A DNA stretch of 64,000 nt from Cellvibrionales bacterium (lineage in GTDB: Bacteria > Pseudomonadota > Gammaproteobacteria > Pseudomonadales > UBA7434). This document shows positions 1 through 64,000 of this stretch, in pieces. The notes beneath the pieces are model-generated. The model ran no database searches and was not told the origin of the DNA. It was given only the letters and a program-made list of their open reading frames with translations. A program made the position numbers and the translations under genes. Numbering within the stretch: position 1 is the stretch's first letter; each line of letters begins with the position of its first letter. The stretch lies in contig JBGTQK010000012.1 in the NCBI GenBank assembly GCA_041941365.1, positions 13,415-77,414 on the forward strand, read 5' to 3'.

Positions 1-1230
1 AAGACCAAATGAAAGTGTTAGTGGATCTTTTGGTAAAAACTCTTTTATAAATGGCATATGATGACATATTTCATCAATTCGCTGATCTAACTCTGAATCT
101 GAGAGAGAAAATTTTTGTTTATCGCCAGGTAACTTTCTCCCTTCCCTGACTTTTATTGGAAACGTTAACTCCTCAAGAACACTTTTTTGTGAAAGTTGAC
201 GATCTGGAATAGAAAGGACAGTTGCTACTATCATTGCTCTATCACTTACATTTTTAGCAAGGCTATAATTATCGACTGTAATTGCAGTTCCATCGTTATC
301 TGCTTTATCAAGCCCTGCCAATAATCTACAGAGCGCGGTTTTACCTGAGCCTGTTTTACCTAATACAGCATGTATTTCACCCTTTTTTAGAGAAAGAGAA
401 AAATCTTCTACCACAGGATCAAAATTCTCGGATGGTTGCCAATGTAATCTGTCTATAACCAGACGTTCATCAGTTACATTAATTGGCCATTTAGTTGAAC
501 GCCAGGTCTGTTGAGAAGTAGCAGGGATAAAGTCACCGATTTGTTGCAAATTACTATCTACCATTACTTTATCGATAGATCCAAAAAAAACCTGTTTTCC
601 CTTTTCAAGTATAAGAGCATGTGTAGCCAGTGTTGTGACTACATCAATATCCTTTTCAATAATAACTAATGTACTTTGCTGAGCAATTGTAGTCAGTAAC
701 TCTATAAACCATTGCCTTTCATGACGATCCAGTCGTTCTGATAAACTATCCAGAATAACAAGGTCATGTTTTTTGGAAAGCACCGTAGCTAGTACCAGAC
801 GTTGCTGTTCAGCTGGTGAAAGATCCCATACCCATCTTTTTTTCCATTTTGGACCTAAACCAACTCTAACCAGTAGCTCATCTACTCTATTTTCTATTTG
901 ATCTTCCTGGCAACCAGAATTTCTCAAGGCAACTCTTAATTCATCCCCTACACGTAATTCAACTATCTGTAACTCCGGGTTATCAAAGATCATTGCTGAG
1001 GTAAAATTAGCTGCTCTCTCTACGCTGCCAGTAATCTCACCACCAAATAAACGCGGCAATATATTAGCCAATATCATACCAAATGTGGTTTTTCCAGAAC
1101 CGCTTGCACCTAATACCGCTAACACATTCTGTTTATCTATATCTAATTGCACATTTTCCAATGCAGGTTCCGATGCACCCGGGTAGACATAACCAAGATT
1201 ACTAATGCTCAGTAAGTTAGTCGTTAACAT
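1..1230 (-). CDS. Duplicated ABC ATPase of an ECF-type transporter (partial, runs off the left edge)
   Basis: Not in the ORF track; translated by hand from ATG at 1230 (MLTTNLLSISNLGYVYPG...). Two Walker A motifs (GASGSGKT, GKTGSGKT). First domain has degenerate motifs (LSPAEQQR, ILDSL). Abuts the S-component gene. Confidence 0.8.
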   Translation of the reverse strand, partial: MLTTNLLSISNLGYVYPGASEPALENVQLDIDKQNVLAVLGASGSGKTTFGMILANILPRLFGGEITGSVERAANFTSAMIFDNPELQIVELRVGDELRVALRNSGCQEDQIENRVDELLVRVGLGPKWKKRWVWDLSPAEQQRLVLATVLSKKHDLVILDSLSERLDRHERQWFIELLTTIAQQSTLVIIEKDIDVVTTLATHALILEKGKQVFFGSIDKVMVDSNLQQIGDFIPATSQQTWRSTKWPINVTDERLVIDRLHWQPSENFDPVVEDFSLSLKKGEIHAVLGKTGSGKTALCRLLAGLDKADNDGTAITVDNYSLAKNVSDRAMIVATVLSIPDRQLSQKSVLEELTFPIKVREGRKLPGDKQKFSLSDSELDQRIDEICHHMPFIKEFLPKDPLTLSFGL

Positions 1231-1806
1231 TCAAGCTACCTTATAATTCCCTCTTGGCGGAAAACCAAGATATCGTTCTAAACGTCCATGTAATGTAGGA
1301 ACAATAAATACAAGTGGTATTGCCCCCATAATAATTCCGTCAGTTATTGTATTGCCTATTGCTGAATAGACTGCAACCCAGGCTGTTTCTACACTAAAAA
1401 TAATAAAAGACGAGGATTCAATAACTGCATGCACAGCGCCAGCAATAATCCCCGCGGCAATTAATCTCATACGATTAAGAGGCTCACTATTGATGTAATA
1501 TCCTGCAATGATAAACGCAACCGCGTAACCCACTGCTCCAATAGGATCATCGATTTCATAACCTTCTAACATATCTCTTAAGAATTCACCCAGTGTAGCA
1601 CCACAGGATGCAGCTATTATCGGCCCACCCTTTGGCAATAAAGCCACAAAAGCAAGTGGAATAAAAAAAGGTTTAAAATCGATATCAATTGGAATTTCTG
1701 GAATAATTTCAACGAATGTCAGTGCGATAAAAAAAATTACTGCACAGAGAACTGCAATAACAATTAGTCTGGGAGTGGCGATTTCTTCATGATTACTAGG
1801 ATTCAT
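1231..1806 (-). CDS. Putative ECF transporter substrate-specific (S) component
   Basis: 191 aa, about 6 hydrophobic helices, small-residue motifs (AASCGATLG), directly upstream of the duplicated ATPase. Confidence 0.65.
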   Translation of the reverse strand: MNPSNHEEIATPRLIVIAVLCAVIFFIALTFVEIIPEIPIDIDFKPFFIPLAFVALLPKGGPIIAASCGATLGEFLRDMLEGYEIDDPIGAVGYAVAFIIAGYYINSEPLNRMRLIAAGIIAGAVHAVIESSSFIIFSVETAWVAVYSAIGNTITDGIIMGAIPLVFIVPTLHGRLERYLGFPPRGNYKVA

Positions 1807-1822
1807 TGTATTATCCAGATCT

Positions 1823-3058
1823 CTAAGTAGTTGTAATGTCTTGCTGCTGTTTAAGATTGGTTAAATAGTTAAGCCATTGTTTTGCATGTTTTTCAGTTTT
1901 CTCAAATTTACTAGCCTTGTAAAAAGAATTCGTTGCTTTATCAAGATTTTTCAGGCGTGTATTGGCAATACCATGAAGCAACCATGCATGACCTTCATCT
2001 TTCAAAGCTCCTTTTTTAAGTGCCTGATTAGCTGCAATTAATGCTTCTTTCCATTGAAAATTTGCAGAATAGAGGCGAGAAAGGCGAACAAACAGATTTC
2101 CTGATTCAGCTTTGTCAGAAGCTTTTGCAAGACTTGATAATGCTTTTTCTATTTCTCCAGCTTGATACCATGCACGTGACAGTAATTCTAAATTACGTTC
2201 ATTCTCTTCTAACACTTTACTCTTTATATTGCTGTCTAATATATTTGCAGCCTTTATTGGCAAACCTAAATTCAGATACATATTAGCAAGCATTTTTATA
2301 TTCTGAACTTTAGTAATCTGCTGTGCATCTGATAAGGTCTCAACTATAGCCAGTTGATTTTGTTGATCGCCTAACTGCCCATGTGCTATTGCTAAATTCA
2401 TAAGATATTTCTTTTTTGTATACGATTCAGATAACAACTGAAGTGTATCTCTTGCAGCCGTAAAGTCTTTCAACTCAAAAAGATTCGCTACCTGAAGGCG
2501 TAACCAATGTTCCGGAATGGATTCCTGATTTATATTTTTTTCCTCAATCATTTGAGAAATCAGTTGCTTTGATTTTTCATAAGAGGAATTCTGATAATGT
2601 GCAACAGCCAGTAAATGAAGGTTATCTGGTGTTTTTTGCTTTGGCATGGCAATTAAATTTTCTAATGTTGCAACAGCCTTATCATGATTATCCGTTGCCA
2701 TATAAACACGAGCCATCATGCTACTTAAGTTAGTTGTCATAGAGGCAGGAATACGTTTTATTGATAAAGCTGCCTCATATTGATTTAATGCATTGTTATA
2801 ATCGTTCCCAAGATAATAAGCATGACCTTTTAAGCGGTGAATTTGCGCTTTTTCATAATAGTTCAGCCGTTTCTGGCTAATTTCATCCAGCTTTACCAGA
2901 GCTTGTTTATATTCCTTTTCATCAATAAGTGTCTGCACTTCATCCAGTTTTTCAAAAACACGTTGACTAATACCTAATACTCGCTCCGCCATCGAATCTA
3001 TGGGTATAGCCACAAGAAAAATAACAAACAAATACAATTTAAAGTACTGGTTACTCAC
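1823..3058 (-). CDS. Exported TPR protein (TtpD-like) of a TonB operon
   Basis: Signal peptide, repeated TPR-like helical pairs, C-terminal AKQWLNYL; follows tonB with a 4-bp overlap. Confidence 0.8.
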   Translation of the reverse strand: MSNQYFKLYLFVIFLVAIPIDSMAERVLGISQRVFEKLDEVQTLIDEKEYKQALVKLDEISQKRLNYYEKAQIHRLKGHAYYLGNDYNNALNQYEAALSIKRIPASMTTNLSSMMARVYMATDNHDKAVATLENLIAMPKQKTPDNLHLLAVAHYQNSSYEKSKQLISQMIEEKNINQESIPEHWLRLQVANLFELKDFTAARDTLQLLSESYTKKKYLMNLAIAHGQLGDQQNQLAIVETLSDAQQITKVQNIKMLANMYLNLGLPIKAANILDSNIKSKVLEENERNLELLSRAWYQAGEIEKALSSLAKASDKAESGNLFVRLSRLYSANFQWKEALIAANQALKKGALKDEGHAWLLHGIANTRLKNLDKATNSFYKASKFEKTEKHAKQWLNYLTNLKQQQDITTT

Positions 3059-3714
3059 TGCTTACCCTTTTGATTGGCTTGATTATTAAGTTCAAAAATA
3101 AATCGGTTTTGCACACCGATAACCTCTACTGCTTCACCATCAATAATACGTGGCTTATACTTGAATCCCAAAGCTGCATTAATAGAGGGTTTCATAAATA
3201 CTGACTCTAAACATTGCTCTTTTACCACTTTGACATCTTTTACTGTGCCTAATGTAGTCACGGTGTATTGCACCATACAAGTACCCGTTATATTTTTAAC
3301 CATTGCGCTTCTCGGATACAGTGGTGCAATCTTCACAATAGGCAAATATTCACTATTACTCGCTATTCCAAAACCACTATTCATTTCTTGTGTAACACCG
3401 GTATCACTACTAAAGTTTACTGTTAGGCTTTCAGCTCCCGCTGAAGACATATTTTGTGGCGCAGGAGTTTCTGGCGCATCAACAACTGTTGGCTTTTTGG
3501 GTTTTCTGTTCTTGCGCTGTACAGATTCGGAACGTTTCATCCTGACAAAATCCAGCATTTGATTTTTTTCAACCTTTGACAACTGCATTTCCGACTTACT
3601 AATAAGCGTACTCATGAACCAGGCTAGAGAAAAAACAAAACACACAGCAAAAAGTAAACTGGCTGTATACTGTATTAATTTTTCTGTGCGACTAATCTGT
3701 ATTCGAGCAGTCAT
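3055..3714 (-). CDS. tonB: Energy transducer TonB
   Basis: N-terminal TM, Pro/Lys-rich linker, TonB_C motif PIVKIAPLYP...FKYKPRIIDG. Confidence 0.9.
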   Translation of the reverse strand: MTARIQISRTEKLIQYTASLLFAVCFVFSLAWFMSTLISKSEMQLSKVEKNQMLDFVRMKRSESVQRKNRKPKKPTVVDAPETPAPQNMSSAGAESLTVNFSSDTGVTQEMNSGFGIASNSEYLPIVKIAPLYPRSAMVKNITGTCMVQYTVTTLGTVKDVKVVKEQCLESVFMKPSINAALGFKYKPRIIDGEAVEVIGVQNRFIFELNNQANQKGKQ

Positions 3715-3728
3715 ATAATTCTACCCCG

Positions 3729-4139
3729 CTAGTCAACCGTGGCAGCCAGCGCTATATCAAAAACACCTGCCCGACGAGATGCATCCATTACCTGAACAAG
3801 TGTTTCATTGTGCGACAACTTGTCAGCCTGAATCACCACTGTTCCTTTAGGGTTTTCTGCATGGAGTCTTTCAATAATCGGTCGTACTGAACGTAGATCG
3901 ACCTGCCGTCGATTTACCCAAATGTTATCTGCCTCGTCAATTGCTATGAGAATACTTGCCTTCTCCTGAACAATCGCCGTTGCAGCTACCGGCTTATCTA
4001 CATCTATGCCAGCTTCTTTAATGAATGTAGCAGTGACGATAAAAAAGATCAGCATTATAAAAACCACATCTAACATTGGCGTTATATCAACACTGGATTC
4101 GTCGTTTTCTGTTTGACTTTGAAGTAATAGATTTCGCAT
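3729..4139 (-). CDS. exbD: Biopolymer transport protein ExbD
   Basis: DITPMLDVVFIMLIFFIVT signature. Confidence 0.95.
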   Translation of the reverse strand: MRNLLLQSQTENDESSVDITPMLDVVFIMLIFFIVTATFIKEAGIDVDKPVAATAIVQEKASILIAIDEADNIWVNRRQVDLRSVRPIIERLHAENPKGTVVIQADKLSHNETLVQVMDASRRAGVFDIALAATVD

Positions 4140-4150
4140 TTTTAGACGCT

Positions 4151-4678
4151 TTAGTTAGATTCAAAATAGGAAGGCACTTTTTCACGTTCAGCAATTGCCC
4201 TACGTTCAAATAGTGTAGTGATAATCAAACCAATGATTGCAACTACCATACCGGCCAATGTCGATACGGTCGCTTTAGAAACACCTGCTGCCATTGATCT
4301 TGGATTATTTGAACCTGTAGCAGCAAGTGCATCAAAGACTTCAAGCATACCCAATACAGTTCCTAACAAGCCTAATAATGGGCATATTTTTATCAAAGTA
4401 GTAATAAATGCATAGCGATTAGATAATGCAGAACGAAGATTAAAGATCAAATTATTACGAGAATATTGTGCATAAGATGAAGTATGGTCATGAATGCTAT
4501 TCCATGTATTGATCGCTTCATCACGCATACCAGGATAAAGAATAGTTTTAAAATAAGCACGTTCAAAAATTAAAAAACCAATAACAAAACCTATAAGCAG
4601 TATTAAGCCTAATATAGGACCACCCAATTCTAATAAATCTACAGCCCAGGGCAGTCTGTTATCCAGTAATTGAATCAT
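4151..4678 (-). CDS. exbB: MotA/TolQ/ExbB proton channel
   Basis: PLLGLLGTVLGM motif. Start moved to MIQLL (4678) to avoid a long overlap. Confidence 0.9.
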   Translation of the reverse strand: MIQLLDNRLPWAVDLLELGGPILGLILLIGFVIGFLIFERAYFKTILYPGMRDEAINTWNSIHDHTSSYAQYSRNNLIFNLRSALSNRYAFITTLIKICPLLGLLGTVLGMLEVFDALAATGSNNPRSMAAGVSKATVSTLAGMVVAIIGLIITTLFERRAIAEREKVPSYFESN

Positions 4679-4688
4679 GGTTATACGC

Positions 4689-6074
4689 CTAACTCTTTGC
4701 TGTATGGTTTGCAATAAGAGCAACAGCTTCTTGTTGCAACAAGTCTGTCAGCGATTTGGCTCGCATCTGCACAAGGCTATGTAACAATAACATAGGCACT
4801 GCAACACAAAGGCCAAGAACAGTTGTTATCAACGCTTGAGATATACCTCCGGCCATTAAACGTGGATCACCTGCACCAAAAAGCGTTATTGCCTGAAAAG
4901 TCACAATCATACCGGTTACAGTACCTAACAGTCCCATTAATGGAGCAACAGCAGCTATAATTTTTAATATAGGGATATATGCATTTATCTTTGGGACTTC
5001 ACGAAGTACAGCATCGCTCAGGTGTAGCTCCAGTGTGTCTGTATTACTTTTATTATTCTCACTAACAGCCAACATTATTCTACCAAGAGGATTATTTTTT
5101 CGAGGACTCTCCTGCGTTAGCATCTGTCGGTTAATTATATGCCCTTGCCAGATTAATGTTGCTAAACGAAACAGGGCAAATAATACGCCAGCAACTCCTA
5201 AAGCAATAATTGCGTAACCAATAGTGCCACCTTGAGCCAATCGCTCAGATAATTTTGGTGCCTGGGTTAAAATATCAATAAGTTGTCCACGTACTGGATC
5301 TATTGCAAAAGGTATCAATTCATTTTCTTTTTTTGTTTGTAACGCGCGCGGTCCTGCAAGATATCGAGAAGAAGGCTGTCTTGAATATTCTATCAATCGT
5401 CCTGTTTCCGGGATAAACTTTAAATACTTACCATCTGCCACTGCATTGAACAATCCAATCCTGGTAACATCGAGAGTAACTTCACTGCCATCTGTCAGTA
5501 AAACAGTATGCTCCTTGGTAGCAACTCTTGCTGAAGCAGTCATCTCGGTTTGAAGCTCAAGCCAAAGACGCTCTATTTCCTCAATTTTTGGCAAACGATT
5601 TGCCTGCCCCATCTTTGCACTGAACTCAATTAAAAAAGGAATTCTCTCGGAATGCTCCAGTTGAGTTAACGATGCTGAAAACTGTCCTTGTGCATCACCA
5701 GACACTTGTTGAAGAACACCAAATAATTCTTTCAACGAACCCATTTTGTCACTCAATCGAGTTTCTAACGATGCAATTTTCTGGTCGTTATCCTCAAACA
5801 ACTTTTCTTTATCTGAACTTGTTTTTTCCAGACTTTTTCTTTTCTCAATGATATCGGAAAGTTTTTTCTGACGTTCACTTCCCAGCTGGGTAAATTGCTC
5901 TATCCTTTCCTTATTCGCTATATCATCATTGCGCTTTCCTTGCTTTAGTGTATTAAGTAAACTTTCAAGAGTGAGCTCATTTGTATTGCTTGCTGCTAAT
6001 ACAAAATTACTTTGTATAGAGATAATCGATAGAATAAGGATCAAATAAAGCTTTGGCATTATAAACATATTCAT
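4689..6074 (-). CDS. ttpC: TtpC-like long ExbB-family protein
   Basis: Signal peptide, coiled-coil N-terminus, C-terminal APLMGLLGTVTGMI...GGISQALITT; position matches TonB2-type operons. Confidence 0.8.
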   Translation of the reverse strand: MNMFIMPKLYLILILSIISIQSNFVLAASNTNELTLESLLNTLKQGKRNDDIANKERIEQFTQLGSERQKKLSDIIEKRKSLEKTSSDKEKLFEDNDQKIASLETRLSDKMGSLKELFGVLQQVSGDAQGQFSASLTQLEHSERIPFLIEFSAKMGQANRLPKIEEIERLWLELQTEMTASARVATKEHTVLLTDGSEVTLDVTRIGLFNAVADGKYLKFIPETGRLIEYSRQPSSRYLAGPRALQTKKENELIPFAIDPVRGQLIDILTQAPKLSERLAQGGTIGYAIIALGVAGVLFALFRLATLIWQGHIINRQMLTQESPRKNNPLGRIMLAVSENNKSNTDTLELHLSDAVLREVPKINAYIPILKIIAAVAPLMGLLGTVTGMIVTFQAITLFGAGDPRLMAGGISQALITTVLGLCVAVPMLLLHSLVQMRAKSLTDLLQQEAVALIANHTAKS

Positions 6075-6922
6075 TATTCACCTAACCTCGCTAGATCTAG
6101 TGGGAAATAAATGAGTTGAGGTGCTACTTCCTGTTTAGCTACTTTCAATCCATTTTGAATTAATCGCAACCAGGGTGACCTTTTTAACGGTTTCCAGGCA
6201 GCCTTTGTTTTATCCCAATAACCAACGTTATCATTACCAATAGTCTTATATAACAAGGCAACTCTACCTATGCGTAAAAACTCGGCATCATAGCTTCCTT
6301 CAGCTAATGGCAGTTTCCCCGTATAACTTTCTATCGTACGACCATATTCATTTTCAATTTCAAACGCTTCAAAAACTCTACGGCATTTCTCAGCAATCGT
6401 AATATCTGCTCTGGTTATCAATGAACGTAGTTTTTCAACACGTTTTTGACGTTCTTCTGGTAAAAAAGGTGTATCTATATCAACAAATTGCTCTAATGCA
6501 TCGACCATATTTAATAACAAGGGTAAAATCTGGCGCTCTGTCGTTGCTACCTCCAGAATGGAATGATTTAAGGTTTCAATTTCTTTATTCTGACTTGCTA
6601 TTTGTTTATCAAGAAGATCGATATAAGTTTCCATACTCGATATTAATTGCAACTCCTTATAATAATCTTTAGCAAGCTGAGTATTTTCATCAACAAGCTT
6701 ATCAATTTCTTTTTGTGACTCCTGATTACTGTGTATTCTTTCAATCCCCTCCTGTTCCAATTTTTTTATTTTTTCTGTACTGCTAGTAGTCGATGGTGAT
6801 GTTTCTTCTGAATATGTCACACTAACAAAACTACATAGCAAGCCTAAACTCACTATTCTGATTATTGATAATAATGTAGAGTAAATGAACGTTTTTTCTA
6901 GTGCATGGAAAAGTTTATTCAT
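6074..6922 (-). CDS. DUF3450-family protein (TtpB-like)
   Basis: Motifs DTPFLPEER, ENEYG, FLRIGRVAL; first gene of the TonB operon. Confidence 0.85.
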   Translation of the reverse strand: MNKLFHALEKTFIYSTLLSIIRIVSLGLLCSFVSVTYSEETSPSTTSSTEKIKKLEQEGIERIHSNQESQKEIDKLVDENTQLAKDYYKELQLISSMETYIDLLDKQIASQNKEIETLNHSILEVATTERQILPLLLNMVDALEQFVDIDTPFLPEERQKRVEKLRSLITRADITIAEKCRRVFEAFEIENEYGRTIESYTGKLPLAEGSYDAEFLRIGRVALLYKTIGNDNVGYWDKTKAAWKPLKRSPWLRLIQNGLKVAKQEVAPQLIYFPLDLARLGE

Positions 6923-7045
6923 AACAGATTTTCCAGATAATCGAGCATGCTATGATCAATCAGGCTCATAATGAGTGTTTAGGTGCTGAAATGTCGAACA
7001 TTACGCATTTGTTAGCAATCATCATTGCTTATGGTCGCCATTCTA

Positions 7046-7080
7046 TTGATGCAACTCAAAAAACTATTGACCTAAATCAA
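7046..7080. promoter_or_regulatory. Two tandem FNR/Anr-like boxes
   Basis: TTGATGCAACTCAA (7046-7059) and TTGACCTAAATCAA (7067-7080), each one mismatch from TTGAT-N4-ATCAA. Confidence 0.5.
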
Positions 7081-7331
7081 TCAAGCAAAATTATCAATAT
7101 TAAATTTTTATTTCACTTTTATTAAATTTTGATTTTCAAAGTGATCCGGTCAGTATTAAAATAAAGCTAAATATAGGCTCTGAAGTCTTACTGAATAGTC
7201 ACTCCATAAAGAGATAAACAACTAAACACCAGATATTTCAGAATGTTAGTATCTGAAGATATTCCATTGCTAAAAGCTATTAATTAAGCTTTTTCGTTAA
7301 AGCAATATTTTCGCTCATAGAGGAATCACTT

Positions 7332-8090
7332 ATTTTATTAACCACCTTATTATTCTTTTTATTTTTTTATAATTCAGCCTATTGTGATGTTGTAAATATT
7401 GCTGTTGCTGCAAACTTTACCGCTCCAATGAAAACGATTGCGTCTGAATTTGAGGCTGATACCGACTATAAAACCCGGCTTTCTTTTGGCTCATCCGGTA
7501 AACTCTTTGCACAAATAGCTAATGGTGCTCCTTTTGGGGTACTGCTTTCGGCAGACCAGAAAATACCTCTCGCTCTTGAAAAAAAAGGTTTAACAATCAA
7601 AAATTCCAGATTTACCTATGCATTGGGCCAGCTAGCGCTATGGTCTGCTAATTCAACATACAAAAATAATCTAACGGATCTACTTATTTCTGGAAATTAT
7701 AATACGTTAGCCATTGCCAACCCGAAGCTGGCACCTTACGGTATAGCAGCTTTAGAAGTACTGGATTATCTCAATATAAAGCAAAGCAGTATTCCTCGTC
7801 TTGTCAGAGGAGAAAATATTACCCAGACTTTTCAATTTACCCACTCTGGCAATGCAGATCTTGGGTTTATTGCAGTCTCCCAGATAGAAAACCCGAATAT
7901 TGCAATAAGTGGCTCTTTATGGATAGTTCCAAAAAGTCATTATTCACCAATTAAGCAGGATGCTGTATTGCTAAAAAAAGGAGAAAATAACCCTGCTGCA
8001 ATCTCTTTTATCGCATACCTTAAAAGTGATAAAGCAAAAAAAATTATTACGTCTTATGGCTATCAACTAATGCATAAGACGCTTCATTAA
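7332..8090 (+). CDS. modA: Molybdate ABC transporter periplasmic binding protein (start uncertain, upstream of the tracked ATG)
   Basis: SFGSSGKLFAQIANGAPF and ANPKLAPYG motifs. In-frame upstream extension gives a signal peptide and VNIAVAANF. Confidence 0.9.
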   Translation: MLLTTLLFFLFFYNSAYCDVVNIAVAANFTAPMKTIASEFEADTDYKTRLSFGSSGKLFAQIANGAPFGVLLSADQKIPLALEKKGLTIKNSRFTYALGQLALWSANSTYKNNLTDLLISGNYNTLAIANPKLAPYGIAALEVLDYLNIKQSSIPRLVRGENITQTFQFTHSGNADLGFIAVSQIENPNIAISGSLWIVPKSHYSPIKQDAVLLKKGENNPAAISFIAYLKSDKAKKIITSYGYQLMHKTLH

Positions 8091-8107
8091 ATATTGCAAA
8101 TGATCCA

Positions 8108-8800
8108 TTGGGAGAAGCAGTGCCTTTTTCAGAATCTGATATTCATGCAATTATACTTACTATCAAGCTTGCATCTCTGGTCACACTAATACTGCTATTA
8201 ATAGGCACGCCTATAGCATGGTGGCTTTCTCAAACTCAAAGTCGTTACAAAGGTATTATCAGTTCTATCGTTGCATTGCCTTTGGTTCTACCACCAACTG
8301 TAATCGGCTTCTATTTGCTTATTGTAATGGGGCCACAAGGTATAGTAGGCAAACTAACGCAATCTATTGGTCTTGGTACTTTACCTTTTACCTTCGAAGG
8401 GCTTGTTATAGCATCAGTCTTGTATTCTATGCCTTTTGTAGTTCAACCTATACAAAATGCAATTGAGGCGTTAGGCCATAGACCACTTGAAGCAGCGGCG
8501 TCACTTGGTGCAAGCCCATTAGATACTTTTTTTACTGTGGTACTGCCTCTTGCTGCTCCCGGGTTCATTACAGCAACTATACTAGGATTTGCTCATACCG
8601 TAGGTGAGTTTGGTATCGTACTAATGATAGGAGGAAATATTCCTGAAGAAACACGCGTGATTTCAGTTCAAATATATGACCATGTTGAATCCATGCAATA
8701 CACAGAAGCCCACAAACTGGCAGCAGTTATGGTTATATTCTCTTTTGTAGTACTTTTTTGTCTTTATAGCCTCACGAGCAAACGTGATAGTAAACTCTGA
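8108..8800 (+). CDS. modB: Molybdate ABC transporter permease
   Basis: LPLVLPPTVIGFYLL, EAAASLGA and FAHTVGEFG motifs. Confidence 0.95.
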   Translation: MGEAVPFSESDIHAIILTIKLASLVTLILLLIGTPIAWWLSQTQSRYKGIISSIVALPLVLPPTVIGFYLLIVMGPQGIVGKLTQSIGLGTLPFTFEGLVIASVLYSMPFVVQPIQNAIEALGHRPLEAAASLGASPLDTFFTVVLPLAAPGFITATILGFAHTVGEFGIVLMIGGNIPEETRVISVQIYDHVESMQYTEAHKLAAVMVIFSFVVLFCLYSLTSKRDSKL

Positions 8801-8818
8801 CTTTTCGTAGTGTAGTCA

Positions 8819-9898
8819 ATGTCTGATAATATATACGTTTGTTTTAAACTTGAAAGATCCAGCTTTACAATTAATGTAGATATTACCCTGCCTGGCAAGG
8901 GTCTAACGGTTATTTTTGGTCATTCCGGTTCTGGAAAAACTTCTCTATTGCGATTCATAGCTGGATTTGAAAAATCTGCTCAAGGAAAATTAATATTCCA
9001 GGGTAATACCTGGCATGATGAAAAGACTTTTATTCCTACTTATAAGCGCCCCATGGCCTACGTATTTCAGGAGCCCAGCCTGTTTACCCACCTCAACGTG
9101 GAAAAAAATCTGAATTATTCAAGCAAAAGAGCTAATCAGCATAATTTATCTGTTAGATACAACGATGTAATTCAACTACTTGATATAAATAGATTACTAA
9201 AACAATATCCAAACCGGCTTTCCGGAGGAGAAAAGCAACGCGTTGCTATAGCTCGAGCTTTAATCAATAATCCAAGGCTATTATTAATGGACGAACCTCT
9301 CGCTTCACTTGATCAGGCACGTAAACAGGAAATTCTCCCTTATATTGAAAAGCTTAAACAGGAAATGGGTTTACCTATACTCTTCGTCACTCATTCGACA
9401 GATGAAGTTGCCAGGCTTGCCGATACTCTGGTTGCTATGGAGAATGGACAAATTGTTGCTAGTGGCGACCTTACCCAGACATTCGCCAATCTCGATTTTC
9501 CTATTAGTCTTGGTGAAGAAAGTGGTGTTGTTATTCAAACCGTTATTAAAGAAAAAGACACTGAATGGGGATTAATGAAGGTTGAATTTGATGGCGGTAG
9601 TCTTTGGGTGCGTGATAATGCAGGAAACGTTAAGGATACTGTAAGAGTAAGAGTTCTGGCCAGAGATGTTAGTCTTTCGCTCAATAAAGAAAATAATAAC
9701 ACGAGTATTATGAATAGACTGGTTGCAAAAATAATCGAAATCAGTGAAGAAACACACCCGGGGCTGGCTCTCGTCAAACTTAAAATCGGTAATACTTATT
9801 TGATCGCTCGAGTCACTCGCCGTTCAATACATCAGCTCGGATTATCCAGCGGTGATAATATTTGTGCACAAATAAAATCAGTGGCACTTGTTCAGTAA
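8819..9898 (+). CDS. modC: Molybdate ABC transporter ATPase
   Basis: GHSGSGKT, LSGGEKQR, LLMDEP, C-terminal TOBE/Mop domain (AQIKSVAL). Confidence 0.95.
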   Translation: MSDNIYVCFKLERSSFTINVDITLPGKGLTVIFGHSGSGKTSLLRFIAGFEKSAQGKLIFQGNTWHDEKTFIPTYKRPMAYVFQEPSLFTHLNVEKNLNYSSKRANQHNLSVRYNDVIQLLDINRLLKQYPNRLSGGEKQRVAIARALINNPRLLLMDEPLASLDQARKQEILPYIEKLKQEMGLPILFVTHSTDEVARLADTLVAMENGQIVASGDLTQTFANLDFPISLGEESGVVIQTVIKEKDTEWGLMKVEFDGGSLWVRDNAGNVKDTVRVRVLARDVSLSLNKENNNTSIMNRLVAKIIEISEETHPGLALVKLKIGNTYLIARVTRRSIHQLGLSSGDNICAQIKSVALVQ

Positions 9899-9936
9899 AT
9901 TTTTATAATACAGTTATAGCGGTTTTATCAATGGAT

Positions 9937-12900
9937 TTAAAATTCTTTCCACTCATCTTCATCATGGTTATCATCAAAAGCTACTTGCGCTGATACCTGT
10001 TTTTTAACTGGCTGTGAAAGTTTAGTCTCAACTTTATCCAACATCTCATCAGTTTTTCTAACAGACTTAATCAGTTTTTGTTTTTTTGATTCCTGTTTGT
10101 CATTGATAAAGAAACCTACCAAATCATTTAAAACTCTTGACTGGCCATCCAGATCTTCACTTGCAGCTGCAGCTTCTTCTACCAATGATGTATTCTGCTG
10201 AGTTAACGATTGTAGTTGAGCTATAGATTTATGCACTTCAGATACACCAACCGATTGTTCTTCAGCAGCAGTGGCAATTTCACCAACAATATTCGTTACA
10301 TTCTCAACACTGGAAACAATTTCCTCTAAAGTTGAACCTGAGCGAGTTACCAGATCAAACCCTACGTCTGTTTTTGCAACACTATCTTCAATAAGGTCCT
10401 TTATTTCTTTAGCAGCTGTAGCACTCCTACCTGCAAGATTACGAACCTCATTAGCAACAACGGCAAATCCTTTACCATGCTCACCCGCTCTGGCAGCCTC
10501 TACAGAGGCGTTAAGTGCCAGCAAATTCGTCTGAAAAGCTATTTCATCGATCACACTAATAATTTCAGCGATTCGATTACTGGCAGCATTCACTTTCTTC
10601 ATCGCTTCAACAGCTTCATTAACTACCTCTCCACCCCGTTGAGCCTGCTGCCTTGTTCCCATTACAAGGTCGTTAGCATTATTTGCATTGATCGCAGTAT
10701 TTTTAACTGTCGAAGTTATTTCATCCATACTCTGCGCAGTTTCTTCCAGATTCATTGCCTGTTGCTCTGTTCTTTGACTCAGATTGTTATTGCCCTGTGC
10801 AATATCCTCTGCACCAACCTGAACACGATAGGAAGATTGTCGAATATCATCGACTACTTCTGTCAACTTACTGACTGTAGCATTAGCATCAGCTTTTAAC
10901 TGTCCAAATGCGCCTTCAAACTCCGAGGTAATCTTTTCTCGCAAATCACCAGCAGCCATAGATGCCAGTACCTTGCCTGTTTCTGAAAATACCTGTGTTA
11001 ACGTTTCTAACGAATCATTAATGTTATTCTTAATTTCTGCTAACTGCCCAGGCAAGCTTTCTTCTACACGTGAGTCAATCTGCCCACGTGCTACATTACT
11101 AATCACACGATCTATACTCATCAGTGCACGGTCAACAGATTCCATCGCCCTGTCTGCACGACGGCCAAATGAAGCATAAGCGCCACTTAACTCAACAGAA
11201 ACGCGTCGCTTGAAGTCACCACGCCCCATAGCATCCATCAACTCACCCAATTCAGACATTGCTCCATCAACTGTACTGGCAGACTTATTGACACCATTTT
11301 TTAATTGCGCAAGCTCGCCTTGCAAATCTGCATTAACCCGTTGATCAAAATCTCCGTCAGCAATCGCAGCAACCACATGGTTAACTTCAGAAACAACTTC
11401 TGCAATTGAAGAAGCTGACGCATTGACACCATCTTTCAGGTTAGCAAGATCGCCTTTTGCATTACCATTGACACGGCATTGAAAATCACCTCTTGCCATG
11501 CCGCCTACTACGCCATTAACTTCACGAATAATCCCTTCAAAATTCTCTAACATACTGTTAAAGCTAATCGACGATTGCCCGATTTCGTCTTCATTAACTA
11601 CATCAACACGACGACTAAAGTCTCCGGTATTCGCCACTTCTGTAATTGTTTTACGCATAGCATCAATCGGTTTTACTACACTCATAGAAAACTTGACAGC
11701 AAAGGCAATTAGCGCAAGTGACGCAATTATGGATAATCCAAAGATTTTCCATGTTAAAGAAGAAATTGCTGCAAAGGCCTCCGCTGTTTCTATTTCAACA
11801 ACTAATGCCCAGTCAAGCTTGCCAAATTTGACTGGAGTAAACCCAGACAACACTTTTTCATCCTGATAATTTCTGGACTCAGAAATGCCTGTCTTACCTT
11901 GAAGTGCACTCATTATCGATTCACTATTTACCGTTTCTTTCGCTTTAAATGAATTGATAACAGAGAGTGAGTCAGGATTTTTATAGGAATCAGAGCGCAT
12001 AAATTGATCACTACCTACCAGATAGGCTTCTCCTGTTTCCCCCATTCCATAACGGGTATTCGTCATTTCAGAAATGCGCTCCATCGGCATTTCAAAAATC
12101 AACACACCTATTTTCTCATCACCATCAAAAATAGGTGATGCGATAAAACTTGCGGGATTATTGTATGCAGGCAAATATTGCTCGTAATCAAACAAAACAT
12201 AATCGTCAAGATTAGTCAGTGAATTTGCTTCTCTAAATGCTCTACCTAAAGGACTTTTGGCATGAGGACCATCTATAAGGCTGGTTGCAAAATCAATATT
12301 TTTATAAACAGAATAGACAATGCGTCCTGTTTCACTATCAACCATAAAAATTTCGTTATATCCAAACGCTTCGCGGAATTTTTTAAGGGTTGGGTGTACG
12401 ATTCCATGTACTGTATCGTAACTGGTATCCATATCTGAACTCATCATTTGATCTTTCTGACCAATTTGAGCAGGGTTACTATAGATATAAGTATGCTGAA
12501 GCACTAAAGCCTCAGGGCTTAATTCATTGATCAAATGGCTTATATCAGTACTCTCACCAGAATTTTCTGCTTTGTAGGCAGATAAAAAATCATTTCGATA
12601 AAAGTTGGTAAGCTCGCTTCTGAATTTTTGGATACGCGGGTCATTAAAATCCCGTGTAACTTCAGTTTCTTCCAAAAACTCTTCAAGTGAATAATTAAGG
12701 CTAATCAAGCCTTTGCGAATATCCGTTGTAGCAGAAAGTGTACGAATCTGATTGATTATATTATTTGCGAAATCTTCAACTGCTGCTTTTTTACTTTCCC
12801 TCAGTGACTCCAGTCTGGCATAAGCCTCATCAGAACTGTTATTTCGTGACTGCATAAGCGCCATATAGGCAGTTAACAACATTGGAAGCATCCCCATTAA

Positions 12901-12975
12901 CAGTGATGCAACCATTAACCGCTTCTTAAAACTACGGTTTAAGTCCAATTTTTGAAATAATTTGTTCACAAACAA
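9937..12975 (-). CDS. Methyl-accepting chemotaxis protein with periplasmic Cache-like domain and poly-HAMP chain
   Basis: Two TMs, repeated GDF..RV HAMP units, [31 protein letters not shown]-terminal pentapeptide EWKEF. Confidence 0.92.
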   Translation of the reverse strand: MFVNKLFQKLDLNRSFKKRLMVASLLMGMLPMLLTAYMALMQSRNNSSDEAYARLESLRESKKAAVEDFANNIINQIRTLSATTDIRKGLISLNYSLEEFLEETEVTRDFNDPRIQKFRSELTNFYRNDFLSAYKAENSGESTDISHLINELSPEALVLQHTYIYSNPAQIGQKDQMMSSDMDTSYDTVHGIVHPTLKKFREAFGYNEIFMVDSETGRIVYSVYKNIDFATSLIDGPHAKSPLGRAFREANSLTNLDDYVLFDYEQYLPAYNNPASFIASPIFDGDEKIGVLIFEMPMERISEMTNTRYGMGETGEAYLVGSDQFMRSDSYKNPDSLSVINSFKAKETVNSESIMSALQGKTGISESRNYQDEKVLSGFTPVKFGKLDWALVVEIETAEAFAAISSLTWKIFGLSIIASLALIAFAVKFSMSVVKPIDAMRKTITEVANTGDFSRRVDVVNEDEIGQSSISFNSMLENFEGIIREVNGVVGGMARGDFQCRVNGNAKGDLANLKDGVNASASSIAEVVSEVNHVVAAIADGDFDQRVNADLQGELAQLKNGVNKSASTVDGAMSELGELMDAMGRGDFKRRVSVELSGAYASFGRRADRAMESVDRALMSIDRVISNVARGQIDSRVEESLPGQLAEIKNNINDSLETLTQVFSETGKVLASMAAGDLREKITSEFEGAFGQLKADANATVSKLTEVVDDIRQSSYRVQVGAEDIAQGNNNLSQRTEQQAMNLEETAQSMDEITSTVKNTAINANNANDLVMGTRQQAQRGGEVVNEAVEAMKKVNAASNRIAEIISVIDEIAFQTNLLALNASVEAARAGEHGKGFAVVANEVRNLAGRSATAAKEIKDLIEDSVAKTDVGFDLVTRSGSTLEEIVSSVENVTNIVGEIATAAEEQSVGVSEVHKSIAQLQSLTQQNTSLVEEAAAASEDLDGQSRVLNDLVGFFINDKQESKKQKLIKSVRKTDEMLDKVETKLSQPVKKQVSAQVAFDDNHDEDEWKEF

Positions 12976-13114
12976 ATACTCCTAAACCTTTGCCCTGACA
13001 CAGTCTTCCTTTCTAATTTTAAGTCATTAAAAAAATTATTTTTAATAACCAACCCTATAAATGGTTACTTTAATTTTTGTTTAAAACCTTTTCTTCAGTA
13101 AACCCTTAGCCGAC

Positions 13115-13138
13115 AAAAGCCCCCTGTTCAGGAGGCTT
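13115..13138 (-). terminator. Probable intrinsic terminator after the small binding-protein gene
   Basis: Minus strand AAGCCTCCTGAACAGGGGGCTTTT hairpin with short U tract. Confidence 0.55.
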
Positions 13139-13158
13139 GTAATTTGCCAGACTTAAAC

Positions 13159-13584
13159 TTACTGTACACCTATCACTTTGACTGATCCTGAAACAGAGGC
13201 CTTGTCGACATAACCAATTGCATCAGCATTAGCTGCTACAAATTCGACAACAGCTGCATCATTGTCTAACTCTTTTGGCGGGTTAGCTTTACCCGAAAAA
13301 ATCATCATTGACCAATGTGCTTTCATTTTCTTGTCACTTCGACCCAACATGTTTTCCTGAAAAGCCAGCCTTACCGGATTCTGGTCTACCAGATTTACAG
13401 GTGTTACAGAGCCTCCACTTGGGAACGACTTTGATTTTCCCATGTAGATTTTTTTCAATGCACTACCTGCGATATCGGACCCACTATAAGCCGGATTAAC
13501 AATCACTACTGGCTCAGCGTATAACGCCTGGCTAATAACTACCATAAGTAGTGAAGCCGCTGTAAGTAAATATTGTTTAAACAT
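13159..13584 (-). CDS. Small exported PstS-like (phosphate ABC substrate-binding-like) protein
   Basis: Signal peptide; VVIVNP, KKIYMGK, WSMMIFSGKANPP and AIGYV motifs. Confidence 0.75.
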   Translation of the reverse strand: MFKQYLLTAASLLMVVISQALYAEPVVIVNPAYSGSDIAGSALKKIYMGKSKSFPSGGSVTPVNLVDQNPVRLAFQENMLGRSDKKMKAHWSMMIFSGKANPPKELDNDAAVVEFVAANADAIGYVDKASVSGSVKVIGVQ

Positions 13585-13686
13585 ATACCTTCCCCTTTAT
13601 TCCTTGCTGCTTGATATGCTCTCTATCAAAGCATCTCAATACAATTCAATTAATGTCCTTTTAATTAACCTGAATACGCTGTTAGA

Positions 13687-14937
13687 TTAAAATACTAGAT
13701 CAAATCCAACAGTGAAGACATCAACTTCAAATTGGTCGCCGTTACCTCCAGCCCCAACAGCAGTCTTGATCAAATCGTCACTTTCATCACTACGACTGAC
13801 ATACTCTGCTTTAAGAGCTGCACTCTGATGAAAATCCCATCTCAAACCAACTGTTATCGTCTCATGTTTGGCAACTGCTTTTTTGCCTATTGTTCCTGCG
13901 GGAGTACCAAGAGATGTTGGGCATGGTGGTATTACAAAGCAAGTAAGATCATAAATCACTGTATCTTGCGAAAAAGTATCTTCATACTCTCCATAGGTAA
14001 TATGTGGCGTAAACTCTTCGATCGTAATACCTGCAGACACATACCAGCCTTCTTCCAACTCAGTACCAACACCTATGTCAGTACCATGTGGCGTGTCATA
14101 ATCAGCCTGAGCCCATTCTGTAACAACAAAAGCATCACCAAATGTTGCTTTAACAGCTGCACTTGTGAAAACAACCTTATTTGGGTCTTCATCAGAGAAT
14201 GCTGGAACAGTATTATTTGAAAACATTGCGCCTATTGAATCCGGTGTTACTGCAATATCACTTTGAGAAGTTGCTAATCGTAATTCCAACCAGTCATTAC
14301 TCGCACTAATAACAGCGCCAGTGCTATCCTCCAGAGTAAACGTAAGATCACCTAAACTTGTCGTTAAATCTTCATCCGCCGAACCAAAATAGGCCTGAAT
14401 TCGCCATGCCCAATCGCCTGTCGATGGTGTCCAGAATAACTTAATACCTTCCAAAGTATCCGCTGCAGCGCCTGGCAAACTTTGTGGAATACGTGTCCAA
14501 TGGTAGGCATAACCTACGTCGAGATAATCTGAATAGAAAAACAGAGGAAGACGCTGTCTACCAACTTGAACAGTTACGCTATCGTTAACTTCATAGGAGA
14601 GATAAGCCCAGGCAAGATCTGGTTTGAAGTCTTCACCGCCATTGGCAGTTAACTGCCCGGTAACACTTAAACCATCATCAAGGTCAGCCGTTATTTGTAA
14701 GCCAAAATTGCTATCTGGTTTAAATGAAATATCATTATCATAGCTACCTTCAGTTGCGACATCGGCCAGGTAAGTTGCATCACCTTCTACACCGTTCGTC
14801 CTTGCTACTCCTTCGTCAACTGTCTGACCACCTACAATAGACATGAATCCATTCACGCGATAATCAATAGCGTAACTGCTGGATGCAGCTACAATGCCTG
14901 CCGCGCATAATATTTTAGTGAATAGTTTTTGTTCCAT
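13687..14937 (-). CDS. Outer-membrane porin-like protein
   Basis: Signal peptide, WAYLSY, GRQRLPLFFYSDYLDVGYAY, C-terminal aromatic (FDLVF). Confidence 0.8.
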   Translation of the reverse strand: MEQKLFTKILCAAGIVAASSSYAIDYRVNGFMSIVGGQTVDEGVARTNGVEGDATYLADVATEGSYDNDISFKPDSNFGLQITADLDDGLSVTGQLTANGGEDFKPDLAWAYLSYEVNDSVTVQVGRQRLPLFFYSDYLDVGYAYHWTRIPQSLPGAAADTLEGIKLFWTPSTGDWAWRIQAYFGSADEDLTTSLGDLTFTLEDSTGAVISASNDWLELRLATSQSDIAVTPDSIGAMFSNNTVPAFSDEDPNKVVFTSAAVKATFGDAFVVTEWAQADYDTPHGTDIGVGTELEEGWYVSAGITIEEFTPHITYGEYEDTFSQDTVIYDLTCFVIPPCPTSLGTPAGTIGKKAVAKHETITVGLRWDFHQSAALKAEYVSRSDESDDLIKTAVGAGGNGDQFEVDVFTVGFDLVF

Positions 14938-15267
14938 ACTGTTAAACCCCCAATTCCCTTGGATTATTGATAAGTGTCACCTCAGTATTAAAGGTGACGC
15001 TAACCGATCGTTATTATTTGAAGCTCCTTTTACAAGGCAAGTGTGCGCTTAGAAAAACATCACGCCTCAAAATAAAACGTTCCTAACAATGAGAATAGAG
15101 GACTTTCTAGTAATTACAAAGTTGTTTGGTGTGACATAGTTCTAACCATTACCTACCAAGCGACACAATAGTGCACATATATCAGCTAACTCTTATTATT
15201 GCATTCTTTAGCGTATACTTTATAGCCAATCTGAATTGTCTATGACTTGAAAAAGGCTCTCTTATTC

Positions 15268-17253
15268 CTAAATCGAACTATTTGAGTTATTAAAATCGCG
15301 GGCATAGTCAATGACAGCTAATATTGGCAAGGCTTTGGTATACAACCAGCCTTGAACAGCATCGACATTCGCTTTCTTTGCAACATCTAATTGCTCTTTG
15401 GTTTCAACACCTTCCAGAATCACCTTAAATCCCATTTTTTTAAACGTGGATACAATAGACTCGAATAGTATAAAACCTCTTTCTTTATCGCATCCTAACA
15501 GGATTTCTCTATCTATTTTTATTGTGCTCGCATTAATATCGCTGATTACAGCCAGGTTAGAATACTCCGAACCAAAATCATCTATGCTGGTATTGATGCC
15601 AACACTTTTAAGCCTTTCTACAGCAGCGCTTATTGCAGCACGGTCTTTTGTATAATCTTTCTCTAATATTTCTATACATATATTTTTATAGGAAAGATGC
15701 TCAATAATAAAATTGATATTCTTTTCATTAAGTAGTGTTTTAGGGTAGATATTGATATTGATTTGAGCAGAATATTTTTCATTGCCCCATTTTGTATAAT
15801 CCTCAGCTACCTGTTTTATTGTCCATTGATCAATCATTTCTTCCAGACCAAACTCTTGTATCTTTGGTAGAAAATCTGGCGGATAAATTACGCCATCTTT
15901 ATTGTGCCTCAGCAGTGCCTCAAAACAATGAATATGTTGCTTATGAATATTGACGATCGGCTGATAATACAATTCCAGTGTACCTGAGGTTAAATGATTG
16001 ATTAATTGCTTTAACTCATCTTCTTTTTTATTTAATTCATTTTGCCTGATATAAAACTCATAATCCGAATCAAAGTCATCAAACTTTTTATTTAATGATA
16101 AATGTGATGCAAGAAACGATGGATTATATTTTGAGTATTCAAAACGATTAAGAAAGGGTTTATAGATAAGTACACCTATTGAAATAAGCAGTAACTGCCA
16201 CAAAGAGGCCCATATGCTATCAGTCAATAAATAACCGCTTATTACAGGTGGTATTGTCCAAGGAACTTTTGTTTGTGAAAACGTAAACACATCAAAAGAA
16301 ATTAACAGATAAGAAAGAAAAAAGTTAATGAAAGGCAAAAGCACAAATGGAATGATCAGGCTTTTATTTAGTGCTAACGGCAATCCATAAATGATCGTTT
16401 CATTGATATTAAATATAGAAAAAGGCGCAGAAATTTTAGCGATAGATCGTGAGTGACGCCTCTTTGAAAAAAGGAAGATCGCTATTATCAACGATATGGT
16501 ACTGCCCGCCCCACCAAAAATAATAAATGCTGAAAAGAACTGCTCATAAGACAATAATTGGAAAATATCCTGATAGTAAAAATCCATGTCAAATGTATAA
16601 CGATAAGTTGTCGTTCCGTGTATACCGAGAGACCAGAGTAAATGCGATATCAATAAGTGCATAACGGCCTGAAATTGTATACTTGTCCCCGAAAATAAAG
16701 ACTCTAGCCAGGAAGAAACATTTAAAAAATCCAACGAATGCCATAAAAGAGTGAGAAAAAATATTAAGACATAGGGAATAACAAAGGAAAAAGCGTTATT
16801 TAAAATCGATAACCTGGAAGAAATCGTCAAAGGAGAAAAATATTTTTTACTTATTTGAGTAATGCAATAAACGATGATAGGTATAAAAATAGAATAAATA
16901 ATCGAATGTTTTCGTTCAATAACGATTTCACTATTTTGTTCAGTTATATAACCTGAAACAATAAAAAAACAAAATATAGACATTAACAGGATGCCTATAC
17001 TGTATTGCCTTTCTTCTTTTTTCGCAAAATTATAGGACAATGATATACATAATAAAACTGGAAATAAATCGTAGGTTATGTTAATTAAACTATATAAAAC
17101 TGCTGAATCACCAAATGGAAGGTATTTTTCAAAAACAATTAAAAGTGTACAGGAGGCACGAAGAATTAAATAAGGTATGAGTGATATAAAAGTTTGTTGT
17201 AATGTATAAATTATTTTTTTAATAAATTGATTGGTCATAAAACGGTTCGACAT
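15268..17253 (-). CDS. PTS IIC (cellobiose/chitobiose family) fused to an EAL phosphodiesterase
   Basis: IIC motifs LWSLGIHG, FGGAGST, FNINETIIYGLP; EAL motifs YYQP, EALLR, DDFG, EGVE, QGW. Confidence 0.85.
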   Translation of the reverse strand: MSNRFMTNQFIKKIIYTLQQTFISLIPYLILRASCTLLIVFEKYLPFGDSAVLYSLINITYDLFPVLLCISLSYNFAKKEERQYSIGILLMSIFCFFIVSGYITEQNSEIVIERKHSIIYSIFIPIIVYCITQISKKYFSPLTISSRLSILNNAFSFVIPYVLIFFLTLLWHSLDFLNVSSWLESLFSGTSIQFQAVMHLLISHLLWSLGIHGTTTYRYTFDMDFYYQDIFQLLSYEQFFSAFIIFGGAGSTISLIIAIFLFSKRRHSRSIAKISAPFSIFNINETIIYGLPLALNKSLIIPFVLLPFINFFLSYLLISFDVFTFSQTKVPWTIPPVISGYLLTDSIWASLWQLLLISIGVLIYKPFLNRFEYSKYNPSFLASHLSLNKKFDDFDSDYEFYIRQNELNKKEDELKQLINHLTSGTLELYYQPIVNIHKQHIHCFEALLRHNKDGVIYPPDFLPKIQEFGLEEMIDQWTIKQVAEDYTKWGNEKYSAQININIYPKTLLNEKNINFIIEHLSYKNICIEILEKDYTKDRAAISAAVERLKSVGINTSIDDFGSEYSNLAVISDINASTIKIDREILLGCDKERGFILFESIVSTFKKMGFKVILEGVETKEQLDVAKKANVDAVQGWLYTKALPILAVIDYARDFNNSNSSI

Positions 17254-17758
17254 CCTGTATTATTGAAATAATCCACTCAGGTCAGGATATTCTTCAATTG
17301 GTCTATGGGTTTAAATAAATAGTTTTTTGCAATAATTCATTGATTTTCACGCAAGTATATTTTTTGTTCGCCCAGTTATACCTTAAATATCTTGTATTAA
17401 AAGCCAGGTTAGAAAGTTTGTTTTTGATTACCTCTTATGACATTTACAATTACAATGAGGCTTGGAGTATTTCTTGATTTAATAGAAGAACTGAAGAAAG
17501 TGTTTAATCTAACGTTTCAGCATTATTGTCAAAACCAAACGAATTACTGTACACGCTAATACATTCAAATATTAACAAAAAGTAATTCTAATATATCAAA
17601 TTATTAGTTTCAATGTCTTTTTGATATCGTTTATCAGGCAAAGAATTAAGATTTTACATTATCGATGTTCAGTCTTTTTAGCAGATTCTCTAAAGTGACT
17701 ATCTTACAAAATTAAAATGAGATATTACTTCTGCTTTAAACAACAATATTGTTATTTT

Positions 17759-18853
17759 TTATACATAAAATAAAAACGATACTCTCTCCACAAACCAGTA
17801 CGATGCCAATATTCCACTTAAGTAAACAAGCAAATACTTTCCTGCAAGCATAAATTTCTTATTATGAATAATATGGGTAACCAATAAAGTAAGAAAAATT
17901 AAAAAACAAACCCAAATAATTTGAGCAATTTCAACGCCTAAATTGAATGTTAACAGTGCGATGAAAGACAAATCTTGTCTCAATACCAAATCAGATAAAG
18001 AGTCTGCAAAACCAAGTCCATGCAATAAACCAAATCCTAAAGCAACTGCAATTGGAAATTTTCTTACCAGCATCTGATCGCCTTTTTTGTTATTGATCAA
18101 CTCAACACTCATATACACGATGCTTAAAGCGATTAATGCTTCTACAGGCTCCCCAGGCAAAACAAATTTTTTATACGTCGCCAGGATTAAAGTAATACTA
18201 TGACCAATGGTAAAACCGGTTATTGCATAGATTAATTGTAAATTAAACCCGATAATTAAAAATAAAATGATGATAAACAACACATGGTCCCAGCCAAACA
18301 TCATATGCTCTATACCAAGCAGCAAGAACGATCGTGATAATTTTTTTTCTGGTGTGTTTGTGACAAAATCCTTATGTGTTATTTTTGGTTCGATTGGATC
18401 TTTTGTATAGATTTTTTCTATAGAAGAGTCGCCTGCTTCCCACAGAAAAACTATTTGATTGATCAAACTAGTATTTTTAAAACTGAAGGTTGTATCAAGC
18501 AGACTTTTCTTACACTGAATAGTATAAGTTTCAGAAAGGGTATTGTTCGTTCTGTTGATTCTATTAACCGTTTTTTGACTACAGAAGTCCGGAATGTTTG
18601 GTGACGGAAAATGATTAGCCTTTTTTCCCGTAAAAGCCCAATTTATTTTATACCTATGCGCAAACGCTTCTTCATTTTCAGTAAGTGCTACACTCTGATC
18701 AAAGTGATTATTATTCTGCGTAATAATATGTAGTAACCCAAGATTACTTTTATGCGCATATGAATTTAAAGAGATAAAAAACAGCGTAAAAAAAAACAAA
18801 CTTATTTTTTTTATTTTCACCATATCAATCAATAACAATCTCGTATTGCGCAA
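17759..18853 (-). CDS. HupE/UreJ-family membrane protein
   Basis: GIEHMMFGWDH, FTIGHSITL, FGLLHGLGFA and FNLGVE motifs. Confidence 0.85.
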   Translation of the reverse strand: MRNTRLLLIDMVKIKKISLFFFTLFFISLNSYAHKSNLGLLHIITQNNNHFDQSVALTENEEAFAHRYKINWAFTGKKANHFPSPNIPDFCSQKTVNRINRTNNTLSETYTIQCKKSLLDTTFSFKNTSLINQIVFLWEAGDSSIEKIYTKDPIEPKITHKDFVTNTPEKKLSRSFLLLGIEHMMFGWDHVLFIIILFLIIGFNLQLIYAITGFTIGHSITLILATYKKFVLPGEPVEALIALSIVYMSVELINNKKGDQMLVRKFPIAVALGFGLLHGLGFADSLSDLVLRQDLSFIALLTFNLGVEIAQIIWVCFLIFLTLLVTHIIHNKKFMLAGKYLLVYLSGILASYWFVERVSFLFYV

Positions 18854-19637
18854 TCAATTTTTGATATATCTCCTGTTTTTTTTCTTCTAACTTTTCTTTC
18901 ATATAGTCTTTATAAATATCGGCTTTTACCTCTTCAAATGTAAGTTCTCTGGCAGGAAATATTTTTTCAACATAAACAAAATGAATACCATAAATACTTT
19001 CTGTCGGTCCTAACCACTTTTCTATATGATCTGAATTAATTGTATTGAAAAAGTTTTCACCAAAACTTCTCAGCACTTCCGTTTTAGTGATTTCTTTAAA
19101 ATACTGGCCTCGCAAAAAAGGTTCACCATACTTCGTAGCGCTATCAACCTTTAATTGGTTCTGCTTTACAAGCTGCTTAAAAGCATCAATTTTTTTTGAC
19201 CTGGCATTAAAGTAAACATGCTGAAAACTATATTTTTTTTCTTGTAAATATTGATTACGATTTAAATTAAACCATGACTTTAGCTGTTTTTCTGAAGGAT
19301 GGTCTGGTTTACTCATACTTTCAACAAGAAAATTCATTTTTTGTATAAGGTGTCGCCGTATTATTTCATCGCCATTATCCAAATCACGATTCAATGCCTC
19401 GCGATAAAGCACTTCGTTCAATACCGCTTCTTCTTTTAATGCGATTCGTTGATGATCGGTAACTGGTTTTAACGTTTCATTTTCCAAATCTTCAGATAAA
19501 ACATTGATATAATTATCTTTTAAAATTATCGTTTGTTTATCTTTTAAGTGAGGCTTCACCAGTGCGTGAAGCCAGAAAATAACTAAACCAATAATAATGA
19601 ACTGAAAAAGAGAACTTCTGAACAACAGCGATTTCAA
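18825..19637 (-). CDS. PpiC/rotamase-type peptidyl-prolyl isomerase-like protein
   Basis: EVLYREAL..LD.GD.IIRR.L.QKM, FG..F, W.GP.ES.YG.H motifs; N-terminal TM. Confidence 0.8.
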   Translation of the reverse strand: MKSLLFRSSLFQFIIIGLVIFWLHALVKPHLKDKQTIILKDNYINVLSEDLENETLKPVTDHQRIALKEEAVLNEVLYREALNRDLDNGDEIIRRHLIQKMNFLVESMSKPDHPSEKQLKSWFNLNRNQYLQEKKYSFQHVYFNARSKKIDAFKQLVKQNQLKVDSATKYGEPFLRGQYFKEITKTEVLRSFGENFFNTINSDHIEKWLGPTESIYGIHFVYVEKIFPARELTFEEVKADIYKDYMKEKLEEKKQEIYQKLIAQYEIVID

Positions 19638-19657
19638 ATACTCAATTCCTTATAAAG

Positions 19658-21757
19658 CTATGATTTGAACCAGTTTGGGGATGTCCACGCTCGTTCTTGA
19701 ATAGTATCCGGTAAACTGCCATCGCAACATGCCTGTAATGGGCTATCCACGTCCAGGCTGTTGCATGATACATTTCGCTGTTGAAACTCTGCATTACATT
19801 GCAATTTACTCCAACGGCATGAAGGCACTTCAACAACCCTTGTGTAATAAAATGTTGAGTGATTTTTATTAAAATCAGGATCCTGCCAAACAGTACATAA
19901 GTTAGAAAAACCAGAACGTGTACTTGAACAAGTTGTCAGATCAACACCTATATCATTGCCATAGTCTGTCGTATCACCTGCAACATCATAAACTCTTTCA
20001 TGAGATACACCATTGTCATCTACCCACCCTTTAACAACCTGAAGCTTTTCTAACGGATTACCTGGATTGTTTGGCGTACCGCTATCCATTGATGCATGGA
20101 TAGCAATCTTTGGTGATTCAGTATTGGATGGCAAATCGGATCCCATTGGCACACCGTTTTGATATCCTGATTGAACAAAGTCCGGTCGGCTGCATAAATC
20201 ATTCGGTATATTGTCACCTGAGAAAGTTCTAACAAGCATCCGTGGTCCACTAGTTGCATAAGTTTCTTTCTTTTTCATGTTTTCGAATAAGGCATTTCTG
20301 GTATTTTGCTCAGACCACACTACCGCTAGTCCACCTGGGCTGTAGACCGATACACTACCTATACCCAACAGTGCATCGACCCCTGGTATCAGCGTTGCAG
20401 CCACATCAATTATTGGTGAATTAACCAGATCTGACACTGTAATTCTTTCTTCCACATTGTCATCATTCGTACCAACATGCCCTAACCAGCCTTTTTCATC
20501 CACTTCACCAGGCGTAGCATTATGATTATCTGTTGAACCAATAAAGCCAAACTTAAACGGATTAACTCCAACACGTTGATACTCTTCCAGACCTCTTCTT
20601 AACCCCCCACGTACAAACTCGGAGGGTTCTACACAAGCCCCTGTAAGTCCTCCACCCAGTAATAAATTAAAATCAGAGCATAAAGGCAGACACTCCTCAC
20701 TGTCATTGCCATCAAGCTCGCAGATATCATCAATTATCAATTCAAAATCACAAAGCTCGTCATTACTTCCATAAGATGCTGAGCTGTTGATACACTCAGA
20801 GGCACCTTTGTGTTGATAAATTTCAACGATGGGTTCTAAACGTTGGCGCTGAGCTGCAGTTGCAGAATCATAGGGAACACCCGACCTGATTTCAGGCTTA
20901 AAAAAATCGCCATTACCCAGATTAGAGTTATGAGGAATCGTTAACACTTCACAGCCAGTACCTGCATCTGTGCATTCCTGATCTAACATGGTCCATAATT
21001 CTGTTTGTTGTGGCGCATCAAAATAGGAGATGGGACGCTCAGGAACATTCTGGTTTTTAAAGAATACATTTCTATGTTGATTTCCAAAATTAGGGGTACC
21101 CGTCCATTCGTAACCAACAAAGCTGGTAAAGCTGCATGCTCTGGAACGATCATAATGATCTTCGGCCGCTTGCTGAATACTGGACCAGACTTCGGATTCT
21201 ATCTTTTTGCACTTTTTAGGGTTTAATGTACATACACTGCCATCAAGCACAGCGTTAGGAGCAGATAGAGGCAGGCCCAATAAGAGAATAAAAGATAAAG
21301 TGTCTAGTAGACCTCCCCCATCTGGGGTTCCACGCGCAGTAATACAATAAGGTGAAAGATATTGCAGGCTGTCTTTTTCAAAACAGATATCTGTTTCTGC
21401 CAAAAACTCCGCATGATCCGATATCCCGGCAAAATCTAACGGTCTCTCTAATGTTGTAAAACGTGTGGGATTGCCATCACTATCATAAGGCGGTAAGCCT
21501 ATAGTTTGGCCTTTGGCAAATTCATAGGCTTTACTAGTATCATTTCGCACTCCAAATTGTGCTGCATCCAGAGATAAACCTGTATGTGTATGCATATCAC
21601 CAAAATAAGGACGTTTATTTGGATCATAGTTGTTACAATAACCTAACTCCTCATTTGAGCCGTCCTCAATTGTTGGTGGCTGCCTGGACATAGACACGAC
21701 TTCTATACTGAAAAGCAGTGCAATAAAAAACGATATATGTTTTATTGTTACATTCAT
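19658..21757 (-). CDS. DUF3604-family exported PHP-like metallohydrolase
   Basis: FGDMHTHT..SLDA, LDFAGISDH, GYEWT, HRN, IPHNSN, TDNHN and QERAWTSP motifs. Confidence 0.85.
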   Translation of the reverse strand: MNVTIKHISFFIALLFSIEVVSMSRQPPTIEDGSNEELGYCNNYDPNKRPYFGDMHTHTGLSLDAAQFGVRNDTSKAYEFAKGQTIGLPPYDSDGNPTRFTTLERPLDFAGISDHAEFLAETDICFEKDSLQYLSPYCITARGTPDGGGLLDTLSFILLLGLPLSAPNAVLDGSVCTLNPKKCKKIESEVWSSIQQAAEDHYDRSRACSFTSFVGYEWTGTPNFGNQHRNVFFKNQNVPERPISYFDAPQQTELWTMLDQECTDAGTGCEVLTIPHNSNLGNGDFFKPEIRSGVPYDSATAAQRQRLEPIVEIYQHKGASECINSSASYGSNDELCDFELIIDDICELDGNDSEECLPLCSDFNLLLGGGLTGACVEPSEFVRGGLRRGLEEYQRVGVNPFKFGFIGSTDNHNATPGEVDEKGWLGHVGTNDDNVEERITVSDLVNSPIIDVAATLIPGVDALLGIGSVSVYSPGGLAVVWSEQNTRNALFENMKKKETYATSGPRMLVRTFSGDNIPNDLCSRPDFVQSGYQNGVPMGSDLPSNTESPKIAIHASMDSGTPNNPGNPLEKLQVVKGWVDDNGVSHERVYDVAGDTTDYGNDIGVDLTTCSSTRSGFSNLCTVWQDPDFNKNHSTFYYTRVVEVPSCRWSKLQCNAEFQQRNVSCNSLDVDSPLQACCDGSLPDTIQERAWTSPNWFKS

Positions 21758-22030
21758 AGCTTAAGTCCATTATTTATAAATTTAAAAATACTTAACACGT
21801 TTCTTTAACAGGTTATATCTTTATTTTTTTGATAAAAGTTTAATGGAACTAACAAAAGCCATTTATCTAAAAGCGACATGTATTTATCGATTTACGTCAG
21901 TGTGGGAATTTATGGTATAGATTAACAATAAATATCAGGGATGAAACTGTCAAAGCAGGACATTTATTTACCTGTCTGACTAAATGATTTTGTTTTTTGA
22001 TGATAAAAAGTGCGAACAGTCTATTTAATA

Positions 22031-24286
22031 TCAGCCACTTTTTAATAAACTAACGTGATTATCTTTCTTCTTTGACCGAAAGCTGCTTAGAATAAATCTG
22101 TTAAGCAACGTTTCAATATATTTTATTTTTTCTTGCATATCTTTACTTGTTTGTGCAGTATTACTAACCAAATCTTCATTTTGTGTATTCATTTTTGCTA
22201 TCGATTTCAATTCATGATCTATAGCCTGAATACTCTGCCTCTGATTTTCTGACGCTGCCGTTATATCTTCAATTACATTTCCTACATTTTCTGCACTTGA
22301 ACAGATTTGTTGCAATGCCGATCCGGAATTGTCTACTAAACCTGTACCTGACTCTACTTTTTCTAATGTATCTTCTATAAGATTATTAATATCTTTTACT
22401 GCCGATGCACTTCGTTGAGCAAGGTTTCGGACTTCACCTGCTACAACTGAAAACCCGCGTCCGTGCTCTCCAGCACGAGCTGCCTCAACAGAAGCATTAA
22501 GTGCTAACAGGTTAGTTTGAAAGGTAATATCATTAACAACGTCAGTTATATCTGAAATCTTATTACTCGATTCACTGATTTCATTCACTGCATGAATAGC
22601 GCTTGTTACTATATCGCCACCTTCTATAGCCAGATTTTTTGATTCATAAGCAGCCTTTAACGCAACTTTTCCATTCTCAGAACTACTGATTACATCGGTT
22701 GTAATCCTTTCCATCTCGTTGGTAACAGCACGTACTGCTGAACTTTGCTGTTTAACCCGGTCTGAAAGAAGCTGATTGTTATCTGCTACGGTTGTACATG
22801 ATGACGAAATATCTGTAAGGTTTGCCTGCATTTCTTCAATAGTTTGAGCCAGTGAATCAACTAGCTTATTAACACCGTTAGCAACCGTTAGGAAAAAGTC
22901 ACTCTTATCATCAACTGATATTTTCTTGGATAAATCCCCATCCTGAACAGCTGAAATCACTTTATTGATTTCCAACTCAGAATTTTCTTCCTGCGTTTTT
23001 TCACGCCATTCAATTACACTCCCTATCTGGATGCCATCAGCATTAATAACCGGATCAGCCCGACAGACAAAGACACATTCATTAAGATGTAAAGTTACTG
23101 GTTCATTACATTCTAAAAGTGAAAGTATCGATGAAGAAAAACCGTCTATAGAACAGATACTCTCAAGTTTTTTATCTTTCATTTGATTAACAGAAAGATT
23201 TAAACAATCAGCAAGAGTACTTGTTTCCAGAGTTTTCTTCATTAAATTATTCAGATAACAAATTTTTTGATCAGAATCTACCATCATAACGTTCTGACCA
23301 ACGTTATCTAACGACTGTTTAATTTTGTTATTCTCTTCAGCCGATATTCTTTCTGCTTCAATTTGTTGCGCTTCCATTAACTGGATTTCCTCAAGCGCTT
23401 TCTTTTCTGCCAAAACTTTTTCTTTTTCTATCCGTTCCTTTTCCTCATTAGCCTTACGCTCAATTTCAATTTGATTGAGTAACCCCGTTTGCATTTGCTT
23501 GATAGCAGTTAGCAACTCGGAAATTTCATCACTACCAACTATAGAAATATCCGATGATAAATCACCTGTTCCAATTTTATTTGCCAGAGACACTGTTGAT
23601 TTAAGCGGTCTTGTAATTTGCCTGGCAATAATAATACTTACTAATAAACCTACAATAGTCGATATAATTAGCATCAATATAATGGTATTAGAAATTTTCC
23701 GATTATCTTTTGATATCTTTGCAAGCCCATGGTTAAAACGGTTTCTTTCATCAGCGACTATTTCATTTGCTAACTTTTTTGCTATGGTAGTCTGAGCCAG
23801 AATTTCAGAAGTTTTTTGCAGTGCAATATCATCTTTATTCTTTCTCGCTGCTTTTATCGCTTGCATTTGAGTTGGGCGAATATCCGTTAGAATTTTTGTT
23901 AACGTCTTTACACGTTCTTCATCAGGAAGTACAGCAGCCAGATTATGGAGTTTCTCATCAAGAATCGATGTAGCCTGAATAGTCGCTATACTTGCCTTTC
24001 TTGACTCCCTTCCCTGAGCCGCTATCAATAATTGTAATCGAGCATCAACTTCTACTACTGCATCACCAATCTCCATTGCATGATTACCTCGCAATTGAGA
24101 AGCTTCTACCAATTCTTTTAATTTTTTATCCTGTGTATAAGTATTAAATACACTAACTAAACCTGAACTCGCACCAAATGCCAGTAACACAAGCGCCAGG
24201 ATTATTATTTTATAAACCCAGGAAATAGAAGAAAACAGATTAACCAATGTCATCCTTTTCTTTGGGTGTAGATTCCCTTCTGACAT
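22031..24286 (-). CDS. Methyl-accepting chemotaxis protein with HAMP and PAS-like domain
   Basis: Two TMs, HAMP, PAS-like segment ([13 protein letters not shown]...IEWREKT), [24 protein letters not shown]. Confidence 0.9.
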
Positions 24287-24338
24287 ATATTAACTTCCCC
24301 TTATTTAATCAGACTTAAAATTTTAGCCTGTATTTCCA

Positions 24339-24776
24339 CTAGTCCCTAAGCGACTTTATGTATTCTACTACCGAATTTAACTCTACCTGATTAATTTGCT
24401 TGCCCCAGGCTGGCATTTGAGGAGAGCGTCCAACTCTTTCGCCACCATCCTGGATTATCTTTTTTAATTCGTTACTTGATAAAATGCTAACAGTCAAGTT
24501 AGCTGGCGGCGGATTTTTTATTATTTTCGACATACGCCCATCACCTTTACCTGTTAATCCATGGCATAGAGCACAACGCGTCTCAAAAAGATTTTTACCA
24601 ACCTCCAAACTGGAATGGTGCTTATCTCCAATTTCATTTGAAGCATAGCAATTGATACACTTTTCTTTAGAATCTAATACACCATACTCAAGAGCAGATG
24701 CCTCTTTTTCTGATTCAGCAAAAAGCAATAGCGATAAAAAAATAATACCAATACCCAGTTTTTTGATTGTAATCAT
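24339..24776 (-). CDS. Monoheme class I cytochrome c
   Basis: CALCH heme motif, distal SPQMPAW; an extra CINCY near the N-terminus. Confidence 0.85.
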   Translation of the reverse strand: MITIKKLGIGIIFLSLLLFAESEKEASALEYGVLDSKEKCINCYASNEIGDKHHSSLEVGKNLFETRCALCHGLTGKGDGRMSKIIKNPPPANLTVSILSSNELKKIIQDGGERVGRSPQMPAWGKQINQVELNSVVEYIKSLRD

Positions 24777-25090
24777 TCGACATTAACTTCCATATACATA
24801 TCAGGATGTAGTGCACACTCGACTTCAACAAGACCAGGCTTATCAAACTTTACTTCTCTTGATTCTCCTTGTGGAAAAGAACCCAGGTCAAATAATGCAG
24901 CATCTGACAAACTGAATATGTTATGAAAAAAGGAATCCTGATTGATAAACTTCACCGTATCGCCAACTTTCACAGTCAGGTTTTCAACTGTAAATTTTTT
25001 GTCTTTTTGTCCAACCTCATGCACTTCTGCATGAATACTCGCACTCAATAACAATGCGAATGAAGAAAATAACATTGCAAATACTTTCAT
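24773..25090 (-). CDS. Cupredoxin (type-1 copper, MauL/plastocyanin-like)
   Basis: HN...CALHPDM ligand set; signal peptide from MKVFAML (25090). Confidence 0.85.
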   Translation of the reverse strand: MKVFAMLFSSFALLLSASIHAEVHEVGQKDKKFTVENLTVKVGDTVKFINQDSFFHNIFSLSDAALFDLGSFPQGESREVKFDKPGLVEVECALHPDMYMEVNVE

Positions 25091-25150
25091 AATAACCTCG
25101 TTTTTTAAATTAGTGTTTAACGAATTAAATCGCATCTTTGTAACTACAAA

Positions 25151-26203
25151 TTAAAGAGGCAGTACCGGTAACTCAAAGGGTTTTCTAGGTGAAGATAATG
25201 CTTTCATAAAAGCAATAAGATCTTCTTTTTCCTTTTCTGTTAATGACAGAGATTTCATATTAGGCGATACATTTGTTTTCACTTTGCCGCCAGTAATATA
25301 GTGCTCAACAACATGTTCTAACGTGTCTGAAGAACCGTCATGAAAATATGGTGCTGAATATTCAATATCTCTTAACGTCGGCGTTTTGAATGCTCCTTTC
25401 ATTAGCCTTATAGGCTTTTGATGATAACGGCCTAAATCTGGCTCTTCCTGATCGAACGAAGCTAAACCAAGATTATGAAAACCATTATCCGTAAAGTTTG
25501 GTGCAGAATGGCAAACTTCGCAGTTTCCTTTATCTGGATCAACAAATACTTTAAAACCACGGACTTGTTGTTTATTCAATGCTTTTTTATCACCTGCAAC
25601 CCAGCGATCAAATGGTGAGTCTTTACTGACGACCGTCCTTTCAAAAGAGGCAATAGCTTTACCGAGAGTTATTTCGTTAATCCCTTCTCCTGGATACGCC
25701 TTTTCAAACATTTTGGAATATTCCGGATGTTCACGTAACCAGACTAACGCTTCTGGTATATTTGTATTCATTTCCACATCAGACTTCATTGGGCCCAATG
25801 CCTGACTCTCTAATGTCTTTTCTCTACCGTCCCACATTTGTATAGGGTTATAAGCCGTATTGGTAACAACCGGAGATGTTCTACCCAGGAATTCTCCTGT
25901 AATACCCTTGGCAGTAGCTAACCCGTCAGACCATCCAAATAACGGGTTATGACAAGTAGCGCAAGATACACTCCCATCACTACTCAGGCGCGCATCAAAA
26001 AAGAGCTTTTTTCCTAACTCGATACGTGCTTCGTTCGGAGCATTATCTTCAGGATAAGGAACTTCACCCATACGCCATACTTGAAGTGATTCATGCCCGG
26101 CTTTAAATACATACGATTCATGATTTGTTCCGGCATTTAGCTGGACACTAAAACAAAAGAAATATAATAAAAGATAAAAAGGTAAATGAACTGTACGTTC
26201 CAT
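25151..26203 (-). CDS. Diheme cytochrome c peroxidase/MauG-family protein
   Basis: CATCH and CEVCH, QMWDGR, FKTPTLR, APYFHDG. Confidence 0.9.
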   Translation of the reverse strand: MERTVHLPFYLLLYFFCFSVQLNAGTNHESYVFKAGHESLQVWRMGEVPYPEDNAPNEARIELGKKLFFDARLSSDGSVSCATCHNPLFGWSDGLATAKGITGEFLGRTSPVVTNTAYNPIQMWDGREKTLESQALGPMKSDVEMNTNIPEALVWLREHPEYSKMFEKAYPGEGINEITLGKAIASFERTVVSKDSPFDRWVAGDKKALNKQQVRGFKVFVDPDKGNCEVCHSAPNFTDNGFHNLGLASFDQEEPDLGRYHQKPIRLMKGAFKTPTLRDIEYSAPYFHDGSSDTLEHVVEHYITGGKVKTNVSPNMKSLSLTEKEKEDLIAFMKALSSPRKPFELPVLPL

Positions 26204-26568
26204 GATGAGTATCCCTCTCTTTTCCCCGTTCTTTTTAAAAGTTTTTCTATAATAAAATCAGTTAATATCCCACTGATCTGTACTTTGTAATCCCTGTACT
26301 TATTTCATGCACTTAATTAGTACACTATAAATAATTAATATAGCACCCTTTTCCTGGTTACATATCGAAAAACAGTTTATTTCCAAGGTAGACTTTATTT
26401 TGAGACTCAGTTAAAAAAAGTAAGTTTCGCTAAACAGGAATGATATAATTTTTTAGCATAAAAAAGTGACAAAAAGACTTTAAATTATTAATTATATTTT
26501 TGAACATAGCAAAAGAATAACCAATTCGGATTGAATTCAAATAGCCTTGCCGGTATCTGGGGACAGTT

Positions 26569-26683
26569 TGAGGTTGCCATAGTTTAACGGATACTTTAAT
26601 TGAGCGACAATGTCGCAAAAGGAGTATCTAATGAGTAACAAAAGAAAACCCTATAAAACCTATACCAAAGAATTTAAGGTAGA
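26569..26683 (+). mobile_element. IS3-family left end with truncated orfA
   Basis: TGAGGTTGCC... terminus, RBS AAGGAG, ATG at 26631 giving MSNKRKPYKTYTKEFKVD, a typical IS3 OrfA start, then interrupted. Confidence 0.7.
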
Positions 26684-26737
26684 TGTAATGGCCGGGGTTT
26701 TCTGTACCAACCGATACGCGGTTTTACGCGGCCTTCA
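26684..26737 (-). mobile_element. Probable right-end remnant of a second IS3-family element
   Basis: Minus strand GTG AAG GCC GCG TAA (VKAA*) followed by ...GTACAGAAAACCCCGGCCATTACA ending in CA. Confidence 0.45.
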
Positions 26738-27272
26738 CTCACCCAAGCTGTTAGTAACCAACACAGAAGCAAACAGCGACTAATGGCAAAAAATGGCTGC
26801 ACTGTTGCCAGGGCGAACACACTTTCTACTAACCATTTCAATCAGTTAACGTTTTTTTGTATTCGCCTTACTTTTTTAGGCGAATACACTTTTCCCCTGT
26901 TAAGTCAACGACTTAACCCTTGCAGCGAACCTGCATCAGGTGTGGCAACTTTTCGATTATTATTTGATCTGCTCTGATGGGTTATCTCTATTCTGTTTTT
27001 AAGGTTTTTTCTTTTAAAATATTTAAAAAAATGTAAATAAAAAAATACTTTTTAGTCTTTATTTTAAAAAAATTATTCAAAAAAATAAAAATGGCTGATC
27101 AACTTTTAAAAAAATGCAGTCACTTTTTTATAAAAAGCAGATCAGTTATTTTAAAATAAGAGCGCTCGTTTTACTCACAACACTTAAAAAAATATTAGCA
27201 ACACTTGATCAATTGGTTAAACAAAAAATGATAATAATAACCCGGTTATCCATAAAACATCAGGCTATGCCT

Positions 27273-27376
27273 GCCCTTCGCATCAAGCCTGCGGTGAACA
27301 TAATGTGGCATTATACGCAGTGCTAACGCACCGTCCGCTTCGCCGTATAATCACATTATGTCTAAATGCGAAGGGC
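27273..27376. repeat. Nested inverted repeat containing two dif (XerC/D)-like sites
   Basis: Outer IR GCCCTTCGCAT / ATGCGAAGGGC; inner IRs ACATAATGTG / CACATTATGT and ATTATACG / CGTATAAT. Confidence 0.7.
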
Positions 27377-27409
27377 TAACAAAATCGGTTAATACCATGC
27401 AAAAGGATT

Positions 27410-28000
27410 TTACTTCTTTGATATCCAAGCTCTAATAGGCATAACCCATTTATTAGCAGGATCAAGAGGAAGAGAAGGCAAGTATTCTGTTACCAAACGT
27501 TCTTCGGTTACAAGACCATATTGATTGACTGTATCTACCAACTTTGAATCTAACTCCCAAAATTCCTCTGATATATCCCAATACTCCGATACACCTTGAT
27601 CATTAATAATATCCAATCCTACACATAACCAATCGCTTGGCAAAGCAGGAATATCAGCAGGCAAAAAATCAAACCAGCCTTCTTCACAAGCGTTTAGATA
27701 TGAATTTTTCTCAACCTGCCAAAAAACTAGTATTCCCTTTTCATCATCACTGCAATTACTAAGAGCTTCTTTTTCAGAAGAATAAGCCCCACACAACAGG
27801 TCAACATGACCTGGGCGATTAGAAATAATTGCTTTGGGCCGTGGAGATAAATTTAGATCAAAAGAAAGTATCTTTTGTACTTTATTACCAGCAGCACCTA
27901 ACAGATTAGAAAAATCTTTTATGTCTAAATCACCGACCTTCCAATTACTACTCTCTGAAATTGGACTTCGTAAATCATATCCTAAGTTAATCCATTCCAT
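27410..28000 (-). CDS. Putative immunity protein for the orphan Rhs C-terminal toxin
   Basis: 196-aa acidic protein starting 8 bp after the orphan toxin stop; call is positional. Confidence 0.55.
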   Translation of the reverse strand: MEWINLGYDLRSPISESSNWKVGDLDIKDFSNLLGAAGNKVQKILSFDLNLSPRPKAIISNRPGHVDLLCGAYSSEKEALSNCSDDEKGILVFWQVEKNSYLNACEEGWFDFLPADIPALPSDWLCVGLDIINDQGVSEYWDISEEFWELDSKLVDTVNQYGLVTEERLVTEYLPSLPLDPANKWVMPIRAWISKK

Positions 28001-28008
28001 AAATTTGG

Positions 28009-28362
28009 CTACCTCGTAAAATTAATCTTCTCCGAGATTCCAAAATTTGGATCTCTAATTTCTATCTTAGGTATTCCACCAGAACGTCGTGAGCTAGCAG
28101 GCCGGAATATTACCTCCCGACCATCATCAAATACAGATCGGAAACCCTTTCCATTCCCTAATGGTTTTGCTGAATCACCAACCAAACTTCTAAACAAATT
28201 AGCTGCATCATTACTACTACCGTTTATGCTTGTCTTAATCTCAGTTAAACCATTTCTTAAGGTTCGGCCAACAACCGGATCACCACCACCAACTAAGGGA
28301 ACCTGCTTACCGTCAAGGTTAAATGTTCTTGTTAAGGCTCCGCCTCCACTCTTTGCAACACT
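28009..28362 (-). pseudogene. Orphan Rhs C-terminal toxin module (no dedicated start)
   Basis: Frame stays open upstream of the tracked ORF to a stop at 28369-28371: SVAKSGGGALTRTFNLDGKQVPLVGGGDPVVGRTLRNGLTEIKTSINGSSNDAANLFRSLVG...IFRPASSRRSGGIPKIEI...EKINFTR. Confidence 0.65.
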
Positions 28363-28378
28363 ACTGCATTATCAAATA

Positions 28379-28567
28379 TTAAACAGCCTCTATATGCTCG
28401 GCCTTTAATGCCAACTCAGCTACAGTTTCGCCTTTGTCTCCGCAAAACTCCACTTCATACGCCTGCTCAGGCTCGTTGAAGACCGCAACAATGACGCCGC
28501 GCATGCCTTTCTCAAGGCGCTCTTCAGGCAAATCAACTTTTAATACTACAACGTCATTTATATCCAT
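28379..28567 (-). CDS. DUF4926-like small protein, cognate immunity of the Rhs toxin
   Basis: DVVVL..DLP...L..G..GVIV.V......YEVEF....GET motif; immediately follows the Rhs stop. Confidence 0.8.
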   Translation of the reverse strand: MDINDVVVLKVDLPEERLEKGMRGVIVAVFNEPEQAYEVEFCGDKGETVAELALKAEHIEAV

Positions 28568-28578
28568 GCATCATACCT

Positions 28579-31500
28579 CTACTTAACAAATAGTGTGGTC
28601 ATCTCGGGCGTGTTTGATCCTGTTTTATAAATCCAACCGGTGCGAACAGTTCCGCTACCTGCGGGACCGGTAACAGGAATATCTACTGTAAATCTAGAAC
28701 CGTATTGATCGACCTTACCTGCTACAGCAGGATTATTCTTAACTCCACTCTGAAGCTGCTTAAGTAAATCATCTGCGTTAGATTTATTAAACCCTAGTGC
28801 AGACTCGAAAACCTTAGCTTTATTGCCACCAACAGGGTGATTGGGGTTAAGTGCATATTCTGTAAGTTTACGAGGATCAATCTTAGCTTTGTTTGCCCCA
28901 CTCAATACTCCCTTTGCAACATCATCAATAGCACTTACACCTACAGAAGATGCGCCTTTGAGTCCATTATACCCCCATTTTGCCAAATCATATATACTCT
29001 TTAACCCTCCTCCCACTGCTCCGAGCGCAACTTTAGCCGCTTGATTAAAACCGCTTCCATTTGATAGGTTAATCATTGTATCTGATTCTGGAAACGGCAA
29101 GTTAAAATCATTAGGATCAAAACCCGCATTGTCATAGTAAGAGGGCTGGAATAAATCTAACGTTGTTGAACCTGCATCAACACCGGATATAATATTTTTA
29201 AGCGATGTTCCAAAGGGGTCAATATTATTTACCGGGTTATTCGCTACATACGCATAACGATTAACGCCATCTATAAAACCTAACGGGTCTCTTGAGTTAA
29301 ACCGCCCTGTTTTGGGATTATACACTCTTGCCCTGTAGTGCATTAAACCATTGGGATCATGCTCCCTACCCGTAAAGCCATACTGTTTAATCGCCTGCCC
29401 ACTAATTTGGTTAACGTTACCAAAGGCATCGTACTGTTGCGTACCGGTAACTGTCCCGCTAAATAAATCAGTTTGTATAACGGCACTATTTCTATAATCC
29501 TGATGATAAACACTTTGTGTATTAAAATCGGCTGAATAACGTATTAACGGTTCGTCAATTCCTCCACCATTAATAAAGATAGATTCCAGTACGTTTGTGA
29601 CAAGACCATTGTTGGTAAATACAATATCTTCACCCACATAGGAATAGATATTACCGAAGTCATCTGAGTTTAAGGTTGGACTCCATGAGCTTCCACTCCA
29701 ATTAACTTGATACGTTGATGTTCGCTTAAATCGCCGTCCAGCATGATCATACGTCATTTGCTCATTGTATTGACGCAAACTACTGTTTGCCTGCCCTGAT
29801 AAAAAGAACGAGGAATTCAGATAGTTACTTCCATCCGCTGTAAAGGTTTGGCGCAAAGCAGGTAAACCATCATTATAATGAACAGTTAGAGCATAATCCC
29901 TTAAATCACATTGAGTCGCAATTGTATTACTGCTTGTGACACTTGCGGCTGAACTGCCCACACAACTTCTTAACGCTTCACCATCTGGTGTATATTGGTA
30001 ATGCGCTTTGGCGGTACCCGAGGCATTATTCGCGCGTATCGTTGTTAGTTGATGCGCGTCATCATATTGATAATAATCAACAACACCATCAAAATGATTG
30101 TGCGTAATACGATTACCAAACGCATCATAAGCCCATGTTTGTGATTGACTACCCAATGTCTCACCCGTTAAACGCGAGAGATTGTCGTACGTGTAACTGT
30201 ATTGTGTGTTAGCGCCATTAAGGTTTTCATCAATCGAATCAACACGCCCCAAGTTGTCATAAGTGAGGACTTGTTCAAACAAGGTATTATTTGTCGCATT
30301 CTCAATTAAAATACTGGCAATGCGATTATCATTGTAATGTGTATAACGCTGCTTGATTCCGCCAGGCAGATGCTTTTCCGTTAACCGACCGCCATCATCA
30401 TAGACATAATTAATACTATCAGTATCGAATGTGGTAATCGTTTGCAGTCGACCCGTATTATCATATCGGTAGTCAACGTCCTGGTAGAGCGCACCCGCGC
30501 CATTTTTCACCACTAAAGATGTTAAACGTCCACCGGGGCTATAACGCATTGCTTTGGTCGCACCGCCGGAGCTAGTGATTTTAGTGAGACGTTGAGCCTC
30601 ATCATATTCATAATACTCATTATTTGAAACGCCATTATGGCCACCTACCGCGTGAATCAACTGGCCTAAAGGATTTCTTCTGTACTGAAGTTCATCTTTT
30701 TGTCGTAACAAACCGCCATAGTAAAAGCTTCTCACTATCGGCGTTTGAACATAACTATCAGTACCTTGCAGTGTCAGAATTTCTTGATAAACATATTCTT
30801 TTACAGGGTCTCCATATTGGTTATATTCAAACGTCCTTTCATTGTTGAGTGGATCAGTGATAACTAACGGGCGACTCCAATAATCATACACTGTTGTTTC
30901 CTGAACAGTTGTACTGTCATTAGCAACCAACGCCAGCGAATCGGTACTGCCGGCTTTGACTTCAGTAACATTCCCCAACAAATCGTAGGTATAGGTTGTT
31001 ACAGGGCGGCGTACTTGACCGAGCAATGCATCGGTATAACTTTGCTCAACAATCCTAACGGGCCTGTTAAGTGCATCATACGTTACTTCAATTGCATTGC
31101 CTGCATTATCAACGATGAGAGTTACATTGCCGTTGTTATCGTAATCAAAAGTAGTACATCGAGGTGTTGCGCCCTCCAACGCTGGCGGCTCACATTGCTT
31201 TTCAAGACGACCATCTTCTATTGAACCATAATATTGGTACGTTGTAGAAAAACCATTAGGGTCTGTGCGTTTACGAGTTCGACCTATCGCATCAACATCA
31301 CGTTTTGCTTCTCTACCTTCTTCATCAAATGCCGATAATACACGATTCCTTTTATCGTAAGTGAAACCAATCGAATAATTATCAGGATCCGTTATACTTT
31401 CAATATTACCCATCGCGTCATACGTATAAAAACTCGCATTACCGGCAGCATCTAACGTTGTTTTTACTCGGTCAACCTGGTCATATTGCCTAACCGATGA

Positions 31501-34500
31501 GTCATACAAGGTTAAATTTTGATAACCACCGATTGGAACCGGATTATCATCGATAGAACCATCAATGGTTCGATTAACATGAAAGTATTTTCCTACTTTA
31601 GTAACACTTAAACTATTTCCCGTTGGGTTATTATTTTCATCATACGTATAATCCCGAACATACCCCAGTGAATCACTCGCTCTAACGATTCTATCTAGCT
31701 CATCATAGCTGAATAGGGTACGCTCAAAACGCCCATTGATCCCTTGTTCCACTCTGCCTAGCTCATCATAGATAACATCCTGACTATCACATCCATAATC
31801 AGTTCTGTCTTTATCCCTAAACCCACATCTCATCTCTCTATCAGGATAAAGTTGATTAGGATCAAATATTCTCCTAACGACAAATCCTTGCTCTGTAGCT
31901 ATATTTTCAACAAATTTTGTATTTTTTAAGTTACCCACTGAGTCGTAAATATTTTTAGTCCAGGAAAGTATTTGCCCATCGACCGGATTATACGTTTCTG
32001 GAGTTATTGATACGCCGATTCCACTTTTAAGAATAATCGTGTCGGTCAGGTTGCCATTTGAATCATATTGACGTAACTGATAATTGCCATTCGCATCCTT
32101 GATTTTTCCCGGTTGCTCAAAGTCCGTAAAATGACTATAAGTGATTGTACTGCCCGAAGGATTTGTCTGACTTATTACTGTTCCTTCATTGTTATAGCTG
32201 TATTCCGTTCTTAACCCTACTTCATCAACCATTGCCGTTCTTAGATAAGGATCGTCAGGGTCATTGTATTCATACGTTGAAATACTCCCCTCTTCATTGA
32301 TCATTTCGACCGTATTACCAAGCTCATCAAAAAAGTATTGCACTTTATTGCCGCGTGAATCCGTCACAATGGTTTCACGCCTGAAGTCATTGTATTCAAA
32401 TATGAAGGTTTCGTTAGCATCATTGGTATGACGGAAAACCCTGCCATCGATATAGTATTCAAAGCGGATGCCATTGCCTTTTGGATGCGTTATCGACTTG
32501 ATTGAATGTGCAATCGTTTCTGCATCGTTATCGGTAAAATACTCATAAATAACGGGGGGTTGATCGCCAGCTACAGCCAATGGGTTTTTAAATTGAACCA
32601 GATCACCATTTCCATCATAAACATATTCAATACGTCTTCCTGACCAATCCTCTATGGCTGTAATACGGTCATTATTGTCATGACTAAATTGGATAAAGCG
32701 AGCTAATGGCGAATTATCCGTTACTTTATCTAAATTCCCATTGACATAACTGAGTGTCAGGCTATTACCGTTTCTGGACTCTATTCGTTTTAAAACAAAT
32801 TTGTCACCAACATCGGATACGTATTGATCACCGGGATTTTCAGGCTCAAAATAATACGCCAAGCCATTTTTCTCTGTAATTTTAAATTCAATAGCCGATA
32901 ATCGTTCAACCGTATAATATTGCCCCTGTGGCGCCGTGAATGTTGAGCCAGTTGTCGTTCCATTGGCATTAGCACCTGTCACTGTAATCTGGCTTTCTGC
33001 GCCCGTACCATTAACCCAGATTACCGAAGAAACGGTACCATCTTCATCACTGCTATCTTGTGCATCGGGGTTATCATCAGAAAAGACTAATGCATGATTG
33101 AAACTGTGCGTCCAACCGACACCTAATGGCCCCTCTAACTTGGAGCGACTGTTGTAAGAGCGTTGAAATACAAAAGGGAGATCACGAAAAGGAATGGTTA
33201 GATCATCGTTCGTTTCAAAATAGTTACCATTTACAGTATTGACCGGATCACCGGCAAAGGTACTCGCAAACGAATTACCGTATCCAACCCCCGCGCCAAT
33301 TTGTAATATCGCATCATCTGGAACAATAGGCCCTGTAAAGTCAATGGGATCAAGGAAAGAGCTTGTACTTCCTCCGTTATAACCCCAGTCATAAGTAGGA
33401 TTATACGTAGTCATCGAGATGCGATCAGCAACGGTAAAACCACCGTCGTAAGAACCCGAGATAGCAAAGGAAGCCGTACTTGGCTTTGATGCTGTGTACA
33501 CGGTTCCAAGCCAAGTGCCGTATAATATGCGACGATCCGGTATCTTAACGGTAAAACCTTCGTTCAATAAGTCAATTAAAAATTGTCTGAATCCAGCTGG
33601 ATACGCTTGTTCACCAGTAAATCCGTTTTCTGCCAATCGTAACTTGGCCAATTCAGTACCTTGATTAGCGCTTGTAATGGTATAAACACCATAGCCCTGT
33701 TCATTGGCATATTGAATACCACTTGCGGTTGATACTGCATCCATCCTCGCGCCTTTGCGCCAAAGCTCCGATTCATAGGCAGACCCCGTGTATCCGATGG
33801 CAAGGAATTCATTGTCAGTATCACCAATTGAGCGACTCACACCACCAGGTACATCAACATAAAAACCTGTTTCAACAACACCCAGTGGAAGATCCAACAC
33901 TTTTTCGACATAACTTTGACTCCCTGTTAACCCTAGATGAAGACCAGACTCCGCCCTAAAATCCATAGCTTTTGCGAGAACTTTGGGCGCATTACTTAAA
34001 TTAGTCATATAACTTAACGACATGTAATGCAGGAAATTTCCTAACGTTTGATGTATATCTGAGCCGGGGTTGGTTACATTATTAACGGCATTGATTGTTT
34101 TATTGGCTATGTCCGTCAGTGTTTTATTGGTTCCCTGGTGTCCCCAAAACTGTAGACTGTGATAATTAGCCCCAAATAATCCATCAAAACACGAATCATT
34201 GACTAACTGTGTCTCTGTAACCACCGGACAATTCTCTCTATTCGTTTGATTATCTATTGCTTCATCAAGGGTCACTCTAATGTTCAACTTATTGTTTCTT
34301 GAGGTACTTGAGGTTATCACTGTACCCGTATCAACTACCACACCATCAATTAAAAATTGCGGTACTAAACTAACATCCGGCAATGTACCCCCATTAATAC
34401 GCCAATGACTCATTGTATTCTCTGCTGATGCAGTAGCGCCTTTGTAATGGAAGGTGACAGGCTTGAGTAAAATACTACTTGTAGGTACAGTAAAACTTGC

Positions 34501-37476
34501 TCCTGTTGAACCACCCGCAGACGTTATCGCTTCGGCGGTAAAATAATACCGATGGCTATCTGGCAGTATAGAAGTGGTAGACGAACCACTGTTTGTCCAA
34601 TTGGTAAACTGGGCGATGGCGATGGGAATATCATTGGGCAAAATATCGAAATTGACATTGACTTTCGTTGATTGATAGCCCACATCTTTAACGGTTAGAT
34701 TCGGATCAGCAATCAAGTCGTTGACGTTTTCTGCAACGTATTCTTCCGGTGTTTTCTTTTTATAACCCGATAAATAATCATCGATATCAAAGTCATAGCT
34801 CGGTGCCGTGACATTTGTAAATTGACGGTTTTCAAAACTGACATCCAAAGGTATCCAACGGTGCCCCACTTGATCAAAACCACTACCGTTATAATGGGAA
34901 TACGGTACACAGGCTTCTACCCACACATGCGAGAATTGTAAATAACCCTCGCCACCCCAACCAACATCCGGGTTTTCACCAGAACCCAGTAACTGCGCAG
35001 CATCCTCTGCTGACTCAACCTGTAACCATTTCAAAATGCGGTGATTGGGGTCATCTAAAGTACGAGTGAATACTATGCCTCGTACGTAACGCGCCGGGAT
35101 ACCTGAATCACGAAGTAGCGCTATCGTAAGAGAAGCTTGATCTGTGGAGCCACCTGATCCCGTTTTTAACGTTCCGACGGCACCCTTTAAAGCGCCGTAA
35201 GTAGGCTGATAGTGAATTTCGTTAGATACATAATTAAATATATTTCTAACATCATAGCCGAGTGCTTTTGCTTTATCCTGAATCTCTTGAGAAATGATGA
35301 TTTCCTGATTATCAGCCTCAAGGTCTGCCTGTGCATAGTTACAGTTTTGTGCATCTGGCAATGTCGCCTGTGAACTGGCAATAAGTACGCCATCCTTTGA
35401 AAACGCTAGTGGCTCATGTCCGTTCATTGCTAACGATGTTCTTGCAAACACCTTTTTATTGTGTTCTGCATAACCTGGCAGATTATAATGATGATTGATT
35501 TCGGGTGGCTTATCTAAAAACTTTCCTTTTTTCTGACTTTTTATGATAGTTGGCGAATAACCGCCTCGATTGATCGGGGGTTTTAATCCATCCACTACTT
35601 TTTTTAATTCGATAAAGGCATCATAGGATTGCGTCCCTTTGTCATTGATTAGGTTACTAATCATTTCAGCCAGGTTTGCAATGGCTTGATCTTTTGCTTT
35701 TATTTTATCCTCTGAAAGATGAAGCTTTATATCTTTGTTATAACGCCTTAATTTTTCACCCGTTAACTCTTTATTTAAAAGATCATTTAGATTTAATAGT
35801 CTTGTTAGGTTTGTCTGCAAGAACATTTTCTTGGCTTCCAGCGAAAAATCATCATTCATCGACTTTGCAATTGAATGAATTTCCTCCTGAATGAGCCTTA
35901 ATGTATCATCACGTTTTGCAGGGTGTTCAATTTGGCTATCTTTAATGGCATTAAGCACATGATCAGGCAGTGGCGTGGCCGCTTTTAAGATACCTGGATA
36001 GCCTGCACTTAAAGAAAATAAAACCGTTACTAGCAATAAACTCACGTATGATTTAACATTTTTCTTGAGCTGAGTAAAAATCGTCATAATGAATAGACCC
36101 AATAGCATAAGGAATGGAAGTGGCATTGTTGGAATCGTAATGCCTGGATCACCCGTAACAACCAGTTTGGCATTGCGCGACTCTTCAACGTCATCTGAAT
36201 AAATCACCGTATAGAAAAAATTAAATGCGCCTCTGATGTAGGGTAAACCGCTAATAAGGCCGCTTGTTTCATCAACCGATACACCTTCCGGTAAGCCTGA
36301 GCTAACCTCAAACCTGTCAATCGCTACCGCGCGAGAACCTTCCAGATAATCGTTGATAGACACTAACGTTCTACCCATGTTGTCTATTGTTTCTGACGTA
36401 TGATAGCCAGCAATACTGTCACCTATCTGGCCATCAATCAAGGTTGCTGCATCGGGGTATTGTGGATTGGTGCCTGTTATCAGTTCGACATTATCCGGTA
36501 TACCATCGGTATCTGAATCTAACAATACTGTTTGTGTAATTGCTTCCAGCACAAAAGCCGTCGTTAACGGATCATTCACAAAACTACCGTTTAGCGGGTC
36601 TTGCTTTGACACCAGAAAATCTTCAGCATCACTGACAACTGCCTGCACTGCGGATGAATTTGCCGTTGTGTTACCGGCACTCTGCGCGGCCTTGATCGCT
36701 GATAGTACCAGCGCGGTTTCATAGATTTCGCCATTGGATGCGGTTGATTCTTCATTAAAACCACCATCATTTTTTTTATTAGCGCTTGCAATGATCCAGT
36801 TAATCCCTTCTGTGATATCCGTTTGCGAACCTATACCTTGCTGGCGTAATCGACTTAATGCTCGAGTAGCAAATGCGGTCGGTATCAATTCCGAATTTAA
36901 TGATATTCCCGCCGCTACGATGCCAGGATAGGGCCATCCGTTATCGGTATTTTGGTAAAGCTGCACCAATACCGCTTGTGTATACAGTGCATCGGCATTC
37001 GATTGATCCGACAAAAACCACGCATCGATGGCCAGTGATGTCACTTGAATATTCGGTTGATAGCCTGGGTATGTCCCCCATACCGCAGAGTTATTTATTT
37101 CGTGCAGTGTGGAATTCTTATGATCACTTAATTCTGATAGCTTTTCTTCTACATCATAACCAAACAGCCCTAACGTACCGGCTTGCTCCGCAAGATGCAC
37201 CGTGTTGTTAGCATGGGTATTGGCCAACCACCCTAAACCTACTTCAATGGAAATCCCTTTCGATATACCTGCATTGTGAAAGGCTTTCAATACAGTCGCT
37301 GTTGCCGATATTTTAGAGTACCCCGATGGCCAATAACCATTAGCGTTTTGCGAAGTAAATAAATAGGCCAACCCATTTTCTCGAAGATTATCTATTTCAG
37401 TTTGTGTTGCTGATATAGCAGTGTTAACCGTTAAGATTGAAGTTATTACTGCAAAAACAATAGATTTGATTTTCAT
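28579..37476 (-). CDS. Giant Rhs/YD-repeat polymorphic toxin: prenyltransferase-like repeats, Ig-like domain, internal TM pair, transglutaminase-like domain, DUF6531, Rhs core, DUF6883-like C-terminal toxin
   Basis: Signal peptide; LxxxQxxxGxW-type repeats; DSDTDGIPD; GLPEGVSVDETSGLISG; ALLRDSGIPARYV..HVWVE..WIPLD; GDPVNTVNGN..RSYNS..LGVGWTH; YD repeats; RDPLG...NNPVNNIDPFG; CT KIDPRKLTEYALNPNHPVGGNKAKVF. Confidence 0.9.
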   Translation of the reverse strand: MKIKSIVFAVITSILTVNTAISATQTEIDNLRENGLAYLFTSQNANGYWPSGYSKISATATVLKAFHNAGISKGISIEVGLGWLANTHANNTVHLAEQAGTLGLFGYDVEEKLSELSDHKNSTLHEINNSAVWGTYPGYQPNIQVTSLAIDAWFLSDQSNADALYTQAVLVQLYQNTDNGWPYPGIVAAGISLNSELIPTAFATRALSRLRQQGIGSQTDITEGINWIIASANKKNDGGFNEESTASNGEIYETALVLSAIKAAQSAGNTTANSSAVQAVVSDAEDFLVSKQDPLNGSFVNDPLTTAFVLEAITQTVLLDSDTDGIPDNVELITGTNPQYPDAATLIDGQIGDSIAGYHTSETIDNMGRTLVSINDYLEGSRAVAIDRFEVSSGLPEGVSVDETSGLISGLPYIRGAFNFFYTVIYSDDVEESRNAKLVVTGDPGITIPTMPLPFLMLLGLFIMTIFTQLKKNVKSYVSLLLVTVLFSLSAGYPGILKAATPLPDHVLNAIKDSQIEHPAKRDDTLRLIQEEIHSIAKSMNDDFSLEAKKMFLQTNLTRLLNLNDLLNKELTGEKLRRYNKDIKLHLSEDKIKAKDQAIANLAEMISNLINDKGTQSYDAFIELKKVVDGLKPPINRGGYSPTIIKSQKKGKFLDKPPEINHHYNLPGYAEHNKKVFARTSLAMNGHEPLAFSKDGVLIASSQATLPDAQNCNYAQADLEADNQEIIISQEIQDKAKALGYDVRNIFNYVSNEIHYQPTYGALKGAVGTLKTGSGGSTDQASLTIALLRDSGIPARYVRGIVFTRTLDDPNHRILKWLQVESAEDAAQLLGSGENPDVGWGGEGYLQFSHVWVEACVPYSHYNGSGFDQVGHRWIPLDVSFENRQFTNVTAPSYDFDIDDYLSGYKKKTPEEYVAENVNDLIADPNLTVKDVGYQSTKVNVNFDILPNDIPIAIAQFTNWTNSGSSTTSILPDSHRYYFTAEAITSAGGSTGASFTVPTSSILLKPVTFHYKGATASAENTMSHWRINGGTLPDVSLVPQFLIDGVVVDTGTVITSSTSRNNKLNIRVTLDEAIDNQTNRENCPVVTETQLVNDSCFDGLFGANYHSLQFWGHQGTNKTLTDIANKTINAVNNVTNPGSDIHQTLGNFLHYMSLSYMTNLSNAPKVLAKAMDFRAESGLHLGLTGSQSYVEKVLDLPLGVVETGFYVDVPGGVSRSIGDTDNEFLAIGYTGSAYESELWRKGARMDAVSTASGIQYANEQGYGVYTITSANQGTELAKLRLAENGFTGEQAYPAGFRQFLIDLLNEGFTVKIPDRRILYGTWLGTVYTASKPSTASFAISGSYDGGFTVADRISMTTYNPTYDWGYNGGSTSSFLDPIDFTGPIVPDDAILQIGAGVGYGNSFASTFAGDPVNTVNGNYFETNDDLTIPFRDLPFVFQRSYNSRSKLEGPLGVGWTHSFNHALVFSDDNPDAQDSSDEDGTVSSVIWVNGTGAESQITVTGANANGTTTGSTFTAPQGQYYTVERLSAIEFKITEKNGLAYYFEPENPGDQYVSDVGDKFVLKRIESRNGNSLTLSYVNGNLDKVTDNSPLARFIQFSHDNNDRITAIEDWSGRRIEYVYDGNGDLVQFKNPLAVAGDQPPVIYEYFTDNDAETIAHSIKSITHPKGNGIRFEYYIDGRVFRHTNDANETFIFEYNDFRRETIVTDSRGNKVQYFFDELGNTVEMINEEGSISTYEYNDPDDPYLRTAMVDEVGLRTEYSYNNEGTVISQTNPSGSTITYSHFTDFEQPGKIKDANGNYQLRQYDSNGNLTDTIILKSGIGVSITPETYNPVDGQILSWTKNIYDSVGNLKNTKFVENIATEQGFVVRRIFDPNQLYPDREMRCGFRDKDRTDYGCDSQDVIYDELGRVEQGINGRFERTLFSYDELDRIVRASDSLGYVRDYTYDENNNPTGNSLSVTKVGKYFHVNRTIDGSIDDNPVPIGGYQNLTLYDSSVRQYDQVDRVKTTLDAAGNASFYTYDAMGNIESITDPDNYSIGFTYDKRNRVLSAFDEEGREAKRDVDAIGRTRKRTDPNGFSTTYQYYGSIEDGRLEKQCEPPALEGATPRCTTFDYDNNGNVTLIVDNAGNAIEVTYDALNRPVRIVEQSYTDALLGQVRRPVTTYTYDLLGNVTEVKAGSTDSLALVANDSTTVQETTVYDYWSRPLVITDPLNNERTFEYNQYGDPVKEYVYQEILTLQGTDSYVQTPIVRSFYYGGLLRQKDELQYRRNPLGQLIHAVGGHNGVSNNEYYEYDEAQRLTKITSSGGATKAMRYSPGGRLTSLVVKNGAGALYQDVDYRYDNTGRLQTITTFDTDSINYVYDDGGRLTEKHLPGGIKQRYTHYNDNRIASILIENATNNTLFEQVLTYDNLGRVDSIDENLNGANTQYSYTYDNLSRLTGETLGSQSQTWAYDAFGNRITHNHFDGVVDYYQYDDAHQLTTIRANNASGTAKAHYQYTPDGEALRSCVGSSAASVTSSNTIATQCDLRDYALTVHYNDGLPALRQTFTADGSNYLNSSFFLSGQANSSLRQYNEQMTYDHAGRRFKRTSTYQVNWSGSSWSPTLNSDDFGNIYSYVGEDIVFTNNGLVTNVLESIFINGGGIDEPLIRYSADFNTQSVYHQDYRNSAVIQTDLFSGTVTGTQQYDAFGNVNQISGQAIKQYGFTGREHDPNGLMHYRARVYNPKTGRFNSRDPLGFIDGVNRYAYVANNPVNNIDPFGTSLKNIISGVDAGSTTLDLFQPSYYDNAGFDPNDFNLPFPESDTMINLSNGSGFNQAAKVALGAVGGGLKSIYDLAKWGYNGLKGASSVGVSAIDDVAKGVLSGANKAKIDPRKLTEYALNPNHPVGGNKAKVFESALGFNKSNADDLLKQLQSGVKNNPAVAGKVDQYGSRFTVDIPVTGPAGSGTVRTGWIYKTGSNTPEMTTLFVK

Positions 37477-37541
37477 CGTTCTATTTCCTATAACGTAGGA
37501 TAATTAATATAAAAAATTGAAGTAAATGTTTAGCCAGCACG

Positions 37542-38192
37542 TTAAAACTCTAATGAGCCCGTTTCTAATAATTGCTCTGGTGAAAATATTGTGTAATTAC
37601 TTATATTGTTAGATTCAAAACTCGCTCTTGAAATCATAAGGTCATCAGGACTTAGTTGAATCCATTTCTTTTTTCCTGACCATAGCTTTGCTTTTACTGC
37701 TTTCTTCGTTATATCTTCACCGAGCAATTCTGCTCCCTTTTCAAGTCGCCACTGCAAATAATCAATAAGCACTATCTTCTCTTCACCCTCTTCATTTTTG
37801 ACAGGCATATAGAGCTGTAAAGCATAAGCAGCCTGTTTTAATGGCAGTGAGATATGCCCACCTAGAGAAACTAAAGCAACTTGACCTTGATGGCTAATCA
37901 TTGGTGTCAGATTAATTTGTAAAGATGAATGGGCCTCAATGACTTCATCATTGAAACCTGACTCATCGGTACATAAAGTCTTTTGTAGATGGGTATCACT
38001 GCATATTTGAAGGCCCTCTAACGACTTTTTCTTATTTGATCTATTGGTTATTTCAACCCAACCGTTCACAAAATTAATACGTTTAATCTTTAATGCACCC
38101 GCCCTTTCCGATGCACTAACCCACGCAGTCCCTGTTAACAAAATAAATAGTGTTAACAAAGAAACCGTGGTTTTATAAAAATAAACTTTCAT
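37542..38192 (-). CDS. Exported protein, lamin-tail-like domain (paralog of 38249-38914)
   Basis: Signal peptide; WVEITN..SLEGLQICS..CT..SGFN..YALQL..YLQW shared with the neighbour. Confidence 0.55.
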   Translation of the reverse strand: MKVYFYKTTVSLLTLFILLTGTAWVSASERAGALKIKRINFVNGWVEITNRSNKKKSLEGLQICSDTHLQKTLCTDESGFNDEVIEAHSSLQINLTPMISHQGQVALVSLGGHISLPLKQAAYALQLYMPVKNEEGEEKIVLIDYLQWRLEKGAELLGEDITKKAVKAKLWSGKKKWIQLSPDDLMISRASFESNNISNYTIFSPEQLLETGSLEF

Positions 38193-38248
38193 TTTTTACT
38201 CCTTTATTTAGCGTTATTTTTTTAGAATAACCGAATCATTGTCTAACG

Positions 38249-38914
38249 CTAAAAGCAATTAAAGAAAATAACACTAGCGAAAAGTGTCATAGGGATTGTC
38301 GGGATTTCAAAACTACTCACCGCATGAAATGAAGCCAGACTCAGCACGCCCTCTTCAATCCCGTACAAACGCTTGATTGCAACCGTTTCTTCATCAGTAA
38401 CTATCCAATCTGTCGATAGTTGCCACAATCCCGCAATAACTGCGTTATTGCTTTGTTGGTCTGCTGTATTGTTATGAATACCGTCAACACTCCATTGTAT
38501 ATGGTGTGCAAGACTTGCTGGATTGGTTAGAGAAAACGGAGGTTTAAAAAGTTGTAAGCTGTATGACGCTTTTGAGAATGGAGCGGCTAATGCACCGCCC
38601 AAATCAGAAATATTGATTTGATTAGGTTGATCTGATTGATTGTCCAATCTTATTAATTTAATTTCTCCAGGCGCTATGCTTATACCATTAAACCCAGACG
38701 AACCTGTACATTTGTTGATTTCATTGGCGTCACTTGAGCATAGCCTCCATCCATCTAACGATTGTACATTAGCCCCTACATTGATTATTTCTATCATTTT
38801 TCTCGAAAAATCGACTTTATGAAATTGAATATCTTTATAACCGGCTATTACCAATTGCGTTCCTAACAGCAATACCAAGGCTGATAATAACATTTGTAAT
38901 TTCAAATTTTTCAT
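38249..38914 (-). CDS. Exported lamin-tail-like protein with C-terminal IPT-hydrophobic tail
   Basis: Signal peptide; IEIIN..SLDGWRLCS..CT..SGFN; ends EIPTIPMTLFASVIFF. Confidence 0.55.
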   Translation of the reverse strand: MKNLKLQMLLSALVLLLGTQLVIAGYKDIQFHKVDFSRKMIEIINVGANVQSLDGWRLCSSDANEINKCTGSSGFNGISIAPGEIKLIRLDNQSDQPNQINISDLGGALAAPFSKASYSLQLFKPPFSLTNPASLAHHIQWSVDGIHNNTADQQSNNAVIAGLWQLSTDWIVTDEETVAIKRLYGIEEGVLSLASFHAVSSFEIPTIPMTLFASVIFFNCF

Positions 38915-39447
38915 AACCTACCTTTACCTTTCTACCCAATAAACTGATGAAAAAACGACCCGCTGAACCATTACACCAACACTCAAGCAATAAGCATTAT
39001 CACCCGGAGATACAATACCTCAACTGGCCAAACCAATTAATACAGTCTATGCAAATGTCTTACTTGAAAATCGTCAGGAAACAGCAATGGCAGATAGATA
39101 GAGAACGTCTAAATAACGTTAATGGGTAAGCATTTTTCCTATAATCCTAGTTATATCAATATATAACTCTTCTCTCATCGCGCGTTCAAACACATATAAC
39201 ATGTGTAATAAACTATAAATCATTGACATCCCAACAATCTGACAAACACATTATGTTTCTTATCACCCTTTTTTTTATGTATTTTTTGCTCATGCAAAAG
39301 GCCGCGCTAAATTACTTATAACGCAATATACATATTTTTTACCTCACCCGATCACGACAATAATATCGTAATAATTTATAACATAAATAATACAACAATA
39401 ATTATGACAATATAGAGAAAGTTTTTAAAAAACTTAAGATAATGTTT

Positions 39448-39888
39448 TTACACCTTAGCTCTAGTTTTATTTCGTAATATCACTAAAACTTTTCGCGCAC
39501 AGTCCTTTTCGCCAAAAGAATCAACGGTAAATCGCACCACATCACCTACTCGCAATACTTCGAATAATGTACACAATACATCACTGCCATGAAAAAAGAT
39601 TTGCTGGCTTAGCTCTTCGCAGTAAATAAACCCAAAGTGTTTGGCTTCATGTAAAAATTTAATCACACCAAAATGCCCTAGCTTTTGTTTAATATCATCG
39701 CCCTGGATTTTCCCTTCGTTAATCAACGCTTCAATGTTGTCGTAGTAAGATTCTCCAGCAACGACTTTGGTAGTTTGTGGCGCTTCGATACCCAACTTAA
39801 CTCTCCCTTCTTTGATGCCAAGCAAGATGATATTAACCTCATCACCAATATAAAATCCCTCGCCCAAGCGGCGTATAAAAGAAACCAT
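39448..39888 (-). CDS. CsrA-like domain fused to a cold-shock domain
   Basis: From ATG 39888: MVSFIRRLGEGFYIGDEVNIILLGIKEGRVKLGIEAP (CsrA-like), then GVIKFLHEAKHFGFI..IFFHGS..LRVGDVVRF..ARKV (CSD RNP1/RNP2). Confidence 0.8.
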   Translation of the reverse strand: MVSFIRRLGEGFYIGDEVNIILLGIKEGRVKLGIEAPQTTKVVAGESYYDNIEALINEGKIQGDDIKQKLGHFGVIKFLHEAKHFGFIYCEELSQQIFFHGSDVLCTLFEVLRVGDVVRFTVDSFGEKDCARKVLVILRNKTRAKV

Positions 39889-39931
39889 ACCATCACCCCA
39901 CACGTTATTTACAATACACTTCATGCCTGCT

Positions 39932-40099
39932 TTATTCGTTATTGCCATACGTTTTCTTCTCAACACGTTGAGACATTCTGCTCCGCTTACTCTGTAAAAC
40001 CAAAAAAACAAACAGTGTTATGATCGATATGACTACAATGGCTATAAATAGAAAAATCACGATTTTTATTGATAAACCAATACCAACACTCTCTCCCAT
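39932..40099 (-). CDS. Small single-pass membrane protein (55 aa)
   Basis: Not in the ORF track. RBS AAGGAG, then MGESVGIGLSIKIVIFLFIAIVVISIITLFVFLVLQSKRSRMSQRVEKKTYGNNE*. Confidence 0.5.
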   Translation of the reverse strand: MGESVGIGLSIKIVIFLFIAIVVISIITLFVFLVLQSKRSRMSQRVEKKTYGNNE

Positions 40100-40125
40100 T
40101 CACAACTCCTTGATTCAATAAAACC

Positions 40126-40353
40126 CTAGCGCCTGGCCTTTTTTCTTCGGGCATAAAAATTGGCGTTGTTCTCTACCTTTGGGTGTTTTATCTCAACAGT
40201 TATATTACCTGGCGTTATAACTATAATGCTAAGCTGGTAGTTTTTAATTATATCAACCTGCTTGATTTACACATGCTCCTGTTTGGTCTGAACCTCTGTT
40301 TCAGCAAACAGAATATAAAAGCTTCCACCATTTTTTACTTCTAAAACAGTCAT
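40126..40353 (-). pseudogene. Possible degenerate CsrA-like gene with internal stop
   Basis: RBS AAGGA; MTVLEVKNGGSFYILFAETEVQTKQEHV*IKQVDIIKNYQLSIIVITPGNITVE...RRKKARR*; TAA at 40267-40269. Confidence 0.35.
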
Positions 40354-40807
40354 TTAGCTTATCCTTTTGATGCCAGGTTTTTCTTGGGGGGCTTTTCTTT
40401 ATTCACCGCATAGATCGCTTTGTTTCTATGCACATCCTTTACATAAATACTTTGCTCTTCACCTTTTGCGTTGCGAATAACGATACAACTATATTTTTCC
40501 AAAACCAGAACCTGTTCTTATTTATCCATTCTTCCTACTTTACCCATTAGCCGATCCCATTTTTTGTCTAACGAATCTAACGAAAAAATCCAGATGTTTA
40601 AAAACACTATTTCATACTGAAAAAATGCTGTCAATAGATTATTTATTATTCGATATATATTTTTTCATCTCGAAATCGCTAAACTTTTTTTTCGCTTTAT
40701 ATAAATATTTCTTACTATTCCCTCGTGTATCGCATTAGCGCAATACCACAAATACATGTCTTGCGAAATCGACAGGTTTATTTTTTATTCAATACGAGGA
40801 AAATACT

Positions 40808-41905
40808 ATGTTATACAGTAAAGGTAATAAAGGTGAGTTAAAGGCAAAGATCATAGCTGCTGGTGCAGCCATTCCTAAAGATTCGGTTGTAACCGATGAT
40901 TTATTAAAGTATGTAGACAGTGAAAAACGGTTTGGCATTCCTCATGATTTTATATCAACAAAGCTGGGTATTATAGAAAAACGTATTGCTGACGCTGCAA
41001 CAAAACCTTCAGACTTAGCCATAGAAGCATCTATCAATGCACTAAAACAAAGTAGTACCGATCCTAAAGATATAGATGTCATTATATTTTGTGGTGTTCA
41101 TCGAGATTGGATAGAGCCCTCAACCGCACATAGAGTACAACATGTTTTAGGTGCAAAAAATGCTTATTGTTTTGATATTAGTAACGCCTGCCACGGTATG
41201 ATGAACGGCCTCGATTACGCTAATCAGAAAATCAGGAATGGCGAAATAGAAACCGCTTTGATCTGCACTGGGGAAAAGCTATCTGAAGTTAATCCAGCTC
41301 TCTACGAAAAACTCAAAAACCCTGCTATTAGTATGGAAGAATTTAAACTAACAATCGGGGCTTTGACAGTAGGAGATGCAGGTGGCGCATTGATCATTCA
41401 AGGCTTATCAAAAAAAACAGGCATAACACACATGCAGTTTTATTCCGCTGGGGAATATACTGATTTATGTTCTTTGAATATAACGAATAAAGGTTATGAA
41501 TTTAAAATGGATATGTCAGGTATTTGTCGTGAGGTTATCGACTACGTAAAAATTAAGTTACGCTATGGGTACAAACTCTCAGGATGGTCTGCAAATGATA
41601 TTGACCACTTTATTTGTCATCAAGTTGGAAAGTTACCTCATGCACTTTCATGTCGAGCAAACGGCATAGATATTAACAAATCTGCTTGTACCTATCCGTT
41701 TTTAGGAAACATCACTACAGCAACAATACCTGTAGCAATGTCATTGACGCATTTTAAAAGTGGGGATAAAATGTTAATACAGTCTTCAGGATCAGGGATA
41801 TGTATAGGAAGCACAGGATTGCTATGCTCATATGACAATAACATTAATACTTTACATTCTACCCTCAATTCTCGCGCTTCTTTTAAAGCTGTTAATTGTG
41901 CTTAA
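40808..41905 (+). CDS. OleA/FabH-like condensing enzyme (KS III family)
   Basis: RDWIEPSTA, CFDISNAC (catalytic Cys), TVGDAGGA, HQVG (His), LGNITTATIP (Asn); RBS GAGGA. Confidence 0.88.
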   Translation: MLYSKGNKGELKAKIIAAGAAIPKDSVVTDDLLKYVDSEKRFGIPHDFISTKLGIIEKRIADAATKPSDLAIEASINALKQSSTDPKDIDVIIFCGVHRDWIEPSTAHRVQHVLGAKNAYCFDISNACHGMMNGLDYANQKIRNGEIETALICTGEKLSEVNPALYEKLKNPAISMEEFKLTIGALTVGDAGGALIIQGLSKKTGITHMQFYSAGEYTDLCSLNITNKGYEFKMDMSGICREVIDYVKIKLRYGYKLSGWSANDIDHFICHQVGKLPHALSCRANGIDINKSACTYPFLGNITTATIPVAMSLTHFKSGDKMLIQSSGSGICIGSTGLLCSYDNNINTLHSTLNSRASFKAVNCA

Positions 41906-42773
41906 TGTTAATTTTGATCGATTAATTAAAAACAAATTGATAATCACGTTCTTTGTTTCTTTGTTTTTAGTTAACACCTTGGAGCTTGCAGGGTTTTTGG
42001 TTTTAAACGCAGGCTCCGAACTCTCTTTAGTTGCACTAAAATTATATTATATTTTTTTAGGTTATGTTACTGGCTCTTTCCTTTTAATCAGTGCATCCAT
42101 GTCAATATTGCCCGAAAGAGTATTTAGAATACTTACCACTTTTGTTATGTCTTCATACATTATTCTGGTTTATTTTGTGTTCTGCACACCCTACCTTATT
42201 ATTGATACAATAAAAATGGGATACACAATCACGCGAGTTCCTGGCGAGTGTTATCACTTAATCACTGTGTTTGGATTCTCTACTCTAATTGGTGCTGTAT
42301 TTTTTTTGATTAAGGGAACAAAAAATAAAAATACTCTTGAAGCCAGTCGTTGTAATTTTATGTTAATCGCTACGACTCCGTTCTTTCTTACAATTATTGT
42401 TACTACTTTAGTCATGTTGTTATCTGAAAAAATAAATCTTGCTGGATTTGTATCATTAGCAACAACCTTTATGCTACTTGCACTTATTTTTATTGAATCA
42501 AAATATCATTTATTTAGAGTCAATTCGCGTTTACCTTGGACAAAAGAATATAAAATTAACCGTAAACTAACAAAAATAGTTAATATACATTCATTAACTT
42601 ATAACAACAGAGTTAATTTAGTAGAAATCGTTACTGAAATGGAAAAAGCCTATATGGATTTGGCTCTATATCACTCAAAAGGAGTCCAAGCAGATGCGTC
42701 TAAATTATTAACACTTACACAAAGCACTTTTAGTCGGAAAAAATTAAAATATTTTAAAGCTGAAGAAAGTTAA
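41832..42773 (+). CDS. Membrane one-component regulator: HisKA_7TM-like sensor plus Fis-type HTH
   Basis: About 7 hydrophobic helices with GYTITRVPGECY loop; C-terminus EMEKAYMDLALYHSKGVQADASKLLTLTQSTFSRK matches the Fis HTH_8 pattern. Confidence 0.7.
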   Translation: MTITLILYILPSILALLLKLLIVLNVNFDRLIKNKLIITFFVSLFLVNTLELAGFLVLNAGSELSLVALKLYYIFLGYVTGSFLLISASMSILPERVFRILTTFVMSSYIILVYFVFCTPYLIIDTIKMGYTITRVPGECYHLITVFGFSTLIGAVFFLIKGTKNKNTLEASRCNFMLIATTPFFLTIIVTTLVMLLSEKINLAGFVSLATTFMLLALIFIESKYHLFRVNSRLPWTKEYKINRKLTKIVNIHSLTYNNRVNLVEIVTEMEKAYMDLALYHSKGVQADASKLLTLTQSTFSRKKLKYFKAEES

Positions 42774-43054
42774 CAGCAAAACGCCATACTAAACAATACA
42801 ACTATTCTTTTACCAATACTTATTTCGTTACCTACTTTATAATTAAACTTTTATTATCAAAGTTAACACCCTGAAAATGTCCATTCATACTGAAAAAAAT
42901 AACAACTAACACGATGACTACTAATATGATGTTAAAAATATAAGGCTTCATACGCTTTCTTCTTTTTTTCTCTTTGCTTCAAGGGAATATTAATTTTTAA
43001 ACCTAAACAACTTTTATATTCATACTGCCATTGAGTCTTTATTTTTTTATTGTA

Positions 43055-43146
43055 ATGGCCGGATTGAATTCAAATAGCCTTTAGGCTATTTGAACCCTAC
43101 GGGCTTCGCTTCGCTCGTTGCTGATTGCTTCGCAATCGGTGAACCG
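43055..43146. repeat. tRNA-3'-end-like palindromic repeat element
   Basis: Starts ATGGCCGGATT and ends GAACCG like the adjacent tRNA-Pro T arm; contains hairpins TTCAAATAGCC-TTTA-GGCTATTTGAA and GATTGC-TTC-GCAATC. Confidence 0.55.
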
Positions 43147-43220
43147 TGTCTTAGAACAAACCTTCATTCTAACGATTAATAAAAAAACCCTACTCTAACA
43201 AGCAGGGCTTTTCTATTAAT

Positions 43221-43297
43221 TGGTCGGGATGGCCGGATTTGAACCGACGACCACCACACCCCCAGTGTGGTGCGCTACCAGACTGCGCTACATCCCG
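43221..43297 (-). tRNA. tRNA-Pro(GGG)
   Basis: CGGGATGTAGCGCAGTCTGGTAGCGCACCACACTGGGGGTGTGGTGGTCGTCGGTTCAAATCCGGCCATCCCGACCA; canonical position after ihfA-merR. Confidence 0.97.
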
Positions 43298-43376
43298 ATA
43301 CTTTCTCTGCGTATAAAAACAGAATAGGCTGTATTCAATTAAAATACAGCCTTTCTAACTAATAAACTAAGGGTTT

Positions 43377-43733
43377 TTACGAACTGAGTACGTTATAAAC
43401 TTCTTCTAACTCACCAATCATCTGACGAAGTAGTTGTTGAGACTGAGTGCCATCATCTTTAGCTTTTTCACCATTCATTTGAAGGCGGGCACCACTGATG
43501 GTATAGCCTTGATCGTATAATAAGCTACGGATCTGGCGAATCATAATAACGTCTTGACGTTGATAGTAACGCCTATTACCACGACGTTTTACAGGTTTTA
43601 GTTGGGGGAATTCTTGCTCCCAATAACGTAATACATGGGGCTTTACAGCGCAAAGTTCGCTGACTTCACCGATAGTGAAATAGCGTTTTCCTGGGATTAC
43701 GGGGAGTTCTTCGTTATTGCTGGGTTCCAACAT
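43377..43733 (-). CDS. MerR-family transcriptional regulator
   Basis: [27 protein letters not shown]; conserved position after ihfA. Confidence 0.95.
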
Positions 43734-44013
43734 AAGTTTCTACTTGCTGCTTTAGTTTCTGTCCGGGTTTGAATGTTACCACGCGACGAGCCGAAATGGG
43801 TATCTCTTCTCCGGTTTTTGGGTTTCTTCCCGGTCTTTGTTTTTTATCACGTAAATCAAAATTACCAAAGCCGGATAATTTAACCGATTCGTTTGACTCA
43901 AGCGCCAGACGAATCTCTTCAAAAAAGAGTTCTACGACTTCTTTAGCTTCACGTTTGTTTAAACCAAGTTCGTTAAATAAACGTTCCGCCATTTCTGCTT
44001 TTGTTAAAGCCAT
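43714..44013 (-). CDS. ihfA: Integration host factor alpha
   Basis: [34 protein letters not shown]; start set at 44013. Confidence 0.97.
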
Positions 44014-44125
44014 TATCCCACCCCGTTTGCTATCCTTCAATATTGAAATTTCAGTTGATTTTAGGGCAACAACATTATAGCGTTTTAAAGCGAAACTTAA
44101 CTTTTATAGCTAACGACTTACTAAT

Positions 44126-46564
44126 CTAACGCAATGTCGCCCCGTATTTTTCCTTCATGGAATCAACCACTCTATCAACAATGGCAGTGACTTCATCGTC
44201 ATTAAGTGTACGTTCAGGATGCTGCCAAGTAAGGCCAATGCCTATACTTTGCTGCCCTTCTACCACACCCTCACCACTGTATCGGTCAAACACAACCAAA
44301 CTAACAAGGTCTTCACCTGAGGCCTGTTTTGCAGTATGACAAACATCGCCTACAGAGATATTCTTGTCAAGCATTATCGCCAAGTCTCTCCTTACTTCAG
44401 GAAACTTCGATAATCCTTTGAATTTTGGCACTTTTTTCTGAGAAATCAAGTTAAGATCAAAGTCAAAAACCCAAATCGGGGAATCTAACCCTAATGTTTT
44501 TTGCAATTTGGGATGAAGAACGCCTAAACAGCCGACATTTTCACCACCAATACTTACTATTGCACTTTGCCCTGGGTGAAGCTGATGAAGGAAGTCTTCA
44601 TGGTTTACTGCTCTAAATTCGACCTCTTTTTGTCCAACCAAACTCAATAATGATTCAACATCCGCTTTTAAATCGTAAAAATCAAACACATCAGGCTGAC
44701 TATTTCTTGCTGTAACTGATTCAGTTTTGGACAGCCACGACTCTGTCAGGCGCTCTCCGGTAATTAAAGCGGCTATTCGATTGATCTGCTTTAATGGATT
44801 TTCCTGATCATTTTCATTTGGCAAAAACACCATACCTGTTTCAAATAAACGAAAACGCTTTTGTTGGCGACTCAGATTATATTTTGCAGTAGAAATTAAA
44901 CCTGGCAATAAACTGGTACGCATAACCGACATGTCACTTGATATCGGATTTTGTAAGGTAACAACCGGGAGTTCCTCAAAGAACTGCTTTTGAATCTCGG
45001 GATCTATAAAGCTGTAATTTATTGTTTCACGATACCCCAAACCTACCATATGTTGCTTGATAACACTGGGGGAAAGAGATTGCTCAGGTGTCAATAAAAA
45101 CTCCATCGCAGAAACTGGAGGCTCAACTGGCAAATTATCGTAACCATAAATACGTGCAAGCTCTTCGAGCAAATCGGCCTCAACATTAATATCAAAACGA
45201 TGTGATGGTGCTTGCAAGTGCCAGCCATCTTCAAATGGTACAGGACGAAATTCCAGGCGCGAAAAAATTTCTTCTACTTTGTTAGGCTCTAGCTCAAAAC
45301 CCAGTATATGTTTTATATTGGCCGACTGTAGAACCACCGTACTATCTTTTTCTACTGTTTTATCAACAACAGTCACTGGCCCGGCATCGCCTCCGGCTAT
45401 TTCGATTAACAACGCTGTAGCACGTTCAATTGCTCTCTCTTGAGCCTTTGCATCAACTCCACGCTCAAAACGATGTGAAGAATCTGTATGCATTCCTAAC
45501 GCTCTTGCTTTTCCGGCATGCAACGATGGTTCAAAGTAGGCAGACTCAAAGAATATATGCCTGGTAGCACTTGAAACTGCTGAAGTTGCCCCACCCATAA
45601 CACCTGCCACTGCTAACACTTCATTAGAAAAACCATCCGCTATAACCAGCATGGATTCATCAAGCTTCACTTCTGAATCATCGAGTAATATTGCATTTTC
45701 CTCTGCTACAGCTCTTCTTACATTAATAGCGCCGAGTTTGTCGAGGTCAAATGCATGCATGGGTTGCCCCAATTCAAGCATGACATAGTTAGTGATATCC
45801 ACAACACAATCAATACAACGCAAGCCTGCTCTTCGTAAGCGTTCTCGCATCCACAATGGTGTCTCTGCAGCGAGATTAACATTACGCACAACTCTACCCG
45901 CATAACGAGGGCAATAATCACTGGCGCTCAGTTCAATTTGTACTGTGTCTGATATAGATTCAGCGACCGGTTCCATTTTTGGCCATTTTAATTCTGTACG
46001 ACTCAATACACCGACTTCTCTGGCAATACCTAACAAAGAGAGGCAATCACCTCTATTTGGTGTTAGGTCAACCTCTATAACAGGGTCTTCCAGTTGCAAG
46101 TATTCTCTAAAATCATTACCGACCGGTGCATCTTCTGGCAATTCAAGCAATCCATCTACAATATCTTCCAGTCCTAACTCGGAAGCTCCACATAACATTC
46201 CCAAAGATTCTACACCTCGAAGCTTGGCTTTTTTTATCACAAAAGCTTCTTCGTCTTCATTCTTGGAGGGCAACTCCGCACCTACTTTGGCAAAGGGAAT
46301 TTTCAATCCTTGAGTAGCATTGGACGCACCACACACAACCTGATAGTTACTCATACCATCAGTCACCATACAAACTCTCAGCTTTTCGGCATCCGGATGT
46401 GGATCGACTGTTTCAATTTGTCCAACTACAACGCCACTAAAATGCGGTGCCGCAGGCTCAACAGCATCCACTTCCAGGCCAGCCATTGTTAAGGTATGAA
46501 CTAACTGGCTAGTACTCAATGAAGGGTTAACCCACTCGCGTAACCATGCTTCACTTACTTTCAT
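44126..46564 (-). CDS. pheT: Phenylalanyl-tRNA synthetase beta subunit
   Basis: MKVSEAWLREWV, LTPNRGDC, RFERGVD, SKFPEVRRD. Confidence 0.98.
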   Translation of the reverse strand: MKVSEAWLREWVNPSLSTSQLVHTLTMAGLEVDAVEPAAPHFSGVVVGQIETVDPHPDAEKLRVCMVTDGMSNYQVVCGASNATQGLKIPFAKVGAELPSKNEDEEAFVIKKAKLRGVESLGMLCGASELGLEDIVDGLLELPEDAPVGNDFREYLQLEDPVIEVDLTPNRGDCLSLLGIAREVGVLSRTELKWPKMEPVAESISDTVQIELSASDYCPRYAGRVVRNVNLAAETPLWMRERLRRAGLRCIDCVVDITNYVMLELGQPMHAFDLDKLGAINVRRAVAEENAILLDDSEVKLDESMLVIADGFSNEVLAVAGVMGGATSAVSSATRHIFFESAYFEPSLHAGKARALGMHTDSSHRFERGVDAKAQERAIERATALLIEIAGGDAGPVTVVDKTVEKDSTVVLQSANIKHILGFELEPNKVEEIFSRLEFRPVPFEDGWHLQAPSHRFDINVEADLLEELARIYGYDNLPVEPPVSAMEFLLTPEQSLSPSVIKQHMVGLGYRETINYSFIDPEIQKQFFEELPVVTLQNPISSDMSVMRTSLLPGLISTAKYNLSRQQKRFRLFETGMVFLPNENDQENPLKQINRIAALITGERLTESWLSKTESVTARNSQPDVFDFYDLKADVESLLSLVGQKEVEFRAVNHEDFLHQLHPGQSAIVSIGGENVGCLGVLHPKLQKTLGLDSPIWVFDFDLNLISQKKVPKFKGLSKFPEVRRDLAIMLDKNISVGDVCHTAKQASGEDLVSLVVFDRYSGEGVVEGQQSIGIGLTWQHPERTLNDDEVTAIVDRVVDSMKEKYGATLR

Positions 46565-46623
46565 TGTTTCGTCTTTTCCTGAAAAAAATTTCTAGATAAA
46601 TCTCTCTATGGTCGCATTAACTT

Positions 46624-47697
<1,074 letters not shown>

Positions 47698-47763
47698 TCA
47701 ATAAGGTTATAAAACTTTTACTCCAACACCACCATTTTTCCAATACTTTCTGCTATAAGAAAG

Positions 47764-47794
47764 AAAAAGGGGAAAGACGTTCGGCCTTTCCCCT
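47764..47794 (-). terminator. Intrinsic terminator between rplT and pheS
   Basis: Minus strand AGGGGAAAG-loop-CTTTCCCCT followed by a T run. Confidence 0.7.
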
Positions 47795-47860
47795 ATAGAA
47801 TGTGTGTGGATCGTTGAATGCATGTGTTTCCTGACGTTAACCCGGAAACAGCTTTGGAGC

Positions 47861-48217
47861 TTAAGCTAATGCGGCCTTTGCTGCTTCAACGACCTTGGTA
47901 AATGCTACTTTATCGTGCACTGCAATATCAGCTAGAACACGACGGTCCAATAAAATGCCTGCTTTTTTCAAGCCTGCGATAAAACGGCTATAACTTAAAC
48001 CGTTAGCACGAGCAGCAGCATTAACGCGAGTAATCCACAAAGCGCGGAATTGACGCTTGCGCTGACGACGATCTCGGTAGGCATACTGACCAGCTTTAGT
48101 TACAGCCTGCTTTGCTACACGAAAAACACGCGAACGTGCTCCATAGTAACCTTTAGCCTGCTTCATAATTTTTTTATGGCGACGGCGTGCTATAACGCCA
48201 CGTTTTACTCTTGCCAT
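47861..48217 (-). CDS. rplT: 50S ribosomal protein L20
   Basis: [26 protein letters not shown]. Confidence 0.99.
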
Positions 48218-48322
48218 GATTTAACTCCTGAACTCTTATTGCAGCCGAGTATAAACACTCAAGCCACATTTAAATATGGATAACAATAGATTAATTCGAT
48301 ACAAATGCCGAGAGACACCACA

Positions 48323-48517
48323 TTAATGAGCGCGCATCATTTTGTCGATAAGTGGCTTATCGCTAGCATGAATTACCGATGTTCCACGTAACTGACGCTT
48401 GCGCTTCGTTGTCATCTTAGTCAGGATGTGGCTCTTGTATGCACTTTTTCGCTTATACCCGGCAGCTGTTTTTTTAAAGCGCTTGGCTGCTCCGCTATGT
48501 ACTTTAATTTTAGACAT
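48323..48517 (-). CDS. rpmI: 50S ribosomal protein L35
   Basis: [32 protein letters not shown]. Confidence 0.98.
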
Positions 48518-48781
48518 TTTCTTTTCTCACTTGTCCTAAACCTGTAAAACAGGCATTAACCAGAATACGAGTCAAATAACTGCCTGACGACAGTTTTAGT
48601 TGAGACTCTACGTTTGCATCTAAACGGTTAACTTTATTCTAAAGTGCTATTGTCAAGAAAAGCCTTAAATTCATGACTTCTATTGCAACAAAAGCAATAA
48701 AGGCTATTCCTATCGAACAAACCTGTAGGTTAGTTAAATAGAAAGGCCAGATTTGTGTTGACGTCTAGCTTAAATAGAAGA

Positions 48782-49312
48782 TCAGGCTTTGACCTTTTTC
48801 GGCGCAATAACCATCGACATTTGTCGACCTTCCATTTTCGGAAACTGTTCAACAGTTCCAAATTCTTCCAAGTCTGCTTCGACACGCTTAAGTAGCTCCA
48901 TCCCAAGTTCCTGATGCGCCATTTCACGACCACGAAAACGCAATGTCACTTTGGCTTTATCACCACCTTCTAAAAAGCGTTTCAAATTTCGAAGCTTGAC
49001 CTGATAATCACCTTCTTCGGTGCCAGGTCTGAATTTCATTTCTTTAACCTGAATCTGTTTTTGTTTCTTTTTGGAAGCTGCTTTGCGCTTTTTCAATTCG
49101 AAAAGATGTTTGCCATAGTCCATGACTTTACAAACAACCGGTTCACTGTCTCCAGCAATTTGAACTAAATCCAGAGAAACTGCCTGTGCATTGGCAAGAG
49201 CGTCCGCAATTGGCACCACACCTACCTGAGTGCCTTCTGCATCAATTAGACGCACTTCTTTCGCTTGGATATCTTCGTTTATCAGGGCTTTTTTACTCTC
49301 TTTACCCTTCAC
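48782..49312 (-). CDS. infC: Translation initiation factor IF-3 (start uncertain)
   Basis: [35 protein letters not shown]. Confidence 0.97.
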
Positions 49313-49394
49313 GCTTTCGAACCACCCGTTTTTCGCAAATTAATATCTACTCTCCAAAAAAATTAAAAACAAATCAAATAGTTAAATAATAAAA

Positions 49395-51332
49395 CTAATC
49401 TTTTACTTCGGCCCTGCTACGTTGATCTATTGCCTTTTGCATTAAACCTGATAGGTTTTCTAAAGACATGCTGCCAAGCTCTTCACCCGACATCGTTCTT
49501 ACCGCAACCGAACCACTTTCCATTTCTTTATCACCCACAACCAGAAGAAACGGCACTCTGTTTAAAGTGTGGGCGCGGATTTTAAAGCCGATCTTCTCAT
49601 TTCTCAAGTCTAAATCTACCCTAAAACCGTGAGAACTCAAGTATTTAGCCACTTTTTCTGCATATTCACCCTGAGTATCGGTGATATTCATCACTACTGC
49701 CTGAATAGGAGCCAACCAAACCGGAAATTTGCCTTCATACTCTTCAATAAGAATGCCGATAAATCGCTCAAATGAGCCTAATATTGCTCTATGAAGCATC
49801 ACTGGTACTTTACGACTGCCGTCCTCAGCAACATATTGGGCATCAAGTCGTTGTGGCATAGAAAAATCAACCTGAATTGTCCCGCACTGCCACACACGAC
49901 CTATACAGTCTTTTAATGAGAATTCGATTTTAGGACCATAAAAGGCGCCCTCTCCAGGAAGTTCCTGCCAGTCCAAACCCTTGTTATCTAAAGCCATCGC
50001 AAGTGCTTTTTCTGATTTATCCCAAATTTCATCTGCTCCTACCCGTTGTTCAGGCCGAGTCGAAAGCTTAACTAAAATGTTAGTGAAACCAAAATCCTGA
50101 TAAACGCTGTATAACAAATCAATAAAGGTTGAAACCTCTTCCTGAATAGTATCTTCTTCACAAAAAATATGCCCATCATCCTGTACAAAACCGCGTACAC
50201 GCATTATGCCTGATAAAGTACCTGAAGCTTCGTTTCGATGGCAACTGCCAAACTCAGCCAAACGCAATGGCAAGTCTCGATAACTTTTTAAGCCCTGATT
50301 GAAGACTTGTATATGACAAGGACAATTCATTGGTTTAACTGCGTAATCCCGTGACTCGCTCTCAATAGTAAACATATTATCGGCGAACTTGTCCCAATGA
50401 CCCGACTTTTCCCATAACGTGCGATCGACTACTTGCGGTGTTTTTATTTCCTGATAACCATTATCCCTTTGTACTTTGCGAATATACTGCTCTATCGCTT
50501 GATATATTGCCCAACCGTTTGGATGCCAAAACACCATTCCTGGTGCTTCTTCTTGCAGATGAAACAAATCTAACTTTTTACCTATTTTGCGATGGTCACG
50601 CTTTTCTGCCTCTTCTAAAAACTGTAAATGTTTTTTTAAGGCTTTTTTATCTGCAAATGCTACACCATAAATTCGTTGCAACTGCTGTTTATCATTGTCA
50701 CCTCGCCAATAAGCCCCGGAAACACGCATTAACTTAAAATGCTGGCAGTGACGCATATTCGGTACATGCGGGCCACGACACATGTCTGTGTACTCTTCAT
50801 GATGATAAAGGCCTGGTGTTGCGTCTTTGGGAATATCTTGATCCAGAATTTCGAGCTTGTAAGTTTCCCCTCTCCTAGAAAAAGTATCATAGGCTTCCTG
50901 CCAACTTACTGTTTTTTTTATAACTGCATACTCTTTTTTTACCAGCTCCAGCATGCGAAGCTCTAGTGCTTCTATATCTGCATCACTCAAGCTATGATCA
51001 AGATCAACATCATAATAAAAACCGTTTTCTATCGTAGGACCTATTGCCATTTTCGCATCTGGCCAAAGCTGTTTTATTGCATGGCCCACCAAATGTGCAC
51101 AGCTATGACGAATAATCTCCAATCCATCTTCATCCTTCGCTGTAAAAAGTGTTAATGACGCATCCTCCGTAATCAAATCACTAGCATCTCGACGTTCGCC
51201 ATTAACACGTCCACCCAGGGTGGCTTTTGCCAGGCCAGAACCGATTGACTCTGCTACCTGCATCACTGTTATTGATGATTCATATTTTTTTTCACTACCA
51301 TCGGGCAATGTAATTACAACAGGATTTGACAT
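49395..51332 (-). CDS. thrS: Threonyl-tRNA synthetase
   Basis: TGS domain, [31 protein letters not shown]; start set at MSNP (51332). Confidence 0.98.
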
Positions 51333-51352
51333 ATGCATACCTTTTTTCAGTG

Positions 51353-51373
51353 GTGACCCCTACCAAAGGCCAC
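51353..51373 (-). promoter_or_regulatory. thrS translational operator (tRNA-Thr anticodon-arm mimic)
   Basis: Minus strand GTGGCC-T-TTGGTAG-G-GGTCAC, 7-nt loop centred on Thr anticodon GGU, just upstream of the RBS, as in E. coli thrS domain 2. Confidence 0.75.
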
Positions 51374-51405
51374 ATGTTTATTTACTTCTGAATATGTTAT
51401 CAAAT

Positions 51406-51433
51406 AAAAACCCCGCAATTAGCGAGGTTTTTT
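51406..51433. terminator. Hairpin flanked by A and T runs, probable grxD terminator
   Basis: AAAAACCCCGC-AATTA-GCGAGGTTTTTT. Confidence 0.55.
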
Positions 51434-51544
51434 AATAAACAATATCCGAAATACTATCAAAACAATATATGAACAACGTTACAAGCGTTACTTTGAATAA
51501 AAGATTATCCAGTTTTTTTCTATTAAAGACTAACTGTCACCCAA

Positions 51545-51880
51545 TTAATCGTTACTTGGGACAGCCTCATCAATAATTGATTGTAACTCACCATTTTGTG
51601 CCATATCAGTCACAATATCACAACCACCAACCAGTTCACCGTTAACCCAAAGCTGCGGAAACGTTGGCCAATTGGCATATTTTGGAAGGTTAGCACGAAT
51701 TTCAGGGTTAGATAGCACATCTACGTAAGCAAAACGCTTACCGCAAGTCATCAACACTTCTACTGTGCGTGCCGAGAATCCACATTGTGGTGCATCTGGT
51801 GAACCTTTCATATACAAAATGACTGGATTGTTCTCAACCTGATCTTTAATGGTTACCATGATATCCGTTTGAGTTTCCAT
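51545..51880 (-). CDS. grxD: Monothiol glutaredoxin Grx4
   Basis: MKG..PQCGFS, WPTFPQL, GGCDI. Confidence 0.96.
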   Translation of the reverse strand: METQTDIMVTIKDQVENNPVILYMKGSPDAPQCGFSARTVEVLMTCGKRFAYVDVLSNPEIRANLPKYANWPTFPQLWVNGELVGGCDIVTDMAQNGELQSIIDEAVPSND

Positions 51881-52032
51881 GCGTGTTTCCCCTACCTAAA
51901 ACATTCAACTGATTCAATAAACAATAAAATTTGCTGCAGTTTAACGTGAGTATTTAATACAACAAAGCTCATAGCGCTATTCTAGCCTGCAACTCATGAT
52001 TTTTGACCCTAATTTGTACCTCGATCCAACAT

Positions 52033-52095
52033 TTGCACAGAGAAACATTCTACGCTAGCATTTTGTATCAGGGCGGCCTGAGGCCGCCTTTTTTT
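52033..52095 (+). promoter_or_regulatory. Sigma70-like promoter followed by a terminator-like hairpin upstream of argD
   Basis: TTGCAC-N17-TAGCAT (52033-52061); GGCGGCC-TGA-GGCCGCC-T7 (52072-52095). Confidence 0.55.
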
Positions 52096-52120
52096 ATTTG
52101 GATAGAATGAAGATATCGCC

Positions 52121-53317
52121 ATGTCTGAAGACAAACATTTAATGACAACTTATAACAGACTCCCCGTCCAATTCGTACGTGGCGAAGGTAACTGGCTTAT
52201 CGATAACAATGGTAACCGCTATTTTGATGCCTTATGTGGAATCAGTGTAACAAGCCTGGGCCATAATCACCCTACTTTTGTTAATGCTGTTCAGGATCAG
52301 GTTGCCACCCTCACCCATACCTCTAACCTTTTTGAAATAGGCCTTCAGGAAGAACTTGCAAAAACACTCTGTCATGCAAGTGGAATGGATAAAGCTTTCT
52401 TTTGTAACTCGGGCACTGAAGCAAACGAGGCAGCAATAAAGCTAGCCAGATTGCACTATAACAATACTGTCCAGGACTCGGCACCACCGGCAATTATCAC
52501 TTTTGAAGGTGGTTTTCATGGCAGAACACTTGGTGCTATTGCTGCAACTGCTAACAGAAAAATAAAAGCTGGTTTTGAACCACAGCTCGAGCAGTTTATT
52601 CATCTTCCTCTTAACGATGAAACTGCACTCCAAAAAACGTTTAAAGAATATAAAAATATAGCAGCAGTACTTATTGAACCAGTCCAAGGCGAAGGCGGTA
52701 TCAATATTGCGTCTCCAGAATTCCTGACGTGTATTCAGCAGCTTTGCCAAGCACATAATGCACTGTTTATGCTTGATGAGGTACAATCTGGTAATGCTCG
52801 TTGTGGTAAATATTTTGCTTTTCAACTGCATGAAAACACAGAACATGAACTCAACCCAGACGTTGTCACCACAGCAAAAGGGTTAGGAAATGGTTTTCCA
52901 ATTGGCGCCTGCCTGGCACAAGGAAAAGCAGCTAACGTAATGTCTCCAGGCAAGCATGGCACTACTTTTGGTGGTAACCCTCTAGCCTGCCGCGCTTCAC
53001 TTGCCGTGCTTGATGTGATCCAAAATGAACAATTAGCCGATAACGCTGGTAAAATGGGGCGTTATCTGGCTGATAGATTTCAAGAAAACCTCAGAGATGA
53101 ACCTCTATTTTCTTGTATACGTCAACAAGGTTTGATGTTAGGAATAGAATTAACAATCTCATGTTCCGAACTTGTAAAAAAAGGCCTCGAAAATGGTATT
53201 GTGATTAACGTAACAGCTGATAAGGTGATTCGCCTTCTGCCTGCGCTTAACATTACCGTAGTCGATGCAGACTTAATTGTCGATAAGGTTACCTCATTAA
53301 TTAAAAGCTTTAAATAA
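52121..53317 (+). CDS. argD: Acetylornithine aminotransferase
   Basis: [43 protein letters not shown]; upstream of argF. Confidence 0.92.
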
Positions 53318-53343
53318 AAGCCTACCGAAGACTAAATTGTTAT

Positions 53344-54258
53344 TTGACTACCATGAAAAATATTCGCCACTTTTTATCTCTCTTGGATTGCACGCCTGAA
53401 GAATTAAACGGCATTATAAAACATGCAATCGAATTAAAAAAATTGCCTTTGAACGAAAACTTTAAAGGAAAAGTGTTAGGAATGATCTTCGACAAATCCT
53501 CCACACGTACCCGAATTTCATTTGAGTCTGGAATGGCTCAGATGGGTGGCCATGCAATTTTTCTCGCTTCACGCGATACTCAACTTGGTCGTGGAGAACC
53601 TGTTGAAGATAGCGCTCGAGTAATATCATCCATGGTCGATTTATTGATGATTCGCACGTTTGAACATAACATCATTGAAACATTTGCCGAATACTCAAGC
53701 GTCCCTGTTATTAATGCACTAACGGACGACTTTCATCCATGCCAGCTTTTGGCTGACATCATGACCTATGTTGAGCATCGCGGCAGCATTCAGGGAAAAA
53801 CCGTTGCATGGGTCGGCGACGGCAATAATATGTGTAATTCCTATATCAACGCAGCAAAACAATTTGATTTTGAATTACGTATAGCAACGCCAGAAAATTT
53901 CGCTCCCAATAATTCATTGTTAGAAAAAAATAAAGATCGTCTTTATTTAACAAACAAACCGGAAGAAGCAGTTAAAAACGTAGATTTGGTGACTACCGAT
54001 ACATGGACATCAATGGGGCAAGAAGAAGAGAAACAAAAGCGATTAAATGCTTTTTCTGGTTACAAGGTGGACCACGAACTGATGAGTCATGCCAAATCTG
54101 ATGCCTTGTTTATGCACTGTTTGCCTGCCTATCGAGGCTATGAAGTGAGTGCAGAGCTGATCGAAGATCCCAGTATTAGCGTTGTATGGGATGAAGCTGA
54201 AAATCGCCTTCATGCTCAAAAAAGTTTAATGGAATTTTTAGCCCAACACTCTTCTTAG
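53344..54258 (+). CDS. argF: Ornithine carbamoyltransferase
   Basis: SSTRTR, HPCQ, WTSMG, FMHCLPA, AENRLH. Confidence 0.97.
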
Positions 54259-54285
54259 TTTAAGAAAAAAATATTCCATTAAATA

Positions 54286-57200
54286 CTATTTCTCCAGCAC
54301 TCTATAACTTATCCAACCTATACCAACAAATAATATAAACGCACTCCAAAATGGGAATGGGATAGTTATCATTTCTGGTGTAGACAAGGCGTCTAGAGGA
54401 TCTGAGCCTTGCGCAACTTCAACACCATCATTAAATCCATCATCATCACTGTCTTCATCTAGAGTATTTGTACCTAAAGCTGTTTCTTCTTCATCAGACA
54501 AGCTATCGTTATCATCATCCACATCACAAGCATCCCCTTGTGTATCGTTATCGTAATTAGCCTGATCCTGATTTGCCACTGCATTACAATTATCATTACC
54601 ATCTGTCACAGTATCTTCATCACGATCTAATGCCATGCGATAACCTGAACCAGGAACAGCGCAGGTATAGGTCAAATCACTATCTAAAGCCAAAGCCCTT
54701 AATGAATTTTGAGTAATAATGGCTCCTGTATCATCCAGATAGAATCCTGCTGGCTGCATTAGCCAACCTCTTGGCTGCCCAGAGACAACACCTTTTACAA
54801 CAAGATCACACTCTGTTGTGATCCCGCCAAGAATATTAGAAGTAAAACTGGTTTGTGCACGGGATTGAAGCAAGTCTACCCGCGGATTAGCAACCAAAGC
54901 ATTACTGGAGGTTAATGTCACTTGTTGACCCACAATCGGTGCTAAATCTGACGGAAAAGCCAATATAAACTCTTCTAACTCTTCTATTTCAGTATTTGTA
55001 AGCACACCAAAAATAGGTGCCTGAAGAAACTCTGCTATCGAAGGCATGCTGCCATCATGCAAAAAACCAAATCCACGTATTCTGTCTCCATTACCATATG
55101 AACCCACCTTATCATAAAGATTTCTAAGGTGTGGAATCTTCATATTCTGTTTCAAACCTTCAAAAGATTCATCGCCACCTGTTCCAAAGAACCCATTTGA
55201 TGGGTCCAAACTATGGCAGTTATTACAAGTAATTCTAAGAAAATCGTTAGGGTCAAAACCAAATACGGATCCACCTGTAAAGAATGCAATATCAACGCTT
55301 GCATCATTCATATAATGTTGTTGTGCAGAAGCTTGAGTCGTTGTAAGAGAATTATCCAGATTTGCTACAGGGTTTGGTGGCAAAATCATTTGCAATGCAA
55401 AATCCGTAAACTGTTGCATTTCAGCAGGTGTTATAGTCCCATCTTTACCTAACAAGCCTTCAAAGGCGGGAAAAAAATTATTAAATGATAGCTCTTCATC
55501 ACATTTGGAACCTGTTGCATCAGTACAGGGATCTGTACCCAAAACCCCATCGACTCTATCACCGCGCCAATGCATTCCTCCATTATTCGCCATTCCTTTT
55601 AAAGTCTGAGTAGCCATCGGTCCTTTTACAGGATGAAAGGGTAATGACTCAGAAACGTCCATCACTGCAAATTGAAGCAATTGAGCATTGATCAACTCCC
55701 CTATTTTTCCATTCTGGTTGTTTACGCCCGGCTCTTCATCCGGATTTCCTAAATTCCAGGCCAGCTGGTCCATACCACCAAAAATATGACAGCTCGCACA
55801 TGATGATTCTCCATTACCCGAAGAAATCTGACCATCATATAAAAACTGACGACCTACCGTAACACTAGCAGGCTCAGGATCATTTATAGTATGTTGCGCA
55901 ACAACAGTTGATGTAGAAAGGTCAACCTCAGCAATACTGTGATCAATTCTCTGCATTACATACAATTTACTTCTGGCCTCATCTAACACTAAACCTGTGG
56001 GACCACTTGCCACATTAATATAATTTACACTTTCTGTCGTTGGATCAAAATTGCTAGCAAACGAAGGATCTTCTATATCACTGGCAGAAAACACACCAAC
56101 CTTATTAGAGCCTTTGGCAGCCATATAGATAGTTGTTCCATCATTACTCACTACCATTTGCATAGGTAAAGACAATGTATGCGGCCTCATTGCAACAATA
56201 TCTGCATCAATTTGCGGGTCATTTGCTGTATGCAGTTTTGAATAATCAATATGATTATTCAAATGTTTTGGTGACACTGTCGTTGCAACAGGGTCAATCA
56301 CTGTGATGCGTGTTTCTGATAAGCGCCCTTGCACTGTCGATCCACCAAAAACACCTGGTCCCTCAAACGAAGTTAAATTCGGCGATTCGGTATTACTGAC
56401 ATACAATTTACCCGTTACAGGATTCACTGTCATATTAAATAAAATTGTCCCCACGCCAGAATAGGCAACTTCATTCAAGTTATTTAAGCCTGTCGCATTA
56501 GCATTAAACGCAAATACATCTTTATCTGGCATAGTAAAATTAACTACAGAAGACCAATCTCTATTTTTTGCATCAAGCCACTGACTACCATTAAATTGAA
56601 CAATAATACTGGTTTCAGGAGAATCATCACCATGGACATTTGTTGCTGGCCCAATCGCACCTCCAGGAGCACCCGGCCCACAATTACTACCGCCCGAGTT
56701 TTGAAAACCATCACAAACCCGCTCTTCTGGAATTGACGTTGTTTGGTTACCAGATTTAAACGCTGCAACGTAAACAGTATTACCGTCCGGGCTAACAGTT
56801 AAAGCACGTGGTGTATCTGAAAAGAAAGTGGCTATAAACAAAGGTGTGCCACCCACTGCAGAGTCTACCCCTAAATTCGCAACATCAAATACCCATACAT
56901 CAGCACGCCCAACTCCTGCAGTAGTTAGCTGAGGATCACCCGCTCCTGGCACAGATGAAATCGATGCATCTGTCAGGTGTTGGCCTCGATGCGCTGTACT
57001 AATAAAAACCCTGCCGTTATTTGTACCCGCAAAAACAATATCTCTGGGTTCATCCCCCACCAACAGTGTTTGAGATACAAATGCATGATCCCCACTCACG
57101 TCCACCACACTAACACTATCAGAAAGGTGATTAACCACCCACACTTCATCATTGCTTCTTGCAGCTACTGCTACTGGTTCCAGACCTACAGGAACAGATG

Positions 57201-57429
57201 AGTTATATACCAAGCCCTCATTACTGATATCGTATATCTCGAGTCGGTTATCAGGTGTATTTACTGCATACAATTGACTACCATCTGGTGACATCACAAT
57301 AGGCCTGACATGACCACTTTCAAACAGATAATAAGAAGATTGTGCTTGTATATGTGATGCAGGAATAATCAGACACAACACTATCAGAATATTCTTAAGA
57401 TGCGCTTTTATTGAATTATCTTTTTTCAT
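54286..57429 (-). CDS. Exported YVTN-like beta-propeller plus diheme cytochrome c protein with TSP3 repeats and C-terminal TM anchor
   Basis: Signal peptide; LYAVNT, VWVVN and LYVSNT repeats; CASCH and CNNCH; KIPHLRNLY..FLHDG; Asp-rich DxDxD repeats; tail ITIPFPFWSAFILFVGIGWISYRVLEK. Confidence 0.8.
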   Translation of the reverse strand: MKKDNSIKAHLKNILIVLCLIIPASHIQAQSSYYLFESGHVRPIVMSPDGSQLYAVNTPDNRLEIYDISNEGLVYNSSVPVGLEPVAVAARSNDEVWVVNHLSDSVSVVDVSGDHAFVSQTLLVGDEPRDIVFAGTNNGRVFISTAHRGQHLTDASISSVPGAGDPQLTTAGVGRADVWVFDVANLGVDSAVGGTPLFIATFFSDTPRALTVSPDGNTVYVAAFKSGNQTTSIPEERVCDGFQNSGGSNCGPGAPGGAIGPATNVHGDDSPETSIIVQFNGSQWLDAKNRDWSSVVNFTMPDKDVFAFNANATGLNNLNEVAYSGVGTILFNMTVNPVTGKLYVSNTESPNLTSFEGPGVFGGSTVQGRLSETRITVIDPVATTVSPKHLNNHIDYSKLHTANDPQIDADIVAMRPHTLSLPMQMVVSNDGTTIYMAAKGSNKVGVFSASDIEDPSFASNFDPTTESVNYINVASGPTGLVLDEARSKLYVMQRIDHSIAEVDLSTSTVVAQHTINDPEPASVTVGRQFLYDGQISSGNGESSCASCHIFGGMDQLAWNLGNPDEEPGVNNQNGKIGELINAQLLQFAVMDVSESLPFHPVKGPMATQTLKGMANNGGMHWRGDRVDGVLGTDPCTDATGSKCDEELSFNNFFPAFEGLLGKDGTITPAEMQQFTDFALQMILPPNPVANLDNSLTTTQASAQQHYMNDASVDIAFFTGGSVFGFDPNDFLRITCNNCHSLDPSNGFFGTGGDESFEGLKQNMKIPHLRNLYDKVGSYGNGDRIRGFGFLHDGSMPSIAEFLQAPIFGVLTNTEIEELEEFILAFPSDLAPIVGQQVTLTSSNALVANPRVDLLQSRAQTSFTSNILGGITTECDLVVKGVVSGQPRGWLMQPAGFYLDDTGAIITQNSLRALALDSDLTYTCAVPGSGYRMALDRDEDTVTDGNDNCNAVANQDQANYDNDTQGDACDVDDDNDSLSDEEETALGTNTLDEDSDDDGFNDGVEVAQGSDPLDALSTPEMITIPFPFWSAFILFVGIGWISYRVLEK

Positions 57430-57762
57430 TTTTATTAATCTTTTCTCGTTACTAAACGTGAATGGTTAGTCTATATAACATAGACAGCATGCTATAGTGT
57501 TCGTATGAGCCAAAAAAGCCAAGAACTGTGCCTAATTTATTATTTAAAAAATTATCATTATTAAACCCAGGATTAATCTAACACTGATAGCGAAACATTT
57601 ATAATTAGAATTCTATCGATAGCGTTGGATTAATTTCTTGTTGATTCATACTGTTACATTTTTTTAATAAAAGCAAGGCCCTCCAATTAAATATTATTAA
57701 TTTTTGTCTCTACGTCTATTATTTTTACATGGTATATGTAACTGAACACTGTAAATATTATT

Positions 57763-59241
57763 TTAAGCCAATACTTTTGAAACAGCCTGTTTCCAGCCTT
57801 CATATAATTGGTTAGCTTTAGCCTGGCTTATCAGTGGTTTATATTGCGCCGCTAATCGCCAGTTTTCCGCCATATCCTCAACAGATTTAAAAACACCGAC
57901 CTGTAAACCTGCAAGACTTGCCGCCCCCCATGCTGTCGCTTCGGTTACCATTGGTACTTCAACTTCCACCTGAAGAACGTCTGCCAAAAACTGACAGACA
58001 AACTTGTTTGTGACCAAACCACCATCTACCCTGAAACGTGAAGGTAATTTTGCTCCATCAGCAACCATAGCTTCTACCAGATCTCTTGTCTGATACGCTT
58101 GCGCCTCGAGAGCGGCCCTCACAAAATGTGCTTTTTGTGTCCCTCTTGTGATACCAGTGAATAAGCCTCGAGCATCAGGTTGCCAGTAAGGTGCACCAAG
58201 ACCTGTCAGCGCTGGAACAAAATAAACACCATCGTTAGATTCAACAGACATAGCTAAACTTTCTGTTTCAGCTGCATTCTGAATAATACCCAACCCATCT
58301 CGCAGCCATTGAATCGCAGAACCCGCCACAAAAATAGAACCTTCAAGTGCAAAATATACCTCTCCATTTATCCGATAAGCCGTTGTTGCCAATAAACGAT
58401 TTTTAGATTGGAGCACTTCTGTTCCTGTGTGCATCAACATAAAACAACCTGTACCATATGTTGACTTCATACCACCGTTTGATAAACAGGCTTGCCCGAC
58501 AAGTGCCGATTGTTGATCACCTATTAAAGAGGCTATTGGTATTCTTTTTTGAAAACAGCTTTTATCTGTCTGACCAATATCTGAAATATTATCAATCACC
58601 TCGGGTAACATACACTGAGGAATATCAAACAGTTTGAGTAAATCCTGATCCCAACATTGCTGATGAATATTAAACAATAAGGTTCTTGAAGCATTACTGG
58701 CATCAGATACATGTTTTTTACCCGCCGTTAAATGCCACACCAGATAACTTTCTACTGTACCAAACAAAAGGTCACCCGCTTCCGCTTTTTCTCTAGCACC
58801 AGCAATATGTTCCAAAATCCAGCAAATCTTGCTGGCACAAAAATACGGATCGATTAATAACCCGGTCTTTTTTGTAATTTGATTCTCGCAACCACTTTTT
58901 TTTAATTCCTCGCAAAAATTTGCTGTTCGTCTATCTTGCCAAACGATAGCGTTGTAAATGGGTTTACCTGTTATTTTATCCCAAATAATCGTCGTCTCTC
59001 GCTGGTTAGTAATGCCTAACGCAGCTATCTCATAGGGCTCGTTTTCAATAACCTCTCTACTTACTTCTAATACATCCTGCCATATATCGTTAGCATCCTG
59101 CTCCACCCATCCCTGCTCGGGATAATGTAAAGTCAGTTCTTTCTGCGCTACTTTCAGGATTTCTCCATTGCTTGTGAATAAAATAGCACGGCTACTTGTA
59201 GTTCCTTGATCAATTGCCAGTAACACAGATTCAGATTTCAT
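57763..59241 (-). CDS. glpK: Glycerol kinase
   Basis: LAIDQGTTSSR, GITNQRET, WQDRRT, GDQQ, KSTYGTG, GLGAPYW. Confidence 0.97.
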   Translation of the reverse strand: MKSESVLLAIDQGTTSSRAILFTSNGEILKVAQKELTLHYPEQGWVEQDANDIWQDVLEVSREVIENEPYEIAALGITNQRETTIIWDKITGKPIYNAIVWQDRRTANFCEELKKSGCENQITKKTGLLIDPYFCASKICWILEHIAGAREKAEAGDLLFGTVESYLVWHLTAGKKHVSDASNASRTLLFNIHQQCWDQDLLKLFDIPQCMLPEVIDNISDIGQTDKSCFQKRIPIASLIGDQQSALVGQACLSNGGMKSTYGTGCFMLMHTGTEVLQSKNRLLATTAYRINGEVYFALEGSIFVAGSAIQWLRDGLGIIQNAAETESLAMSVESNDGVYFVPALTGLGAPYWQPDARGLFTGITRGTQKAHFVRAALEAQAYQTRDLVEAMVADGAKLPSRFRVDGGLVTNKFVCQFLADVLQVEVEVPMVTEATAWGAASLAGLQVGVFKSVEDMAENWRLAAQYKPLISQAKANQLYEGWKQAVSKVLA

Positions 59242-59570
59242 AACATTTACCCTGCCTTTCTTATCTTTAAATTTTGCATTAATAAAAGATTGTATTTACC
59301 TTCAATGCTAGAAAATGCACAAAAATAGGTCGTTCACCAATTACGCCTTAAACACACCTAACACGTTATAACCATCTCATTTATAAAACATTTCAAACTT
59401 AATGTTATGTTGAAAGTACCAATATGTTTTTAAAAATGCCTGCTTACATACTTACTCATGAAAAAAATAATAAATAACAAATTTTTTTCCTTAGCATTTC
59501 CAGGCTGGCCTATTTCATTCACATTACGATCCTACTGAGCCTAACCGTGAGTATCTACCAACCTTTAAAA

Positions 59571-59579
59571 TTATCCACA
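59571..59579 (+). promoter_or_regulatory. DnaA box upstream of nrdA
   Basis: Perfect TTATCCACA; a second copy at 59948-59956. Confidence 0.7.
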
Positions 59580-59628
59580 GCAATTCCACAAGTAAAGCTA
59601 TATTTTACTACTTGCGTTTTCGCCTAAA

Positions 59629-59676
59629 GCGCACTATCTTGTGTTTATGTTCAGTGTTACACCCAATATATAGCGT
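59629..59676. promoter_or_regulatory. Tandem NrdR boxes
   Basis: GCGCACTATCTTGTGT (59629-59644) and ACCCAATATATAGCGT (59661-59676), starts 32 bp apart, upstream of nrdA. Confidence 0.75.
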
Positions 59677-60083
59677 TGAACCTGTATAAAACAAGATCAT
59701 TAAACATTGCTCTTTTAATCCTCTGTTTGGCTTTTTCAAAAAGCCAATTTAATGGATAAACGACGTTTAGATCCTTTGTACAGGCTTCTCTAAATTGGTT
59801 ATCGTTGTTTAATTATCGCTATTTGGCAATCAGCTAAATAGTAAAAACATAGATGTTGGCGGAGTTATCTTGAGTTCTTCCCCAGAAATTGTGAATCATA
59901 AAGCACACTTTAATATAACACTAATAACGCTCAAAAATGCCTTTAGGTTATCCACAGCGTTCACTAGAAAATACAGATTTTTTGAACAAACAGAGAGCTA
60001 TTACTTCTTATGATTAAGCAATGCTCCCTGTAGTTAGCAGTCATTCAAAACCAAGACAACAAGATATTGAAGGGGTAGAAAAT

Positions 60084-62960
60084 ATGCAGCCATCCGAGTC
60101 AAATATTCAAAATCGTCAATCTAATCCACAGCAAACGATTGAGTCTTCGATGAACTCGGATACCATTGACATGGCAACTATGGCTCCTGGACAAATTCGC
60201 GTTATAAAACGAAATGGCACTGTAGTCACTTATGACGATAGCAAAATCAGTGTTGCTATTACTAAAGCATTCCTTGCTGTCGAAGGCGGTAACGCCGCCG
60301 AATCAACCCGAATTCATGAGACTGTCGCCACTCTTACTCAACAAATTGGCGCTATTTTTACAAGACGCATGCCCTCTGGCGGCACTATTCATATTGAAGA
60401 TATTCAAGATCAGGTTGAGCTTGCATTAATGCGAAGTGGGGAGCAAAGAATTGCTCGATCCTATGTTCTGTACCGTGAAGAACGCGCACGTATTCGCGCG
60501 CAGGAACAAAGTGAGAGCCAACAAAGTGTTATCAATATAATAGACGAAAATGGCAATAAGAAACCGTTAGATACAAACAGGTTAAAAACCATTATTAAAG
60601 AAGCCTGTGAGGGGCTTAGCGATGTTGATGCTAACGTTATTCTTGAAGAAACCTTTAAAAACCTTTATGACGGTGTATCAAGCAAAGAAGTAAGCTCTTC
60701 GCTTATTATGACCGCTCGTACCATGGTAGAAACTGATCCTAACTATAGCTATGTTACAGCACGTTTACTGTTAGACAATATACGCAGTGAAACACTTCAG
60801 TTTTTTAATATTGCAAATGCTGCAACACAAGCTGAGGTCAATGCATTCTACCCAGAAGCATTAAAACAATTTATTACTATAGGTATCCATAGCGAACTAC
60901 TTTCACCTGAGCTTGCATCGTTTGACCTCGAACAATTAGGCCAAGCCTTAAAATCGGAAAGAGATTTACAATTTACTTATCTGGGTTTGCAAACACTCTA
61001 TGACAGATACTTCATTCATAAAGACCAGATAAGGCTCGAATTGCCTCAAGTCTTTTTTATGCGAGTAGCGATGGGACTTGCCATTCGTGAACAGGACAAA
61101 AACACTCGTGCTATTGAATTCTATAATCTGTTATCGTCTTTTGACTACATGAGCTCAACACCAACTTTATTTAATGCTGGCACTTTACGCCCTCAACTAT
61201 CTTCTTGCTATTTAACTACTGTACCCGATGACCTGGAAGGCATCTATGGTTCTATTAGGGATAATGCTTTATTATCAAAATGGGCTGGAGGTTTAGGCAA
61301 TGACTGGACTCCTGTGCGTGCTCTGGGTGCATATATCAAAGGAACTAACGGAAAATCTCAGGGTGTAGTTCCCTTTCTAAAAGTTGTTAATGACACAGCG
61401 GTTGCTGTTAACCAGGGTGGCAAACGCAAAGGAGCGGTTTGCTCTTATCTTGAAACCTGGCACCTTGATGTAGAAGAGTTTCTGGAACTACGAAAAAATA
61501 CTGGTGATGATCGTCGTCGTACTCACGATATGAACACAGCCAACTGGGTTCCAGATCTATTTATGAAGCGTGTTTTCGAAGATAAAGACTGGACGCTGTT
61601 CACGCCAAACGATACCCCGGATTTGCATGACCTTTTTGGTACAGCTTTTGAAACACGTTATGAAGAATATGAGCGCATGGCTAATGAAGGGAAAATACAT
61701 ACCTTTAAACGCCTCAAAGCCAAAGACCTATGGCGAAAAATGCTGGGAATGCTGTTTGAAACAGGCCACCCGTGGATTACATTTAAAGACCCTTGCAACA
61801 TTCGCTCGCCCCAACAACATACAGGCGTAGTACATTCTTCTAACCTTTGTACTGAAATAACACTGAATACCAGCAATGAAGAAATAGCTGTTTGCAATCT
61901 TGGATCGATAAACCTGCCTCAGCACATTGAAAATAATGAACTAAATCTGGACAAACTCAAAGAAACAGTGACCACAGCTATACGAATGTTAGATAACGTT
62001 ATCGATATCAATTACTATTCTGTTCCACAGGCTCGCACTTCGAATTTACGTCATCGTCCGATTGGTTTAGGCCTGATGGGCTTTCAAGACGCTTTATATA
62101 AACAGCATATACCTTACAGTTCAGAACAAGCTGTTGAATTTGCAGATCGTTCAATGGAAGCAATAAGCTATTTTGCTATTGAAGCGTCATCAAATCTGGC
62201 ATTGGAGCGCGGTAGCTACACAACCTATGAAGGTTCTCTATGGAGTCAAGGTATTCTTCCAATCGATTCTTTGAAAAATCTTGAAGAACAACGTGGTAAA
62301 GAATTTATTAAAGTCGATTATAGCCAGACTTTAGATTGGTATGGGTTGCGTGAAAAAGTCAAAACAGATGGAATGCGTAACTCTAACGTTATGGCTATTG
62401 CGCCCACTGCTACGATCGCAAATATAACGGGCGTCTCCCAATCAATAGAGCCTACGTATCAAAACCTTTATGTAAAATCGAATCTATCCGGTGAATTTAC
62501 CGTAATCAACCCCTATCTTGTACGTGATCTGAAAGAACACAAGCTATGGGATTCCGTTATGGTTAACGACCTTAAACATTATGATGGCAGCCTGCAACAA
62601 ATTGATCGCATACCCGAAACACTTAAAACAATTTATGCGACCTCTTTTGAAATTGAACCTCGCTGGATTATCGATGCAGCAAGCCGACGCCAAAAATGGA
62701 TCGATCAGGCACAATCTCTTAACCTTTACATTAATGAGGCAAGCGGTAAAAGACTTGATATTACTTACCGCATGGCATGGTACAGTGGCTTAAAAACCAC
62801 TTACTACCTTCGTTCATTAGCAGCAACAGGTGCAGAAAAATCGACTATAGATACTAGTACCTTAAATGCAGTAAATGCATCAAGTAATGCATTTACTGAA
62901 GCTGCTCCTGTACCGAAAGCATGTTCAATCGATGATCCTGACTGTGAAGCTTGTCAATAA
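60084..62960 (+). CDS. nrdA: Ribonucleoside-diphosphate reductase class Ia alpha subunit (two ATP cones)
   Basis: VIKRNG ATP cone, LSSCYL, SNLCTEI, MAIAPTA, LKTTYYLR, C-terminal CEACQ. Start MQPS (60084) has an RBS. Confidence 0.97.
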   Translation: MQPSESNIQNRQSNPQQTIESSMNSDTIDMATMAPGQIRVIKRNGTVVTYDDSKISVAITKAFLAVEGGNAAESTRIHETVATLTQQIGAIFTRRMPSGGTIHIEDIQDQVELALMRSGEQRIARSYVLYREERARIRAQEQSESQQSVINIIDENGNKKPLDTNRLKTIIKEACEGLSDVDANVILEETFKNLYDGVSSKEVSSSLIMTARTMVETDPNYSYVTARLLLDNIRSETLQFFNIANAATQAEVNAFYPEALKQFITIGIHSELLSPELASFDLEQLGQALKSERDLQFTYLGLQTLYDRYFIHKDQIRLELPQVFFMRVAMGLAIREQDKNTRAIEFYNLLSSFDYMSSTPTLFNAGTLRPQLSSCYLTTVPDDLEGIYGSIRDNALLSKWAGGLGNDWTPVRALGAYIKGTNGKSQGVVPFLKVVNDTAVAVNQGGKRKGAVCSYLETWHLDVEEFLELRKNTGDDRRRTHDMNTANWVPDLFMKRVFEDKDWTLFTPNDTPDLHDLFGTAFETRYEEYERMANEGKIHTFKRLKAKDLWRKMLGMLFETGHPWITFKDPCNIRSPQQHTGVVHSSNLCTEITLNTSNEEIAVCNLGSINLPQHIENNELNLDKLKETVTTAIRMLDNVIDINYYSVPQARTSNLRHRPIGLGLMGFQDALYKQHIPYSSEQAVEFADRSMEAISYFAIEASSNLALERGSYTTYEGSLWSQGILPIDSLKNLEEQRGKEFIKVDYSQTLDWYGLREKVKTDGMRNSNVMAIAPTATIANITGVSQSIEPTYQNLYVKSNLSGEFTVINPYLVRDLKEHKLWDSVMVNDLKHYDGSLQQIDRIPETLKTIYATSFEIEPRWIIDAASRRQKWIDQAQSLNLYINEASGKRLDITYRMAWYSGLKTTYYLRSLAATGAEKSTIDTSTLNAVNASSNAFTEAAPVPKACSIDDPDCEACQ

Positions 62961-63016
62961 AGATTTAAGATCGATTATTACACACACCAAAGAAATCTAA
63001 CTGGAGCTTAAAAAAG

Positions 63017-64000
63017 ATGATTAGTTGGGACGAATACAACGACGACACTGCGGCAAAATCAGCTACAGCTAAAAAAGCAATAAAACCAACTATTGAGCCG
63101 GTATCAGCACCAGAAGTTGTGCGTACAGCAAAAGAAAAGCTGGAAGCATCAGCTAACAATAACTCTATAAGAGAGTCTGCAAAAAGCAGTTCAGGCGCTA
63201 CCGATACATCAAGCACTCCAACACCAAGTAATATTGCTACCGCTCAAAAAGCGGTAGACAATATTGACATTGCCCCCGGCCTTGAAGAATTGGAAATGGG
63301 AGCGAAACGGATTCATGTTGATGAAAAAAGAATGATTAACTGTCGTGCTGACCTTAACCAGCTTGTTCCTTTTAAGTATGATTGGGCATGGCAAAAGTAC
63401 CTCGATGGCTGTGCCAACCACTGGATGCCGCAAGAAATCAATATGAATGCTGATATTGCACTTTGGAAGTCTGAAGAAGGGCTTAGTGACGACGAACGCC
63501 TTATTGTTATGCGCTCTCTAGGCTATTTTTCAACTGCTGATTCACTGGTAGCCAATAACCTTGTTCTCGCTATATACCGACTGATTACTAACCCTGAATG
63601 TCGTCAGTATATTTTACGTCAAGCATTCGAAGAAGCTATCCATACACATGCTTATCAATACTGTATAGAATCGTTAGGTATGGATGAAGGTGAAGTATTC
63701 AATATGTATCGAGAAGTACCTTCTGTTGCCAAAAAAGCCACTTGGAGCTTAAGTCATACGCACTCTTTGAGCAAACCAGACTTTACCACTGGGACACCAG
63801 AGAACGACCAGGAGTTATTGCGTAACCTCATTGCTTTTTATGCAGTTACTGAAGGTATATTCTTCTATTGTGGCTTTACCCAAATCCTGTCAATGGGCAG
63901 ACGTAATAAAATGACCGGTGTTGCAGAACAATTCCAATATATTTTACGTGATGAATCCATGCACCTTAACTTTGGTATCGATGTAATTAATCAGATTAAA
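63017..64000 (+). CDS. nrdB: Ribonucleotide reductase beta subunit (partial, runs off the right edge)
   Basis: Not in the ORF track. MISWDEY..., [43 protein letters not shown]. Confidence 0.95.

Follow-up and report, generated by a model that had tools for sequence, protein, structure and literature searches.

Whether two overlapping genes on the forward strand of this DNA form a dedicated signal synthase and its receptor is the question raised by this locus, which lies in a 64,000-nt stretch of a Cellvibrionales genome (the window). The first gene (40808..41905, plus strand) encodes an OleA-like KAS III condensing enzyme of the thiolase fold (365 aa), and the second (41832..42773, plus strand) a one-component membrane regulator of 313 aa, in which seven transmembrane helices (7TM) are combined with an HTH_8 domain. 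A first-pass annotation, made from the sequence alone, had claimed a 74-nt overlap of the two reading frames. This overlap is real and its coordinates are as claimed (41832..41905, plus strand), the tail of the enzyme being encoded in one frame and the first transmembrane helix of the regulator in another. The same annotation had interpreted the pair as a LuxI/LuxR-like circuit using a lipid signal, and as a whole this interpretation was partly supported by the analysis described here. The neighbours of the pair in the window are a divergent CsrA-CSD fusion gene (39448..39891, minus strand, with Met41 of the listed ORF as its probable start), two weak lamin-tail-like proteins, an Rhs protein, MerR, IHF and PheST. 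At the end of contig C1, a tRNA search gave no call.

The enzyme matched the Pfam families ACP_syn_III, ACP_syn_III_C and Thiolase_N. Its best solved relatives were chains of Xanthomonas OleA (3ROW and others, E 3e-33), the best FabH was found at 2.4e-24, and DarB and PqsD matched the enzyme weakly. In the alignment, the Glu of EPSTA (Glu103), the Cys of NACHG (Cys128), the His of HQVG (His271) and the Asn of GNIT (Asn301) fell onto the corresponding OleA residues, and all four were invariant in the subfamily (34/34 sequences), which bears out the Cys-His-Asn triad and the OleA-type glutamate previously ascribed to this protein. OleA Glu117 and PpyS Glu105 have been described as the bases for head-to-head condensation (PMC4578411). 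The genome also contains a separate FabH-like gene, on contig C16, whose product carries Phe at the Glu position and lacks an insertion of ~16 residues present in the enzyme. The C-terminal tail of the enzyme (~30 aa) is specific to the genus and conserved among its copies. Against the best-matching NCBIfam model, NF006720/PRK09258, which we take to cover OleA, the enzyme scored 189.8 bits (cut-off 285), and against the FabH model TIGR00747 it scored 136.2 bits (cut-off 292.1). Since no NCBIfam KAS III model was matched above its curated cut-off, the chemistry of the enzyme is extrapolated. As had been stated in the annotation, no ole- or fab-like genes surround the pair: oleB, oleC and oleD were absent from the window neighbourhood, and no third gene was conserved at 80 related loci. 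A single enzyme must therefore suffice.

The only Pfam match of the window regulator, to HTH_8 (PF02954), covered residues 268-303 and scored 20.2 bits (E 5e-4), which falls short of the cut-off of 22 bits. Pfam detected neither a kinase nor a receiver nor an AAA+ sigma-54 interaction domain in this protein, in agreement with the architecture originally proposed for it. The regulator family was gathered by a full HMMER search, a word-indexed search having returned the window protein alone. HTH_8 was matched by 39 of the 40 members (best E 6.3e-15), and HisKA_7TM (PF16927) by 19 of the 40 aligned relatives (best E 1.9e-9), with no HisKA_7TM match of the window regulator itself at E <=0.1. The family profile matched Fis crystal structures with an E of 2e-9, profile positions 234-301 being aligned with Fis residues 26-94. 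The AlphaFold2 model of the regulator was confident (pLDDT 92.8, pTM 0.87) and contained seven transmembrane helices followed by a C-terminal helical domain, with helices at residues 263-281, 286-292 and 297-312. The Pfam matches of the family, the Fis profile match and these helices uphold the Fis-type helix-turn-helix that had been proposed for the C-terminus.

On the plus strand, the seven-helix membrane domain spans 41832..42497 (residues 1-222, delimited from the AlphaFold2 model, conservation and loop charges), a conserved beta-hairpin between TM4 and TM5 lies at 42198-42242 (residues 123-137), and the Fis-like cytoplasmic domain, including the HTH_8 helix-turn-helix, occupies 42543..42767 (residues ~238-312). 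Two starts can be considered for this gene, the ATG at 41832 and a GTG at 41898, which is the one taken by the public gene call P0001 (291 aa). P11, A15 and K19 are encoded before the GTG and each reach a conservation of at least 90% in the family, which supports the ATG. The window regulator keeps 27 of the 31 highly conserved positions of the family and differs at 4. Given the topology required by a cytoplasmic HTH, the conserved polar residues N48, E51, Y72, Y73 and R135 are placed in the outer half of the membrane domain and in the hairpin.

The comparison of the 7TM model by VIA-align gave Z values of 13.9-16.4, with an rmsd of 3.4-4.7 Å over 207-226 residues. All of the best 50 matches listed were GPCR or GPCR-like 7TM bundles, and helical bundles can reach a Z of ~14 by arrangement alone. 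Foldseek detected a weak GPCR likeness (best E 3e-3, TM-score <0.5), and structural matches of the same kind were obtained with a second member of the family. The modelled bundle resembles GPCR folds near the noise level for helical bundles, a likeness that does not establish homology.

Conservation of the pairing was analyzed in related loci gathered with the KAS alignment, the regulator alignment having no stretch conserved enough. The relatives found numbered 208 for KAS and 341 clusters for the regulator. Of the 80 KAS loci analyzed, 74 had a 7TM-HTH gene as the immediate downstream neighbour in the same orientation. Among the six exceptions, five had no downstream DNA or less than 420 nt of it, and only L132 was a true miss, so that 74 of the 75 KAS-homologue loci having downstream DNA carry the regulator as the next gene. 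Conversely, KAS adjoins 11 of the 13 7TM-HTH loci, and both families were carried by the same 6 genomes in samples of 401 and 400 from the class. The pairing recurs across several orders and the co-occurrence is near-obligate, conservation of the pairing being a test that the annotation had proposed. Solo regulators were found at L049 and L052, and solo KAS genes at L132 and as a second KAS in G124. Overlapping genes were observed in 8 of the 74 loci, and three proteins (L116, L128 and P0226) are 7TM-KAS fusions. The genome of the window contains a second, diverged pair on another contig (60% identity for KAS and 38% for the regulator) with the same overlapping layout, and several genomes carry 2-3 pairs, or surplus receptors with no KAS. 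The identities of the two proteins co-varied strongly (Pearson 0.95, 60 pairs), the regulator diverging faster, with a mean identity of 29% vs 48% for KAS. The pair is widespread in marine and sediment Gammaproteobacteria, including cultured strains in which the two genes were confirmed to be adjacent: Marinomonas transparens C1424 (L071, L096), M. agarivorans QM202 (L086), Exilibacterium tricleocarpae R142 (L057, L064, L073) and Pseudomaricurvus alkylphenolicus KCTC 32386 (L061, L062). Since the pairing is conserved, the C-terminus is a Fis-type HTH and the domain calls are correct, that of HisKA_7TM by way of the relatives of the regulator, the enzyme and the regulator are well supported as a functional module. 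Adjacency and co-divergence, however, are expected for any co-inherited operon, and do not identify the product of the enzyme as the ligand of the regulator.

The DNA around the pair was also analyzed for regulatory signals. A block of ~42 nt upstream of KAS (40606..40647), kept in 3/3 loci of the genus, reads on the minus strand as a sigma-70-like promoter (TTGACA, 17 nt, AATAGT) directed towards the CsrA-type gene. Apart from this promoter-like block, the genus of the window showed neither a palindrome nor a shared operator. The divergent CsrA-type gene is present in all three loci of the genus (the window, the paralogous locus and a congener). A CsrA-type gene also lies near one distant pair, and none adjoins the other 79 KAS-centred loci examined. 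The CsrA-CSD gene of the window is a possible, although unproven, target or partner of the module, and no link between the pair and the Rhs genes was found. A different signal was detected in a Pseudohongiella-type clade, in which the palindrome TGTAGGA-N5-TCCTACA occurred 19 times (<=1 mismatch) in 722 kb, 17 of the sites within 400 nt upstream of KAS, 2 in the gap between KAS and the regulator and none elsewhere. A control pattern gave no matches in the same 722 kb. In 4 of 5 chromosomes the palindrome had only 1-2 sites each, the genome-wide control pattern with one mismatch giving 0-4 matches per strand. The second sites found in two chromosomes (L148 and L150) are near unrelated genes and may be due to chance. 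The palindrome is limited to this one clade, and no enrichment of palindromes was detected in other clades (9/52 upstream regions vs 5/52 coding controls). At ~20 Pseudohongiella-type loci the pair directly follows pspF-pspA-pspC and a NUDIX gene, which is a membrane-stress context.

It is an even call whether a hydrophobic product, formed by the enzyme through condensation, is read by the membrane sensor to control transcription. In favour of this are the OleA-like features of the enzyme, the near-obligate pairing and co-divergence of the two genes, the multiple pairs and surplus receptors, the 7TM-KAS fusions, the confident 7TM model and the palindrome of the Pseudohongiella-type clade. According to this model, the cytoplasmic OleA-like thiolase would draw two acyl thioesters from ordinary lipid metabolism and condense them head to head, in a non-decarboxylative Claisen reaction that relies on Cys128, with Glu103 as the base. 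The expected product is hydrophobic and would partition into the membrane, whether as a beta-keto acid, a ketone or a pyrone-type molecule. The regulator would be polytopic, with its N-terminus outside and its C-terminus inside, and the product or a close derivative would be bound by the GPCR-like seven-helix bundle, which the conserved periplasmic hairpin would cap. The resulting change would be relayed through a conserved juxtamembrane segment (P235, T237, E239) to the Fis-like, dimeric DNA-binding domain, which would regulate its own operon and lineage-specific neighbours. Such a signal could act between cells or only within its producer.

A lesser but still serious chance must be given to the regulator responding to a different cue (the state of the membrane, envelope stress or an exogenous lipid, for example), with KAS as the output under its control, whose lipid would modify membranes or act as an antibiotic and would not be the ligand. 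An enzyme gene followed by the regulator of its pathway is the commonest cause of such an adjacency, related single-enzyme pyrones have been reported as antibiotics, and the operator-like palindrome fits this explanation equally well. The psp-NUDIX context also favours it, although that synteny is the arrangement of one lineage and not general. A stress output is also less expected to occur as several diverged pairs with surplus receptors within one genome, and the 7TM-KAS fusions tie the sensor and the enzyme more tightly than plain regulation needs. The fusions, together with the coupled translation suggested by the gene overlap in 8/74 loci, would also suit a 7TM protein whose main role is to dock or accept the enzyme or its product at the membrane (export or hand-off), its DNA binding being secondary or vestigial. 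We regard this as very improbable, given that HTH_8 is retained with conserved recognition residues in 39 of the 40 family members and that the long relatives of the regulator keep the whole regulator-type architecture.

It is somewhat less improbable, but still not likely, that KAS is a FabH-type primer enzyme acting on acyl-CoA and malonyl-ACP, which together with the regulator adjusts the acyl-chain make-up of membrane lipids. Pfam and NCBIfam name the enzyme KAS III or FabH-like, and its triad is common to FabH, but an ordinary FabH is encoded separately in this genome, and both the OleA-type Glu and the OleA-like insertion are missing from that protein. The enzyme is also far under the FabH cut-off (136 vs 292 bits), and so patchy a distribution of the family (6 of ~400 genomes in the class) does not resemble that of a core lipid function. 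Chance adjacency or gene decay would agree with the window pair being the most diverged copy and with the regulator differing at 4/31 highly conserved positions; nevertheless, both reading frames are intact, the other 27 positions are kept, and the recurrence of the pairing across several orders and in the same 6 genomes contradicts chance, so that this explanation has practically no probability left.

The regulator family also includes longer relatives, which contain the 7TM domain, an extra domain and HTH_8, some of them with a degenerate sigma-54-type module, and which match HisKA_7TM as well. In relatives of ~860 aa a weak Sigma54_activ_2 match was located between the 7TM domain and HTH_8 (P0240, E 1.8e-4), and a Walker-A-like stretch of one long form looks degenerate by eye. 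Pfam gave no name to the domain in the middle of the 525-aa and 860-aa forms, which has a GAF-like look by eye. When a model of the 527-aa form was submitted to Foldseek, the matches were filled by the 7TM part. A word-indexed search, which is a weak test, detected no fused forms of greater length, the long forms being known from other searches. More speculatively, and in our opinion with rather doubtful prospects, the pair may represent a new class of chemical communication, in which a dedicated OleA-like ketosynthase makes a membrane-soluble autoinducer and a GPCR-fold 7TM receptor fused to a Fis-type domain reads it, with room in a single genome for several mutually orthogonal synthase-receptor channels and for eavesdropping solo receptors, and with a receptor derived from a sigma-54 activator by stepwise domain loss.

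No published description of a KAS and 7TM-HTH pair was found in the literature, although the supplementary PpyS/OleA alignment and tree of one report may contain members (PMC4578411). The papers found on HisKA_7TM deal with archaeal two-component systems. If the product is the ligand, the two genes would be a self-contained lipid signalling cassette with a type of receptor not known to have been studied, seven helices wired to DNA. Bacterial communication would thereby gain a signal chemistry and a receptor architecture that are both new, and synthetic biology a minimal membrane-to-DNA sensor, and the natural size series (about 860, 525 and 300 aa) would represent an enhancer-binding protein stripped to a sensor plus HTH. 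If the regulator senses another cue instead, the pair still marks out a regulator family that lacks annotation and has a clear partner enzyme.

Among known systems, the best solved relative of the enzyme is OleA of Xanthomonas campestris (PDB 3ROW, 4KTI), the acyl-CoA:acyl-CoA alkyltransferase of olefin synthesis, with which it has in common the thiolase fold, the Cys-His-Asn triad, the EPSTA Glu and an insertion absent from FabH. Unlike OleA systems, it is accompanied by no oleBCD at this locus or at the 80 related loci, and is paired with a membrane regulator. PpyS-type signal synthesis relies on a single FabH-derived ketosynthase with an essential Glu and yields a lipid-like signal (PMC4578411). 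If the signal reading holds, the pair would have in common with PpyS/PluR photopyrones, DarB dialkylresorcinols and PqsD quinolones that the synthase is matched by a transcription factor of its own. The receptors of those signals are soluble LuxR- or LysR-type proteins, whereas the putative receptor here is a 7TM protein with a Fis-type domain. The likeness to LuxI/LuxR is functional only, as neither a LuxI-type synthase domain nor the autoinducer-binding and GerE domains of a LuxR-type receptor were found by Pfam in either protein of the window.

A hydrophobic ketone or fatty-acid signal and a multi-helix membrane receptor encoded beside the synthase are also found in CqsA/CqsS, LqsA/LqsS and RpfF/RpfC. 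CqsS, LqsS and RpfC, however, are histidine kinases feeding a phosphorelay, whereas the sensor of the window has no kinase or receiver and is itself a predicted DNA-binding protein. Its HTH_8 tail is of the same type as that of NtrC/NifA-type enhancer-binding proteins, which differ from it in having an AAA+ domain. ToxR, CadC, TcpP and BcrR are membrane-bound one-component regulators with one to four transmembrane helices and an N-terminal winged-helix or XRE domain. Like them, the window regulator is a predicted membrane-resident transcription factor that would bind DNA directly, but its helices are seven in number and arranged in a GPCR-like manner, and its DNA-binding domain is of the Fis type and C-terminal.

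The two-gene unit was composed of a 365-aa ORF for an OleA-like KAS III thiolase (KAS; 40808-41905, plus strand) and a 313-aa ORF for a regulator of 7TM-HTH_8 type (41832-42773, plus strand). The coordinates proposed for both in the first-pass annotation were confirmed, with an overlap of 74 nt. The region of the unit is AT-rich, with a GC content of 0.27-0.38 compared with 0.40-0.45 in the flanking pheST-ihfA genes. MerR, IHF-alpha, PheT and PheS are encoded downstream; also nearby are a divergent gene for a CsrA-CSD fusion and two genes for ~220-aa proteins with a signal-like N-terminus and a weak lamin-tail-domain match (37542-38192 and 38249-38914, both minus strand), lying ahead of the gene for a 2965-aa Rhs/YD-repeat protein with a C-terminal DUF6883 (28579-37476, minus strand; E 1.9e-26). 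No ole-, fab- or ACP-like gene was found near the pair in the gene and Pfam survey, as had been noticed earlier for oleBCD, ACP and fab genes.

The Pfam domains ACP_syn_III, ACP_syn_III_C and Thiolase_N were detected in KAS, and every NCBIfam KAS III model matched it below its cut-off, the best being PRK09258 (189.8 vs 285 bits); the FabH model scored 136 against a cut-off of 292 bits. The closest solved structures were Xanthomonas OleA chains (E 3e-33), with FabH at 2.4e-24 and PqsD at 6e-17. OleA residues aligned with the Glu of EPSTA, the Cys of NACHG, the His of HQVG and the Asn of GNIT, and E103, C128, H271 and N301 were invariant across 34 KAS subfamily sequences, which verified the Cys-His-Asn triad and the OleA-type Glu first recognized in the sequence. 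The OleA alignment also spanned the stretch of a ~16-residue insertion found in the KAS subfamily. According to PMC4578411, the residue that serves as base in head-to-head condensation is the EPSTA Glu (OleA E117, PpyS E105), and photopyrone synthesis was abolished when it was lost. Judging from its sequence, KAS would be expected to work like OleA or PpyS.

The window regulator alone gave a sub-threshold Pfam match to HTH_8 (E 5e-4, 20.2 vs 22 bits). An exhaustive HMMER search with it retrieved 341 representative clusters at an E-value limit of 1e-3, of which 135 also passed a limit of 1e-10, the majority ~300 aa long and matched over their full length. HTH_8 was present in 39 of 40 aligned members and HisKA_7TM in 19, and no NCBIfam model covering the whole protein was found. 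The family profile aligned with residues 26-94 of Fis in crystal structures (E 2e-9); the tail is therefore a whole Fis-like domain, and the Fis HTH suggested in the first-pass annotation was borne out. An AlphaFold2 model built from the family alignment (pLDDT 92.8, pTM 0.87) contained seven TM helices, in agreement with the ~7TM sensor previously proposed; TM4 and TM5 are separated by a beta-hairpin (123-137), and the model also includes two short helices and the HTH (263-312). A cytoplasmic location is required of the HTH, which would place both the N-terminus and the hairpin on the outer side, a topology to which the mean loop charges fitted moderately. P235 was invariant, K19, N48, E51, Y72, Y73, R135, G138, P183, M195, E222, T237 and E239 were highly conserved, and the window regulator retained 27 of the 31 positions conserved at ≥80%. 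The conserved P11, A15 and K19 lie upstream of an alternative GTG start, so the start at ATG 41832 is retained, and with it the 74-nt overlap. Foldseek returned weak GPCR matches (best E 3e-3). In an independent wide structure search all 50 matches listed were GPCR-type bundles, aligned to residues 1-227 with Z 13.9-16.4 and rmsd 3.4-4.7 Å, values near the noise level because helical bundles can attain Z ~14 from arrangement alone; the modelled fold is therefore called GPCR-like, and homology is not claimed.

A second pair with the same overlapping layout was found on contig C9 of the source genome, with identities of 60% (KAS) and 38% (regulator). Of the 61 genomes in the relatives set, 3 (the source genome, one congener and one of another family) gave full-length regulator matches, as did 6 of 401 genomes of the class-wide sample. 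At E up to 1e-70, members of the KAS subfamily occurred in 6 of 400 class-sample genomes, the same six; one of these holds a second KAS that lacks any regulator within 1.5 kb. Neighbours were tabulated as the first-pass annotation had proposed, and the pairing proved to be conserved. KAS adjoined the regulator at 11 of the 13 regulator loci from both sets (one convergent), the other two being in a single genome with five regulators. Additionally, 80 KAS-centred loci were kept from 208 relatives, originating from Pseudomonadales, Pseudohongiella, Exilibacterium, Pseudomaricurvus, Marinomonas, Arenicellales, Sulfurifustaceae, 'Muproteobacteria' and Acidiferrobacterales records. A regulator-family gene lay directly downstream on the same strand at 74 of them, although such locus counts overstate independence because the loci are phylogenetically related. 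Five loci (L090, L102, L105, L112 and L123) have zero or <420 nt of DNA beyond KAS; L132 is a true exception, with downstream DNA and no regulator-family gene next. The two genes overlap at 8 of the junctions, are 0-100 nt apart at 36 and lie farther apart at 30.

Over 60 short-form pairs, KAS and regulator identities were correlated (Pearson 0.95), the regulator diverging faster (mean identity 29% vs 48%). The pair of the congener has the C9 pair as its counterpart (65%/47%), the window pair being the more diverged copy; window and C9 regulators diverged equally in the membrane part and the HTH (35% each). No third gene was conserved around the 80 loci, and the biggest additional gene clusters, present at 20-24 loci, reflected single-clade synteny, pspF-pspA-pspC-NUDIX-KAS-regulator-purL. 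At ~20 Pseudohongiella-type loci (L068-L097), the pair directly follows pspF, pspA, pspC and the NUDIX gene, with purL next.

A third KAS of the subfamily (42% identity, genus-type tail) was located at the end of contig C1 (L010 10569-11803), followed by a 17-codon ORF resembling the regulator N-terminus and a stop; the contig ends 83 nt past the KAS stop codon. This copy may represent a stand-alone synthase whose partner is vestigial. Elsewhere, a single KAS is accompanied by two or three regulator paralogues in tandem (L064 3-1914; L121 6873-7781; L125 999-4326), and a short-chain dehydrogenase gene follows the C9 pair (L009 11988-12737, plus strand) and is missing at the window locus and in the congener. 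More distant KAS loci carried longer partners. Those of ~520-600 aa combined the 7TM with an alpha/beta domain, a long helix and HTH_8 (model pLDDT 79), and those of ~830-890 aa had an additional region, which in one representative weakly matched Sigma54_activ_2 (E 1.8e-4) and in others gave only hints of it. HisKA_7TM, a middle domain and KAS were fused in single chains of 813-822 aa at L116 (261-2714) and L128 (995-3463), both Sulfurifustaceae-type records in which separate 7TM-HTH_8 genes follow, and in protein P0226. We infer that this series may have arisen by domain loss from a membrane-anchored enhancer-binding-type regulator.

The Pseudohongiella-type loci (L067-L097 and related) share a palindrome, TGTAGGA-N5-TCCTACA, with conserved arms and a free spacer, ~150-240 nt upstream of KAS. 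In 722 kb from 74 loci, 19 sites (≤1 mismatch) were found, 17 within 400 nt upstream of KAS and the remaining two in the gap between KAS and the regulator, with no site outside these positions; its reversed control gave no matches. Among five whole chromosomes, four held 1-2 sites and one held none, with 0-4 control matches per strand. A second dyad, ATTTCA-N4-TGAAAT, lies ~65 nt downstream of the palindrome; both are confined to this clade, and no palindrome enrichment was detected in other KAS clades. The sole upstream element shared within the genus of the window is a 42-nt block (40606-40647) that, on the minus strand, resembles a sigma-70 promoter directed towards the CsrA-type gene. Each of the three loci of the genus has such a divergent CsrA-type gene; a CsrA-type gene also occurred close to one pair in a distant genome, and none was present at the other 79 KAS-centred loci. 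In the window this gene encodes a single CsrA-CSD protein (39448-39891, minus strand; Pfam CsrA E 2.4e-11, CSD E 4.3e-11); its two parts are in different frames at the paralogous locus on C9, through a frameshift or as two genes (L009 8657-9054, minus strand), and in the congener the CsrA part alone was matched (L041 11340-11486, plus strand). Just upstream of the window gene, a 55-aa ORF with one hydrophobic helix (39932-40099, minus strand) had no Pfam match; its conservation at the C9 locus is weak (32.5% over 40 aa by tblastx).

The most likely explanation, held with middling confidence, is that a hydrophobic product of KAS would be bound by the 7TM domain, and that the Fis-like domain would then regulate the operon and local genes; any action between cells would be putative. 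The main alternative, possible if rather doubtful, is that the regulator responds to another cue and has KAS as its output. A FabH-type role for KAS is improbable and fits poorly with its patchy distribution, its Glu, its ~16-residue insertion and the separate FabH of the source genome (contig C16), which has a Phe at the Glu position and lacks the insertion.

A full-text literature search found no description of a regulator of this type, and a protein atlas lists its clusters as 'hypothetical protein' or under the names of the two domains. The atlas also contains, strictly as a lead, ~320-360-aa clusters with HisKA_7TM and a LuxR-type (GerE) HTH in Bacteroidota, Bacillota and Spirochaetota (scores 0.75-0.79), which may represent sister architectures that use a different DNA-binding output. 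Returning to ligand binding by the 7TM domain and known systems, KAS falls short of OleA on the curated cut-off and on ole gene context, and the putative receptor is neither a LuxR, a LysR nor a histidine kinase receptor, but a membrane one-component regulator.
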